Below, in pieces: positions 1 to 64,000 of a stretch of 64,000 nt of DNA. Numbering within the stretch: position 1 is the first letter of the stretch; each line of letters begins with the position of its first letter. This stretch comes from an uncultured Chloroflexia bacterium. Its GTDB lineage: Bacteria > Chloroflexota > Anaerolineae > Anaerolineales > Villigracilaceae. The translations under genes and the position numbers were made by a program. Under the pieces are notes generated by a model. That model saw only the letters and a list, made by a program, of their open reading frames with translations, was not told the origin of the DNA and did no database searches. The stretch spans positions 69,828 through 133,827 of the forward strand of contig CAWBTW010000010.1 of assembly GCA_963791785.1 (NCBI GenBank), read 5' to 3'.

Positions 1-301
1 CTTGATGCGAGGTTGCGACTCCGTAAACGCAAACCACTTCGCCGGCCATATCGAGCGTGATCTGATCCCATTTGTAGCAGGATGGTTCCGGTGGCGGTGG
101 CGGCTCAGTTGGGGGAACAGACGTGTTCGTCGGTTTTGGTGGGTCTGTTGGGCGCGGGGTGTTACTGGCGGCAGGTTGGGCTTCTTCGGGAGGCGCCTGC
201 GGTTCATTGGCAGCGGGCGCCGAGAACAGGCTGCAGGCCAGCATCAGCGCCAAGCATGCCAGGCCAACAGCGATGATACGTGGTGATAGGGGCTTTGACA
301 T
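1..301 (-). CDS. secreted protein or lipoprotein, N-terminal part (gene runs off the window start)
   Basis: ATG at 299-301 on the minus strand is preceded by GGAAAGGAG. Translation MSKPLSPRIIAVGLACLALMLACSLF.. gives a signal peptide with a lipobox-like LAC, followed by a Pro/Thr-rich linker. The frame stays open to the window edge, so it is absent from the ORF track. Confidence 0.5.
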   Translation of the reverse strand, partial: MSKPLSPRIIAVGLACLALMLACSLFSAPAANEPQAPPEEAQPAASNTPRPTDPPKPTNTSVPPTEPPPPPEPSCYKWDQITLDMAGEVVCVYGVATSHQ

Positions 302-427
302 GGGAGAACTCCTTTCCGTTCGTTGGGTCAGTTATGACAGCGTTCTTTCCACTCACCGCTAAGTTGAAGCTGGAAATAAATTCCCTGCGCTTATATTATT
401 ATTATACACGCCACTTTGGTGTTTGAG

Positions 428-1820
428 TCATAGCTGCTCGAAGTATTCGATGATGCGCTGGCGGTGCTTGTAGAGCTCGATGCGTTCCGGCTCGGTTAAC
501 AGTTTGGTGACGGTGTCCTTGTCCCGCGGGGAAGCAGGCCAATCGTCCTCGGATGCGATGCGCAGGGCCAGGCGCGCGGCCAGGGATGCGGCGTCGCGCA
601 CGTTGGTCTGGTCTACTTTATCCAGCGTGTCGTACCAGGTGTGTCCATAACCGCGACCGGAACGTGTTTTTCGAACAGCTTCAATGCCGCCCGTGATGGC
701 TCCTTCCAGCAGGAACGGGTAGTGGTCGGATGCATCATGGAAGTTCTGCCCAATGGCAAAATCGAGCGCCATTTCTTTTTGGTAGCGCGCGAAGGTTTCA
801 CCCAGTTCGGGCCAGGCATGCAGGTTGATGTCTTTGGGCATATCGCCGCCGGCAGCGTCCATGTTGAGATAGAAGCGGATGTTCTTGAGTTCATCGGCAT
901 GTTCCTTGACATAGGCCTTGGAACCGAGCAGGCCTATCTCCTCGACGCCCCAGGCCACAAAGCGGACGGTGCGCGGCAGCGGGGCAGCATGTTTCGCCAG
1001 TACGCGCGCGGCTTCGAGCACGGCCGCAACTCCGGAAGCCGGATCGACCGCGCCCTGTGAGATGTCGTGCCCGTCGTAATGGGAGCCAAGCAGAATCAGT
1101 TCGTCGGGAAGTCGGTCACCGGGTAACTCGCCGACGATGTTCCAGGATGTAGCGGGAGCAAGTTTATCGGTTGTCTTGATGCGCACGGTGACCGGGCCCT
1201 TGCGCGCGATCAGGCGCTGGATGAAAGCCCCGTCTTCTTTGGCAATGGACAGCCCGGGGATGGGGCCAGCCTTGCCAAGCAGGCTGATGCCGCCAGTGGC
1301 CGGGCCGTAGCCGGGATAATGGTTGACGAAGATAAAACCCGACGCACCGGCCAGCAGGCTGCGGCCATATTTCTCGTTACGATGTACCCAGCGCTTGGTG
1401 TCCTTTGGCTCGAAGACGCTGGTGGTCATTACAATCTTGCCCTTGATCTCGTCTGTACGTGAGTCGAAGTCATCGGGTGCGCCGTCTTCCATGTCGATGA
1501 TAACGGCTTCCATATCGACGGGCGGCGAGTGTGGCAGGCTGATGCAGGGGATGCTCTTCTGGATCGGGATTGACGATCTCCAGGCTGGCTTCGCCGCGTG
1601 TCCAGCCCAGGTATTCGATCGGTTCCATGTGGACGTTTTTCAGTCCGTATTCTTCGAACTTGTCCCGGATGAATTCAGCCGCCAGGCGTTCGCCTTCAGT
1701 GCCGCCGAAACGGGAGCCAAATTCATCGCATAGTTTGGATAGGTTGTCCATCGCTTCGGGGCTGGTGTAGATGTCGCCGACGATCTTTTGGTCGAGGGGG
1801 AGGTGGGGATTTGTTGTCAT
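428..1820 (-). pseudogene. M28 family metallopeptidase (aminopeptidase) with one frame disruption near 1480-1515
   Basis: ORF fragments 1470-1820 (N-terminal) and 428-1513 (C-terminal) make one protein. Motifs: HYDGHD..GAVDPASGVA and FVAWGVEEIGLLGS. The codon-phase step between fragments equals +1 nt. Confidence 0.8.
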
Positions 1821-2614
1821 TTATGATCCTTTGATAGAAATTCTTCTAATATTTTGTTGAATGCATCAGGGTTATCCATGTTTGCATTGTGAGCTGCGTT
1901 GGGAATGATTTTCAATTCCCTGTTCTCTATTTCTGCCCAGCGTTTGCTATAGGCTTGCACCTTGCCGGAATGGTCATGCTCACCATAAACAATAAGAATC
2001 GGACATGGCAAATGGAAATCAACTTTATATTCTTGCAAGCCGTGATATACAGAATCCATGATATCTGCGATTTCTGTTTTAGATAGTTGGTGTAAGGCTT
2101 CTTTTGCATAGGCAATGGCCTTTTCTTCCATCGCGATTTGTGATGCGATTGTTTTTACCAGGTATTTGTAGGGGTATAACTTCAAGAGTGGCGGTGTAAT
2201 GGACAATAACCAGTTATCAAGTGCAGAATAGTAGGATGGTTGAATTGGGGATGAGTCGACAGAAACAATCGCTTTGACTTTATCAGGGTGCTCTAGCGCA
2301 ACGATCTGACTGATATAGCCTCCCATAGACTGCCCAACTAAATTAGCTTTTTTGATTTGTTCTTCGTCCAGGATACTTACTAATTCCTGGGCTGCATTTT
2401 GAATTGTAAAGTTCTGATAAGGTCTGGAACGTCCATGTGCGGGGGTATCCCAACTTATCACGCGATAGGATTTGGAAAAATATTCCATTTGTGGTTGGAA
2501 CAAACCATGGTCCATTGTCGCTCCGTGGGTGAACAAAATACATTTTTCGCCTTTTCCTTTTGTCCAATAATGGACTGTGCCATTTTTTCCAACTATGGTT
2601 TGGTGTGGCATCAT
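1817..2614 (-). CDS. alpha/beta hydrolase
   Basis: Intact 265-aa ORF with nucleophile elbow GQSMGG and HGATMDH near the N-terminus. ATGA stop/start overlap with the downstream M28 gene at 1817-1820. AT-rich relative to its neighbours. Confidence 0.8.
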   Translation of the reverse strand: MMPHQTIVGKNGTVHYWTKGKGEKCILFTHGATMDHGLFQPQMEYFSKSYRVISWDTPAHGRSRPYQNFTIQNAAQELVSILDEEQIKKANLVGQSMGGYISQIVALEHPDKVKAIVSVDSSPIQPSYYSALDNWLLSITPPLLKLYPYKYLVKTIASQIAMEEKAIAYAKEALHQLSKTEIADIMDSVYHGLQEYKVDFHLPCPILIVYGEHDHSGKVQAYSKRWAEIENRELKIIPNAAHNANMDNPDAFNKILEEFLSKDHK

Positions 2615-3001
2615 TTTCCTTTTTGATTAGTTTGTTCCATAAAGTTTTTTCGTCAATGATAAAGCGAACATGCTTCGCTTCCCCAATTAGTTCAACATTG
2701 TCCCAGGCCTGGATGTGGAAGGTGAGCTTGCGCCCAACTACCTCGATCAATTTTGCATGGGCGCGGACTTTCATCCCGACCGGCGTAGCTGCCAGATGCT
2801 GCACTTCGATTTCCCACCGACCGTAGTTTGACCGTCAGGTAAGTGCTCTTCCAGTGTGCGGACGGCGGCATTTTCCATCAACGCAACCAGCGCCGGGGTA
2901 GCGTAGACAGCTATCAAGCCGCTGCCCAGATGCGCGGCAGTGTCCGTCTCGGTGACGGTGGTTTCTACTTCGGCGCCTAGGCCGGGTTTCAATGATTTCA
3001 T
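2611..3001 (-). pseudogene. hotdog-fold thioesterase with two frame disruptions
   Basis: N-terminal MKSLKPGLGAEVETTVTETDTAAHLGSG.. (ORF 2771-3001) continues as ..HLAATPVGMKVRAHAKLIEVVGRKLTFHIQAWD.. (ORF 2343-2804). Adding one A to the A6 run near 2650 gives ..DEKNFMEQTNQKGK-TGA, which overlaps the next ATG at 2611-2614. Confidence 0.6.
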
Positions 3002-4284
3002 TTTTTCTTTTTCTTGCGTTGCTTCCCGAATTTTGCCAATTTCTTCGCCTTTGTCATTATATCGACAATCTCCATTTTTTCTTCGTAATCTTCCAGGCGC
3101 GGGTCTTCAGGATAACCCTGCTGCCACATCTCATACCAGGAAAGCGCGCCTTCGGGTTTGTCGTCTTCGATCATGAAATCGATCTGGCAACTGCATAGGG
3201 CGCTGAATTCGGTCACATGCAGTTCCTGCTTGGCCATCATTTTGTCGATATATTCCCTGGCTGTTTCAAGGTCATCCCTGTTCATGGCCCGCCTGGCGGA
3301 AATGATCCAGCCAAAGAAATAATCGGGGAATTTTTCTGGAATGCTCGCAGCCAGGGCGTCCGATTCATCCGTTTTGCCCTGCAGGCTGAGGGCGTATGCT
3401 AAATTGTTTACGATGCTGGGATCATCCGGTTGGATCTCAATAGCTTTGCGCAGATGTTTCTCGGCCAGTTCTCCATCTTCTTCATTGAGAGCAGAAACAG
3501 CTTTTTCCATCAAACGCTGTGCGGCCGGTTTGAGCGGTGATTTTTCAGGTGGATCGTAGTTGATCTGCATCCCCATTGTCATAATGGAGTGTTGCTCACC
3601 TTCCCGCCACATCTCAATTGTGTTGCCTGATTTGAAAACACCATGTTTCGAAAGGGTTTGCACAGCCTCCAAGCGTAAGTCGTCGGGCCCATCTTGTCCG
3701 AGAGCGAATTCCTGTAAGCTGGCAAGCAGGGCCGGATGTGCAGACATATCCGCCAGCCTCATGGCTAGATTCCTTGAAAGGGCATCCCCATCTTTCAGCG
3801 CCGCAGGGGCGAATTGAAGCAATTCGGGATGCTGATCGAAATAAGAGTTTATTTGTTTCTGAAAGGCTTGGTCATCTTTTTTTCGAGCCGCACGCTCTGT
3901 CACGGAAGTTAGTTTGTCAATCGTCACGCGAGGCAGCCATGCTTCCAGAGAAAACGTTTGAGGGCAGAGTTGTAAATGCAAGGGCTTTTTCAGTTCATCC
4001 AGGTTTGCGATAGCGAGTTCAAAGTACGGCGCAAGTTTTAGCGCTTTTTGCCAGTGTTTGCGTGCCTGTGCCGCTTGTCCATTTCGATAAGCGGCCACAG
4101 CACACTGGTGATAGACTGTTGCTGTCAATGAATCCGTTTCTTTGGATTGTTTTGCCTGATCCAATAATGCCAGAACGCCTTCATCATCCCCGATAAAACT
4201 GAGCGCTTCGGTTTTCTTGACCCAGAAATCTGCTGCGTCAGCCTGTGACTTTTTCAAGCTTTTTGCAAAGGCCAGGGATTTCAT
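2998..4284 (-). CDS. TPR repeat protein (probably the C-terminal two thirds of a larger TPR protein)
   Basis: 428-aa ORF that is Ala/Leu-rich with 34-aa-type repeats (e.g. ..YHQCAVAAYRNGQAAQARKHWQKALKLAPY..). Confidence 0.7.
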   Translation of the reverse strand: MKSLAFAKSLKKSQADAADFWVKKTEALSFIGDDEGVLALLDQAKQSKETDSLTATVYHQCAVAAYRNGQAAQARKHWQKALKLAPYFELAIANLDELKKPLHLQLCPQTFSLEAWLPRVTIDKLTSVTERAARKKDDQAFQKQINSYFDQHPELLQFAPAALKDGDALSRNLAMRLADMSAHPALLASLQEFALGQDGPDDLRLEAVQTLSKHGVFKSGNTIEMWREGEQHSIMTMGMQINYDPPEKSPLKPAAQRLMEKAVSALNEEDGELAEKHLRKAIEIQPDDPSIVNNLAYALSLQGKTDESDALAASIPEKFPDYFFGWIISARRAMNRDDLETAREYIDKMMAKQELHVTEFSALCSCQIDFMIEDDKPEGALSWYEMWQQGYPEDPRLEDYEEKMEIVDIMTKAKKLAKFGKQRKKKKK

Positions 4285-5005
4285 CTTTTTTCCCCAGCAT
4301 GAACAAATAGCGGGTCAGGTTAGATAACGCGTGGATGTTATCAGACTCGATTTCCAGCACTTTGTGTGCTGTCTCGATAGCGGCTAACAGGTCTCCATCC
4401 AACCAAAATACCTGGCTGAGATTATTGAGAGGTGGAACAAAATCCGGTTTTTGGTTGATGAGTTGCTTTGCCAGTTGCTTACAGCGTTTCAGCTCTCCGA
4501 TTTCCATCAGCACTTGCAGTTCTTCGTGTTTGGCAGCAAACTCAAGCCCGTTCTCAATTGACAGCCCGAGTTGGCTAAGAATATCTGCAAGCCCGGTTTC
4601 TAACTTCGCAACTGTTTCCCGCACTTCTGAAGCGCGTTCATGATTTGACCACTTTTTCAAGAACTGTTGAAAGGTTTGCAGAGCGAGCGCCAAGCGACCA
4701 TTGCTGAGATACCCGCCTGCCAACCCCAGCTTGACTTCTGCCCGGTTGGGCGTCAAATCATGCAGCCTGCGCATGGCATGTAGATAGCCATGCTGATTTT
4801 GCATGTCTATATGGGCATTTGCCATCAAACCCAGCACATCTGGGCTGCGAGGGTATTTTTTGTCCAATTCGCGCAAAAGCTCCAGTGCTTCTTGGGGGTG
4901 CTGGCGATCGAGCAGGGTTTCTGCATTCGTCCAGCCCTTCACGCAGGCGACGCGGCAGGTTGATTGGGTCAACGCGAGTTGGATAAGTTTTTTTAGGCAT
5001 CGCAT
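4238..5005 (-). CDS. TPR repeat protein (probably the N-terminal part of the 2998-4284 gene)
   Basis: 255-aa ORF with TPR-like repeats that overlaps the next ORF by 47 nt. Removing one A from the A6 run at about 4288-4293 joins ..LFMLGKK to MKSLAFAKSL... The phase step equals +1 nt. Confidence 0.6.
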   Translation of the reverse strand: MRCLKKLIQLALTQSTCRVACVKGWTNAETLLDRQHPQEALELLRELDKKYPRSPDVLGLMANAHIDMQNQHGYLHAMRRLHDLTPNRAEVKLGLAGGYLSNGRLALALQTFQQFLKKWSNHERASEVRETVAKLETGLADILSQLGLSIENGLEFAAKHEELQVLMEIGELKRCKQLAKQLINQKPDFVPPLNNLSQVFWLDGDLLAAIETAHKVLEIESDNIHALSNLTRYLFMLGKKDEIPGLCKKLEKVTG

Positions 5006-5053
5006 CTATTTATTCAAAATTTGTGTTCTGGGCGAGAATGATTTTAACTATTC

Positions 5054-6118
5054 TCATAGATCGACCCTGCACCCCAGCCCAGGCGATTTGCTGGCAATCA
5101 GCCAACCGTTTTCAAATGTAAAACCGGGCACGGTCGGGTCATTTTCCAGGTCAAAGTGGCCATCCAGGTCGCCGTAGCGGACGTTAGAGCTGCTCAAGGC
5201 GAAGCCCAATCCTGCGGCAATCAGCAGGGCTGGCTCGTTCATACAGCCGACCATGGTGGAGAGATGCCCCGCGCGAGCAATCGTGTCGATCTGGCGGGCG
5301 CAGTCCAGGCCGCCGCAAGATGCCAGCTTGGTGCTGACCCCATGTGCAGCCCGCTGGTTGACGATCTCCAGCGCAGAAATCGGCCCGCGCAGGCTTTCAT
5401 CCGCCAGGATAGGGATCGGACTATTGTCAGTCACATGGCGCAATGAAGGCAGGTCATCAGCCGGAGTGGGTTGTTCCAGGAATTCGAGCTTGCCGTCCAG
5501 TGCACGAGCCACTTCCAGAGCGGTTTCTACGCTATAGCCTTGGTCTGCATCCAATCGTATGATCAGTTTTGGGAGCGCGCGTTTTACAGCCCGTACCCGG
5601 CGGACATCCTGCTCCGGGTCAAGGCCGCCCTTGAGCTTAAGGATGCGGAATCCATCCTGAGCACGCTTCCGGGCCATTTCAACGGTAGCAGGCACATCAT
5701 CGATCCCGAGCGTGATGGAAGTCTGGATGCGATCCCGGTAACCGCCTAGCAGTCGATAAAGTGGCAGTTTGGCCCATAGTCCCAGTAGGTCATAAATGAG
5801 CATATCGAAAGCGCAATGTACGGCAGGGAATTTGGCCGTGAGCCTTGAGAGTTCAGCCAGGGCGTACTGAGTGTTCAAGGGATTAAGATCAGGCAGCAGG
5901 TCTGCGCAATCTTGGCAAACCTGTGTTACTTGCTGTAGTGAATCATCACTGGCTGGGTCCAGAACAGCGCAACCCCAGGCATCTCCGAAGTCGCGTACCA
6001 TTTCGGCGCGCACAAAGATTACATTGATTTGTGTAATCGGTTCTATATGTGCCGCGGACCGAAACGGCACGCGTAAGTGTAAGTTTGTAGGAGTAACTTC
6101 AACACGTGAAATTTGCAT
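5054..6118 (-). CDS. enolase-superfamily dipeptide epimerase / MR-MLE family enzyme
   Basis: Intact 354-aa ORF with motifs ILKLKGG, RLDADQGY, LEQP and ILADES. Confidence 0.8.
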   Translation of the reverse strand: MQISRVEVTPTNLHLRVPFRSAAHIEPITQINVIFVRAEMVRDFGDAWGCAVLDPASDDSLQQVTQVCQDCADLLPDLNPLNTQYALAELSRLTAKFPAVHCAFDMLIYDLLGLWAKLPLYRLLGGYRDRIQTSITLGIDDVPATVEMARKRAQDGFRILKLKGGLDPEQDVRRVRAVKRALPKLIIRLDADQGYSVETALEVARALDGKLEFLEQPTPADDLPSLRHVTDNSPIPILADESLRGPISALEIVNQRAAHGVSTKLASCGGLDCARQIDTIARAGHLSTMVGCMNEPALLIAAGLGFALSSSNVRYGDLDGHFDLENDPTVPGFTFENGWLIASKSPGLGCRVDL

Positions 6119-6119
6119 G

Positions 6120-6452
6120 TCAACCTCCCGCGATCTTGACTTTGTAGCCCAGCTTTCCCAACGCTTCGGCGATCTTCTCGCGATGTTCGCCCTGGATTTC
6201 GATGATGCTGCCTTTTACCGTCCCGCCGCTGCCGCAGGCGGCTTTAAGCTTTTTTGCCAGGGCTTTCATATCTACTTCGGAAAGCGTCAGATTCTTGACC
6301 AGCGTGACAGCCTTGCCGCCGCGTCCTTTTGATTCGCGGTGCAGGTAAGCGGTCTGTTGCTGAGGTGGCAGGGATTTTGTCGGAGAGAATTTGTTCTCTT
6401 TCTTTCGTAAGTCTCCCTGCTCAGAAGACCAGACCGTGCGGTTTTTGGACAT
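6120..6452 (-). CDS. SUI1/YciH-family translation initiation factor
   Basis: ..GRGGKAVTLVKNL..LAKKLKAACGSGGTVKGSIIEIQGEHREKI... The start is placed at the internal MSKNRTVW (ATG at 6452), which gives the usual length of about 110 aa. Confidence 0.75.
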   Translation of the reverse strand: MSKNRTVWSSEQGDLRKKENKFSPTKSLPPQQQTAYLHRESKGRGGKAVTLVKNLTLSEVDMKALAKKLKAACGSGGTVKGSIIEIQGEHREKIAEALGKLGYKVKIAGG

Positions 6453-6594
6453 GACTGGAGGATACAAGAAAACGAAAAAATAAGCAAGCAAAATCAACTA
6501 CAGTAGACTGACAAGTAAATAGAAAGAGTCCTTAGTCAGGCACTCTCGCTGGCTAAGAACTCTTTTATACTGTGGGATGGCTTAGTTCTGTAAA

Positions 6595-7344
6595 TTACTT
6601 CGGCAGGTGCTCAGCCATCTCGGCCATAGCTGCGTACCGGGCGGCGTATGCTTCCCAACCACGCTGGATTCCGGCGGCTTCTTTCGCTGCAAAGGCTTCG
6701 GCCATAGCTGCATATCGAGCGGTGTAAGCATCCCAGCCACGTTGAACGGTTGTGAACGGTTTGCTCATCGCAGTATATCGAGCAGCATAAGCGTCCCAGC
6801 CGCGCTGGATAGCGGCGGCTTCTTTCGCGGCATAAGCTTCGGCCATGGCTGTGTATCGGGCGGTGTAAGCATCCCAACCACGTTGGATCCCGGCGGCTTC
6901 TTTTGAAGCGAATGCTTCTGCCATGGCATTGTAGCGGGCGGTATAAGCATCCCAGCCACGTTGAACAGTAGTGAATGGTTTGCTCATGGCAGTGTATCGA
7001 GCGGCATAGGCGTTCCAGCCACGCTGGATCCCAGCAGTCTCTTGTGCTGTAAAGGCTACGACCATAGCGTTGTAGCGGGCGGTCTCTGCTTCGCGGGAAC
7101 GCTGGATGTTGGCGCTGGCTGCTTCCTTAGCAGCGAATGCCTGAGCCATGGCAGTGTATCGAGCTGCATAGGCCTCCTGCCCGCGTTGAAGGGTGGGTAC
7201 ACTTGCGGGAGCGGAAGCAGGCAAGGAAAAAGTGGGAAGCGGGGCAATCATAAGGTAACTCAGTACCAAAGCGACTGCCAGGATGATCAGGGCGAATGGA
7301 ATTCGCTTGGTCCATCTATTGACAACGGGTGTATTTGCTGACAT
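6595..7344 (-). CDS. membrane-anchored Ala-rich tandem-repeat protein of unknown function
   Basis: ATG at 7344 is preceded by AAGGAGG. There is an N-terminal TM helix (IPFALIILAVALVLSYLMIAP) followed by 8 repeats of QRGW(D/E)AY(A/T)ARYxAM(AEAFAAKEAAGI or SKPFTTV). Confidence 0.7.
   Translation of the reverse strand: MSANTPVVNRWTKRIPFALIILAVALVLSYLMIAPLPTFSLPASAPASVPTLQRGQEAYAARYTAMAQAFAAKEAASANIQRSREAETARYNAMVVAFTAQETAGIQRGWNAYAARYTAMSKPFTTVQRGWDAYTARYNAMAEAFASKEAAGIQRGWDAYTARYTAMAEAYAAKEAAAIQRGWDAYAARYTAMSKPFTTVQRGWDAYTARYAAMAEAFAAKEAAGIQRGWEAYAARYAAMAEMAEHLPK
6598..7188 (-). repeat. in-frame tandem repeats (21-28 aa units) with a 219-nt higher-order duplication
   Basis: Units 3-5 and units 6-8 are near-identical 73-aa blocks. 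Confidence 0.85.
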
Positions 7345-7513
7345 CTCTACCTCCTTGTGTAGAAAGAATTTACTGGTTACGCATTCAGTATAGAAAATCA
7401 AGGTGGTGCAAGCGTGGTGTAAACGTGGAGGATTCGTGTCGCTTGGAATCACTTCATCATTCGTGTACAATGTTTATAGATACTGGCTTGCTTCAAATTT
7501 CGGGAGGAGGGGT

Positions 7514-10500
7514 ATGGCGTATCTATCAATTTCCTTGATGGGTTCCTTCCAGGTGACGCTGGATGGACAACCAGTCAAGGGCTTCAAATCCAATAGGGTG
7601 CGGGCATTGCTGGCTTATCTGGCCGTAGAAGCGGACCGGCCGCATCGTCGTGAGACGTTAGCCGGACTGCTCTGGCCCGATTGGCCGGACCGGGATGCCC
7701 TGAGCAACCTGCGCTATTCCCTTTCTGACCTACGTCGCGCAATCGGTGACCGCGAAGCGGATCCGCCTTTCTTGCTGATTACGCGTGACAACCTCCAATT
7801 TAACCCCGACAGTGACTATAGTCTGGATGTAAAAACCTTTGTGGATGCTGCAGATGCAGATGAAGTTGATCTACTGGAGAAAGCTGCTGCCTTGTATCAG
7901 GGTAGTTTCCTGGAGGGATTCTCCCTGGAAGATAGTGCCGCCTTCGAAGAGTGGACGTTGCTGACTCGCGAACGGCTTGCCCGGCAGGCTTCATCCCTGT
8001 TGCACGCTCTGGCTGAAACCAACGAGGAAAATGGTGAGTATAAGAAGGCACAGAACTGTGCCTGGCGGCAGCTCGAACTGGAGCCCTGGGACGAAACAGC
8101 ACACCAGCAATTGATGCGCACGCTGGCGCTCGATGGTAAGCGCAGCGCTGCCCTGGCACAATATGAAACCTGCAAAGAATTGTTAGCAGGTGAGTTGAGT
8201 GTCGAACCATCTTCTGAAACAACCATGCTCTATGAGCGCATCCGTGATGGTAAGTTGAGCCTGGAAGATACTCCTCAATCTATCAAGGATGAAGGCAGCC
8301 CCAAGCCGCCTGCATTTTTGGGAGAAAAAACATCCAGTGTCGAAACCCCTGTTTTCGTTGCACGCACGCGAGAATTATCCAAGCTGGATGAGCACCTGTC
8401 CAATGCAATTTCAGGAAAAGGGAGTGTAGTTTTCGTTGCCGGGGAGGCGGGCAGTGGCAAGACAGCATTACTTCAGGAATTCACACGCCGTGCCCAGGAA
8501 ACTTACCCAGATTTGCTTGTTGCTGCGGGAAATTGCAATGCCTATACAGGCATCGGTGATCCGCATCTGCCCTTTCGAGAGATCCTGGAATTTTTGACAG
8601 GTGATGTGGAACCGCGATGGGCAGCCGGCGCAATTACGCGAGACCATGCACTGCGGCTCTGGGAGAACGTGCCGATTGCTGCGCAGGCGCTTGTGGAAGT
8701 CGGACCTGACTTGATCGATACATTCATTCAGCGTGCGGCATTGCTGGAGCGTGCCCGTTCAAGTGTTTCTGAAAAACAAGGATGGTTGAATCGGCTTGAT
8801 GCGTTCCTCGATCGAAAACCTGTTACAGCTCTTAGTATTGGTGCATTGCAGCAAATCAACCTGTATGAACAGTACGTCAGGGTATTGCAATTTTTAGAGA
8901 AGAAGAATCCTGTGCTCCTGGTGATTGATGATTTGCAATGGGTAGATACCGGGTCGATCAACTTGCTTTTCCATCTTGGTCGGCGTCTTTCGGGATGTCG
9001 AATTTTGATATTAGGTGCATACCGGTCAGAAGAGGTTGCTCTGGGGAGAGAAGGGCGGCGTCATCCGTTGGAGCCACTGGTCAACGAGTTCAGGCGAAGT
9101 TTTGGCGAAATTCTCCTGAATCTTGGTCAGGGATTCGGTCAAGATGAGAGCCGGGAGTTCGTAAACGAAGTTCTGGATAAAGAACCAAATCGGTTGGATG
9201 AGTCTTTCCGCGAGATGCTCTACCGGCAAACTCAGGGTCACCCGCTTTTCACGATCGAGTTGCTGCGCGGTTTGCAGGAGCGAGGCGATATTCTCAAGGA
9301 TTCCGAGGGGCGTTGGATTGTTGGGCCATCACTGGATTGGGATACTTTACCGGTCCGTGTTGAGGCCGCAATACAGGAACGTATCAGTCGGTTGCCCGAA
9401 GCCACGCAAAGAATATTAGAGGTGGCCAGTGTAGAAGGGGAATATTTCACAGCTGAGGTGGTTTCCCGTGTGCGGGGAAGTTCTGAAGGGGAGATGATGG
9501 AATGCCTGAGCGGGGAATTAAAATCGAAAGCACCGCCTAATACGGGCGCAAAGTGTCCAGCGTGTGAATGACCGCCTTATCTCCCGTTACCAGTTTAGAC
9601 ACATTCTCTCCCAGAAGTATTTGTACGCCAACATGGATGAAGTCGAGCGGGTGCACTTGCATGAACAGATTGGCTCAGCCTTGGAAGACTTGTATGATGG
9701 GGAGAGCGATGTTGCGGCAGCAGTTGCCGTGCAACTAGCACTGCATTTTCAGGAAGCCCGCATTGTGGATAAGGCCGTCAAATATTTGTATCAGGCAGGA
9801 AACAACGCCATAAATATGTCTGCGTATCAGGAAGGTGTTGCTCATCTTACGCGGGGTGTTGAACTTTTGGAGCGCTTACCGCCTTCTGAATCTCGGGATG
9901 AGAAAGAGCTGGAATTCCGCATCGCGCTTGGAATTGGATTGCAGGGCACAGCGGGGGGGCAAATGCCAAAGGTTAGGAACGCATATCTGCGGGCACGTGA
10001 ACTGTGTCAAAAGCTAAATAAGCCGGCTGAATTGGCTCAAGTGATCGGTGGGTTGTCGATTTTTCATTATGTGAAAGCCGAACATCACAGGGCTATGGAA
10101 CTTGCTTTCGAAGCACTGGACTTAGCGCAATCTATCGATGATAAATATCTCGTCCTTTTGTGTCGCTGGTATCTTGGTTTTATTAACTTTTGTCTTGGGG
10201 AGTTTCCAAAGGCTATAGAGTATTTGAAGCAAGTGGCTGAGTTTTATGATTTCAGCCAGCATCACCAGGCTCTTGTCCAAATGCGCGGTTCAGATCCCGG
10301 ATTGGGTGCAGCGGCGTATGAAGCCTGTTGTCTATGGTGTTTGGGTTACACAGATCAGGCTCTTAAATTAGCACAGGAAGTTCTGGAGTTTAGCCGGGAG
10401 TTGTCGCACCCGTTTACCCTTGCTGATGTGCTCAGTTTTGCTGGTTGCCTGCTCAGTTCCATGCGACGTGATGCGAACAGTTTGGAACGTGAAGCCAAAG

Positions 10501-11060
10501 CCCTGATGCAATTATCGCAGCGGGCAAGTTTAGCCGGGTGGATGTCACAAGGAGAACGCTATTCAGGCGAAGCTCTTGCCTTGCGCGGAAAGATAAAAGA
10601 GAGCATGGCGCAAATTAATAAAAGCCTTGAAGCTATGGGTTTGGAAGGGATCAATTTGTATTTGTCTGGTACTTATGCAAATCTGGTTGAAGGTCAACTA
10701 GAAGCGGGCCTAATGGAAGATGCCCGTACTACATTGGACAAAGCATTTGCTTTTGTCGAAGAAGTGGATGAGCGTTACTGGGAATCAGAATTATTCCGCT
10801 TAAAGGGCGAATTGTTGATCATGGACGGTGAGATTTCTGGCGCAGAAGCCTGCATGAACAGGGCCATAGAGATTGCCCAAAAGCAGAAAGCCAAATCATT
10901 AGAACTTCGCGCAGCGATGAGCTTGTCACGTGTGTGGAGAGAACAGGGAAAGAGATCCAGGGCTAAAAAATTATTAAGGGAAATCTACAACTGGTTCACC
11001 GAAGGGTTCGATACTCCTGATTTGATCGAAGCAAAAGCGTTGCTCGATGAGCTAGAGTGA
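7514..11060 (+). pseudogene. BTAD/SARP-type DNA-binding domain, AAA/STAND ATPase and TPR regulator, with one frame disruption near 9515
   Basis: The start MAYLSISLMGSFQVTLDGQPV..RALLAYLAVE (ATG 7514) follows GGAGGAGG. Walker A is GEAGSGKT and Walker B is LLVIDDLQWVD. Removing one A from GAATTAAAATCG restores ..SGELNRKHRLIRAQSVQRVNDRLISRYQFRH... The C-terminal half is TPR-like. Confidence 0.8.
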
Positions 11061-11075
11061 TTTCATCTGTTGGAT

Positions 11076-11221
11076 AAGTGCAACGCTCTTGACTAGTGCC
11101 CGTCCAAGTTGATTTTGATTGTGAAGTTCCTTTTGCGTACAGAAACTTTACCCATCAATAACATGTTGTCCGGGTACTAGAAGTTTTCTCAACCACTCTC
11201 AATATGAAGTGCGTTGCACTT
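11076..11221. repeat. twin-15-mer palindromic element, long copy with a nested insert
   Basis: AAGTGCAACGCTCTT (11076-11090) pairs with AAGTGCGTTGCACTT (11207-11221). It is homologous to the element at 62052-62115. An extra segment of about 85 nt is bounded by ACTAGTGCCCG / CGGGTACTAG. Confidence 0.7.
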
Positions 11222-11288
11222 GTATAGGACAAAGTAACAGAGCGCGAGATATTCAGTAGGGGAAAATCATTAAATATTTCAAAACTAC

Positions 11289-11339
11289 TTGTATCCAAGA
11301 AAAAAATTTGATATACTAAAACTACCGACCGGTCGGTAG
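11289..11339 (+). promoter_or_regulatory. sigma70-like promoter plus an 18-bp perfect palindromic operator upstream of the TetR/beta-oxidation operon
   Basis: TTGTAT (11289-11294), a 17-nt spacer, then TATACT (11312-11317). CTACCGACCGGTCGGTAG (11322-11339) is a perfect palindrome sitting just downstream of the -10 element. Confidence 0.55.
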
Positions 11340-11348
11340 GGAGATTTC

Positions 11349-11909
11349 ATGACACGAGATGACATATTAGACGCTGCTGCGCAGGTCATACGCCAGAAAG
11401 GATTTCATGGCGCATCCATGGCCGACATTGCCGAAGCTGTCAAATTGCAAAAAGCCAGCCTGTACCACCATGTATCCAGCAAGCAGGAGATCTTACTCGC
11501 GCTGCTCGACCGTGCTCTCGACATGCTGATCGAGGGGATTGGCTCAGTTGCAAACCAAAACCTGGCCGCTGACGAGAAACTTCGTCAGATGATTGGTGCC
11601 TATCTTAAAGGTCTGGCCGATAATGCCGACCTGGCTTCCGTGCTTCTATTTGAGCATCGTTCCCTCGAAGGTGAACAGCGTCAGCGCCACGTTCCACAAC
11701 GTGACCGCTTCGAAGCGCTGTGGCGAGATGCCATCGAAGATGGAGTGCAATCTGGCCTGTTCAAGTGTGACGATGTGGCTTTGGCCGTTCGTGCCCTGAT
11801 GGGCACTATGAACTGGACCCTGACCTGGTACCACCCGGACGGGCCGCTCTCGATTGAGCAGATCGCCGATCAATATACCCGGTTGCTCTTGAACGGCTTG
11901 CAAAAGTAA
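11349..11909 (+). CDS. TetR/AcrR family transcriptional regulator
   Basis: Intact 186-aa ORF with an N-terminal HTH (GASMADIAEAVKLQKASLYHHVSSKQEI). It is the first gene of the fatty-acid degradation cluster. Confidence 0.85.
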   Translation: MTRDDILDAAAQVIRQKGFHGASMADIAEAVKLQKASLYHHVSSKQEILLALLDRALDMLIEGIGSVANQNLAADEKLRQMIGAYLKGLADNADLASVLLFEHRSLEGEQRQRHVPQRDRFEALWRDAIEDGVQSGLFKCDDVALAVRALMGTMNWTLTWYHPDGPLSIEQIADQYTRLLLNGLQK

Positions 11910-11911
11910 TC

Positions 11912-13003
11912 ATGGAACGAATGGTTGAGACCCACATGTCCACCCGGTACCAGACATCTTCTGGCATCCGTATTCAGCGCATACCGCTGGAAGCGTTTCC
12001 CAGTTTCTGGGCCTACGCTTATCTGGTTCAAGTGGGCGAATGGAATGTGTTGATCGACACTGGCTCTGGCAGCGAAAGCTCTAATGCGGGCCTCGAAAAC
12101 GGGCTGGCTGAAGCAAACCTGGGCGCGTCAGACCTGACTCACATCCTGCTCACGCATGGTCATATCGATCACTATGGCGGCCTGACTTATTTGCGCGAAC
12201 GCACCCAAGCCCAGATCGGTGTGCACGAACTCGACCTGGGAACAATCACCACACATGAAGCACGTCTGGCCATCCTGAGTCGCAAACTCGAAACCTTCCT
12301 GGCACAGGCTGGTATCCCGGTTGAACGCCGCACCGAATTGTTGACCATGTACCGCTTCACCAAGCAGTTCCATCACTCCGTGCCGGTCGACTTTACCTAT
12401 GAAGCGCAAAACATGCAGGTTGGCCCGTTTGAGATTATCCATGTGCCGGGACATTGCCCTGGACATGTAGCGCTTAAATTGGACGATGTGATCTTTTGTG
12501 GTGACCTGGTTTTGGAAAAGGTGACCCCGCATCAATCTCCCGAAGAACTGCTTCCGTTTATGGGCGTCCGCCATTACCTGGACTCTCTGTCCGTTTTCGA
12601 GCGCTGGGCGAAAGACGCTTCCCTGATCCTGAATGGGCACGACGACCCTATCACCGACCTGCCCGCCCGAATCGCAACAACCCGCGCCAACCTATCCCGC
12701 CGGATTGACCAGACTCTGGATGCATTATCCGAACCGCGCACGCTGGCTCAGGTCACGGAGCAGGTGTATGGCGCGATGAATGGTTACAACGCGCTGTTGG
12801 TTATCGAAAAGATCGGTGCGTATGTTGAATATCTGATACAACGCGGCCTGGCCGAAATCGTCAATGCGGACGAGTTGGAAAGTGATCTGCAGGCCGCGAT
12901 TAAGTATTGTCGTACACAACTTGCTCTAGGCCGGTCTCTGACCGGCATGTTCCATGGTAAATTGTTGGGTCATAGACCCAACGGGAGCGAGCCACACAAA
13001 TAG
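11912..13003 (+). CDS. MBL-fold metallo-hydrolase
   Basis: Intact 363-aa ORF with the HxHxDH motif (LLTHGHIDHYGG). Confidence 0.8.
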   Translation: MERMVETHMSTRYQTSSGIRIQRIPLEAFPSFWAYAYLVQVGEWNVLIDTGSGSESSNAGLENGLAEANLGASDLTHILLTHGHIDHYGGLTYLRERTQAQIGVHELDLGTITTHEARLAILSRKLETFLAQAGIPVERRTELLTMYRFTKQFHHSVPVDFTYEAQNMQVGPFEIIHVPGHCPGHVALKLDDVIFCGDLVLEKVTPHQSPEELLPFMGVRHYLDSLSVFERWAKDASLILNGHDDPITDLPARIATTRANLSRRIDQTLDALSEPRTLAQVTEQVYGAMNGYNALLVIEKIGAYVEYLIQRGLAEIVNADELESDLQAAIKYCRTQLALGRSLTGMFHGKLLGHRPNGSEPHK

Positions 13004-13036
13004 ATTTTGTAAAAATACTACCAAAGGAGAGGGCTT

Positions 13037-14133
13037 ATGTATTCGTTTGAACCCAATGAAGAGCAACAAATGCTGCTCGAAGCGGTTGGGCGCTACGCCG
13101 AAAACGACCTGCGTCCAGCCGGGCACGACGCCGAGGAAGAAGGTGTTTTGCCGGAAAAAGTTGTAAATAAGGGCTGGGAGATGGGTGTATTACAAGCCTC
13201 CGTGCCGGAAGCTTACGGCGGCTTCGGCGAACGCTCGGCCGTGACTGGCGTGTTGGCAATGGAGGAAATGGCTTTTGGCGACCTGGCCGGGACGCTGGCT
13301 GTTAACGTGCCGTCGTTGTTCGTAACGCCAATCCTGTTGGTTGGCTCGGAAGAGCAAAAGAAGGAATATATCCCCCCAGTCATCGAGATGGATTGGCAGC
13401 CTTACACCGCCGCCTTGATCGAGTACGCGTTGGATTTCGATCCGCTCGAACTCAAGACCACCGCAAAAGCCTCCGGCGATAGTTATGTGCTGGATGGCGA
13501 AAAGGCTTTTGTCCCGTATGCCAAAGATGCCGAAGCGATGATTGTCTATGCCAGTCTGGGGGGGACACGCAGGGATTCATTGTCCCGAAAGGCGTGGCAG
13601 GCCTATCGGTCGAGGATGAGGCGGAGAAGCTCATGAGCCTGAATGCGCTGCCAACCTACCGGGTCAAGCTGGATGGGGTAAAAGTCTCCAAAGCTAATCG
13701 TCTGGGTGGCGAAGGCGGTCATGATTTCCAACCCGTTTTGGCGTCCATGCGTGTGGCGCTGGCTGCGATGGCGGTCGGTGTGGCGAAGGCGGCCTTCGAG
13801 TACAGCCGAGATTATGCCAAGGAGCGCGAAGTCTTCGGCGTCAAAGTGGCACAGAAGCAGGCCATCGCGTTCATGCTGGCTGAGATGGCAACCGAGATCG
13901 AAGCCAGCCGCATATTGACCTGGGAAGCGGCCTGGAAACTGGATACCGGCAAAGAGGACGCTTTCAAGGATGCTTACCTGGCGGCCACCGGCGCAGCGGA
14001 TATGGCCATGATGGTCACCGACCGCGCAGTGCAGATTTTGGGCGGCTACGGCTACATCCGTGAGTATCCGGTTGAGATGTGGATGCGCAACGGGCGTGGC
14101 TTTGCCATGCTGACCGGCCTGGCGATTGTATAG
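13037..14133 (+). pseudogene. acyl-CoA dehydrogenase with one frame disruption in a G7 run near 13557
   Basis: Fragments 13037-13636 and 13594-14133. The reading ..MIVYASLGG[D]TQGFIVPKGVAGLSVEDE.. is restored if the G7 run is G8. The C-terminus has ..GGYGYIREYPVEMWMRN... Confidence 0.8.
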
Positions 14134-14146
14134 GTGGAGGTGAGAG

Positions 14147-15413
14147 ATGAGTATTGAATTTGAGACCCCCAAACCGATAGCGCAACAGCAATTTGTACTG
14201 AAAACCGTTGCCGAGGAAATGATGCGCTCTGTTTCACGTCAACTGGACGAAAACGAGCACATGATCCCGTACAGCTACATCGAGTTTATGCATGCGGCTA
14301 TGAAGGCTACCGGTGCCGGCTCGCTGGCGCCTAAAGATGAGAAAAAAGAAGAAGATCCCAACAAACCAAAACGTCCTCCGATCGGGTATCAGTTGTTGGC
14401 TCACATGCTGGAGATGCTCTCGTGGGGCGACGTGGGTATGTATCTTGTAACCCCCGGCGGCGGGTTGGGCGCGGCTGCGGTGGAAGCTGCTGCATCGCCC
14501 GAACAGAAGAAAAAGTTCCTGGCGCGCTTCGGCGAGGAGAAACCGACCTTTGCTGCCATGTGTATGACCGAACCTGGCGCTGGCTCGGACACTTCAGCCA
14601 TCAAAACAACTGCTGTGCTGGATGAAAAAACCAATGAATGGGTGCTTAACGGCGAGAAGATATTTGTCACGGCTGGACACAAGTCCATGGTGCCGGATGA
14701 GAAGTTTGGCAAGGGGTTTATCGTGGTCTGGGCTTCGATTGATCCGAGCGCGGGCCGGGCTGGGATGCGCGGCTTCGTGGTCGAAGCTGGGACGCCGGGC
14801 GTGACGGTCACCAAGTTGGAAGCATAAATTGGGCATCCGTGCCAGTGATACGGCGGCCATCTCGCTGGTGGACGCGCGCGTGCCTTTTGAAAATGTGCTT
14901 GGCAGTCCAACGGTTGAGAAGCAAACACAAAAGGGTTTTAAGAAAGCCATGGCTACTTTCGATGCTACCCGCCCGCTTGTGGCGGCGACAGGTATCGGCG
15001 TGGCGCGGGCTGCGCTGGAATTCGTAAAGGAGAAGCTGGCCGAGAACGGCATTGAGATCCGTTATGGGCTACCGCGCAACAAGCTGACCAATATCGAGCG
15101 CGAAGTGATTGATATGGAGATCATGCTGCGCTCCGGTTGGCTGATGATTATCAAGGCGGTCTGGATGGCAGACAATGGCAAGCCCAATGCGCTTGAGTCA
15201 TCCATGAGCAAGGTCAAGGCTGGGGATGTAACCACCAGGATCACGCAGAAGGCAGTCGAGTTGCTTGGGCCGCTGGGCTACAGCCGCGAATTCCTGCTTG
15301 AGAAATGGTTCCGCGATGCCAAGATTACCGACATCTACGAGGGCACGGGGCAGATCAACCGTCTCGTTGTAGCGCGGCAGATTCTGGGCTATAGCGGACG
15401 CGAACTCCGATAA
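14147..15413 (+). pseudogene. acyl-CoA dehydrogenase with one frame disruption at about 14823
   Basis: Fragments 14147-14827 and 14829-15413. Deleting the g in TTGGAAgCATAAATTGGGC gives KLEHKLGIRASD. Motifs TEPGAGSD and EGTGQINRLVVAR are present. Confidence 0.8.
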
Positions 15414-15501
15414 TTGGGAAATGGGAATTGGGAATCGTGTTTTGGGTGCCGACAAATATCGACTCCCAAATACCGATTCCCGTTCCGAAGGAGAAAAAAA
15501 C

Positions 15502-17884
15502 ATGAAATATCACGTTCATAAAGCTGTCGTCATCGGTGCAGGGACTATGGGTGCTTCGTTGGCAGCGCATTTTGCCAATGCGGGCATCCCGGTCACGCTT
15601 TTGGACATTGTTCCAAAAGATGCGCCGAAGGATGACAAAAAAGCACGCAATAAGATCGTACAAGCGGGTTGGGATGCCTGCCTGAAAGGAAAACCCGCCA
15701 ACATCATGTCTTCGGGTTTGAAGACCTTTGTTTCGCTAGGCAATCTCGAAGATGATTTTGATGTCATTGGCGAAGCTGATCTGGTGATCGAGGCCATCAT
15801 CGAAAACCTGAAGATCAAACAGAGCTTGATGGAGCGTATCGATAAGATTCGCAAGGAAACCGGCATCATTGCCACCAACACGTCTGGCATCCCGGTCAAA
15901 GATATTGCAGAAGGGCGCTCGGATGGTTTCAAGCAGCACTTCCTGGGGATGCACTTCTTCAATCCGCCGCGATACCTGAAACTGCTGGAAGTCATCCCAA
16001 CCGATGATACTTCGCCAGAAGTGGTTGAGTTCATTAGTCATTTTGGCGAGTTCCGGTTGGGGAAGGGCATCGTGTTGTGCAAGGATACGCCCAACTTCAT
16101 CGGCAACCGTCTGGCCTTTGGGACGGGCTCGTTCAGCATGCACTACATCCTTGAAAACGGCTACACCGTTGACGAGGTGGATAACATCACCGGCCCGTTG
16201 ATTGGACGCCCGAAGACAGCTACCTTCCGATTGATTGACCTGGTCGGTATTGATGTCTGGGAGCATGTCGGCAAGAACTTAGCTCCTGCGATTCCACACG
16301 ATGAATTGGGACAAAAATACCTTGCATCGGAGAAACCGGCCAAGTTGATTTCTGCGATGGTTGAAAAAGGCTGGTTGGGGAATAAGACCAAGGTCGGTTT
16401 CTACAAGATGGTGCGCGAAGATGGGAAGAAGAAATTCCTGTCATTAGATTTAGAAACGCTGGAACACACGCCTGCGGAGAAGCCGCGCTTTGATTCTGTT
16501 GGCAAGGCGCGAAAGGGCGAAACGTTGGGTGAAAAACTCAAGGTCATGCTGAATGAAGATGACAAGGCCGCCAAATTGGTTCAGGCCCTGACCTATCAGT
16601 CTTTCCAGTATGCATCCACCATTATTCCCGAGGTGGCCGATACGCCCAAACCGCTGGATGACGCCAGTCGCTGGGGCTTTATGCACGAAGCCGGTCCCTT
16701 TGAAACCTGGGACATGCTCGGTGTGGCGGACACGGTCGAAGTGATGAAGGCCGAGGGCTACGCTCCTGCTGATTGGGTCGAAGGCATGCTCAAGTCCGGG
16801 AAGGATGCGTTCTATCAGTACGAGAACGGGACCAAGGTCGGCGTCTACGATGTCACTAAAGGAGACTATGTCCGCATCGAACGTACCCCGGGCCTGGTTC
16901 TGCTTAGTGAACAAAAGGAAATCACTAAGAACGCTGGCGCCACCTTGTACGACATGGGGGACGGCATCGCCTGCGTAGAGTTCCATACCAAGATGAACGC
17001 GCTCGATGATGACATCTTCGAGATCGTCAACGAGGGCTCTGAACCGCGCCGAAACTGAATTTGACGGTTTGGTGATCGGCAACGAAGCCGACAACTTCAG
17101 CGCAGGAGCGAACTTGTTCATGGTGGTGGTCGCCGCCCAGCAAAAAATGTGGGATCAACTTGAAGGAGCCGTCAAGAAATTGCAAGATATGAACATGCGC
17201 ATGCGCTACTTCCCCAAGCCGGTGGTGATCGCCCCGGCCGGGTTGGCGTTGGGAGGCGGCTGCGAAGTGACTATGCACGGCTCCCGTATCGTAGCCGCAG
17301 CCGAAACTTATATCGGCCTGGTGGAACTGGGCGCGGGAGTTATCCCGGCTGGCGCTGGTACAAAAGAGATTATGCGCCGCGTGATCAATCCCGCGATGAA
17401 AACCCAGGATGCTGAAGTGCTGCCGTTCTTGCAGCGAGCCTTCCTGCAGATTGGACAGGCCAAGGTGGCCACCAGCGCCTGGGAAGCGCGCGACATGGGT
17501 ATCTTTGGCCCGCAAGATCGCATCGTGCTCAACCGTGACCATCTGCTGACCGAAGCCAAGAAAGAAGTGCTGCACATGGTGAACGCGGGTTATGCCCCGC
17601 CCGCACCAGAACTGATCTATGCTGCCGGGCGAGATATGCGCGGCGCGCTGCTAGTGGGTGCCTGGATGTTTGCGCAGGGCGGCTACATTACTGAGTACGA
17701 ACAGGTGATCGCCAGCAAGCTGACAAATGTGTTGGCAGGCGGTGAGCTGAGCAAACCGACCTGGGTCAGCGAGCAATATGTCCTCGACTTGGAGCGTGAA
17801 GCTTTCCTGTCACTGTGCGGTAATGAGAAAACCCAGGAGCGCATGTGGTCCTTGCTGAACACCGGCAAACCACTGCGGAATTAG
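15502..17884 (+). pseudogene. 3-hydroxyacyl-CoA dehydrogenase / enoyl-CoA hydratase fusion (FadN type) with one frame disruption near 17035
   Basis: ATG 15502 follows GAAGGAG. Rossmann motif VIGAGTMGASLAAHFANAGIPVTLLD. The junction GAGGGCtCTGAACCGC restores ..NEGLNRAETEFDGLVIGNEADNFSAGANL.. when one nucleotide is removed. Confidence 0.8.
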
Positions 17885-17894
17885 GAGGTGTGAT

Positions 17895-19078
17895 ATGACA
17901 CGAGATGCTGTTATCGTAAGCGCGGTGCGGACTCCCATTGGGAAAGCCAAACGTGGAGGAACTCGCCACGGTTCGTCCCGACGATCTGGCTGTTGCCGTT
18001 ATCAAAGAATTACTCAAGCGGACACCGAAACTTGATCCTGTTGAAATTGACGATGTCATCATTGGCTGCGCTTTCCCAGAAGGCGAGCAGGGTATGAATA
18101 TGGCGCGCATGGTTGCCCTGACCGCGGGTTTGCCCGAATTTGTCCCGGCTGAGACTATCAACCGTTTCTGCTCGTCGGGTGTGCAGGCCATTGCGCATGC
18201 GGCCTATGCCATCCAATCCGGCGATATTGACGTTGCCATTGCAGGCGGTACCGAATCCATGACAATGGTGCCGATGACGGGTTATAAGTTCTCGCCCAAC
18301 CCCATTGTTGCTTCGGATTATCCACAGTACTTCACAAACATGGGATTGACGGCTGAAAACGTGGCCGAGAAATACAATATCAGCCGTGAAGATCAGGACG
18401 CCTTTGCACTTGGCTTCCAACCAGAAAGCTGCCAAAGCCGTTGAAAGCGGACTGTTCGATCCAGAACTGATCCCGATCGATGTGGAAGTGGTTGAGTATG
18501 TGGACGGCAAAGCTGAAACCAGGAAATTTACCGTTGCGCGCGATGAAGGTCCGCGGGGCGATTTAACCATTGAGGGTTTGGCAAAATTACGTGCAGCCTT
18601 CAAGGAAGGCGGCACAGCCACAGCCGGTAACTCGTCCCAGATGTCGGATGGCGCGGCGGGTGTAGTCATCATGTCCGCAGAAAAAGCGGAAGAGCTGGGG
18701 CTTAAGCCGATGGCGCGCTTTGTAAATTTCGCGGTGGGTGGCGTTCCACCGGAGATCATGGGAATGGGCCCGGTTGCAGCCATCCCAAAGGTTTTGGAAA
18801 AGGCCGGGATGAAGCTCGAAGATATCGAGCTAATTGAATTGAATGAGGCCTTCGCAGCCCAATCGCTGGCGGTCATACGCGAACTAAAGCTGGACGAGAG
18901 CAAAATCAACGTCAACGGTGGCGCGATTGCTCTTGGTCATCCGCTGGGATGCACCGGTGCAAAGCTGACCACGCAATTACTTTACGAAATGGGTCGTCGC
19001 AAGTCCAAGTATGGTATGGTGACCATGTGCATTGGCGGCGGCATGGGGGCCGCGGCGGTTTTTGAGAATTTACAATAA
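17895..19078 (+). pseudogene. acetyl-CoA acyltransferase (thiolase) with two frame disruptions (about 17955 and about 18415)
   Basis: ATG 17895 follows AGGAGG (MTRDAVIVSAVRTPIGKAKRG..). Motifs: [39 protein letters not shown]. Both phase steps equal +1 nt. Confidence 0.85.
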
Positions 19079-19082
19079 AATT

Positions 19083-19129
19083 CCCTCACCCCAACCCCTC
19101 TCCCTTAGGGAGAGGGGCAGGGGTGAGGG
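19083..19129. repeat. nested-palindrome repeat element, intergenic copy
   Basis: CCCTCACCCC-AA-CCCCTCTCCC-TTA-GGGAGAGGGG-CA-GGGGTGAGGG, lying between the thiolase stop and the SCP2 start. Confidence 0.85.
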
Positions 19130-19147
19130 CTAATCAAAGGAGAAAAT

Positions 19148-19474
19148 ATGCCCCTCACAATTACAGACCTGATGTCCAAGATGCCCGGCGCGTTCCTGCC
19201 GGAGAAAGCCCCCGGTTTGGATGCCGTTATCCAGTTTAAGTTTACCGGGGAAGAACCCGGTGACTGGTATGCTGCTATTAAAGACGATAAAGTCGAAGTC
19301 AAACAGGGTGAGCATGAAAACCCCAAGATGACCCTGACCGCTGACTCCGGCGACTACGTCAAAATATTTACCGGTGAAATTGACGGCATGCAGGCCTTCA
19401 TGCAGGGCAAGCTCAAGCTGGCAGGAGACCTGAACCTGGCGATGAAACTGACGCAAATGTTCAAGATACGGTAA
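19148..19474 (+). CDS. SCP2 sterol/lipid-binding domain protein
   Basis: Intact 108-aa ORF ending ..FMQGKLKLAGDLNLAMKLTQMF... It is the last gene of the beta-oxidation operon. Confidence 0.75.
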   Translation: MPLTITDLMSKMPGAFLPEKAPGLDAVIQFKFTGEEPGDWYAAIKDDKVEVKQGEHENPKMTLTADSGDYVKIFTGEIDGMQAFMQGKLKLAGDLNLAMKLTQMFKIR

Positions 19475-19480
19475 GAAAAG

Positions 19481-19511
19481 AGCGGCGACCGGAAGGTCGC
19501 CGCTGACTTTT
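19481..19511 (+). terminator. intrinsic terminator
   Basis: AGCGGCGACC-GGAA-GGTCGCCGCT forms a 10-bp stem with a tetraloop and is followed by GACTTTT. Confidence 0.7.
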
Positions 19512-19695
19512 AGAGCACGATCCCAAAGTGGATCTTCAGTAGTCCTTGGTACTCCGTATCATTTTAGGGCATCCACTAGACTTCGGAGTTTTCCAAAAAC
19601 TACGAAGTCTTTTACTACTTTCTATTTCTTCCGTGGTTAGCAAAAAAAGCCTTAGCATAAATGCGCCAAGGATCAAAAGGGAATAAGTAATACTT

Positions 19696-21040
19696 TCACC
19701 TCTCCAACAATCCCAACACCACCGGCAATAACTGCTTCTTCCTGGAAACCACACCTTCGGCGCGGCGGGTGCCGTCGGGTTGGGTGGGGTAGGGCAGGTC
19801 GTTCAGTTCGGGCGGTTCGTCGGTGATCAGCAGGCGGCTGGAGCCGCGTACCACGTCTGTGACCATCAGCATGGCGAAGTCTAAGGCGCGTTTGTCGCGC
19901 AGGGCTTTCAGGGAGGCATTCAGGTTATCGAGATGCTTGGCCAGTTGCAACAGGTCGGTCACTTCGGCCTGGGCGATGGCAAAGCGGTAGTTGCCGGCTT
20001 CGTAGGCTTTCAGGTCGGTGCTGACCACATCGCCGGGGTCGCGCGAGGAAAGTCCCGCGCCTGCGCTGACTACTTGCTCACCATAAGATTGCACGGTTTC
20101 GTCTGCCAGCGGTCCGCTTTTGACAAAGGCCCAGCGTCCCAAACGCTCGGCGGCTTTCTTGTCCCGTTCGGTGGTGGTGGGGGAGGTCAGAATGAGCGTA
20201 TCGGAGACCAGCCCGGAGAGCAGCATCCCGGCGATCTGGGGCGGCGCGGCCAGCCCGGCCTCCTCGATCTGCTCGGAGACCAGCGTGCTGGTGCTGCCGA
20301 CGATGTCCACGGTGAAGCGGATAGGGGTATGCGTGGAGGGGTTGCCCAGGCGATGATGATCGAGGATTTCGAGCAGGTCGGCATCTTCGAGATGCGCCAA
20401 TGCCTGGCGCGGCTCGTTGTGGTCTACCAGTACGATTTGCAGGCGCGGCGGGTTGAGCACATCCCGCTGGCGGCAGACGCCCACGTATTGGTCGGATTCG
20501 TCCACCACCCAGAAATCGTCGCCTTCTTCGCGCAGGATGCGGTTGAGCGAATCACGGATGCGGCCGCCGATCTTGAATTTGGGCACTTGCGTGTCGCACA
20601 CATCTTTGCAGGGCAGTTCCAGGATTTCTGAGATGGGGGTTTCCTGCCGGCGCGGGTGTGGGCCTACGATCTGGGTCAAATACGCGAACAGGCTGGCCCC
20701 ATTCACCAGGCCGAAGGGCGTGCCATCTTCGCTTACAACGGGAGCAACTCCCCAGGTGCGCGAGGCGATCGCCCAGGCATCCCGTAACGGAGAATCTGGT
20801 GTGGCGGTATCCAGCCTGCGGGTCACGGCTTCGAAGCGCGGCGAGGCGTCGTTCAGCAGCATGGGTGCGTCCAGTTCCAGTTTCTTCAGCACCCAGGCCG
20901 TTTGCGGATTGATGCGCTCCGGCGCGCGCAGCGACGGCATCTATACCATCACGTTCTCGCAGGCACCAGGCATAACCCAGCGCGGCGGCGATCGAGTCGG
21001 TATCGGGGTTGACGTGTCCAATCACATAAATGTTTTCCAT
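19696..21040 (-). pseudogene. CBS-domain-containing DHH/DHHA2 family II inorganic pyrophosphatase with one frame disruption near 20940
   Basis: The N-terminus MENIYVIGHVNPDTDSIAAALGYAW (ATG 21040) lies in ORF 20552-21205 and continues in ORF 19696-20940. Motifs LVDHNE and ILDHHRLG. The phase step equals +1 nt. Confidence 0.75.
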
Positions 21041-21042
21041 TC

Positions 21043-21945
21043 CTACCTCTCGATTGTGGCTCCGACGTGTAAAAACGGGTTGTTGGGTAAGCCAGGTCGA
21101 TATCGGTGTGCTGGGCAAAGGCGCGCAGAATGTCTTCCCACAAAACCTGTGCCGAGCCGCGGCGCTGGCGCGGCCTGCATAGATAACGGATGGTGAGCAA
21201 CACACCGGAGTCCAGCACGTTGGTGTAAACGATGGGGGTCAGCTTGTCGTACTTGAGCAGGAATTTTCGTGCAGCGGCCTCAAACTCTTTTGCAGCCGCC
21301 CCTTCTTGCGAAACATCGTGCCGATCTGGCGATCTCCTGCAAAATACCTTTGGCCTTCTCCCAGTCACTTTCAAAGGTGATCAAAACAGGGATCTCGTTC
21401 CAGATGTATTTTGGGCCGTGGGTGAAATTTGCAACCGGACTGGTGAAGATCATGCCGTTTGGGATGTGCAGGATGCGACCGGTGGATTGATCGGCATCGA
21501 CCCAGTTGCCAATTTCCATCATGGAAAAAAGGAAGACGCGCTGATCGACGACATCTCCGGCGTGAGCGCCGATCTCAATTCGATCCCCGACTTCAAACGG
21601 CTTCCGCCATAGGATGAATATCCAGGCGACGATGTCAGTGATCGGGTCCTTCAGCGCGATCGCCAGACCGGCAGAAACCAATCCCAGGTAAGTGGCCGCC
21701 GACTGTATCCCCTCGATCCACACCAGGCTGATGGACAAAATGCCAATGGTGGTGAAAGTGTATCCCAACGCTTTTTTCCACTGATAGCGCCTGTCCGCTG
21801 TTTTAATGCGTTGTACGACATTGCTGAGCAATAAACGGTGAATCACCCATAGCGAAACTACGATTCCGAACGAGATGAAGAGCTTACGCTGCGCGGCAGG
21901 GTCTATCCCTAGGTAAGCCCCCAGCCAATTGATGATATCATCCAT
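21043..21945 (-). pseudogene. MscS-family mechanosensitive channel with a frame disruption near 21320 and probably another near 21075
   Basis: Start MDDIINWLG (ATG 21945). ..GLAIALKDPITDIVAWIFILWRKPFEVGDRIEIG.. continues in ORF 20949-21374 (..LTIRYLCRPRQRRG..). The proposed stop TAG at 21043-21045 requires a shift in the T run and is uncertain. Confidence 0.65.
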
Positions 21946-21953
21946 ATCCCGAA

Positions 21954-24900
21954 TTATATCTTGCCCTGCTCTACTAAATCCAGAAAAACAGAAACACATT
22001 CCGGATCAAAATATTTCCCTGATTCTTCCTTTAGATATTGGATAGCTTTTTCCCTTGGCCAGGCTTTGCTATAAGGCCGGTCTGAGCAGATGGCATCCCA
22101 CACATCTACCACCGAGAAAATACGGGCAGCAACCGGAATCTCTTCCCCTTTCAAGCCGCGCGGATAACCGCTCCCATCCCAGTGCTCATGATGGCAATAA
22201 GGGACATCCAGAGCTTTTTCAAGAAATGGAATGCTAGAGAGCAGCTCATAGCTGTAGACCGGGTGTTGTTCAATAACTTTTCTTTCGCTGATCGTGAGTT
22301 TGCCGCGTTTGCGCAGGATTTCATCGGGGATTCCCATTTTTCCAATATCATGCAGGATGGCGCCCCGACGGATGTGATGCAATTCCTCTTCCTCGATGCC
22401 CATTGCCTTGGCTAATGTAATCGTGAGTTCAACCACCCTGCGGCTATGATCTTCGGTCTCTTTATCACGTAATTCCAGTGCTTTGGCCCAGCCTTCGAGT
22501 GTTGTATCATACGCCTTTAGTAAGTTCTCTTCCGCGCGTGTGCGCTCTAACAGATTGGCTATGGAATCTCCTACCATTGTCAGGCGTTCAACATCGTTGT
22601 CAGACCAATTTATCTGTTTAGCATGGGAATTGACGGTGATATTGCCATTGATCAATTCCTGCGGGGCCAACAATTGGAATACATCAAGAATTGATAAAGC
22701 TCCCTCTGCTTCTCGAAATTTTCGGTTCGTTGATGCTTCAGGTGGATAGTCGTCTAGTGTATTTATTTTTATTATCTTACCGGTCTGCTATCTCATTTTC
22801 GGTCCATGAAAATGTCCCAAAAGCGGATTGTTGGTAAAAATGTTTTATGGATTTGACATGGGGAGCATGCCACTCGTGAAGAATGCTCCAAGAATTTGCG
22901 TTTTCTTGGCAACATAAGAAACAGTAGCGTGATCACCGTCGATGAACTCAGTTATCTTTTGCAAGCCTAATTGAATAGCAATGTCAACTTCATTACCTGT
23001 GCAAATGGCAAAGCGAGTTAACAAATCGGTCATTAGTTTATTGAAGGCCAGCTGATTGAGAATGGCTTCTTCGGACCAGTCATTTGAAGGATGTTCTCGC
23101 TGATGAAAATGAATGTGTATCCATGTGCTTCGTGCCTGATGATATATGGCACAGCCCCCGCCGCGTTTATGGCTCTTTGATATAAGTTTTCTGTTCTCTG
23201 CAATGCTGCGCTTGCGTTCGGTAATATCGCGTGTAAGTCCCTCTACTGCAACCAGTTGTTTCGATTTGTCATAAACAGTTACAAGGCGGCTCTCCATCCA
23301 ACGAATAACCTTGTCTTTCCCGATCCAGCGCATAATAATCGGTTTGTTCAATGGGCCAAGAGATTGCATAAGTTCTGACATTAGATGCGCATCTTCTGGA
23401 TGAGCCATGTTCAGCATGATTAGTGGGTCAGCGTAGCAATTCTTTAGGAGTGTAACCTGTGATTCTTTCGACAGCGGGGTTGATGTAATCAAGTTTGGGT
23501 GATTGGACTGAGTGTGTATCGAAAGATAATATCTGGGGCATTTTCAGCCAGCCGCCGGTAGCGGTCCTCGCTAATGCGAAGTTCTTCTTCTGCTCGTTTT
23601 CGTTCGGTAATATCTCGCCCTACGGATTGAATTTCAATTACTTTCCCGGTTTCATCACGGATTGACCTGATCGTTCCATTCTTGCCATCCGATACTGCCA
23701 TCTGGATTGATAACCCGATGAATATCTGTTTCTGAGTCGATATTCCCGACTTCAAGCGGGCGGTACTTTTCAAGTAATTGATGCTCTATCACTTTCTTCG
23801 ACAAGATTGAAAAAGTTGGTTCCAAGTGCTTTCGTGAAAATCGATTCCAAAATGCCGGCAATATGCTTCATTGACAAATGTTCTCGTTCCATCCAAATTA
23901 CAGCGTACGATAAATTCTTTTTGGTTTTCAACAACTGCGCGATAACGCTCCGCGCTTTTACGCAATTCTTCTGTGCGTTTTGCAACGCGTTTTTCCAACT
24001 CTTCATTTATTTTTTGCAGGCTGTATTGCAGTTTGATGCGTTCGGTGACATCACGCGCTACAAAAACGCGTCCCAGATATTGTTGACGTTTATCTTCCAA
24101 AACGGTTGATTTGACTTCATAGAGAAATGTACTTCCAAATGCCTCTACAGAAATTTCTGTGGAAATATTTTCGATTTCGTTAAATCGTTCGATTAAATTC
24201 GGGCCACTCCTTAAATATATTTGCGGATTGCCCAATAACTTGTCCTGGTTTGCGGTTGAGTGCAAAAAGTGTAGCCGGATTGGCGTCGATGATGCGATTT
24301 TGTGTGTCCAGAACGATCACCAGATCATCCATGTTTTCCATTACAATGTCGCGTGCAATTGGAACGATATTGAAAAGTTTGTAGCGGAACAATCCCCAAG
24401 CGACGATCAGATTTCCAATCGCAAAAGTGAAAGGACTTACATCTCGAAATGGCTTGAAATCTACACCCACGATTGTCAACATCGTAAAAACGATGGGGAT
24501 GAAAAAACCAATAGCGACTGTCAGTATCTGATGTTTATAAAGTTATGTGGTCGAAGTAACCGCCTTATCAGGATGCCTAAGCCAGTTAAGGTAATAGATA
24601 ACTATAAATTGCGTACGCATAGATGACCCAGGTGAAATCATATTTCAAGATCAGAAAAGATAGCTGAATTATCTAGATATGGATTAGGGTAAAGGAGATG
24701 ATGTTGGTTATCCGTTAGCAGCCAATTCCAAAAACATAATAGCGGCACAAAAAGAGATTACCGAAAAGCAAGCGAGGATGACGAACCTTTGTCTCCGTAT
24801 ATTGAATGACAAAGACTGGAAACGTAATCTGTAATGAAAAACCCAGCAACCCATTGGAGCTTGATCCCAGAAGATTTTTCCTTCAAGGCTTGGACTAGAT

Positions 24901-25065
24901 CAATTCAAAGATATAACCCGAAAATCCACAAACTTTGTCCGGCAACATACCAGGCATAAGTGCAATGGCTCCACGCACATGGCGATGCCGCCAGGAGTAA
25001 ACGAGAACTCCCAACGAAATCGCCAGCGAAAGAAAGTAGGGCAAGAGAAAGAGGGTTTTTCCCAA
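21954..25065 (-). pseudogene. 7TM - PAS x3 - GAF - HD-GYP sensor phosphodiesterase, with at least 10 frame disruptions
   Basis: The HD-GYP module is intact in ORF 21954-22673 (HDIGKMGIP, HHEHWDGSGYPRGL). PAS and GAF fragments lie in ORFs 22845-23492, 23489-23773, 23655-23861, 23770-24006 and 23789-24265. HisKA_7TM-like helices lie at 24180-25065 (..LPYFLSLAISLGVLVYSWRHRHVRGA..). The region is AT-rich. Confidence 0.7.
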
Positions 25066-25068
25066 TGC

Positions 25069-27566
25069 TTATCCTGATTTTTGCTTTAGCGCTATCCAGA
25101 CTTTTTCCGGTGTGATCGGATTATCGTCAATATCCACACCAACCGCATCGCGGACGGCATTCCCGATTGCGGGCGCAACGCCGTCCATCGGGATTTCTGC
25201 CACGGCCTTGACGCCGAATGGATGGCTGGGTTCAAACGTTTCCACGAAGATCGTGGTCAGTTCTGGCATTTCATCCGCGCGGAAGATGATGGTAGCGGTC
25301 GAAGTCGCGTTCGAGGGCGACCCCTTTCTCATCGTAGCGCATCTCTTCGCAGACGGCATAGCCGAGCGCCTGGGTCATGCCGCCTTCGATCTGCCCGCCG
25401 GCCGTGAGCGGATTGATGATGACGCCCGAATCGACCGCCATAACCAGCCTGTCCACCGTTACCTGGCCGGTTTCCGTATCCACGGTCACTTCCGCAAACT
25501 GCGCCCCAAACGGTGGCGGCGACGATGGCGAGACATACGAGCCGATGCCCATGATCTGTTCCTGCTCGTTGCGGTGCAGCGTATCGAGGGCAATTTCGGT
25601 CAGCGGGATAGATTTTCCGTCCGGCGCGAAAGCCTGTTTGTCGGCCAGTTTGATGCTGGTGTGGTCACCTCAACCTTCCAAACATCTTCGCCGCGCGGAT
25701 TTTGATCCGCTCTGCGGCCTGCTCCGCTGCTATGACCACTGCCGCGCCCGAAATATAGGTTGTTGAAGACGCATATGCGCCCTTGTCAAAGGGCGTGAAA
25801 TCGGTGTCGGATGAATAAACCAGAATATCTTCCACAGATACGCCCAGCACTTCGGCGGCCATCTGCGCCAGCACGGTGTCTGAGCCGGTGCCCAGGTCGG
25901 TTGCGCCGATCAGCAGGTTGAAGGAGGCGTCATCGTTCATCTTGATGGATGCGCCGCCCATGTCCAGGTAGGGGATGGCCGTGCCCTGCATGACAGTTGC
26001 GATACCAATGCCCTTGCGTTTGGTGGGGCAGGTTGCCAACCCGCTTCCACTCCTCGTTGTTGAACTTCTGATCCCAGCCGATGGCGGCCTTGCCTTGCTG
26101 CACGCACTGTTCCAGCCCCACAGTATGGACGATCTCCGGTCGTGGTTCGCGGCCTTCGTTCCAGGCGGTGCTGAAGGGATGATACTCGCCCGGGCGGATG
26201 GCGTTTTTCAGGCGGAACTCAATCGGGTCGAAGCCCATCGCTCGCGCAATCTTCTCGATGTGACGGTCGAGCGGCCAGTAGCCCTGCGGCACACCATAGC
26301 CGCGATATGCGCCAGATGGCGGCGTGTTGGTGTACACGATGTCCGCGTAGAAGCGGATGTTCGGTGACTTGCGATACTCGCCATCGCCCACATACAGCGC
26401 CATGGACTTGTGCCCGGTGTTGCCGGTCACGGTCAGGGCGTGCGCGCCGTTTGCGCCGGTGTCCGAGAGCGCGTACATCTCGTTGGCTGTGATGGTGCCG
26501 TCTTTCTTCACGCCGGTCTTCATGCGGATTTTCATCGGATGGCGCGAGCGTGACGCGATGAATTCTTCCTCGCGCGTGTATTCGTAGATCACCGGTCGCC
26601 CGGTAGCGATGGTCAGGTGGGCGGCCACGTCTTCCATCAGCACTTCCTGCTTGCCGCCAAATCCGCCGCCGATGCGCGGTTTGATGACGCGGATGCGCTT
26701 GATGGGCAAGTCCAGCACGGGAGCCAGCATGCGGCGCACGTGGAAGGGAACCTGCGTTGAAGTGCGGATAACCAGCCTGTCATCTTCATCCCAGTAGGTC
26801 ACGCAGACATGCGGCTCGATGTGCGCCTGCTGCACCTTCGGCACCACGTACTCGGCCTCGAAAATTTTGTCGGCCTCGGCGAAGCCCTTCTCGACGTCGC
26901 CGATATCTATCCGGATTTCGGCGGCCAGGTTTCGGGTCGGGTCTGAATCGGCGAAGTTGACATATTCAGGCTCGTCGTGGATCTGGATCGCGCCCGGTTT
27001 CATCGAATCTTCCAAGTCCAGGATCGCATCCAACACTTCATACTCGACCTCGATGCTTGCTGAGCGCTTATTCGGCGATTTCCGCCGTTTCGGCTGCCAC
27101 GAAGGCCACGCGGTCGCCCACAAAGCGGACCTTGTTGTCGAGCGAGAAGGTGTCCAGCGGCCCGGGGATGGGGTCGGACTGCCCGGCGGTGGAGTAGACC
27201 ACGCGCGGGATGTCTTGCCAGGTGAGCACGGCAGCCACGCCGGGGATGGCCCTGGCTTTGTCTGGCGTCGATGTTTTTGATGCGCGCATGCGCATGCGGA
27301 CTGTGCAGCACCTTGGCAACCAACATGCCGCGCTTCTCGATATCTGCGGCAAAGGCGGGTTTGCCCTGCGCCAGCTTGACGGCGTCTACTTTGATTTCAG
27401 GTTTGCCGACGATTTGCCACGGGGAAGACTTTTGGGTCAAAACGATTTTGGGACGCACGTCGGTTAGCGTGTGACGGGGAATCGGGAGTTGGTGCATCGG
27501 GAATTGGTTCTGTCCCCAAATCACGAATCTCGAATAACAAATCACGATTTCCTTCGATGGGATCAA
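25069..27566 (-). pseudogene. xanthine dehydrogenase / aldehyde oxidase family molybdopterin-binding subunit, with at least 5 frame disruptions
   Basis: Fragments 27000-27566, 27068-27352, 25930-27123, 25665-26039, 25271-25552 and 25069-25359 read consecutively (..VGKPEIKVDAVKLAQGKPAFAADI.., ..IGGGFGGKQEV.., ..GAYRGYGVPQG..). Every phase step equals +1 nt. Confidence 0.8.
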
Positions 27567-28056
27567 CTACCTCACCGCGCATCACGGCCGCTGCGCGCAG
27601 TACTGCCTGGACAGGCTTGACATAGCCCGTACAACGACACAGCACGCCCGCAATCGCCTCGCGGACTTCCGCTTCGCTGGGATTGGGATTCTCTTCCAGC
27701 AGTGACTTTGCAGCCAGAATTTGGCCGGGCGTGCAGTATCCGCATTGGATCGCGCCGGTCTCGATGAAGGCCTGCTGCAGCGGATGCAGCCCGCCGGTTT
27801 TCTTCCAGCCCTGCTCGGGGTGTTCGCCCAGCCCTTCGATGGTGACAACTTTGTGGCCTTCGGCCTGTGCCGTCAGCATCGAACCCGCATTGACGGGTTT
27901 GCCGTCCAGCAGGACGGTGTCTGAACCGGAAAGGCCTTGCTCATCGCCGAATTTCACGCCGTGGAAGCCCAGTCCGCGCAGGGTGGTGAGTAGGGTTTCG
28001 TTAGGGGATACGGTTGTTTCGTGGGTGGTGCCATTGATGGTTAAGGTGATGTTCAT
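27397..28056 (-). CDS. [2Fe-2S]-binding subunit of the XDH-family enzyme (possibly fused to the Moco subunit)
   Basis: MNITLTINGT..; motifs ..QCGYCTPGQI.. and ..LCRCTGY... The frame has no stop until 27397. A +1 step near 27480 would join it to the Moco reading frame. Confidence 0.8.
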   Translation of the reverse strand: MNITLTINGTTHETTVSPNETLLTTLRGLGFHGVKFGDEQGLSGSDTVLLDGKPVNAGSMLTAQAEGHKVVTIEGLGEHPEQGWKKTGGLHPLQQAFIETGAIQCGYCTPGQILAAKSLLEENPNPSEAEVREAIAGVLCRCTGYVKPVQAVLRAAAVMRGEVVDPIEGNRDLLFEIRDLGTEPIPDAPTPDSPSHANRRASQNRFDPKVFPVANRRQT

Positions 28057-28074
28057 TTACAACTCCGTTGTAAG

Positions 28075-28722
28075 CTATTCGATCTTGTCTCTTTTTTCTA
28101 AGTTGTGTCGAGCACACATTAGCTGAATATTCTCAGCAACTAAAGATGAGCCTCCCTTTGAAAAGGGGATAATATGGTCAAAATGCAAGTTGTTAATTGC
28201 CCCACACACAACGCATTTTCCTTTATCCCGCTTCCATACTTCTGCTTTCACAGAGCTTGGAATCATGCGAGTATGTTCTAGCTCTAAATTTTTGTCTTTC
28301 TCTATTTCTTGACTGGAAGCTAATTCAAGGCGAAATTTGAAAACCTTTCTTCCTTTGCTTTGCTCAACCCAAAAATCAATCAAATGGAAGATGCCGTTGA
28401 ACGCCCAAATGCCGTTACGAATTTTTTCATAAACCTTTACTCTTTCGGGTAAGTTTTCTTTGTTTTGGAATCCTTTTGCTGCGGCATGGAATAATCCATT
28501 TTGGGTTAGTTTACCGCTAGCAGTTGCCATTGGTTGATCGAGTTCTTTGGGGTCTGAAATCCCCTTTGTTTTAGGTATATCATGGCCTTCATAGATTAGA
28601 GTTTGTCCATCGTCAAGTACTTGGTCTGAATAAGGTGCTCCTGGACGAACGCTCATCAAAATGACAGAGTAATCTGGCTTTAAGCGGTAATTCATACCTC
28701 GTTGAAGATTTAACATTTTCAA
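28075..28722 (-). CDS. SRA/PUA-like domain fused to an HNH endonuclease (candidate modification-dependent nuclease)
   Basis: Intact 215-aa ORF. The C-terminus has CVVCG..HFDHIIPFSKGG..N..CARHN (HNH with CxxC..CxxH). The N-terminus resembles SRA blocks: SVILMS..PYSD..DGQTLIYEGHD, DQP..., VKVYEKIRNGIWAFNGIFHLIDFW..VFKFRL. A sampled line is about 35% GC against about 65% in the flanking xdh genes. Confidence 0.7.
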   Translation of the reverse strand: MKMLNLQRGMNYRLKPDYSVILMSVRPGAPYSDQVLDDGQTLIYEGHDIPKTKGISDPKELDQPMATASGKLTQNGLFHAAAKGFQNKENLPERVKVYEKIRNGIWAFNGIFHLIDFWVEQSKGRKVFKFRLELASSQEIEKDKNLELEHTRMIPSSVKAEVWKRDKGKCVVCGAINNLHFDHIIPFSKGGSSLVAENIQLMCARHNLEKRDKIE

Positions 28723-28775
28723 TTTGGCACATTTCGAGATAAGTAAGAATGTCGCCCGGTTTCGCTCGCATGATT

Positions 28776-29539
28776 TTAGATAAGCTTATCTAAGCATCGC
28801 TTTGCCAACGTTGCAGCCACATCCATGCGATATTCTGCGCTGGCCCATTCGTCTGTTGCTTCGTGGAAGGCGTTGCGGGCGGCGGTTTCGAGGCCTTCGG
28901 ATTCGGTGCCATCCATGGCGAGTAGGGGAGCTTGCCCTATATCCGCCCAGGGCGAGACGCGTCCGCCCGGAAGGCCAACTCGCCAGCGCCGCACAGACGA
29001 TGGGTTTATCGGCAGGGGTGCGGGCAACGGATTCAAATGTCAGCTTGGCGTTGAGGGGGATGGTGATGGCGGTGATCAGTTTGCCGCGTAAGTTCTCAGC
29101 CGCGTAATGGCAGAAAGTTCCCAATTTCGATGGTTTCGATCATCTGGTTGCACGGTCAATCTGGCGTCTAATGCCAGCATGGACGGTATGCAAAGGTGGA
29201 GCGTCCATCTGCGGCGACCAGCGTCCCGGCAACGGTGGCCGCATTGCGGATGTTGAGCGGAGCTTCCAGCTTGAGGGCGGTTTTCAGCGCTTCGGGCGTG
29301 TATTCACTTTCGAGCAATTGCTGCAGGGTAACCGTCGCACCGATCTCCAGATTGTTGCCTTTCTTTTCAAGGGTGTTCAGGCCCAGGGCTTGCAGGTCAA
29401 CTACTTTGACGGAAGCAGATTTGAGTGTGGAAAGAAGCGTCCCGCCGCCGAGGGGCAGGGTGTCTGGCTGCTTGAGCAATTCCAGCGCTTCGGGGAGGGT
29501 TTCAGGTCGATAATAATCAGTGATCATAGTGAACTCCAT
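28776..29539 (-). pseudogene. FAD-binding (CoxM/XdhB-like) subunit of the XDH-family enzyme, with two frame disruptions
   Basis: Fragments 29168-29539 (..LPLGGGTLL..), 28786-29124 and 28776-29036 read consecutively. Both phase steps equal +1 nt. Confidence 0.7.
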
Positions 29540-29594
29540 ATGGTTGGATACATTAAGTATACAGGGAAATCCCAGGTTAGTAATGTCCTATTTG

Positions 29595-29688
29595 TGTGAC
29601 ATATAAGTTATATTTGTCACAATGTTTTGTAACAACCGTAATATGACCTAATTAGTCTTGTTACATTTGTCAGAATTCGATTGTGACA
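29595..29688. promoter_or_regulatory. cluster of TGTGACA/TGTCACA inverted repeats in the AT-rich xdh/arsR divergent intergenic region
   Basis: TGTGACA-N13-TGTCACA (29595-29621), TTGTAACAA (29627-29635), TTGTTACA (29658-29665) and TGTCA-N11-TGACA (29668-29688). Confidence 0.4.
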
Positions 29689-29772
29689 GTATGCACTATA
29701 AAATCTGGCGTGCTATTTGTTATTATTTTCACGACAATATATGGATATATGTATATATGAAAAGGAAGTCTT

Positions 29773-30105
29773 ATGAATACAGCACTGGAAACTGAAGTCC
29801 TGCAATTACATGCAGAAATTTGCGCCGGGTTGGCAGACCCGAGTCGTATCATGATTTTGTATGCGCTATCTGATGGCCCGCACAATGTGACCGAAATTTG
29901 CAACGCACTGGAGATGCCTCAGCCTTCCGTTTCGCGCCACCTGAAAATATTGCGCGAGCGACGGATGGTGACAACTGTACGAAAGGGCACGATTGTTCAA
30001 TATAGTTTGGCTGACAAGCGCTTAATAGAAGCATTGGATTTGTTGCGATCTGTATTGCGTGATGGACTTGCAAAACGGGCTGAGTTGGTTGATGCAATTT
30101 CGTAA
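29773..30105 (+). CDS. ArsR/SmtB family transcriptional regulator
   Basis: Intact 110-aa ORF with a winged HTH (..VTEICNALEMPQPSVSRHLKILRE..). It has two cysteines, C17 and C43. Confidence 0.85.
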   Translation: MNTALETEVLQLHAEICAGLADPSRIMILYALSDGPHNVTEICNALEMPQPSVSRHLKILRERRMVTTVRKGTIVQYSLADKRLIEALDLLRSVLRDGLAKRAELVDAIS

Positions 30106-30132
30106 GAATAAAAAATCAAATCAGGAGAATAT

Positions 30133-31368
30133 TTGATGAAAACATTTCTTATTCTAGGCGCAGGAACCGGCGGAACCATGATGGCAAACAAAATGGCCGA
30201 GTCTTTGGATCCGCAGGAATGGCGAATCGTCATTGTTGACAAAGATGAGAATCACTATTATCAGCCGGGTTTTCTGTTCATCCCTTTTGGGATTTACTCC
30301 CCGGCTGATGTGGTCAAGCCCAAGCGCAATTTTCTGCCGCCTTCTGTAGAAGTTATTTTCGGTGAAATCGAATTGATCGAGCCGGATAAGAACCGTGTCA
30401 AAGTAAGCGGCAAGAAGGCGATCAACTACGATTATCTGGTGATTTCCACCGGTAGTTACATTCGCCCGGACCAAACTGATGGAATGCTGGACGGCGGCGG
30501 CTGGCGCGAGAACATCTTTGATTTCTATACCCCTGAAGGCGCTGCTGCGCTGGCGCGATTCTTGAAATTCTGGAAGGGTGGGCGGGTGGTGCTCAACGTG
30601 GCCGAGATGCCCATCAAGTGCCCGGTTGCGCCGTTGGAATTCCTGTTCCTGGCAGATTGGTTCTTCCACGAGCGCGGCATTCGCGACAAAGTGGACATCA
30701 CCTTTGCCACGCCGCTGCCCGGCGCGTTCACCAAGCCGCGCGCATCCTCCATTTTGGGTGGCATGCTGGAAGAGAAGAACATCAATCTGGAACCCGAGTT
30801 CATGATCATGGAAGTGGATAATGACAAGCAGGTCATCCGCTCCTATGAAGAAGAAGAAATCCCTTATGACTTGCTGGTTACTATCCCAACCAACATGGGC
30901 GCAGAAGTGATCGGCGCTTCCGGGATGGGTGATGAGTTGAACTTTGTCCCGGTGGATAAAAACACCATGCAAAGCGACAAATGGGAAAATGTCTGGTTGA
31001 TCGGTGATGGCAGCAACGTGCCCGCTTCTAAGGCTGGTTCGGTGGCCCACTTCATGCTGGATGTGGTCGTTGAGAATATCCTGCGCCACATGGAAGGTTT
31101 GGAGCCGCTGCCCAAGTTCGATGGCCATGCCAACTGCTTCATCGAATCGGGTTTTGAAAAAGGCGTGCTGATCGACTTCAACTATGATGTGGAACCGCTG
31201 CCCGGCAAATATCCGTTGCCCGGATTTGGCCCCTTCTCGCTCTTGAAAGAATCGGCTGCCAACCACTGGGGCAAGATGATGTTCAAGTGGACCTACTGGA
31301 ACGTGCTGCTCAAAGGTGGCGAACTGCCCTTTGAATCGCAGATGTCCATGGCCGGTAAGTGGCAATAG
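30133..31368 (+). CDS. sqr: sulfide:quinone oxidoreductase-type FAD-dependent pyridine nucleotide-disulfide oxidoreductase
   Basis: Intact 411-aa ORF with N-terminal ILGAGTGG and candidate redox cysteines in PIKCPVAPLEF and GHANCFIESG. Confidence 0.7.
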   Translation: MMKTFLILGAGTGGTMMANKMAESLDPQEWRIVIVDKDENHYYQPGFLFIPFGIYSPADVVKPKRNFLPPSVEVIFGEIELIEPDKNRVKVSGKKAINYDYLVISTGSYIRPDQTDGMLDGGGWRENIFDFYTPEGAAALARFLKFWKGGRVVLNVAEMPIKCPVAPLEFLFLADWFFHERGIRDKVDITFATPLPGAFTKPRASSILGGMLEEKNINLEPEFMIMEVDNDKQVIRSYEEEEIPYDLLVTIPTNMGAEVIGASGMGDELNFVPVDKNTMQSDKWENVWLIGDGSNVPASKAGSVAHFMLDVVVENILRHMEGLEPLPKFDGHANCFIESGFEKGVLIDFNYDVEPLPGKYPLPGFGPFSLLKESAANHWGKMMFKWTYWNVLLKGGELPFESQMSMAGKWQ

Positions 31369-31376
31369 GAGTTGCG

Positions 31377-31946
31377 ATGGATAAAGACCTTGCTCTCTTA
31401 CACCAAAAACTGGATTATCTGACCGAGCAGCTTGAATCGCAAAATAAGCAGAAGGAAGGCATGAATGAATTGATGCAAGATGCCATCCCGGTTGTCAATC
31501 ACATGATCAAGCTCTCGATTGACGAATTGGCCGAGATCGGCTCGGACTTCCAACTCGAAGACCTGCTCTTCCTGCTCAAACGCATCCTGCGCGATACGCA
31601 TATGCTGGTTGGCTTGCTCGATCAGGTGGAAGCAGTGGCAGACCTGGCTGAAGAAGGCCAGGTGATGGGCAAACGCATCTTCCACCAGATCACGATGGAG
31701 TTGGATCGCCTGGAGCGTGAAGGCTATTTCGGGTTTGCCCGGGCAGGCTGGAGCGTGGCGGAACGAGCCGTGAAAGAGTTTGATGCGGATGATGTCGAAG
31801 CCATGGGCAATCGTATGGTGGATGCCCTTCAGGAAGATGTCCCCGAAAAAATTTCGTTATTTGCGCTGTTGCGCGCCATGGGCGATCAGAAAGTCCGCCG
31901 TGGACTGTATCGCTCCATGAATTTACTCAAGGTTATCGGTGACTAA
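31377..31946 (+). CDS. DUF1641 domain protein
   Basis: The start MDKDLALL follows GGAG, 8 nt after the sqr stop. The C-terminus ..SLFALLRAMGDQKVRRGLYRSMNLLKVIG matches the DUF1641 pattern. Confidence 0.65.
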   Translation: MDKDLALLHQKLDYLTEQLESQNKQKEGMNELMQDAIPVVNHMIKLSIDELAEIGSDFQLEDLLFLLKRILRDTHMLVGLLDQVEAVADLAEEGQVMGKRIFHQITMELDRLEREGYFGFARAGWSVAERAVKEFDADDVEAMGNRMVDALQEDVPEKISLFALLRAMGDQKVRRGLYRSMNLLKVIGD

Positions 31947-31982
31947 CAAGTCACAAAAATAAGAAATATAAGGAGATAAAAA

Positions 31983-32291
31983 ATGACCGCTGTATTAGAA
32001 AATATTACTGTCAACGATGAAGGTTTCATGACCGATCCGAACGAATGGACCAAGGAGATCGCCGAAGCGATCGCCAAGCAGGAAGGCATTGAAACCCTGA
32101 CTGAAGATCACTGGAAGATCATCGACTTCTGCCGTCAGGCTGGTGAGGAATCTGGAAGCGCTCCCACGCTGCGCCAGATCACAACCGGCACCGGCCTTTC
32201 CACCAAGGAACTGTTCAAGCTGTTCCCCAAAGGACCTGCCAAGAAAGTTGCCAAGGTTTCCGGATTGGGCAAACCCGAAGGCTGCGTCTAA
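31983..32291 (+). CDS. TusE/DsrC-family sulfur relay protein
   Basis: Intact 102-aa ORF ending ..SGLGKPEGCV (penultimate Cys). There is no second Cys about 10 residues upstream. Confidence 0.75.
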   Translation: MTAVLENITVNDEGFMTDPNEWTKEIAEAIAKQEGIETLTEDHWKIIDFCRQAGEESGSAPTLRQITTGTGLSTKELFKLFPKGPAKKVAKVSGLGKPEGCV

Positions 32292-32339
32292 TCGCATCGC
32301 CCCGGACTTCATAACTGCTACCAATAAAGGAGAATTATC

Positions 32340-32846
32340 ATGGCTGAAGAAAAGAACCGCCACATTGCGTTCATTTGCTCAAAAGGTGACCTCGACATGG
32401 CCTATCCTGCCCTGATTATGGGTTGGGCCGCTCTGGGCAATGGTATTGATGTAACCATCTTCTTTACCTTCTGGGGCTTGGATCTGGTTACCGAAAAGCG
32501 TGTAGATAAATTGGAAATTGCCCCCGTTGCCAATACCAGCTTCAAGATGAGCATGATGGGCTTGCCGACTGGCAACCTGGGTATCCCCAATATCCTGGGT
32601 ATCATCCCCGGTATGTCGGCTTTTGCCACCTGGTTCATGAAAATGAAGATGAAAGCCCTGGGTGTACCGCCTGTGCGCGAATACATGGAGATGCTGTCAG
32701 ATGCTGGCGCCAAAATGTATGGCTGCAAGATGACCGTTGACATGTTTGACATCAAGGACGAGGATTTCCTCCCCTGCGTAGACAGTGTCGTCACCGCTGG
32801 CGACTTCATGGACATGACCGAAGGCGCGCAGATCGTCTTCATCTAA
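32340..32846 (+). CDS. DsrE/DsrF-like (DsrE2 / COG2210) sulfur-carrier family protein
   Basis: Intact 168-aa ORF with ..IAFICSKGDLDMAYPALIMG.. and ..MYGCKMTVDMF... Confidence 0.65.
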   Translation: MAEEKNRHIAFICSKGDLDMAYPALIMGWAALGNGIDVTIFFTFWGLDLVTEKRVDKLEIAPVANTSFKMSMMGLPTGNLGIPNILGIIPGMSAFATWFMKMKMKALGVPPVREYMEMLSDAGAKMYGCKMTVDMFDIKDEDFLPCVDSVVTAGDFMDMTEGAQIVFI

Positions 32847-32926
32847 AAGGCTATTGGGTAGGTTTTCAACCTGCCAAAATCACGATGCTGTCAGGCTTTT
32901 AGCCTGACCTACGTAGACAACAAACG

Positions 32927-32961
32927 AAAAGAGCGACGTTTGAGGGGGCGTCGCTCTTTTT
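32927..32961. terminator. bidirectional intrinsic terminator
   Basis: AAAA-GAGCGACG-(loop)-CGTCGCTC-TTTTT, lying between convergent genes. Additional hairpins occur at 32890-32908 and 32970-33000 (14-bp perfect stem). Confidence 0.65.
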
Positions 32962-33008
32962 CTATACCTGCTCACGAAGGGGCTTAGCCCCTTCGTGAGC
33001 AAATGAGA

Positions 33009-33347
33009 TTAGTTCTTATATGGCTCTAAAACCAAAATCTGATGCAATCCCATGGTAGTGATTACCTTTTTTTCGATTCTCAAATTAGCCTTCGCAAAAG
33101 TAGTGCGGAGATTTTGCTTGGCCCATTCCTTCATAAGCTCCGACTGATCGAGGAAGCTAAAGATTATGCCCCAGAGGGTATTTAGATTTTTGTTTTTGGG
33201 TAGGTTGTAATCAACAATCACGACCTGGTTCCTGGTCACTCTCGCAGCTTCAGCGAGTACCCGAATTTGAACATCCTCTGGCATGTGATGGAGCGCAAGC
33301 GCAATCGTGATGATTTCAAAGGAATCATCTGGAAAATCATTCGGCAT
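33009..33347 (-). pseudogene. class I SAM-dependent methyltransferase, C-terminal fragment
   Basis: ..DMPNDFPDDSFEIITIALALHHMP.. (post-I/III motifs). No clean GxGxG motif could be recovered in any upstream frame. AT-rich. Confidence 0.45.
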
Positions 33348-33432
33348 ATCGCCTTGGTTGGGGCGCAGGAGTTTTCGTTAGCCACCACTAGCATCCCTCT
33401 ACTAAATCACTCAAGTGTCAGGGGGCATTTCT

Positions 33433-34038
33433 TCATGCTTGGAAAACGCATTCCGAGCAGGTGATGGTGGCTTGCATGTCAATCATGACGGTTTCCTTTC
33501 GCAGTATCGCAGATACCTTTTTGAAATTCTCAGAGCTAAATTCCTTACCTTGTTTTGCCTTGGGTGCAGATTCTAATCTGGATACACTTTCCAACCCAGT
33601 GCTTCCAGATCTGCACCTATCGAGAATCTCTTCAGGGACATCGATCAGTAGGGTTGTGGCTTCGGCCAGCAACATGCCTTCTTCGTCATAAATTCCGGCC
33701 CAGCCTTCGGCCATCTTACTTCTGGCTTTGCCCGCCTTGCCAATGATCTTGAGTGGCTTTCCAATCGGCACGTTCTTGCGGTATTTCACTTCCATTTTGC
33801 CGGTGAACATAAAACGCGGTTCTGATGGGTCGCCCATGTGAGCGCGTCCGGAAATTTCATCCAGAATAGCTGCGACAATGCCACCATGCAGCACACCCGG
33901 ATATCCCTGGAAATGATCCGGCGCGGTATAGGTAGTCTCGATCACGCCTGGTTCGGTCTGGTAGATGTGTAGTTTCAAACCGACAGGATTTTCCAAGTCC
34001 GCAGATGAAGCAGTGTCGGGAGTTGGGTTGTTTTTCAC
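33433..34038 (-). CDS. PaaI/4HBT-type hotdog thioesterase (C-terminal tail probably out of frame)
   Basis: ..GYPGVLHGGIVAAILDE... A frame shift near 33630 would give ..IGADLEALGWKVYPD-TAG, ending at 33573. Confidence 0.65.
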   Translation of the reverse strand: MKNNPTPDTASSADLENPVGLKLHIYQTEPGVIETTYTAPDHFQGYPGVLHGGIVAAILDEISGRAHMGDPSEPRFMFTGKMEVKYRKNVPIGKPLKIIGKAGKARSKMAEGWAGIYDEEGMLLAEATTLLIDVPEEILDRCRSGSTGLESVSRLESAPKAKQGKEFSSENFKKVSAILRKETVMIDMQATITCSECVFQA

Positions 34039-34175
34039 CGGTTATCTTTTTTTCTTGTTTTTGCATGTTTCTAATTCCCTTTCGGTTCTTGATGTATCGC
34101 GCTGCTAAATTCCCTTGTTGATGGGTCTTGTTTGCACAATAACCAGAGCAAGCTTGCGATTGCCTAGATGTTTCC

Positions 34176-35716
34176 CTAAATACATCTAACCAGCTTTGCA
34201 TCGAGATCAGCAAAAGCAACAGAATGTACATGCTCCACTCCACAAGCGCGGGCAATTTGTTCGATGCTCAATGCTGGCGCTTCTTGCCCCATAGCATCTT
34301 TCCCAATACCTGGATGGGGTTGATGGCCTGTCGAGGCAGTGGACTTGTTATCCAGGACGACCATCAGGATGTCGCTGCGATTATGGACGGCGTTGCAAAT
34401 CGCCGGGATGCTGGTGTGGAAAAATGCCGAGTCGCCGAACAAGGCCACTGCGCGTTCATTGATCCCAGCTTTGCTCATACCGTCCGCCACACCTATTGCA
34501 GAGCCGATGGCATATTTAGCATCCAGCCGCTCTGCCACAGTCACCAGGCAGCCGGGATCGCCGACCAACACAAGTTTCTGCCCTGTACTCTCGGCTGCTG
34601 TTTCCAACGCATCAAGGACTTCACCGTAGCCGGCTTCTGTGCAATAGCTTTCTTTCTTCGGGATTTCATCTGCTTCGTTCTCTTGCAGATAGCTATTTGC
34701 AGGAACAAAGCCTGGCAAGAATTTTGCTAGGGCCTGCTGGATTTGCCAGCGGTACAACTCGCCTTCCCGATTGACATGACCGCTTTGTTTTCCAAAAATT
34801 TTCGTCCGCGAACCGAGATCATAAGCGAGAGCTTTTATTTGGGTTTCTACAAAAGGTTCATTTTCTTCAAGCATCTAAGACTTCATCACAACTGGCCAGA
34901 AATTTAGAGATGACTTTTTCGGGCAAAGGATAATGAGTGCTTAATTTGAGAACTTGAAATTCTTCACTGACTTCATTGCCCACAATATCAATAAGTTTCT
35001 GATAAGCGAAGCCAGCAGCTAGGATGCCACGCCTTCCAGAACCACTAATTTGATTGTATGGTGTGCTATCAGCCCATTGACCTATTTCCAAAAGTTTCTC
35101 GTGCAGTTCCTTGTGTTTCTCCACCGCATTCTTGGGCACAGGGACAAATCGCCAGGGTTCTCTTTCAAAGCCCTGGTTGATTTCTGGATAAAGTTCATCC
35201 GCCAATGCTACTGACCCTGTCTGTTGTGTGAAGCTGCGAGTTTCCCGAATGATCACCGCGGTATTGAATTCTTCTGAAACTGCAAAGGCTTCCTGCATCA
35301 TGTCATACCCTTCAGCAGGGCTGGCAGGTTCCAGCATTGGCATTTCCAGCATGAGTGCAATGCGGCCGGGTATCCTGATCGTTTTGGGAGCCGTAAGCGC
35401 CGGGATCATCTCCCAGCAAAATGACCAGGCCTCCTTTGACAGGCGTCAGGTTCAGCGCCATGAGCGGATCGATCATCAGGTTCATGCCCACGCTCTTGGC
35501 ACAGACCAGCGCCCGGCGTCCGGCAATGGATGCGCCAATCCCCATCTCTATCGCGACTTTTTCGTTGCTTGACCACTCAACGTAAATATCATGATCTCTT
35601 GCCAATTCGATCAGCGTTTCGACTGTTCCTGAGCTTGGTGATCCGGGGTAGCTGGCTACAAGTTTGACCCCGCTGGCCAATGCTCCATAAGCCAGTGCCT
35701 GGTCGCCATTTAGCAT
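34176..35716 (-). pseudogene. indolepyruvate/2-oxoacid:ferredoxin oxidoreductase alpha-subunit-like TPP enzyme, with two frame disruptions
   Basis: Start MLNGDQALAYGALASGV (ATG 35716). Fragments 35312-35773, 34867-35409 and 34176-34874. ..GDPGC..GDSAFFHTSIPAI... Both phase steps equal +1 nt. Confidence 0.7.
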
Positions 35717-35729
35717 TTGTGATTTTCCT

Positions 35730-36436
35730 TTAGCCACGCGCTTTCTCTCCCCAGTGGATGGCAATTGTCCCAAACATCACTACATCGAAATTGATTTTCT
35801 TAAATCCCACAGCCGCCATGCGAACAACCATTTCTTTTGCTGTAACGAATTCTTCCGTTGAGTCTGGCAGGTAGTTGTACGCATCCTTGAAACCGGATAG
35901 CAGCCCGCCGACCAGCGGGATGACCACGTGCATATGCAGCCAGATGAACGGCGAAAGCAGGTTGCGCTTGGGTTTGGTCGTGTCCAAAATGACGATGCGT
36001 CCGCCGGGTTTGAGCGTGCGATACTGCTCTTTCAGTGCCTGCTGGATGTCGCCCACGTTGCGCATCAGAAAACCGGAGACGACTGCATCGAAGGTGTTAT
36101 CTCCAAACGGAAGGTTGAGCGCATCTGCCGCGGACCAGGGCAGGCTCCCGTTTCCTACGTTGACCAACTCTCATCATCTCAAGCGTGAAATCAGCTGCCA
36201 CCACTTTTGCTTCCGGTTGTTGCTTGAGCGCTTCGCGTGCCAGGTCGCCCGTTCCTGCACCGAGGTCGAGCAGGCGCGCATTGGGTTTCAATCCGGCCTG
36301 CTGGATAACCTTGCTCCCTCCAGCGCACATCCTGCCCGGCGGTCATCAGGCGGTTCATCAGATCATAGCGATGGGCGATGCGCGTGAACATATCCTGCAC
36401 ATATTCGCCGCGTTCTTTACCAGTCAAATGTGTCAT
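35730..36436 (-). pseudogene. menG: demethylmenaquinone/ubiquinone methyltransferase (MenG/UbiE) with two frame disruptions
   Basis: ..HRYDLMNRLMTAGQDVRWR.., ..LLDLGAGTGD.., ..LKPGGRIVILD... Fragments 36191-36436, 36097-36330 and 35730-36167. Both phase steps equal +1 nt. Confidence 0.8.
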
Positions 36437-36484
36437 GATGCTCCTCTAAACTGGGCTATTATAAACGGTGATATACTCGCGGGC

Positions 36485-37384
36485 ATGTCCCAATCTGAAC
36501 AGCCCTTATCCAAATTCCAAATCTGGATGCTGGCCGCGCGGCCCAAAACTCTGCCTGCCGCCGCGGCTGGTGTAATGACCGGTACAGCGCTGGCTCTGCA
36601 TGATGGACACTTCCGCTTTGGCCCGGCGCTGGCTGCTTTGCTGGTGGCGCTGTTACTGCAAATTGGCAGCAACCTGGCCAATGATGTCTACGATTACGAG
36701 CGCGGCGCGGATGCAGGCGAGCGCCACGGTCCCATGCGGGTGACGCAGGCGCAGTTGCTTACGCCCAAGCAGGTCAAGGTTGGGATGTGGGTGGTGTTTG
36801 GACTTTCGGCTTTGTTGGGGTTGTATCTGGCCTTTGTGGCAGGCTGGGTGGTGATCCTGATCGGCCTGGCGGCCATTCTTTCCGCGATTGCGTACACAGG
36901 TGGCCCCTTTCCGCTTGGATACTATGGGTTGGGGGATTTGTTCGTCTTCATCTTCTTCGGTGTGGCTGCCGTCGCCGGGACATATTTCGTGCAGGCCGGT
37001 TCGGTCAGCGCGGGGGCCTGGTGGATGTCATTGCCCATCGGCTGGCTGATCGTGGATATTTTAGTGGTCAACAATTTGCGAGATATCGATGCCGACCGTG
37101 CGGCGGGCAAGCATACGCTGGCCGTCCGTTTTGGGGAGCGAGGTTCACGGACGCAGTATATTGTTTTGCTGCTTGCTTCTTACTTGATTCTGCCCGTTTT
37201 AGCGTTTTTCGGCATCCTACCGTGGACAAGCCTGCTGGCCTGGCTCTCATTCCCGCTTGGGTGGCGGACATGGCAAATTGTGCGGAAGCAGGCCGGACGT
37301 CCGTTGAATGAAGCGCTGGCAGGTACTGGTCAGACAACTCTGGTCTACAGTCTGTTGTTTTTTGTGGGGATGCTGTTAGCCTGA
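36485..37384 (+). CDS. menA: 1,4-dihydroxy-2-naphthoate polyprenyltransferase (UbiA family)
   Basis: Start MSQSEQPLSKFQIWMLAARPKTL (ATG 36485). Asp-rich motifs NDVYDYERGAD and NNLRDIDADRAAGKHTLAV. It is divergent from menG. Confidence 0.8.
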   Translation: MSQSEQPLSKFQIWMLAARPKTLPAAAAGVMTGTALALHDGHFRFGPALAALLVALLLQIGSNLANDVYDYERGADAGERHGPMRVTQAQLLTPKQVKVGMWVVFGLSALLGLYLAFVAGWVVILIGLAAILSAIAYTGGPFPLGYYGLGDLFVFIFFGVAAVAGTYFVQAGSVSAGAWWMSLPIGWLIVDILVVNNLRDIDADRAAGKHTLAVRFGERGSRTQYIVLLLASYLILPVLAFFGILPWTSLLAWLSFPLGWRTWQIVRKQAGRPLNEALAGTGQTTLVYSLLFFVGMLLA

Positions 37385-37401
37385 TGAGCGTAATGAAACT
37401 T

Positions 37402-38037
37402 TTACTGGGTAAGCAGAATGGCACCATTTGCGAGCATGTGCAACATAGCGGAGACCGCAAGTGAATCGGATTTGAGTCTAAAAAAACCAAAGAATATTCC
37501 TGCAAAAACCATTGAAATGGCATGAATATATGCGTCGGGAGGCAAGGGCCAATATGATTGCGCCCAATAGCCAAGGTGTTCGATGCCGAACAGCAGTGAA
37601 GTTCCTGCAAGCACAATAGCACGCCCATTGTTGCCCGCCAGGAATTTATTGAGCATTGCCCAAATTGCGCCCCGAAAAACCATTTCTTCAGCAATCGGAA
37701 GAAGAATGATGATGTCAAGAATTTCGAGTGGTGATCTGGGCTGTCCTGTGATTTTCGATACTGGTTGATTGTGAAAGTTGAATATGAGTAGTCCCAGGGT
37801 AACGATTAGTGCAAGGTAATTGAATACTTTCCATTTGAACGAGAGCGCCTGAAAGGGGGATGCCTCTGTTTTCTTGAGATAAAAACCGGTACAAAGAATT
37901 ATTGCGATGCTGCTGATCAAGCCCTTGTATTCTGGGTGCGCGATGAGTTTGCCCATGAGCCATTGCATTGCGGGAAGCGTAAATGACAAGGCTATTAGGC
38001 CAGCTATTGTGCTGGCGAAAAGAAACTTTTTGCTCAT
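37402..38037 (-). CDS. CPBP-family intramembrane glutamic endopeptidase (CAAX/Abi)
   Basis: Start MSKKFLF (ATG 38037). Motifs EEMVFRG, FGIEHL and HMLANG. AT-rich. Confidence 0.75.
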   Translation of the reverse strand: MSKKFLFASTIAGLIALSFTLPAMQWLMGKLIAHPEYKGLISSIAIILCTGFYLKKTEASPFQALSFKWKVFNYLALIVTLGLLIFNFHNQPVSKITGQPRSPLEILDIIILLPIAEEMVFRGAIWAMLNKFLAGNNGRAIVLAGTSLLFGIEHLGYWAQSYWPLPPDAYIHAISMVFAGIFFGFFRLKSDSLAVSAMLHMLANGAILLTQ

Positions 38038-38145
38038 CGATTGACTAACTGGAATATCGATGGATAAAGTCCTTGATCTGTTCGGGTTGCCTGGTTGAAA
38101 ATGCAATTTCCCGCACAAGCCCCTTTTTCTTTTTGAGGGTTACCA

Positions 38146-38525
38146 CTACGCGCGGATATTCCAGAAAGTTAAAAATGCCCAATATTTACCTTTTACAAAC
38201 ATGAAGTGGATACCTGCGCCGCCAAAGCGCCATATCGTATTTTCGTCGAGATAACAGTTTTTAATATTTGAAATAGCAATCTTCCAGGTGAAAATGCCAA
38301 AGGTAAGTTGTAGGGTATCCGCTGTCAGTTGGATTTTGAGCGTTCGATAATTGAGTGAATAGAACAGGAAGAAGATGAAAAGCATAGAAATGTGATCGTC
38401 CATCCATTCCATCCAACGCTCGGCCAACGCCATGCGAAAAGTACCAGGAACACAAGCGTTAGCACGATGAACAGAGTTTCTGTTTTAGCCGACGAAAGTT
38501 TTTCATTATAGGTTTCCCCGTTCAT
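38146..38525 (-). pseudogene. small membrane protein (bPH-like?) with one frame disruption
   Basis: Fragments 38325-38525 and 38146-38433. There are two N-terminal TM helices followed by a beta-rich tail. No confident family assignment. Confidence 0.35.
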
Positions 38526-38527
38526 TG

Positions 38528-39295
38528 TTACTCCTTCCCGAAACGCTTACCTACCCCACAAACTTCCATGGACACAGCTTTCGCTCCATCCAATCCACCG
38601 TAAAGTATAACCCCAACCCCAAGAAACTGACATTGCCAGCACGCCCGCGTACATGGCAGGGTAATCCAGCAGTGTGCTGCCGTTATAGTAGATGTAATAC
38701 CCAAGTCCTCTTGCGTGTAGCGAACAATTCGGCGATGTACAGCACCGCTACAGCTGTGCCCACGGACTGGCGCAGCGCGGTCAAAATGGCGGGCAGGCTG
38801 GCGGGCAGGTACACAAAGCGGAACAGCGCCCGCCGTCCCGCGCCCAGGCTGCGCAGGCTTTGCAGCAATTGCGGGGGCAGGCCCGCTGCCTGGTCGCGCA
38901 CCAGCACCACGATCTGGAAGAACAGGATCAGGAAGATGACTGTGATCTTGGCCAGGTCGCCGATGCCCAGGAAGAGCAGCACGATTGGCACAAAAACCAC
39001 TTTTGGGATGGGATAGAGCAAGATAGATGACGGGGGAGAAGAAGCGGTTCAAGCTCCTGGACCCGCCAATTGCCAGCCCCGCAGGGACCGCTGTCAGCAC
39101 CGACAGCAGCATCCCCGCCAGCACGCGCCACAGGCTGGCCGCAAAATGACCGGGTAACTCCCCGCCCAATTCTTTGAAAAAGACATCCAGCACCACGACG
39201 GGCGTTGGCAAAATCGGACGGTCCACGATCATCGCCGCAATCTGCCAGATCACCAGAATCCCCAGGCTGGCAAGCAGCACGTCACGCCGTTTCAT
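38528..39295 (-). pseudogene. ABC transporter permease (SsuC/TauC/NMT1-type) with at least two frame disruptions
   Basis: The N-terminus in ORF 38528-39295 continues in ORF 38683-39021 (..LLYPIPKVVFVPIVLLFLGIGDLAKI..LRSLGAGR..). Confidence 0.7.
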
Positions 39296-40049
39296 GTGAT
39301 AGCTCCTTGCGCAGTGTCTGGCACAGTGCGTGGTATTCCTGGCTCTCGCGATGACCAGCTTTCCCGGCAGTGGGATTATCGAACATGCGCGCCTGCTGGT
39401 TGGGCGGTTCGCCCAGCAGCAGGATTTTGCCTCCCATCGCAGCAGCTTCTTCGATATTGTGCGTCACAATGACCAGCGTGATGCCATTCTCAGCGCACAG
39501 TTCCAGCGTCAGGCGTTGCAAGTCTTCGCGGATGACGGCGTCCAGCGAGGAGAAGGGTTCGTCCATCAGCAGCAGGTCGGGTTGCAGGGCCAGGGTGCGC
39601 GCGATGGCTGTGCGTTGGCGTTGTCCGCCGGAGATTTGGGATGGGTATTTATCGGCGAATTTGTCGATGCCGAGACGTTCCAGCCAGGGAGTGACATCGC
39701 GTTCGGGGCGGTAATCTTGCGGGGTGTGGACTCCGTCTGCGCCGTAGAAATTGCGGACTTTCAATCCCAACTCGGCGTTCTCGCGGACAGTGGCCCAGGG
39801 CAGCAGTCCGTAATCTTGCAGGATCAACCCCGTGCGCGGACGCGGTCGGGTTAGCGGCTGTGCCATCGATCAGGATTTGCCCGATGTGGCATGTTGCAAT
39901 CCAGCCAGCAGGTAGAGCAGGGTGGTCTTGCCGCAGCCGGATGTGCCCAGAACCGCCCAGGTCTCGCCGCGTTCGACGTTCCAGTTGAAACTGTGGAAGA
40001 GCGGAGGTGAGTGGGGGTAGGCGAAGGTCAGGGAGTGGAGGTTGATCAT
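39282..40049 (-). pseudogene. ABC transporter ATP-binding protein with a paired -1/+1 disruption near 39850-39880
   Basis: Start MINLHSL (ATG 40049). Walker A GTSGCGKTT, signature ISGGQRQR, Walker B LLLMDEPFS. Confidence 0.8.
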
Positions 40050-40063
40050 ATTTGAAGAAATCA

Positions 40064-40147
40064 CCCTCACCCTGGCCCTCTCCCTCAGGGAGAGGGACTT
40101 TGGGTGCAGTTACTCCCTCTCCCATTGGGAGAGGGTAGGGGTGAGGG
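40064..40147. repeat. nested-palindrome repeat element, compound copy
   Basis: Outer arms CCCTCACCC / GGGGTGAGGG enclose two inner hairpins: CCCTCTCCCT-CA-GGGAGAGGG and CCCTCTCCC-ATT-GGGAGAGGG. Confidence 0.85.
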
Positions 40148-40210
40148 AAAACTAGACGGGAGATCGCTCGGAAACGGCCTCCCGTTGATTATAACTGAGA
40201 CAATTGTGAG

Positions 40211-41166
40211 CTAGGGAAGAAGCGAGCCGTTGACCGAGTCTGCATACGAAACGTCAACATCCAGCATGCCTTTTTCTTTGGCCCAACTGAGCGCATCCTC
40301 CCATTCAGCTTCGGTGGGGACGCCGGCGGCAGGGAAGGGCGGGACTTTGTAGGCTTCCAGCAGCGGCGGCGGGACGATCTTGGCTTCGCTCAGGATGTCG
40401 GTGTACTGGGTGGGGTCGGCGTTGATGAGCGCGATGGCTTCGTCCATGGCGGCCAGGAAACCCTGGATGGCCTCGGGGTGCGCGTCGATGACTTCTTCCC
40501 GGAAGGAGTAGATGCTGAAGCCGTATTCGGGATGGTCGGAAGTCGTCCAGGACGATGACCGCGCCAGATTGCACGGCCAGCGCGCCGAGCGGATCGGGCA
40601 GGGTGGCGGCCGAAAGTTCGCCGGATGCCAGCAGCGCCATGCGGTCGGGAATTCTTGGGAACGGGGATGGTCACGATTTCGTCGGCGCTCAGGCCTTCGT
40701 TGGTCAGCAGTCGTTCGGTGACGTATTCGATGATGGTGCCCTGCGAAACGCCGATCTCAACACCCTTGAAGCCCTCGGGCGCGGTGATGCCGCTCGGCCC
40801 AGAAGCCAGGATGAAGAAGTGTCCGTAGCCTTCGGCGGGGCGCAGCGCGTAGCGCACGGCCTGCATCTGGATGGTTTCTTTGTTGAAGAGCATCACCGAG
40901 AGTGTCTCGTTGATGGTGCCATCTACCTGACCGGATGCGACCAGTTGCACGCGTTCGGGCGCAGATGCCACCGGGACCAGTTCGACTTCCACGCCATGCT
41001 TTGCGAAGAAGCCCTGCTGTTGGGCGACGTACAGCGGTAGCGTGTCGATGATGGGCAGCACGGCGATCTTGAGCGCAACGGTTTCAGCCGGTACGGCTCC
41101 TGGGCCGCAGGCTGTGATGAACAGTGCGAATAAAACGATGATGAACAATAAGCGGTTGTTTTTCAT
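40211..41166 (-). pseudogene. ABC transporter substrate-binding lipoprotein (NMT1/THI5-SsuA type) with two frame disruptions
   Basis: Signal/lipobox MKNNRLLFIIVLFALFITAC. Fragments 40390-41166, 40305-40640 and 40211-40447. Both phase steps equal +1 nt. Confidence 0.7.
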
Positions 41167-41321
41167 TTATGGATTCTCCGGAATTTTTATATGTCGGAAT
41201 ATTTAGAAGAAATGTTATTAGGGAGAGATTTTATCATGTGGAAGATACAATCATTCCAAACTATTTAGATTATCCGGGGTTATAGAAAGAGACAAACCGA
41301 AACCAATCTGGAGAAAACTCA

Positions 41322-42176
41322 ATGCCTAAAATCGCAATTGTCACCGATACCGACGCCAGCCTGCCGCTGGAGCTTGCCGAGCAACACGCCATCACCCAGG
41401 TGCCCATCATCGTGCTCTTTGGTGAAGAGAGCTTCCGCGATGTCTACGAGATCGACGGCGAAACCGTCTTTTCCCGTATCGACAAGGAAGGCAAGCTGCC
41501 AACCACATCCGCGCCCTCGCCCGGTCAGTTTTCCGAAGCCTTCCAGGCGGCCTTCGATGACGGCGCCGAGGGCATCCTGTGCCTCACCGTCAGCAGCGAA
41601 GTCAGCGCCACCTATGCCGCCGCCTTGACTGCGAGCGAAATGTTTTCCGACCGGGAGATAAAAGTAGTGGACACGCGCAGCATCGCGCTTGGACAGGGGA
41701 TGATGGTCCTGGCCGCTGCCGAAGCCCTCGCTGCCGGTTCATCCATCGACGAGGCGGCTGCTGTCGCTATGGATACCGGTGGGCGCACCAAGCTGTTCGC
41801 CGCTTTACCCACCCTGAAATATCTCGCTATGAGCGGACGCGTCGGCCATCTGGTTGCGGGGGTGGCTGGAATATTATCTGTCCGTCCCATCCTGACCATC
41901 CGCGATGGCAAGCTTGACCTGCTCGAACGCGTCCGCACCCAGAAGAAATCCTGGGCGCGCGTGGTGGAGCTGTGCGTCGAATTTGTCGGCGATCGTCCGA
42001 TCGAGCGCATGTCCATGATCCATATCACCGCGCCGGAAGATGCCAAAGAGCTTGAAGCCCTGCTGCGCGCCGAGTTGGATTGCCCCGACGAGATCATGCA
42101 CGTTGAGCTGAATCCCGGACTGGCAATCCATGCCGGTGCGGGGTTGGTAGGTGTAGTCTTTACAACTGGCAAATGA
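41322..42176 (+). CDS. DegV family fatty-acid-binding protein
   Basis: Intact 284-aa ORF starting MPKIAIVTDTDASLP... Confidence 0.8.
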   Translation: MPKIAIVTDTDASLPLELAEQHAITQVPIIVLFGEESFRDVYEIDGETVFSRIDKEGKLPTTSAPSPGQFSEAFQAAFDDGAEGILCLTVSSEVSATYAAALTASEMFSDREIKVVDTRSIALGQGMMVLAAAEALAAGSSIDEAAAVAMDTGGRTKLFAALPTLKYLAMSGRVGHLVAGVAGILSVRPILTIRDGKLDLLERVRTQKKSWARVVELCVEFVGDRPIERMSMIHITAPEDAKELEALLRAELDCPDEIMHVELNPGLAIHAGAGLVGVVFTTGK

Positions 42177-42538
42177 ACCTGGAATCTCTCGCAAATAGTA
42201 GACTTTATCGGTAATAAGTTGAAAGTCTGTTTTGGACGCTGATGAACGCAGAAAACGCGGATTTTTTCTCTTTTTCTCAGCGTCAATCAGCGTTTATCTG
42301 CGTCCCAATCTTTATTGCCGATAGAGTCTAGTATGTAAGAGTTTCATAAGAGAATTTTCACAAAGCCCTATAATCGGATAACCCCTGTTATACTGAACTT
42401 CAGTAGGATGCCTGTAAGTTCTTGTTGGACGTAGAAATAACGACTCGTGGCTCATGCAGCCCGGGTCGTTTTGTTTTGACCGAACGCTAGAATACCGCAA
42501 GATCCTCAACATATTTTTTTATTGCCATAGGAGGCAAA

Positions 42539-42748
42539 ATGTCAGAACGTATTACCGGCACGGTCAAGTGGTTCAACGGAGAAAAAGGCTTTGGTTTCAT
42601 CGAGCGTGAAGGCGGCCCGGACGTATTCGTCCACCAGTCCGTCATCATGACCGAAGGCTACCGCGATCTCAACGAAGGTCAGCAGGTGGAATTCGAAATC
42701 ACCCAGGGCCCCAAGGGTTTGCAGGCTGCTGAAGTCAAACCGCTCTAA
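42539..42748 (+). CDS. cold-shock protein (CspA family)
   Basis: Intact 69-aa ORF with [15 protein letters not shown] and DVFVHQS (RNP1/RNP2). RBS is AGGAGG. Confidence 0.9.
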
Positions 42749-42770
42749 GCTGTAACACCGTTACAAAAAC

Positions 42771-42801
42771 AAAGCTCCCGCTTGAAAAAGTGGGAGCTTT
42801 T
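42771..42801 (+). terminator. intrinsic terminator of csp
   Basis: AAAGCTCCCGCTT-GAAA-AAGTGGGAGCTTT forms a 13-bp stem with a GNRA loop and runs into TTTT. A second 13-bp hairpin lies at 42808-42844. Confidence 0.75.
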
Positions 42802-42930
42802 CGGTAACAAAGTGACAGTCACCTGAAAGACGACTGTCACTTTGTGAATTTAGATTAACTCATCCATCCCGAACTATTCTGTGCATCAAGAGGATGCTTT
42901 TCTCTGGGTAGATTGAGTTAAGCTGAAATA

Positions 42931-43929
42931 TTACCAGGCATAAGCCATCGGCGCTTCGCCACCGGGGCCGGGGAAAATTTCATCCAACTTCTTGAGCGTT
43001 TCCTCGTCAAGTTCGATGCTGGCCGCACGGACGGCGCTCTCAAGTTGTTCGATGGTGCGCGGCCCGATAATGGGAGCAGTCACAACCGGGTTGTGAAGCA
43101 GCCAGGCTATGGCAACTTCTCCGGGCGGATGGCCGATCTCTTTGCAAAGTGATTCGTATTTTTCAAGTTGATCGCGTTTCTCTTCAACAAGTTTAATAAA
43201 CTCCTCGTCCTTGCGACGACCGGTGTTATATTTCCCCAGTGCTCCACCCAAAAGCCCTCTGCCTAGCGGGCTCCAGGGGATCAATCCCAGCCCGTACTCT
43301 CGACAGGCCGGAATAACTTCCAGTTCGATCATGCGATTATCGAGATGGTAAATACTCTGTTCGCTGACCAGTCCCATCAAGTTGCGTTTCGAGGCTTCCT
43401 GGCAAGCAGTAGCGATATCCCAGCCCGCGAAATTGCTGGAACCTACATAGACCACTTTCCCTTGCTTAACCAAAGCGTCGAAGCTCTGCCAGGCTTCATC
43501 CCAGGGGCACTCATGGTCCACGTGGTGCATTTGATACAGGTCGATCCAGTCGGTTTGCAGACGCAGCAAGCTGCCCTCGCAATGCTTGCGGATTTTGTAA
43601 GCACTCAGGCTGCGCCCGTCGCTGTTGACTTCTGTTAAATTGGCTTTGCGCTCTACCGGGTTATAGACTTTGGTTGCCAGAACAACTGCATCGCGCCGTC
43701 CGCCGCCCTGGGCAAACCAACGGCCGATGATTTCTTCGGTGTGCCCGTGTTCGACTTCCCAGCCATACACATCTGCGGTGTCGAAGAAGTTGATTCCCAG
43801 CTCCAGCGCGTGGTCCATGATCGCGAAGCTGTCTTCTTCGGTCGTGTGCCAACCAAAGTTCATGGTGCCAAGGCATATGTTGCTGACTAGTACCCCATGC
43901 TTCCCAAGTCTTTTGTGTGTTACTGCCAT
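42931..43929 (-). CDS. aldo/keto reductase
   Basis: Intact 332-aa ORF with ..LGINFFDTADVYG... Confidence 0.85.
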   Translation of the reverse strand: MAVTHKRLGKHGVLVSNICLGTMNFGWHTTEEDSFAIMDHALELGINFFDTADVYGWEVEHGHTEEIIGRWFAQGGGRRDAVVLATKVYNPVERKANLTEVNSDGRSLSAYKIRKHCEGSLLRLQTDWIDLYQMHHVDHECPWDEAWQSFDALVKQGKVVYVGSSNFAGWDIATACQEASKRNLMGLVSEQSIYHLDNRMIELEVIPACREYGLGLIPWSPLGRGLLGGALGKYNTGRRKDEEFIKLVEEKRDQLEKYESLCKEIGHPPGEVAIAWLLHNPVVTAPIIGPRTIEQLESAVRAASIELDEETLKKLDEIFPGPGGEAPMAYAW

Positions 43930-43965
43930 CGTGTCTCTCCTCTCCAGGTATCTATTTTATTATTG

Positions 43966-43989
43966 AAACGCCCTCATCCGAGGGCGTTT
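43966..43989 (-). terminator. hairpin downstream of the LLM oxidoreductase gene
   Basis: AAACGCCCTC-ATCC-GAGGGCGTTT forms a 10-bp stem. The U tract is weak. Confidence 0.5.
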
Positions 43990-44028
43990 ATCTGTGTTAG
44001 TTAATTGTGATGGTGCATGACGATGAGT

Positions 44029-45025
44029 TTACTTCTGCGCAAACGTATCGATCAATAGCTTGAAGTTCCCGCCAACAGGATACAGGATCGGGCAGGTGCA
44101 TCCGCGCTTGACGTATTCGTCCACTTTGGCGCGCGCTTCATCGGGTGTGCCCGAGGCCGTGATCTTGTATACCAGTTCGTCTGGGACCAGGTGCTTGGCT
44201 TTGTTGATTTGCTCCTTGGTAGCGGGCCAGCCCAAAATGGACTGGATTTCCTGCACCACCTCATCCGAAACACCGGAGGCTTTGGCGATGTGCGGCTGCT
44301 GGGCCATGTACTGGCAGAGCAGCATCTTGGAATATTCGATGGCTGTGTCGTGATCATGGTCCACCGAGCAGACGATCAGCTGCGGGCGGTCGATGTCATC
44401 TAGGCTGCGGCCTGCTCGCTTCGCGCCGGTTTCAAGCTGTTCCAGCGCGCGGTCGTTGTATTCGGGGGCGACGCAGTAATTCATCACCGCGCCGTCGGCG
44501 ATTTCGCCGGTTAGTTCCATCATCTTGGGACCGGTGGCACCGATCATGATCGGGACGTTGCGCGGCTCGCGACGGCCATGCACTACATCCAGTTCGATCT
44601 CGTTGACATGGTGGAATTCGCCGTGAAAGGTGACCCGTTCCATATTGAGCAGGCGGCGCAGCACTTCAACGGTCTCGCGCATGGCGAGTCAGTGGTTTGC
44701 GGCGTTCGATTCCCACATTGGCTGCCAGCGGATCCCACCAGGCGCCGATCCCGCAGATCGCGCGGTTCGGGGCCAGGTCATCCAGCGTCAAAAAGGTGGC
44801 GGCCAACAGCCCGATATTTCGCGTCCAGTTGTTGATCACACCCGAGCCGACTTTCAGTTTCTCGGTCACAGCGGCGTAAGCGGCCATCGGGACAATGGCA
44901 TCACGCACCAGACGTGATTCCGCCTGCCAGACGGCTTCGAAGCCGCGCTGTTCTGCATAGCGGGCATAATCCAGACCATCCCGAAGATCATGGGAATCTT
45001 GCAGATATAATGCTACTCGTTCCAC
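44029..45025 (-). pseudogene. LLM-class (luciferase-like) flavin/F420-dependent oxidoreductase with one frame disruption near 44675
   Basis: Fragments 44666-45025 and 44029-44682. ..[12 protein letters not shown]..; ..[20 protein letters not shown]... The phase step equals +1 nt. Confidence 0.75.
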
Positions 45026-45223
45026 GGACTAGCCTCCATATGCTTTTTATGTTCTCTTCTCTGATAGGGCGAAATTGTATCATATTGGTGTAAATATCTG
45101 TACGGACTTTAAAAAGGGAGTGGCTAAAAAGATGGGCTTGAAAGAATTTCACCACAGAGCACACACCGTTCGTGCCGAGAGCGACAGAGATTTCCCCTTT
45201 TATTTTCTCTGATCTACTCCGTG

Positions 45224-45261
45224 AAAAACACCGTTTCCCGTTTGACGGGAACGGTGTTTTT
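45224..45261 (-). terminator. intrinsic (bidirectional-type) terminator
   Basis: AAAAACACCGTTTCCCG-TTTGA-CGGGAACGGTGTTTTTT (one bulge), immediately downstream of the amidohydrolase stop. Confidence 0.7.
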
Positions 45262-45283
45262 TACTTATAAACGTGCATGAGGG

Positions 45284-46608
45284 TTACAACCGCTTCCACA
45301 TCTGCGGTGCAAGTTCGCGTGAGCGGGCTGCGATGCGCTCTTCGTCCATGCTGAGAATTTGCTTGTTCTTCATCAAGATCTGGCCGCGGCAGACGGTAGT
45401 ATCCACAGTCGCATCTGTCAGGCCGAAGATCAGATGGCCCAGGAAGTTGTTTTCATCGAGCGGGGTGGGAGGCTGGTAATCGAGGATGGCCATGTCGGCG
45501 GGAAGACCCTCGGCCAGTTCGCCTACGCGGATCCCAAACTGGCGCTCGACGATGTCGGCGTTGTTTCCCAGCAGCAGTTGCGGCGCTTCCATGAAGGCGA
45601 CGCGCGGGTCGCGGTTGTCAAGGCGGTGAAGCAGGTAAGCGCAGCGCATCTGGGAGAGCATATCGGAGGCCATGCCGTCTGTGCCCAGACCGACCAGGAT
45701 GTCCTTTTCCAGCATTTTTAAAACCTGTGGTGACGCCGACTGCGTTGTTCATGTTCGATTCGGGATTATGGACGACGATGGTTTTAGTGGCTGCGATCGT
45801 ATCCATCTCGGACTTCGTCAACATGGACACAGTGAACGAAGATGGATTTCTCGCCCGTGACATTCAACTTGTGCAACCGTTCGACCGTGGGGACGCCGTA
45901 CTTTGTCGAGAGAATCTTCTCGGTCAGCGGCATCCTCCGCCACGTGGATGTGACAGCCCACGCCCGCATCTTTGGCGATGCCCACGCAGGCTTCGACAGT
46001 TTCGTCTGAGACAGGTGAAGGAAGCGTGCAAGCCCATCATGGCCGCGATCTGACCGTCACCTTTGCCTATTTTCTTGATGAAGCGCTCATTCTCGGCAAC
46101 TCCGCCGCCTTTTGCGTTGCGATCTGAAACCTCGTAGCACAGCGAGGCGCGCAAGCCTGCTTCTCGCACGGCAGTTTCGATCAGGTCGAGGGAGCCGTCC
46201 CGCATGGAGGGCGAAGCGTGATGGTCGATGATGGTAGTGGTCCCGTTGCGGATGCACTCGATCAGGGGGATCTGCGCAGAGAGCGTGATGTCTTCGCCTT
46301 CGATAGCCTTGTCCACTTTCCACCACAAGCGTTCCAGGATTTCTACGAAATTCGAGGCAGGTTCGCCAGGGATGGCCATCCCGCGCGCCATGGTGGAATA
46401 GAAATGGTGATGGGCGCAGATGAAACCGGGCAGGACGATCTTGCCCGCGCAATCCACAGATTTCTGCATCAGGATACCGTTTTTTCATCTCGGTTGTATC
46501 ACCAACAGCCGCTATGGTCTCTCCTTCGGTAACAACCGAACCATTCCAGATGACGCGGTTGTTATTTCCAAGTGTTACTACAATCCCGTTTTCAAATCGA
46601 GTTGCCAT
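45284..46608 (-). pseudogene. SsnA/TRZ-ATZ-type amidohydrolase with at least four frame disruptions
   Basis: ..LPGFICAHHHFYSTMARGM.., ..HIHVAEDA.., ..VHCVHVDE.., ..VVHNPESNMNNAVG.., ..GLGTDGMASDM.. are spread over ORFs 46087-46608, 45924-46469, 45784-45969, 45618-45863 and 45284-45715. All phase steps equal +1 nt. Confidence 0.75.
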
Positions 46609-46656
46609 TTTCTACTTCCTTTCTCTAATTCTCTACCAACATCTTCTAAGTTTCTG

Positions 46657-49137
46657 TCACGCTTTTCGGGTGCGTTCCCGCATCGTGATTGCGCCGACGA
46701 AGCATTTTTGAGCGCAAATCGAGCAGCCAATGCAAAGCGCCGGGTCTGTTTGGAGATGACCCTGGTCATCGGGTTTGATGGCCAGATATGGACAGCGGGC
46801 GCAATTTCCGCACAGGGTACACAGTTCGTGGTCGATGTTCGAGATTTTCTTCACCGGAGTGAGATCCATGAAGTCGGTGATCGGTTGCGGCTGGGCGATC
46901 CCGATCAGTTCACTCATGGAAGTAAGCCCACGTTCCTGCATCAGGAAGGATGTGCCGGATTCAAGTTCGCGGATGATGCCCACGCCGTGTTTCATGGCAA
47001 TGGTGCAGAACTGAACAGTCTTGACGCCGAGCGCCAGGAAGTCCATTGCAGCTTTATAGTTCATTGGGCCGCCGTTGCCGGAAATCTCGATGCCTTCCGG
47101 CACTGCATTTGCCAGCGTCAGGTACGAGATGGGCGTTACACCTTCACCGCTCATGCCTACAACGACACCCTCCTCCCAACTGCGCCCGGATGCCGAGCGG
47201 AAAGCTAAGGTTGGGAAGGAGTTAGCCAGCGTGATGCCTGCTTTTTTGTTTGGATATTTCTCGAGTACTTCCCGAATGGCGCGCAGGATTGGCACAATGG
47301 ATGTGACCGCTGCGGTCAATTTGAACAATTTCGGGATATCTGGATCGCCAATATCCATGATCCAATCGATGATTTTGGCGGTCAGGGCAGCGTTTTGGGA
47401 GACGATATCGCCCTCGGTGCCATCCCCACCCTGCGGACAGGATAAAGAGTATTCAATCGCCATGGTGCCGGCCCCTTCCAGCATTTTGGTGTTAGACTGC
47501 CAGCCCTTCGCATCGGACTCATCATCACCTGTTACCGGTCCGCCGGTGGATCCAATCGTCAGCCGGTCGGGCCATTCTTTGACAAGCTGCTCGATCTCCT
47601 GGCAGACGCGGTCAAGCGGATGCCCTGACACATTATCGCAGTTGCCGTATGTGAGCGGATCGAATGAGACCATGTACTCTGACGGGATGTGGATGGGGAG
47701 ATTGTCGAAGGCAGTCTTCATAATGCCGCCAGCCCAGCCTGCTTTGTAAGCTATGTTCATCTGTTCCAAGCCATCTGTGACCGGCGAGGCGGAGAGCAGG
47801 TATGGTGAACGAATGGTGCGCCCGAAGAAATCGGTTTCGAGCGAGACAGGTATTGGGTTGTACCCCGGCAGGGCGTAGTAAGACTTAGATACCTTCTCTA
47901 TTTTTGGTGCTTCCTGTTGGTTTAGATATGCATCGACTTGGATAGCCGCGTTTTTCCCGGAAGCTACAGCTTCGACCACTGTTTTTGGACCGGTCAGCAT
48001 GTCGCCTGCATAGAAGACTCCATCGACCTCTTCACGCGGCAATGTCGAACGCATCCCGATCGAGATGATGACTGCCTCGATGTCCGCGCACAGGCAATCG
48101 GTCCCATCCACGTCGCGGACATTGGCTGGGCTGAATGGCTTACCCTCGGGGAGTTCAACCTTCAGGGTCTTGATGCCCCAGAGCCCCTGGGCGTCTTTGA
48201 GCACACGCGTCACGCGCATGCGGCCATTGACCTCGATATCATAATCTACCAAATCCTGACGTTCACGTGTCGTGAGCGGCATCTCAGATAGTTTCTCGAG
48301 CATGAACAGCCCGACTTGTTTGGCGCCACGCGCCTTGGCCGTGATGGCGCAGTCGACCGCGGTCGCGCCGCCACCGACTACTGCCACACGCCCATCGAAT
48401 TTATACTTTTCTGGATCAGCGAGCAGGTCGGCCATCGATATTGCCAATTCTTCATTCTCGATGCCCAGTTCGATGGGTTTCCACAACCCAACCGTGACGC
48501 AGACCGCATCATAGCCTTGATCTAGCAGGGATTTCGGATCATCGACCTTTGTTTCGGTTTTCGCTGTGATCTGGCCGAGCGAGAGCAGGAATTCGATATC
48601 TGTCTCGACTACTTTCTTGTCCAGGCGGTCGTCAGGGATGAGGTTCATCATGCCGCCAAGTTGGTCGCGGGCTTCAAAAATGTCAACGGCATACCCCATC
48701 TGTGCCAGGGCGGCTGCAGTTCCCAGCCCGGACGGGCCGCCGCCCACCACTGCAACTTTCATCCCATTTTGAGCCGGTATGGAAAATTCTGGAATTCCTC
48801 CCAGATCCTTTGCCATTTGGACGATGGTAGCTTGAACCAGGGGGATATTTATTGATCCATCGAATTTCTTATGCGTGCAGGCCGCCATGCATAATGTATC
48901 AGGACAGACCATACCGCAGACACCGCCAAGAGGATTGTTATGCATGATTTCTGCGGCAGAGCGCTTGATGTCGGATGGATTTCCCACACGGGCTGCCATA
49001 ATGAAATCAAAGGGCGAGCAATTGACGGGGCAGGCTTCCTTGCACGGCTTTTCTTCGCAATACTCGCATCTCAATAGCTCTGCTTGTAACTGATGCTTGG
49101 TCATCATGAGAGCATCAGGGCCTTCATTCTTTGCCAT
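46657..49137 (-). CDS. dihydropyrimidine-dehydrogenase-like fusion: GltD-type NAD(P)H/FAD domain, PreA/DHODH-like FMN barrel and 2x[4Fe-4S]
   Basis: Intact 826-aa ORF. It has an N-terminal Cys cluster, VAVVGGGPSGL and VAVVGGGATAVD dinucleotide folds, a central TIM-barrel-like region, and C-terminal CTLCGNCARCP..CIGCSICAQKC. Confidence 0.75.
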   Translation of the reverse strand: MAKNEGPDALMMTKHQLQAELLRCEYCEEKPCKEACPVNCSPFDFIMAARVGNPSDIKRSAAEIMHNNPLGGVCGMVCPDTLCMAACTHKKFDGSINIPLVQATIVQMAKDLGGIPEFSIPAQNGMKVAVVGGGPSGLGTAAALAQMGYAVDIFEARDQLGGMMNLIPDDRLDKKVVETDIEFLLSLGQITAKTETKVDDPKSLLDQGYDAVCVTVGLWKPIELGIENEELAISMADLLADPEKYKFDGRVAVVGGGATAVDCAITAKARGAKQVGLFMLEKLSEMPLTTRERQDLVDYDIEVNGRMRVTRVLKDAQGLWGIKTLKVELPEGKPFSPANVRDVDGTDCLCADIEAVIISIGMRSTLPREEVDGVFYAGDMLTGPKTVVEAVASGKNAAIQVDAYLNQQEAPKIEKVSKSYYALPGYNPIPVSLETDFFGRTIRSPYLLSASPVTDGLEQMNIAYKAGWAGGIMKTAFDNLPIHIPSEYMVSFDPLTYGNCDNVSGHPLDRVCQEIEQLVKEWPDRLTIGSTGGPVTGDDESDAKGWQSNTKMLEGAGTMAIEYSLSCPQGGDGTEGDIVSQNAALTAKIIDWIMDIGDPDIPKLFKLTAAVTSIVPILRAIREVLEKYPNKKAGITLANSFPTLAFRSASGRSWEEGVVVGMSGEGVTPISYLTLANAVPEGIEISGNGGPMNYKAAMDFLALGVKTVQFCTIAMKHGVGIIRELESGTSFLMQERGLTSMSELIGIAQPQPITDFMDLTPVKKISNIDHELCTLCGNCARCPYLAIKPDDQGHLQTDPALCIGCSICAQKCFVGAITMRERTRKA

Positions 49138-49289
49138 GGGACACCTCTTTTTTGATAGATTGGAAGTTTTGTGAACAACTACACTATCGATTATAGCATT
49201 TTACAGATGGACAGTTGAGTAACATAACTCATCAGAATAGAGGAAACAACTCTCTTTGAGTTTCGCTTTTTGCGCGCCGGGTGCATCAA

Positions 49290-49320
49290 AATTGCACTTG
49301 GCTTATAGCCAAGTGCAATT
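49290..49320. other. 14-bp perfect hairpin between cofC and the DPD-like gene
   Basis: AATTGCACTTGGCT-TAT-AGCCAAGTGCAATT. Confidence 0.6.
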
Positions 49321-49383
49321 AGTGGAAGTGAATTGTTGGTACCTGTTGATGAAAATATTGTAGGGAAGGTGCTTTATGTTCGG

Positions 49384-50025
49384 TCAGGAAGACTTCTCCA
49401 GAACAGAAAGCTCTTCAAAATCCAGGCCTTCCAGCTTGAGAACCTCTTCAAGGTCTTCGGGCAGGTCCAGGTCGAGGCCCAGAGACGGTAAGGTGACTAT
49501 TTCCAACCGAGCGCCGGCCTGCCGGGCCATCTCACAATGGCGTTTGAATGAACCGGGGCCAAAATCATAATCGATCAGGCCAGCCGGGCTGATCAACAAT
49601 GCATTGGTTCCCTCCTCGCGCCGGTCAGGGGCGATCACCACCACCGGTGGTTTTGTGGCATGCTCGACCAGTGTCAGGATGTCATCTTTGGTTATCAAAG
49701 GCAGGTCAGCAGGCAAGACCAGTACCCCCCGAGTAGCATACACTTGTGCCACAACGGTTGCTCGTTCTAATGCAGTATTCAATTGCGGTGAACCAGCCGC
49801 CTCGCGCACCGTCCGTGCTCCATGGTCGCGCGCAAGCGAAAGCGCAGCCGGGTCACGGCTGACAACCAGAATTTGCTCGATTTCTCTCAGGTCTGTCAGG
49901 GTTTTGAGGGTATGTTCCAACAGCAGTTGGTTTAGGTGCGCTCGTTCGTCTTCCGATAAAGTTCCAGCCAGGCGGGACTTGCCGCGCCGTAAAGGTTTTA
50001 CAGGCACAATAGCCCAAAGTGTCAT
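49384..50025 (-). CDS. cofC: 2-phospho-L-lactate / phosphoenolpyruvate guanylyltransferase (CofC/FbiD)
   Basis: Intact 213-aa ORF starting MTLWAIVPVKPLRRGKSRLAG... ATGA overlap with cofD at 50022-50025. Confidence 0.85.
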   Translation of the reverse strand: MTLWAIVPVKPLRRGKSRLAGTLSEDERAHLNQLLLEHTLKTLTDLREIEQILVVSRDPAALSLARDHGARTVREAAGSPQLNTALERATVVAQVYATRGVLVLPADLPLITKDDILTLVEHATKPPVVVIAPDRREEGTNALLISPAGLIDYDFGPGSFKRHCEMARQAGARLEIVTLPSLGLDLDLPEDLEEVLKLEGLDFEELSVLEKSS

Positions 50026-51005
50026 AGAAGTCTCCCAATAAAGTGTAGCACATCTTGTGCCAGTATTGCACGTTTTGTTAAGAGATTCATAAGTGTATCG
50101 GTGGTTAGCGTCGGAATCGCTAACTTTTTTGCAAGCTCAGCATCAATATTATCCAAAACGAAGCCGCTTAGGATATCTTGATAATGTTCCGCAACGGCCA
50201 GCGCTGAGGGCTGGATGCCCAATTCCGCATACATCTTGGCCGCTGGACCTTTGACTGTTTCTCCGCCGATGATGGGGGATACGGCGACGACTGGGTTTCC
50301 CTCACCCCTTCGCCCCTCTCCCTGAGGGAGATGGGTTGGGGTGAGGGAGAGAATCGCTAAAATCGGATCGATACTCACCCAGGGATTCGACGGGCAGATC
50401 ACAATCGCATCGGCTGCCTCTATCGCTTCAACCGCGCCCGGGGCTGCTTCCGCTGTATCGATACCTTCAAAGCGAAAGCCCCTCACCTTCGGCTCACACC
50501 TACGATGGACGAAGTATTCCTGAAAGGCCAACTCACCTTCATCCGTCTCGACAATTGTCCGCACCGGTTGATCGGACATAGGTAAAACGGTTGGCTCAAT
50601 GCTCCAGGCTTTGCAGAAATCACGCGTGATTTGTGAAAGGGTCTGGCCTTCCTGCATCCGTCGTGTGCGTTCAAGATGGGTGCCCAAATCCTGATCGCCC
50701 AGGTTGAACCAATCCGGGCCGCCAAGCGCTTTTGCGTTTTCGATGGCACCCCATGTTTCGTTCTTACGCCCCCAGCCTGTTTCGGGATTTGCCAGTCCCG
50801 CCAGTGTGTAGCAAACCGTGTCCAGATCGGGCGAGATGTACAGGCCATAGTGTTCAAAGTCATCGCCGGTATTGACGATGACGGTCAGGTTTTCAGGGGG
50901 CAGGATTTGGGCCAGTCCGTGAGCGAGCTTTGCGCCGCCCACGCCGCCAGCCAATGCGACGATCTTTGGACGGCTGACGATAGACGATGGACGATGATTG
51001 CTCAT
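50022..51005 (-). CDS. cofD: 2-phospho-L-lactate transferase (CofD/FbiA)
   Basis: Intact 327-aa ORF with ..IVALAGGVGGAKLAHGL.., ..CPSNPWVSIDPILA.. and ..VVAVSPIIGG... It contains the repeat element at 50299-50347 in frame. Confidence 0.85.
   Translation of the reverse strand: MSNHRPSSIVSRPKIVALAGGVGGAKLAHGLAQILPPENLTVIVNTGDDFEHYGLYISPDLDTVCYTLAGLANPETGWGRKNETWGAIENAKALGGPDWFNLGDQDLGTHLERTRRMQEGQTLSQITRDFCKAWSIEPTVLPMSDQPVRTIVETDEGELAFQEYFVHRRCEPKVRGFRFEGIDTAEAAPGAVEAIEAADAIVICPSNPWVSIDPILAILSLTPTHLPQGEGRRGEGNPVVAVSPIIGGETVKGPAAKMYAELGIQPSALAVAEHYQDILSGFVLDNIDAELAKKLAIPTLTTDTLMNLLTKRAILAQDVLHFIGRLL
50299..50347. repeat. nested-palindrome repeat element, intragenic copy inside cofD
   Basis: CCCTCACCCC-TTCG-CCCCTCTCCC-TGA-GGGAGATGGG-TT-GGGGTGAGGG, translated on the minus strand as SLTPTHLPQGEGRRGEG. 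Confidence 0.85.
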
Positions 51006-51409
51006 TGCTGGTCTACCGCAATGTAAAAAGCGTCTTCTTCCCGAACGCCAGATGGATTAAGAGCTTTTCGGAAGGCTTGAAGCTTTTTAGCCAGAGTCTG
51101 TGCTTGTTTATCTGCTTCATTGAAAAGCGTGGGATCCTTCAGATATTTTCTTCGATGGATGATTCGTTGACAGGCAAATGTTTCAATTAAGGATCGGACC
51201 GCCATACCAAGAAACCGATTTTGTTCTGCGTCACTTTGTCCAGTTGATCCCTCGGCAATGTTCAGGGCAATTGATGTTGCGGCGCGAGTTAGTTGGGATT
51301 TGAGATTGTAGTTTTCGCTAGCGGGAAGCTTGTGGGCTATTTCATACATCAAATCAATATACTCCAAGGATAGCTGCCATACATCTAACCGTTCAAATTT
51401 AAAAGTCAC
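51002..51409 (-). CDS. four-helix-bundle protein (23S rRNA intervening-sequence protein family)
   Basis: Intact 135-aa ORF: MTFKFERLDVWQLSLEYIDLMYEI..LTRAATSIALNIAEGS..FLGMAVRSLIE... ATGA overlap with cofD at 51002-51005. A sampled line is about 42% GC against about 65% in cofD. Confidence 0.75.
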   Translation of the reverse strand: MTFKFERLDVWQLSLEYIDLMYEIAHKLPASENYNLKSQLTRAATSIALNIAEGSTGQSDAEQNRFLGMAVRSLIETFACQRIIHRRKYLKDPTLFNEADKQAQTLAKKLQAFRKALNPSGVREEDAFYIAVDQQ

Positions 51410-51466
51410 CTTGCCTCCTTGAATTTAATCGGATTAAAATCACGTTCTATAGTCCACCGTCTACGG

Positions 51467-52054
51467 TCAAATAAATTTCAGCACATCTTTCAAGACTCGC
51501 AAATCTTTCTCCCCCGGTTCCTCATCCGCATAGCCGAGAAAGAACATTGCTTGCGACTCCCAGGCGTCTGGTAAATCCAGCGTAACGCGTGTGGCTTCCT
51601 GCGCATACAGCGGCCAGCAGATCCAGTTAGCGCCCAATCCTTCAGCATGCGCGGCCAGCATCAGTTGCAGGCCAGCCAAGGCCACAGATTGCACGGCCAT
51701 GGTGTGTTCTTCAGGCTCTTCTTTTCGGATGGCAGTCATGTCGCGGCAAAGCAAAATGATGATGGGAGCCTCATCGATGCGGCGCAGGGAGATTTTGACG
51801 CGTTTATCAATGTCTGCTTGGGATGCGCCTTCAGCAGTCATGTCGGTGCGCATTTTGTTTGTCAGTGCCTGGCCCAAGCGGGTTCTAGCGACTGAAGTCG
51901 TTACTACGCAAAAGCGCCAGGGCTGCAGGTTGTGCGCAGACGGGGCATAGGTTGCCGTTTTGAGAATCCGTTCGATAACGGGAGCAGGCACAGGGGTTGG
52001 TTGGAAGCGGCGGATGGAGCGCCGAGTCCGTAAGAAGGATTGGTAGTCGTTCAT
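51467..52054 (-). CDS. nitroreductase-fold protein resembling the FbiB C-terminal domain (candidate dehydro-F420-0 reductase)
   Basis: ..RRSIRRFQPTPVP..ILKTATYAPSAHNLQPWRF... The start is taken at MNDYQSF (ATG 52054). It lies in the cof gene neighbourhood. Confidence 0.65.
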   Translation of the reverse strand: MNDYQSFLRTRRSIRRFQPTPVPAPVIERILKTATYAPSAHNLQPWRFCVVTTSVARTRLGQALTNKMRTDMTAEGASQADIDKRVKISLRRIDEAPIIILLCRDMTAIRKEEPEEHTMAVQSVALAGLQLMLAAHAEGLGANWICWPLYAQEATRVTLDLPDAWESQAMFFLGYADEEPGEKDLRVLKDVLKFI

Positions 52055-52141
52055 GGTGGGATTATCCCACATTCCTTATGAATAAAAAGAGAAACAGAAT
52101 GTGGGATTATAATCTCCCGCAGCCCTTCACCTGGAGATGTT

Positions 52142-52648
52142 ATGACTGAAAACGAATTGACCAAAATCCGCCGACAAGATCGTGCGATCACAGATGATGC
52201 CTGGGTCGCGGACTTTTTGCAGAAAGCAGACTATGGCATTTTTGCCACTTGTAAGGACGGACAGCCGTTCACGGTGGCGCGCAATTTTGCCTATGATGCT
52301 GAGAAACATGCCATTTATTTTCATGGCGCGCGCAAGGGACGGACGTTTGAGAATGTGGGTGACGGTACGCCGGTGAATTTGAACGTGAGCGAGATGGGTG
52401 AGTTGAGTGTTGGTAAGCGCGCGATAGATTTTGGGGTGAATTACAAAGGCGTAGTAGTTTTTGGCCGCCTAACTGTTGTGGAAAATGTTCAGGAAGCCAG
52501 GCATGGCTTGCAACTGCTCATGGACAAGCATTTTCCGGAATTGAAACCCGGCGCAGACTATGAACCAATTACCGATGATGATGCGAAAGCAACGGCCGTT
52601 TTCCGCGTTGATATCCAGGCCTGGAGCGGCAAGGAAAAGAAGGGTTAA
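52142..52648 (+). CDS. pyridoxamine 5'-phosphate oxidase-fold (NimA-like / FDOR) protein
   Basis: Intact 168-aa ORF starting ..RRQDRAITDDAWVADFLQKADYGIFAT... Confidence 0.65.
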   Translation: MTENELTKIRRQDRAITDDAWVADFLQKADYGIFATCKDGQPFTVARNFAYDAEKHAIYFHGARKGRTFENVGDGTPVNLNVSEMGELSVGKRAIDFGVNYKGVVVFGRLTVVENVQEARHGLQLLMDKHFPELKPGADYEPITDDDAKATAVFRVDIQAWSGKEKKG

Positions 52649-52658
52649 TCAATGATGA

Positions 52659-53048
52659 TTAATGCTTGTCGAAGTGTTCCGGCTTGATCTTGAATATAAT
52701 GCGCTTTTGTTCCGGTCGGTAGTCCCAGGGCTTGCCCTGGTATCGGTGGCAGAGCATATCAATATGCTCATCGGCACCTTCGCGGGTATACCCCACCACT
52801 TCACCGCGAATTTGCAGGTAACGGTAAGGGTCCGCCGGATCTTGAATAACCATCGCAACCTTTGGTCGTTCTTTCATGTTGCGGTCTTTGGTGCGTCCCT
52901 CGTTGGTGTTGACCAGGATGTGCTCACCATCGTTGTCAAACCAGACGGGTGTAACCTGTGGTGAGCCGTCGGGCATGATGGTGGTCAGAAATAGAAAAGC
53001 TTTGGTTTCGGGTTTGAACAGGTCTTGATATTTTTCGGGGAAGTTCAT
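52659..53048 (-). CDS. PPOX-class probable F420-dependent oxidoreductase (FDOR)
   Basis: Intact 129-aa ORF with ..LTTIMPDGSPQVTPVWFDNDGEHILVNT..RYLQIRGEV... ATGA overlap with the upstream gene at 53045-53048. Confidence 0.7.
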   Translation of the reverse strand: MNFPEKYQDLFKPETKAFLFLTTIMPDGSPQVTPVWFDNDGEHILVNTNEGRTKDRNMKERPKVAMVIQDPADPYRYLQIRGEVVGYTREGADEHIDMLCHRYQGKPWDYRPEQKRIIFKIKPEHFDKH

Positions 53049-53407
53049 TTTTGTTCCTTGGGGTTTGGAATGTAAAGATAGCGCATGAAATCAGGGATGA
53101 AATCGATGATCACTTTTACATCATCATCTGTGCAGCCGAGCAACAGCTTGATCTCAGCGTCGCGGTCAACTGTATCATACGTGCATAAGATTCCTGTAAG
53201 CGCGCGCCCTTCTTGGGAGCCGATCCAGACATCGATGCCATCCCCATCTGCGGCAAGCGTGCCCTCCACATAGCCGTAGTCAAACGGATAGATCAACTCT
53301 GGAAAACGTGGATGGGCTTCGCCACGCGGTCTGTCTATGACGATGGGCCTGCTGACCACTAAATCGGCCATTTCGTCCCAAAAAGCTTTTCCCGTTAAAT
53401 CTGTCAT
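53045..53407 (-). CDS. small inorganic-pyrophosphatase-like protein
   Basis: ..YPFDYGYVEGTLAADGDGIDVWI.. (a family I PPase-like acidic motif). Start MTDLTGK (ATG 53407) forms an ATGA overlap with the cofE stop. Confidence 0.55.
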   Translation of the reverse strand: MTDLTGKAFWDEMADLVVSRPIVIDRPRGEAHPRFPELIYPFDYGYVEGTLAADGDGIDVWIGSQEGRALTGILCTYDTVDRDAEIKLLLGCTDDDVKVIIDFIPDFMRYLYIPNPKEQK

Positions 53408-54156
53408 CTGAATAAATCCTGTTCTTTTGGGCGCAGGAGTTCGCACAAATTTCCATTCCGCAGCGGATACGGAAATCCACGCACGTGGACGGCGGGTGTG
53501 CCCTCGGCGGCCTGTCCCATCATCAGGGATGCGGCTCCGGCCAACTCGTCCGCTGCACCGACCTGGGTGATTTGCAAGGTGCGCCCGAAGAGATCAGGGT
53601 CACCCCGCAGGTCAACCAGGCCGGGCATCCCGGCGACACCGATGGATGTGCCAACAGTGCCTTCGCGCCAGGCACGTCCATGTGAGTCGATAATGAGTAC
53701 CCCAATGTCGCTTCCCGTTGCCTTCTCGATTTTTTGTCGAAGTTCTTCGGCAGAGCGGTCGGGGTTTTCGGGGAGGAGTAAGACTGAATTCTCATCACCT
53801 ACGTTTGATTGATCGATGCCCGCATTGGCACATACAAATCCCAACTTGTGCTCGACGATGATCGCGCCCGGCCTAACGCGCAGGATTTCATTACTCTCTT
53901 GCAGGATCAATTCCACAACACGCGGATCTTTCTCACTTTGGCCTGCCAGTTCCAATGCTTTTTCGGAAGGTGCGATGGTCTTCAAGGCCATCATCCGTCC
54001 TTCGGCTTTGGAGACGATTTTTTGGGCAAGCACCAGGATGTCGCCATCTTGGATTTGGATGGATGTGTAGTGCAGAGATTTGACAAGAACATCCGCCAGG
54101 TTGTCACCTTGGCGGATGAAGGGGATGGATTTGAGGGGGGTTAGGACGAGTGACAT
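53404..54156 (-). CDS. cofE: coenzyme F420-0:L-glutamate ligase (CofE)
   Basis: Intact 250-aa ORF with ..GDILVLAQKIVSKAEGR.. and ..GFVCANAGIDQSNV... Confidence 0.85.
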   Translation of the reverse strand: MSLVLTPLKSIPFIRQGDNLADVLVKSLHYTSIQIQDGDILVLAQKIVSKAEGRMMALKTIAPSEKALELAGQSEKDPRVVELILQESNEILRVRPGAIIVEHKLGFVCANAGIDQSNVGDENSVLLLPENPDRSAEELRQKIEKATGSDIGVLIIDSHGRAWREGTVGTSIGVAGMPGLVDLRGDPDLFGRTLQITQVGAADELAGAASLMMGQAAEGTPAVHVRGFPYPLRNGNLCELLRPKEQDLFR

Positions 54157-54242
54157 GTTTGGTGTAATGGATACTGCATAAAATGTGATGAGAAAAACGT
54201 AATTCGTGAGCGCGCTACGTTTTACTTTTTACGTTTCGCTTA

Positions 54243-54913
54243 TCACTTCTTCACCCCTGTAAGTTTAATTCCAGCATGCGTAGAACCATATTTTTTATTA
54301 ATGCCAATCAACACACTGGTGAGACCTTCGACCACAACCGAATTTTCAATCGGGCCTGCATCCCAGCCGGTCAGCCCGGCGGCTTCAACCAGCTTGATGG
54401 CTTCGGCGCGTGCTTCTTTGCTGGTGCCGGTGACCAGCACATCACAGGTTACGTCACCATCTCCGAGCAGATGTTCGTGCGAAATGTTTTGGAAGGCGGC
54501 GCACACTTCTACGCCTTCTCCAAGAATATCGCGCGCTTCTTGCGTTGCTGAACCTGCTTCCGGCATCTGCACTTTGCTGACTTTTGGCGGTACGAGCGGG
54601 ACGGTCACGTCGATGAAGAGTTTGCCCTGCACGGCATCTTTCACACTTTCAAGCGTAGGGCGGTGTGCGGAGTAGGGTACTGTCAGGACCACGATGTCTG
54701 CACCTTTAGCGGCATCAGGATTGGACAGGCCTTCGATGCGTGATCCTCCGTCCAGCATCTGGCTAATTCTTCAGCAGTATCAATTGCTTTGGGCGGCGTG
54801 CGGGAACCGATCAACACTTTGTAACCGGTCTTTGCCCAACGATAGGCCAGTCCCTTGCCTTCTTTGCCGGTTCCACCGAGTATAGCAATAGTTTCACGAA
54901 CAGTATTTTTCAT
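54243..54913 (-). pseudogene. npdG: NADPH-dependent F420 reductase (NpdG/Fno) with one frame disruption near 54765
   Basis: ..IAILGGTGKEGKGLAYRWAKTGYKVLIGSR.. continues in ORF 54243-54758. The phase step equals -1 nt. Confidence 0.8.
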
Positions 54914-54979
54914 ATGGATTTTCCTCGTAGCGTCCCCGCACTTTTATGGTTGGTATTTTGTTTATATTATCGGGTTAAA

Positions 54980-57608
54980 TCAGGCCAATCCAAATTGTTG
55001 CGGGTCGGGAAGTTTTACTCCGCTTGCGGCTAACTCGCACAGAACGAGGAAGACGGCTTCGCGCAGTTTGGGATCATCCCGATACATGGCATGGTACAGG
55101 TTGGTGATCACACCTTCGGTGGGCATGCGTTTAAGATATGGCAGCGCAGCCAGACGCTCCTCTTCACTGCCGTTCTTGAGGGCGGTCAACAAAACTTCTG
55201 TGGCTGGCGACCCGGGTGAAATGCCCACCCCTTGTTGGCCAGCAAATTCGATCAGCCAGGGCGTTTCGGATGGCGCTGTCAAGGGGCGCGGTATGCGCGG
55301 ATCTATCACATCTTTGCTTTCGAGCACTTCGCTGGCCGAATTGCGCACAACCCATTGGTCATCTTCCACTTGAATGGTTTGCAAGGCTTCAGTTGCCCAC
55401 TCATCCTCGACGCGAGCGAGACCATAGATAACAGCGCGGCGCAGCAGGATATCGGCCAGTGCCATGCCTTCCTTGAGCATGTCGTGCCCTTCATTCGGGT
55501 CATTTGCCAGTGCTTCGGCTGCAGCACGACGCAAATCTTCTTCTCCATGCAACAGGGCGCGGGCTACGGACTCCATGGCGGGGCCTGTCCCGATGGCAAC
55601 CAATGCTAGGCAGCCTGCCTGTTGCGCAGAAACACTGGGGGCGTGGAGGGTGCTGGAAAGAAACTCTATCGCTTTTGAGTCGTGAACTGCCCCGCTGCCA
55701 AGCGCAGCCAATTGGATCAGTTCAAAAGATGTGGTTCGCAAAAACTGGCGGAAGAGCGGCGCAGCACCAGGGTCTCCGCTCCAGTAAAAGGCTGAAACAG
55801 CCTGTGCCCGCAACGCAAGCGGAATACTATCCGTCTGCAGCAAGCCTGCCAGCAGCGCAAATATTTTGCCACGCCAGGGGGCTTCACGAGGCGCATCGCG
55901 CAGCCAGCGTGCCGCACTGAAAAGCGGTTGGTGCAGAGGCATTTCCGATTGTCTCAACATGGCATCTGCCAGACCAGATGCATCACCATGTGCAGCGATA
56001 TAACGCATTGCCAGTAGTTTTCCGGACCAATCCGGTTGTTCGAGCAGTGTTTCATCCATGTTGATGGCGGCCATGGCGCTTCCAGCCAGGAACCCGCCAA
56101 AGACAGGGTGCACAAACCGCAGACGGTTGCCAGAGTGCGATGTTAACAGGCCGCTGTCGGTCATTTTCGCCAGCAATCTGGATGTGGCAGTAAGTGGGCC
56201 TGTTCCACCACCGAGCGGACCTGTTCTACCGAGTGGCCCGGTTCTACCAAGTGGCCCCGTCCTGCCAAGCGGGCCTGTTCTCCCTTTCCTCTTGAGCCGC
56301 CCGGTTTTGGGCTTCTCATTATCCGGGGTTTCGGGATTGCCTTCTTCATCTTCTTCGACTTCAACATCTTCTTCTTCGGGAAGTTCAAAATTCTTTACCC
56401 AATCGCGGGCCGAGCGCGAATCAAAGATGGATTGTGCGGATAGCGCCACTTGCATTCCCAGGGTTTCGAGGGCTGCCAGGGGGGTGCCGCTGGGGGCCAG
56501 GCGGCGAATGTGGGTTGCGATAGCGTCCAAAATATCAGGGCCTAAACTGTCGCCTGCATAACCAGCCCATACTTTAAGTGTGAGTTCCAGGGGGGTGAGT
56601 GTTTGGTTATCCGTATTCAGCCAGGTGTTGATGAGTAAAGGATCGATCTCTTCCAGGTTGTTTTGCGCCCAGGTTTCAACTGCAACTGTCTGGGACCAAA
56701 GCTGACCCCAATTTTCGATGAAATTGTCGCACTGGCTGGATTTCCAGGGCATCAATGTGACGGGCTCAAAACCGAGACCAGTAAGGCCATCAAGTTGTTC
56801 TGGGCAAGCTGTTGCCACAACATGGGTTTCTGGATAAGCTTTGAGCAAGGCTTTTAAGGTAGTTGGAAACTTTGGCTTGCTCGTTGGGAGATAATTCATC
56901 AAACCCGTCAAGCAGCAAAAGTGCTTGGCCACTGCTGAAAGTGTATTGGATGAAGTTGGGCAAGCGTGTCACATCCCGGATAGGCGCGTGTTCAGCAGCT
57001 GTATCCTGGATAGGGGATAAGATATCTTTCGTATCGCCCTCTGGCAAACGCAATTCTGCAATGTGGTAGAGGAAGGGGACGCTTTCACTCAGTGTCCCCA
57101 GTTGCGGATCACGATTGGCAGCCAGGGAAGCTAAATAAGCCAATGCAACCGTTTTTCCTGTACCAGGTTGACCCGTAACAATCAAATTAGTTCCGCCAGC
57201 AAGGGCTTGGGGCAAACTCAAGTTGGGCGCATGATAGATGGCTGCCAGTTCCGGCCAGGCTGGCATATAAGGGAGCGTTCTGGCAACGATGTCTTCAGTT
57301 AGAAGCGGTTCCCCGGGAGCCTGTCGAACAGGGGGAGCCAGTAGACGAGGTGTTTCAACAATCTCATCTAGCGCAAAAAGTGGAGCTGCTAAATGCATGC
57401 CCTGCGCGCGGCGCAAGGTGATACGCCGGTGGTTTTCCTCTACGCCGGTGGAGCGACGTGCTTTAGCCTCTTCACGGTTTTGTGCCCAGTTTGCCCGGAT
57501 TTCGCTCCAAAGCGGACGCATGCGCCCCATCAACCACCAAAAGATCGTGGCGGTGATAAAGCCGACCAGGAAAGAGAAGGTTTCTAAGGAAAAAGAAGAC
57601 AAAGACAT
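54980..57608 (-). pseudogene. TM-anchored NACHT-like STAND NTPase with C-terminal HEAT repeats, with one frame disruption near 56850-56930
   Basis: Start MSLSSFSLETFSFLVGFITATIFWWL (ATG 57608). Walker A GQPGTGKT. Walker B / NACHT signature LLLLDGFDEL. The C-terminal 400 aa are HEAT/PBS-lyase-like (..EDLRRAAAEALAN..). Fragments 56790-57713 and 54980-56932. Confidence 0.7.
56192..56284 (-). repeat. 18-nt in-frame tandem repeat encoding (GRTGPL)x4 plus GGGTGPL
   Basis: Plus-strand units are gagcggacctgttctacc, gagtggcccggttctacc, aagtggccccgtcctgcc and aagcgggcctgttctccc. The encoded peptides are identical while the DNA differs at synonymous positions. Confidence 0.85.
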
Positions 57609-57613
57609 AAGCG

Positions 57614-58315
57614 TTAGGTTGCGAATAAAATGCGTCCGCAGGTAGGACAGTTGTAAATTTGTGCAGCTGAGCGGGCGCTTTGATTTTGGGATGGTGTCAG
57701 GGTTGTGCCACAAGCTGCACAGGCTCCGTCACTGACATCTGCAACAGCCAGGCCTCGTTTCTGCTGGCGCAACTCATCGTAAACGGTCAGCAGGTTTGTG
57801 TCCAGGGGTGAGAGCGCGGCCTGTCGTTCCGATGCCAGCCGCTCCAGTTCCTTGTCCAAGTTGGCCTGCTCTGCTGTCAACGTCACGTTTTGACTCTCCA
57901 GGCGGGCACGAACCTTTTCAAGTTCATTCACTGCGGCTTGATTTTCCAGTTCTGCTGCTTCTTCCTCTACCATGGCTTCAAGCTGCCGTTCTTCAAGAGT
58001 TCCCAGGTATCGCTTAAGGCTTGCAGCTTCATCCTGCAAATCCTGTAATTCTTTGGGATTTTTTACAGTGCCGCTGTATAAGGTCGCTTCAGACTGTTCG
58101 ATTTTTACTTTTTGTTTGTTTACTTCTTCTTCCGCCTGATTTAGTAGCTTTTGGGTCAATTTATGCGCTGACTCTGCCTTGGTTACCTGTTCTTTGACCT
58201 GGCGCAGTTCAGCATCATTTTCAAGAGTATGACGGATTTTATCCAGCCGTGCACGGATTTCGTCCATGCGGCTGTCCAACAATTGCAGGCGATAGAGACC
58301 GAGTGCTGCGCTCAT
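57614..58315 (-). CDS. coiled-coil protein with a C-terminal C4 zinc ribbon (COG1579-like)
   Basis: Intact 233-aa ORF with a heptad-rich body and ..CAACGTTL..CPTCGRIL at the C-terminus. Its stop lies 5 nt upstream of the NACHT gene start. Confidence 0.7.
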   Translation of the reverse strand: MSAALGLYRLQLLDSRMDEIRARLDKIRHTLENDAELRQVKEQVTKAESAHKLTQKLLNQAEEEVNKQKVKIEQSEATLYSGTVKNPKELQDLQDEAASLKRYLGTLEERQLEAMVEEEAAELENQAAVNELEKVRARLESQNVTLTAEQANLDKELERLASERQAALSPLDTNLLTVYDELRQQKRGLAVADVSDGACAACGTTLTPSQNQSARSAAQIYNCPTCGRILFAT

Positions 58316-58365
58316 ACTTTAATTATATACGAACTATCCATCTTTGTTTGGTGTTGTTTGGAATC

Positions 58366-59868
58366 CTATTGTACCGGAAGGTTGAAATAATTATAGACCA
58401 CCTGTGAGAGATCTGCGAATAATTCTGAAACCGGCTCCCAAACCGCTTGAACGGGATGGTATGCATACATGACAAGAACATAGTTCCCACCAGGAGTATA
58501 CACGATAGCTGAATCGCTGATGTTTTTGATAACGCCGCTGCCTACGTCACTGATCCAGCCGTGTTTGTGCGCGACCTGGGTACCTTCAGGTACGCCCGCT
58601 TCGATCAGGACCCCGATCTTGTCTGCCGCTAAAAAGCTGATCATTTGCTGACAGACTTCCTGCGTGATCTGTCCGGGAAAGGCTGCCACCAACGCGCCGC
58701 CGCCGGTCGTAGCACACTGATACATATCTGCCAGCAGCATGCCCATGTCAGATGTGGTGGTCTGATTATACAGATCAGGGTCGGTGAACACATCCAGGCG
58801 TTGGTTGGCAGGTGTGGAAAAGCGTTGCAAGAGTGGACAGGGCTCAAAGGCATTACAGAAAAAACCTGCGATGAATGTGTTTTCCAATCCAATTTTTTGT
58901 AAATCTTCGCTCACGATGAGAGGCCCGTTAAAGGCGTTCAGGCGTTCCATTAAAGCATCGGCAGGCGGGTTTTCCGATTTGCGGATCATGTTCAAAATCA
59001 ACTCGGATGTGTTCTCATCCAGTGCAGATGGCCCGTTCTTAATGTAGTAAGAAATCATGATGGGGATTTTGATCGTGCTGGAAGCAGTAAAAGCTACGTC
59101 CGGCGTGACGGAGATTTGCTCTCCCTGATCCATGGCGAAGTGAACTTCCTGCCCTGTTTGCAGGTCCAGCATATACAGGCCAAAGACGCCGTCGTATCCG
59201 GCCAGTGTAATGGTTTGTTGCAGGAGAATTTCCAAATTTTCCAGGGTAGGGCGTGTTGCTGTGCTGCGTTGGAATGTTAATGAAATAGTCCGATTGAACG
59301 GGGAACGCAGCGCATCTTCCATCAAGATGACGGCGCGGTTAATGTCGAGTTCTTGCCCGGAGCGGCCCGGGGCAAATCCTGCGCTTCCCGGGATAGGCCG
59401 GGCAGGCTCGGGCGGGATATTGTAGCGCGAAGCAATCTCATTCTGCAGATACGTGCGCAAGTCTTCTTCAACAATCGTGGCGCGGAGTGGAATGGTAACG
59501 GGGGCGGGTTCCTGATTCCAGAGATAATTCCAGTAGCCCCCCCAGAATGATTCGCTGGTGCGTGAAAGGTCTGCTGCAGCCAGCATTGCTTCCAGGTCCA
59601 ATTCAAAGCCAACGATGGCTGGATCTATGTGTATGATCGTTTCCCCGAATTGTGCCTGGATCGGTGTGTTGTAGACAAGTAGTATGCGTTCTGGTGCTTC
59701 CTGCGGGCTCAAGCCGCCAACGGGCACGCCGCCGATTGTCATCCCGGCAGGATAGTTATTGCGCTGGCGACTGTAGCCGATCAGCGTCACAATCGCCAGG
59801 ATGATCGTGGCAGTCAGGAAGAGAATCGATATGATTCGAACAAGGACAGAAGTATTGCGGCGTCTCAC
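58366..59868 (-). CDS. membrane-anchored serine hydrolase (class A beta-lactamase / PBP-like fold)
   Basis: Intact 500-aa ORF with an N-terminal TM helix, an SxxK motif (ASSTIKIP) and ..HKHGW... Confidence 0.6.
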   Translation of the reverse strand: MRRRNTSVLVRIISILFLTATIILAIVTLIGYSRQRNNYPAGMTIGGVPVGGLSPQEAPERILLVYNTPIQAQFGETIIHIDPAIVGFELDLEAMLAAADLSRTSESFWGGYWNYLWNQEPAPVTIPLRATIVEEDLRTYLQNEIASRYNIPPEPARPIPGSAGFAPGRSGQELDINRAVILMEDALRSPFNRTISLTFQRSTATRPTLENLEILLQQTITLAGYDGVFGLYMLDLQTGQEVHFAMDQGEQISVTPDVAFTASSTIKIPIMISYYIKNGPSALDENTSELILNMIRKSENPPADALMERLNAFNGPLIVSEDLQKIGLENTFIAGFFCNAFEPCPLLQRFSTPANQRLDVFTDPDLYNQTTTSDMGMLLADMYQCATTGGGALVAAFPGQITQEVCQQMISFLAADKIGVLIEAGVPEGTQVAHKHGWISDVGSGVIKNISDSAIVYTPGGNYVLVMYAYHPVQAVWEPVSELFADLSQVVYNYFNLPVQ

Positions 59869-59883
59869 ACGGTCTCCGAATAG

Positions 59884-60802
59884 TTATGATTCTGTTTGTG
59901 GCTTTGCCAGAATGGCGGCGGCAGCCAAAACATACGTGATCCAAACCAGATCAGCTGTCAGTAAGTGTATCATTTGCATATAGATGGGTGCAAGCAGGAT
60001 TAGATTGATCAACCCGGCGGATAATTGTACAAGACCAATAACAACCAGAGTTGCGAGCAACTTGCGTGCCAACCCTCGGTTCTGACTGAATAGCATACGT
60101 ACGAGGTATAAGGAATACCCGGCCACAAGTACTGCAATGACTGGATGATACACGCGCAACCTGATAAGGAAATGAGCGTTTGGGTCTTTGTCAGCGGCGA
60201 GGCCCTCGGCCAACGAACTGGCCGGAAAAAGCGTATCCCCAAGCGCGGTTACTGCACCACTCATGCCAATCAGCAGCATGCCCAGCAACCCGGCTCCCAG
60301 CAGCCATACTTTGGGGCCTTGTCCTTTGATTTGAACGGGTTTGCCGCCCGATGCCCAGTAAGCTGTCAATGCCAGGCTGCCAACCAGCAGGAAGGTGTTG
60401 GCAAGATGTAAGGCCACTGCAATAGCGCGAGCCGACCGATGAATTTTCTTCGACCAGCTTGAACAACACCAACCCGGCACCCAGAAGGGCTTCCACAACG
60501 ATCAAAATCCCTGCAGCAGTCAATCCTTTGCGGACAGGATGTTCTTTGGTTGTGATACGGAATCCCCAGAATACCATTGCTGCAATCAAAAGGATGGCTC
60601 CTCCAGAAAGCATGCGGTGAGTAAACTCGATGGTCATTTCTGCGTCAGGAGCCTGGGGAAGCACCTGTCCATCACATAACGGCCAGTGCTGTCCGCAGCC
60701 GGCTCCGGAACCGGTGGCGCGTACATAGGCTCCCCATAAGATAACAATCAAGTTCCAGGCGAGCACCCCCCAGGTAAACGGCGCAAAATTCTTTAGTTTC
60801 AT
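59884..60802 (-). pseudogene. ctaA: heme A synthase (COX15/CtaA) with one frame disruption near 60440
   Basis: ..GSGAGCGQHWPLCDGQ... Fragments 60191-60802 and 59884-60498. The phase step equals +1 nt. Confidence 0.8.
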
Positions 60803-60836
60803 TGAGTTTAGAACCTGTACAGTTTACGAAAGGATA

Positions 60837-60881
60837 CCGAAGATAAGGGTGGCGGGCGACGCCCGCCACCCTTATCTTCGG
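60837..60881. other. 45-nt perfect palindrome in the ctaA / proline dehydrogenase divergent region
   Basis: CCGAAGATAAGGGTGGCGGGCG-A-CGCCCGCCACCCTTATCTTCGG (22-nt arms). Confidence 0.85.
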
Positions 60882-60931
60882 ACCACTCCCGTTCAACTGC
60901 ATACTTCAAAAAGTTTCAAGGTTGGAAAAAT

Positions 60932-60947
60932 TGTGACTTATGTCACC
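60932..60947 (+). promoter_or_regulatory. CRP/FNR-like site TGTGA-N6-TCACc upstream of proline dehydrogenase
   Basis: TGTGACTTATGTCACC matches 9 of 10 positions of the TGTGA-N6-TCACA consensus. TAGAAT at 60983-60988 is a possible -10 element. Confidence 0.35.
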
Positions 60948-61021
60948 AAAAAGTATAACATAAGCAAACCTGCTAATTATGCTAGAATAGAATCAGCTTA
61001 TCCCAATCTTTCCGTTGAAGG

Positions 61022-62000
61022 ATGGTTTCCCAAATGCTTCGTTCATTCCTGATCTACCTGTCACAAGCTGGCTGGGCTCAGCGCATGGTCACTGGCTGGA
61101 AACTGGCCTGGAAGACCGCTTCTCGATTTGTAGCCGGGGAGAGTGTCCAGGATGCAATTCGCGTTATCCAGGAGCTCAACCAAAAGGGGATTATCGCCAC
61201 TTTAGACCAACTGGGGGAACATACCACCACCGCAGAGGAGGCCACACAATCGGCAGAGGGCATTCTCAAAGTTTTGGATGAGATCGATAAAACCGGGGTG
61301 CAAGCGAACGTTTCGATCAAGCTGACCCAGATCGGTATGGGGTTGGATGACACGCTCTGCCGCGATAATTTGATTCGCATCCTCCATCGTGCAAAAGAAT
61401 ACAAGAATTTTGTGCGCATCGACATGGAAGACTCCCCTTATACGGATACTACCATCGAAATGCTGAACAGCGCCCTCGATGAAGGCTTCAATATCCGGAC
61501 CGTAGGCCTGGTCGTGCAATCCTGTCTTTATCGCACCGAGGAAGATACCCGCAAGCTGCTCGAGCGGGGTGTGCGCTTCCGTCTGGTGAAAGGTGCCTAC
61601 AAGGAGCCTCCTGAGAAAGCCTACCCCAAAAAGGCGGATGTGGATGCCAACCTCGATCTGTTGAGCAAAATCTTGATCGATGCCGCGCTTGAAGCTGAAG
61701 TCTCCAACAATCAGTGAAGACGGGCGCATTCCGCCAATTCCCGCAATTGCCACTCATGACGAGAAGCGCATTGATTTTGCCAAGCAATATGCCGAAAAGG
61801 TCGGCTATCCAAAGGAAGCCCTGGAGTTCCAAATGCTGTATGGCATTCGCCGTGACTTGCAGGAGCAACTGGCAGCGGAAGGCTACCCCGTGCGCGTATA
61901 CGTTCCATTTGGCACCCATTGGTATCCTTACTTTATGCGCAGGTTGGCAGAACGCCCGGCCAACATCTGGTTTTTTATCTCGAATTTCTTTAGAAAGTAA
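61022..62000 (+). pseudogene. proline dehydrogenase (monofunctional PutA-type) with one frame disruption near 61690
   Basis: ..RIDMEDS.., ..LVKGAYKEP.., ..FQMLYGIRRDLQ... Fragments 61022-61717 and 61680-62000. The phase step equals +1 nt. Confidence 0.8.
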
Positions 62001-62051
62001 AAAATATTCCCTATAGAGGGATGTAGTAAATTTGAATGTTAAAGTGCAACG

Positions 62052-62115
62052 CACTTGACCAGAAGTTTCAGCAACACATTCTCTATATTGAAGTGCGTTG
62101 CACTTGTAAGATTAG
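62052..62115. repeat. twin-15-mer palindromic element, short copy
   Basis: AAGTGCAACGCACTT (62052-62066), a 34-nt spacer, then AAGTGCGTTGCACTT (62101-62115). Each 15-mer is itself AAGTGC-N3-GCACTT. Confidence 0.8.
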
Positions 62116-62172
62116 AATACCAGAAAAGTAACCGGTATGGGGATGAGGGGAAATTTGTGGTAAAACAGACCC

Positions 62173-62918
62173 ATGGCTGATTTTCCACTCGCTGTCGTGA
62201 CCGGCGGTGCGCATCGCTTGGGGCGTGCTTTTGCACTGACGTTGGCATATCAGGGACTTGCTGTGTTGGTGCATTATCACCGTTCTGCTGAGCAAGCCGC
62301 CAAGACAGTAGCGGAGATCAAAACCTTTGGCGTCCCGGCTTTTTCCATGCAAGCAGACTTGACCCGGACCGAGCATGTGGAGTCGCTGTTCCAGCTAGTT
62401 GATTCGCTGCTTGAAGCCCCTGAACTCGAAACTTTCTCATTTTTCCGCTTTGGTGAACTCAGCTGCAGTGATGCCGCGCGGGGATGCGGGTACGCTTCCA
62501 GTTGAGAAATGGGATATGGCACTCGATCTGAATTTGAGGGCTCCGTTCCTTTGCGCCCAGCAGGCGTCCCTGAGAATGAAGCGTGGAGGGTTGATTGTGA
62601 ACGTATCTGATGTGGCGGCGGGAAAGGCCTGGAGCAGATTCCCATCCTATACTGTCAGTAAGGCTGCTCTCGAAATCCCTGACAAAGGTGCTGGCTCGTT
62701 CGTTTGCTCCATCGGTGAGAGTCAATGCCATCGCGCCGGGATTGGTGCTGCCCTCGGAAAATGTGACGGATGAGGAATGGGATAAGCTTGTCCAGCGCCT
62801 GCCGCTCAAGCGCCCGGCCAAGACCGAAGAAGTGACTTCCGCGCTCGAATTTTTGCTCAAGAACGAGTATATTACCGGACAGACCATCGTAGTGGATGGC
62901 GGTTATTCATTGTTGTAA
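62173..62918 (+). pseudogene. SDR-family oxidoreductase (pteridine-reductase-like) with two frame disruptions
   Basis: VVTGGAHRLGRAF.., ..NSAAV.., ..YTVSKAAL... Fragments 62173-62505, 62399-62773 and 62610-62918. Both phase steps equal +1 nt. Confidence 0.75.
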
Positions 62919-62927
62919 GGAGAACCC

Positions 62928-63404
62928 ATGCCCGAGATAACACCTGCCTGGCTTGCTGAACGCTTGAAGAAAGAAGGGGAGAAAGTGGTCGCTTATTTTG
63001 CTGCGCTGACCGATGAGCAATGGAGCACCGAAGTGTACACTGAGGGAAACACCTGGACAGTCCGCAATGTGCTGGCACACTTTGTCACATCCGAACGCGG
63101 ATTGCATAAGTTGTTCAAAAGGGTTCTGGAAGATGGTGTGGGGGTTTCGGATGACTTCTCCATTGACTATTACAATGCCCGCCAGCAAGAGAAGACAAAG
63201 GATTTATCATCAGATGAATTGCTGGAGCAATTCGCCGATGTGCGTGCGGATTTGGTCAAATGGGTTTCAAAGCGCTCACAGGAAGATTTGGCAGTAGAAG
63301 GGCGTCATCCATATATGGGGCAGGTGAACCTGGGCGAAATGCTCAAGATGATCTACCTGCATAACCAGATACATTTCAGGGATTTTCGCAAGCTGATTGA
63401 GTAA
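62928..63404 (+). CDS. DinB-family protein
   Basis: Intact 158-aa ORF with a four-helix DinB-like pattern (..VRNVLAHFV.., ..IYLHNQIHFRD..). Confidence 0.6.
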   Translation: MPEITPAWLAERLKKEGEKVVAYFAALTDEQWSTEVYTEGNTWTVRNVLAHFVTSERGLHKLFKRVLEDGVGVSDDFSIDYYNARQQEKTKDLSSDELLEQFADVRADLVKWVSKRSQEDLAVEGRHPYMGQVNLGEMLKMIYLHNQIHFRDFRKLIE

Positions 63405-63415
63405 TTTTTGTTGCA

Positions 63416-64000
63416 ATGACTGACAGACAGCCTTCCAGAAAAAAAGATTCTGCTCACTTGTACTGGATCGACCTGATCCGCGTGGTGGCGGTATTTCAGG
63501 TGGTTTTGGTGCACCTGTCGTATGTTATCTTTTTCAAGGAAGACCTTTTATCTCCTAATTGGGTTGCAGCCAATTTCTATAATTCATTCTCCCGTATGGG
63601 TGTGCCGCTATTCTTTATGGTGAGTGGCTATCTCTTGCTCGGCAAAAGTGAACCGATTTCCGATTTCTTTCGCAAGCGCTTTGTGAAGGTTGGCATCCCA
63701 ACTTTATTCTGGTCGGTTTTCTATTTGTTTTGGTCTGTGGAAGCCTATTCCAACGGAACGATGGGCCCGTTGGCGGTTATGCTTTCGATGCTGAAGACCA
63801 TGTATCTGGGTGATGTTGAAATTCATCTGTGGTTTCTATATGTTCTGATCGGGATCTATCTGGTGGTGCCTATCCTGCGCATATTTATCTCAGCCGCATC
63901 CCGCCGGGATCTGACGTATTTTATTGTCATCTGGTTTGTGGCGACCCCGCTTCTCGAAGCGACCAATCGCCTGACCGGTTTTCGGGCAGCTTTAGTCATC
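63416..64000 (+). CDS. acyltransferase-3 family membrane protein (partial, runs off the window end)
   Basis: ATG 63416. MTDRQPSRKKDSAHLYWIDLIRVVAVFQVVLVH.. is followed by multiple TM helices. The frame is open to 64000, so it is absent from the ORF track. Confidence 0.7.
   Translation, partial: MTDRQPSRKKDSAHLYWIDLIRVVAVFQVVLVHLSYVIFFKEDLLSPNWVAANFYNSFSRMGVPLFFMVSGYLLLGKSEPISDFFRKRFVKVGIPTLFWSVFYLFWSVEAYSNGTMGPLAVMLSMLKTMYLGDVEIHLWFLYVLIGIYLVVPILRIFISAASRRDLTYFIVIWFVATPLLEATNRLTGFRAALVI

Follow-up and report, generated by a model that had tools for sequence, protein, structure and literature searches.

To our knowledge, neither a function nor a mechanism of multiplication has been reported for the BoxC repeats (also PIT or TM_ECO), which have been known for 30 years and are treated as strictly intergenic. 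BoxC/PIT is reportedly also treated by Bachellier et al. and by Hoyne et al. in 2000. The pattern of TM_ECO (formerly BoxC, PIT) is CCCTCNCCC N3-6 GGGNGAGGG N3 GGGNGAGGG with one stem mismatch permitted, and 3610 copies were found in 262 proteobacterial genomes (Holder et al. 2015; PMC4666352). Escherichia coli K-12 possesses 23 of them, all intergenic and comprising five inverted pairs; promoter or terminator activity and a triplex footprint in vivo are lacking, and the motif goes along with small local deletions that retain the hairpin (PMC4666352). TM_ECO loci were also described as switch motifs between a G-quadruplex (G4) and a hairpin, none of which is located inside an ORF (Kaplan et al. 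2016; PMC5100583). Oligonucleotides of the E. coli members of the family fold to a triplex or a G4 in vitro (PMC4666352; PMC5100583).

Several other described elements are comparable to the repeat treated here, a palindrome of 47–49 nt with one copy in the coding sequence of cofD in a metagenome-assembled genome (MAG). Rickettsia palindromic elements (RPEs) are likewise palindromes which stand in frame in unrelated protein genes at surface sites compatible with function and which decay later. However, RPEs comprise 100–150 bp and are restricted to Rickettsia, whereas the present repeat crosses phyla; by description the two are also unrelated in sequence. The original prediction had compared the two in their behaviour, and for in-frame entry at permissive surface sites this analogy is fair as a behavioural resemblance only; judged on length (49 nt) and host (an Anaerolineales MAG), the cofD copy does not belong to the RPE family. 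REP sequences and REPINs resemble the repeat as short GC-rich imperfect palindromes, present singly or as inverted doublets, mostly extragenic and in high copy number (PMC3733652). They differ in their GTAG or CGTC heads and their RAYT, whereas the copies described here end with CCCT.../...AGGG without such a head, and the gene that accompanies some loci is a DUF559 gene and not an IS200/IS605-type Y1 transposase; no RAYT gene was noticed in passing beside element copies. As in MITEs and homing cassettes, some loci have inverted ends on either side of a small endonuclease gene, with gene-less miniatures elsewhere; the patchy occurrence among close relatives at a single site in a conserved gene, with very short and apparently co-converted flanks, is also reminiscent of homing. 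In contrast to these systems a target-site duplication was not found, and a nuclease action on the sites is putative. Compared with MITEs the inverted ends are present, a flanking duplication was not seen, and DUF559 is the sole candidate partner. An intein or intron is no suitable description of the cofD element either, as there is no splicing.

Nested BoxC-type palindromes in the window

The window is the whole stretch of DNA that was analysed, 64,000 nt of an Anaerolineales (Chloroflexota) MAG; its cofD allele is called WIN, and loci from other sources carry labels such as L001. A nested palindrome of 49 nt at 50299–50347 is read on the minus strand as part of cofD. On the plus strand the string is CCCTCACCCC-TTCG-CCCCTCTCCC-TGA-GGGAGATGGG-TT-GGGGTGAGGG, and a direct check confirmed the double inverted repeat exactly as originally predicted. 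The outer arms (50299–50308 and 50338–50347) are perfect 10-mers. They are separated by TTCG and TT from the inner stem (50313–50322 and 50326–50335), which contains one mismatch and encloses the loop TGA. In the following, L denotes the C-rich arm CCCTCACCC, I the hairpin CCCTCTCCC-loop-GGGAGAGGG and R the G-rich arm GGGTGAGGG.

The two further intergenic copies that had been announced were both located. The copy at 19083–19129 (strand not assigned) consists of the same nested palindrome with 47 nt and the spacers AA/CA, and sits between the stop codon of a thiolase-like gene and the next start codon. The other one, at 40064–40147 (strand not assigned), is composite, with two inner hairpins, and lies upstream of the start codon of an ABC ATPase; its L-I half (40064–40096) and its I-R half (40115–40147) are separated by a spacer of 18 nt. 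Two matches to the pattern CCCTCACCCC N10-40 GGGGTGAGGG exist in the window versus 0.00 expected from 100 dinucleotide shuffles. Altogether three loci with four half-units in 64 kb, against none expected from the shuffles, identify a dispersed multicopy repeat. Direct duplications were found neither around the three window copies nor at filled cofD sites, and a transposase, a target-site duplication or another insertion signature of the element was not found. A scan of the whole window at the Rfam gathering threshold gave no family for the motif.

The original prediction knew of no named equivalent. However, such a family is named, BoxC/PIT/TM_ECO/HPGQ (PMC4666352; PMC5100583), and the window copies match its pattern. 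Both halves of the composite copy (40064–40096 on the minus, 40115–40147 on the plus strand) show the strict TM_ECO pattern including the second loop of 3 nt, 19083–19129 shows the relaxed pattern on both strands with a second loop of 4 nt, and the cofD copy fits with one mismatch and a second loop of 6 nt. They also agree with the E. coli members listed in Table 1 of the TM_ECO study (PMC4666352), as do all window copies. Judged by its sequence, the motif is the palindromic double form of E. coli BoxC, which is equal to PIT, the TM_ECO triplex motif and the HPGQ element. Because the window copies match TM_ECO on both strands, the nested palindrome can be read as two inverted BoxC units with one common hairpin (L-I-R). 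The order of the blocks is the same as in BoxC, inverted palindromic pairs are present in both cases, and small deletions that retain the hairpin are found among the cofD derivatives as well. The differences concern the two halves, which are fused around one hairpin (L-I-R, 47–49 nt), and the second loop, which comprises 4–6 instead of 3 nt in the copies outside the strict pattern. Furthermore, published BoxC elements are known from Proteobacteria and cyanobacteria and are intergenic in K-12, whereas the cofD copy is a coding, in-frame one from Chloroflexota; the intergenic location that it lacks is a trait describing E. coli and not the structure.

A scan for the L + I pattern across phyla, with one genome per GTDB species and no listed locus from the source genome, revealed at least 120 stretches with this core in many phyla versus about 0.03 by chance (a rough estimate of our own), and the expectation of more copies elsewhere was borne out. 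The listed matches are from Pseudomonas, Xanthomonas, Acinetobacter, Enterobacteriaceae, Alpha- and Betaproteobacteria, Planctomycetota, Acidobacteriota, Verrucomicrobiota, a Bifidobacterium MAG, Leptolyngbya, Omnitrophica, Caldithrix and several Chloroflexota. The BoxC family extends far past the Proteobacteria and would be translated inside housekeeping enzymes. A paper about such repeats in Anaerolineae was not found in the literature.

The RNA hairpins of the window copies are predicted to be very stable (−38.5 to −66.5 kcal/mol, z = −3.9 to −6.8). The G-rich half of the cofD element is a canonical G4 motif. Similar to HPG1 and HPG2, BoxC loci of E. coli in which a half with four G-tracts follows a complementary C-rich tract (PMC5100583), the cofD mRNA has GGGAGAGGGGCGAAGGGGUGAGGG downstream of its own complement. 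The published HPG1/HPG2 motifs flank ORFs, however, and in the cofD copy the G4 is predicted to be much less stable than the hairpin: ViennaRNA with G4 folding switched on gave −38.5 kcal/mol for the hairpin of the element versus −8.4 kcal/mol for the G4 of the G-rich half alone. A G4 as the main RNA fold of the cofD element was rejected on the basis of these predictions.

The element as part of CofD

The cofD gene (50022–51005, minus strand) encodes a 2-phospho-L-lactate transferase of 327 aa in an intact ORF. Its stop codon is overlapped by cofC (49384–50025, minus strand), which provides the operon context of the element-bearing mRNA, and cofE together with other F420-related genes is located upstream of cofD in the window. 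The identity of the protein is well established by a match to Pfam PF01933 (4e-45) and a score of 307.6 bits, above the cutoff of 257, for the NCBIfam equivalog TIGR01819, as well as by the conserved motifs, the CofD fold and the neighbouring cofC. The sequence comparison with the M. mazei CofD (3c3d) resulted in E = 3e-61, and every family-invariant residue is kept.

The element encodes the residues 220–236, SLTPTHLPQGEGRRGEG; between SNPWVSIDPILA and VVAVSPIIGG the conceptual translation reads ..ILSLTPTHLPQGEGRRGEGNP... The repeat is housed in frame as extra peptide within an otherwise intact CofD, in agreement with the original prediction. Two of the three frames of the element are free of stop codons in the coding orientation. 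A tryptic peptide derived from the insert would end with ...LSLTPTHLPQGEGR. The N-terminal extension of the protein, MSNHRPSSIVSRP, derives from another repeat.

In M. mazei CofD and M. smegmatis FbiA the sequence across the site is ...SIGPIxxxPGxRxxLxxxxVVAVSPIIG. A canonical segment of 33 residues with AVPGIRxALxxK is nearly universal in metagenomic relatives at 59–66 % identity and is also present in these two proteins. The window CofD has 20 codons (ILSLTPTHLPQGEGRRGEGN) in place of 11 ancestral ones, which read VAGMRKAIKAK in the closest relative. According to these alignments the event in cofD is a replacement and not a clean insertion, and the element, with the canonical loop held by distant relatives, would have entered secondarily. 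The orthologue alignments display a loop that is replaced or extended in a lineage-specific manner, as had been predicted.

An AlphaFold2 model with 68 homologues (pTM 0.83) superposes on 3c3d, 3c3e and 3cgw with TM scores of 0.81–0.87. It shows a helix at 213–219, coil at 220–238 and the next strand at 239–242, with pLDDT values below 50 at 223–234. The insert is predicted to replace the end of the helix by a surface coil of low confidence, and the surface loop for which the original prediction suggested a structural check is the outcome of the model.

Copies of the repeat in coding sequences are not confined to cofD. CofE proteins with an in-frame I-R right after CANAGIDHSNV are encoded at L130, L172 and L192, and variants exist at L003, L004 and L131. 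In the window the corresponding cofE loop, SNVGDENSV (53782–53808, minus strand, within the cofE ORF 53404–54156), is empty, and it is at this place that other lineages carry the in-frame element. Nearly all such hairpins in 583 kb of related F420-cluster loci are located in the loops of cofD or cofE, and no intergenic one was seen. This concentration is odd for a random and mostly intergenic repeat and leaves room for site-specific spread or selection. Furthermore, in-frame copies confirmed by Pfam exist across phyla in the NAD-dependent DNA ligase LigA (L067), in YgiQ-type radical SAM proteins (L111, L018), in an IcmF-like fused mutase with two copies (L015) and in MetRS (L023). Because of these copies in enzymes of other phyla, the rule that the repeat is always intergenic is specific for E. 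coli. Peptides such as PLPxGEGxGEG, LSLRERGWGEG and GEGxGVR are repeat-derived and call for caution in annotation, alignment and structure prediction.

Alleles of the cofD site and arrival of the element

The loops of the 120 closest CofD proteins (75–86 % identity) were surveyed, with DNA from seven contigs and 80 metagenome loci. About 32 of the loops are BoxC-derived, about 52 derive from another repeat (..LRSTVHRPPS..) and 33 are canonical. A full L-I-R with the spacers AA/CGAA is present in WIN, L002 and L007. In L163 and L003 the L-I-R is inverted in place, with the spacers TTCG/TT or TTCG/GT, and is read as LTPSPLSLRERGWGEG. L129 and L131 have only L-I at the site, and L132 and L139 only I-R, with a spacer of 3 nt, in another frame (GEGKGVR) and joined straight to VVA; decayed relatives of the latter form are L135, L136 and L149. 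In distant clades events at other junctions are found in L185, after an intact AVPGIREA, and in L169. At least four classes of junction, spacer and frame can be distinguished at the cofD site, and full, inverted, half, decayed and absent states are all found at one position of the gene in related bacteria. The cofD copies have the spacer CGAA/TTCG in common, which the other window copies lack. Certain protein loops are colonised repeatedly and provide a natural series of filled, empty, inverted and half sites that records the dynamics of the element.

No compensating change accompanies the stem substitutions, either in the inner stem of WIN or in the outer arms of L007, L163 and L003, which suggests that the cofD copies are decaying and are not kept up as structures. 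Structure-preserving covariation of the stems found no support: hardly any position of the arms varies, and such changes as exist disrupt pairing.

For four alleles that carry the element the nearest relative is element-free, as determined from the protein outside the loop with 200 bootstraps: L002 paired with L153 in 193/200, L129 with L134 (92 % aa identity) in 196/200, L131 with L144 in 165/200 and WIN with L001/L128 in 176/200 replicates. Among WIN, L002 and L007 the identity at third codon positions amounts to 88–94 % in the element versus 43–58 % elsewhere in the gene (Fisher p = 6e-5 to 1.5e-3). In sliding windows the similarity among element-bearing alleles exceeds that to their sisters only in a zone of about 100 nt around the loop, and long recombination tracts at cofD were rejected on account of this narrow switch of similarity. 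In front of the element the window allele shares ATT CTC with the RVL-type alleles; its sisters have GTA GCA there. The shared spacers, the short patch of similarity and the ATT CTC flank fit a very short-patch conversion from allele to allele, and most likely the element was acquired in this way from another element-bearing cofD allele; an independent or direct insertion would be the alternative. Identical junctions and spacers across clades could also reflect constraint and not transfer. A seeding of the G-rich arm by microhomology within canonical loops was rejected, as the best arm match in CofE equals that of a composition-shuffled null (mean 6.48 in both cases). Perfect arm matches in the canonical loops of L002 CofE and L197 CofD are anecdotal.

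The element in cofD is probably a young BoxC repeat which was acquired laterally in a permissive disordered loop, is translated, plays no catalytic role and changes by inversion, arm loss and decay. It would have replaced about 9–11 codons at the end of the helix after the SNP motif, would stay in the mRNA and would be translated as a disordered surface loop of 17–20 residues rich in Pro, Gly and Glu. The arrival would be recent, either by very short-patch gene conversion from an element-bearing cofD allele or by direct insertion, and would have been followed by inversion between the outer arms, loss of one arm and point decay. The element itself would be a neutral or slightly deleterious passenger without any part in catalysis. 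Its in-frame state would be the result of a selection filter and not of design, because only copies that are stop-free and keep the frame survive in a needed gene. The BoxC family itself and RPE-like behaviour are already known; new are the in-frame, recurrent and allele-hopping copies in cofD and cofE, the in-frame copies across phyla and the association with DUF559. Beyond the original prediction go the recurrent hotspot with several independent forms, the replacement of ancestral codons and the separation from the RPEs.

It is unlikely, even though it fares best among the other explanations, that a useful nucleic-acid structure preserves the element in cofD and cofE, acting either as an mRNA hairpin/G4 switch tuning translation or stability of cofD-cofC or as a recombinogenic DNA triplex or cruciform. 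Such a role would agree with the identity at synonymous positions well above that of the rest of the gene, with the recurrence at one cofD loop and in the neighbouring cofE and the absence elsewhere in the 583 kb, with the very stable predicted hairpin (−38.5 kcal/mol) and with the canonical G4 motif of a family whose E. coli oligonucleotides form triplex or G4 in vitro (PMC4666352; PMC5100583). However, the nearest relatives retain the gene without the element, many copies are halved or decayed with uncompensated pair-breaking changes, published tests gave neither promoter or terminator activity nor an in-vivo triplex footprint, and a G4 switch is disfavoured by the predicted energies of −38.5 for the hairpin and −8.4 kcal/mol for the G4.

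Slightly less probable still is a single ancient insertion in the ancestor of the Anaerolineales clade with vertical descent, many deletions restoring short loops, and identity by constraint. All full copies have 49 nt, are placed at one codon junction and share the CGAA/TTCG spacer, the forms with one arm are plausible as deletions from the full form, and the sequence of the family is conserved even across phyla. But once replaced, the canonical AVAGMRKAIEAK loop, which the closest relatives of WIN carry, could not be regenerated, and the loops of 29 residues (RVIxKIxKP), uniform over many lineages, are no simple deletion products. The four or more classes of junction, spacer and frame, including L185 and L169 in distant clades, also speak against it.

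That the peptide is adaptive, as an interaction loop rich in Pro, Gly and Glu which mediates for example a contact between CofD and CofE, must be regarded as very improbable. In some lineages these two consecutive F420 enzymes do share loops of the SPLPxGEGxGVR type. However, one DNA yields unrelated peptides in different frames and orientations (PLPQGEGRRGEG, PLSLRERGWGEG and PLPLGEGKGVR), the insert has low pLDDT values, the window combines a CofD insert with an empty CofE loop, and the same peptides turn up in unrelated enzymes. A chimeric join at the repeat, produced artificially during assembly or binning, is conceivable in principle for a MAG, as repeats can mislead assemblers, but has a negligible probability in view of the collinear in-frame cofD on both flanks and the same arrangement in many independent assemblies (JGI, ENA, NCBI, Logan).

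DUF559 genes beside copies of the repeat

The in-frame insertion in the MetRS of L023 is a whole DUF559 domain bracketed by I-R and L-I. Among the matches listed, DUF559 was detected by tblastn and a small HMM in five loci, clearly in L020, L023, L047 and L054 and weakly in L051; the same methods gave no DUF559 in the window or the cofD loci. The four strong loci show a constant geometry of I-R, gene and L-I, that is hairpin-GGGTGAGGG, gene, CCCTCACCC-hairpin. All five DUF559 genes found in about 1.5 Mb are within 200 nt of an element, and about 5 % of the sequence is that near.

These data suggest, but do not prove, a link between DUF559 and BoxC, and no paper tying them together was found in the literature. 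Tentatively, the BoxC elements might be the inverted ends or gene-less miniatures of a cassette with a DUF559 (Vsr-like PD-(D/E)xK) endonuclease that spreads by homing-like, break-induced gene conversion, a possibility to which we attach a rather low probability. If true, it would account for the near-identity across phyla, the patchy alleles at fixed sites, the tolerance in frame and the local 'instability' in E. coli. If it holds, the link would supply the BoxC family with a mechanism open to testing and with a candidate for the enzyme that mobilises it.

A search with DUF559 proteins yielded a sample almost only of Acinetobacter and relatives of E. coli, which represents two clades. The DUF559 gene ycjD of E. 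coli K-12 ends in CACCCTCTCCCTGAAAGAGCGAGGGGG, its 3' end is partly duplicated, and a BoxC follows about 150 nt downstream. Many Acinetobacter orthologues end with ...KNTSP*, which is encoded by ACCTCTCCCTAA; both ycjD and these orthologues terminate within a BoxC-type element. The BoxC pairs of E. coli display the I-R...L-I geometry too, with a filler of 16 nt.

BoxC half-units at DUF559 genes

Genes for DUF559 proteins (Vsr-like endonucleases) have BoxC half-units on both sides, in the constant order hairpin-GGGTGAGGG, gene, CCCTCACCC-hairpin. Such bracketing half-units were found at four of the fetched loci, namely L020:923-1309 (-), L023:1777-4515 (-), L047:5548-5994 (-) and L054:5101-5505 (-), and in L023 the complete half-unit/DUF559/half-unit arrangement is located inside MetRS with the reading frame kept. 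A further gene with a weak DUF559 match (L051:7167-7817) adjoins a BoxC element. The 3' ends of ycjD in Escherichia coli K-12 (L208; 1351039-1351828) and of its Acinetobacter orthologues fall within a BoxC half-unit. DUF559 is a possible candidate for the mobilising enzyme of the BoxC family.

In-frame elements in CofE and other proteins

CofE, the F420:gamma-glutamyl ligase, possesses in several related lineages a BoxC half-unit such as SPLPEGEGLGMRE, in frame and directly after CANAGIDHSNV (L130:1559-1593, L172:947-984, L192:2570-2604 and L004:7801-7821); in the CofE of the window this loop is short and empty (53782-53808). In-frame BoxC-type elements also exist in a NAD-dependent DNA ligase of Planctomycetota (L067:3173-6157, -), in two YgiQ radical-SAM proteins (L111:232-2616 and L018:1361-3151), one of them from Anaerolineales, and in an IcmF-like fused mutase of Acidobacteriota, which contains two copies in its linker (L015:2926-6423).

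A second and a probable third repeat family in the CofD loop

Between cofD and the nitroreductase gene, the window has an inserted 23S-rRNA-IVP family gene (51002-51409, -). On either side of it (50976-50996 and 51447-51466) lie inverted repeats of the CTATAGTCCACCGTC type, which are imperfect (11/13). The repeat downstream of this gene provides cofD with its start codon and with MSNHRPSSIVSRP as an N-terminal extension. Among the 120 closest CofD homologues (75-86 % identity), about 43 % have a loop occupied by the motif of these flanking repeats (STVHRPPS), a second repeat family in the loop that BoxC also colonises. An extra insertion of 16 residues, PILSRRAELAELGVEG, adjoins the HRP-type repeat in the loop of some CofD alleles, among them L006:10001-11011, P0013 and P0023, and is probably a third family.

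Other repeats in the window

A perfect 22+22-nt palindrome with a 1-nt loop, CCGAAGATAAGGGTGGCGGGCG / CGCCCGCCACCCTTATCTTCGG, lies at 60837-60881; its sequence is unrelated to the BoxC-type element. The large ORF of the HEAT/NACHT neighbourhood (54980-56932, -) encodes four to five tandem copies of the peptide GRTGPL at about 56200-56330, with an 18-nt period in the DNA. At 6620-7190 the repeat finder revealed a tandem array, probably a repeat-domain protein, with 63/78-nt spacing and a higher-order unit of 219 nt at 80 % identity.
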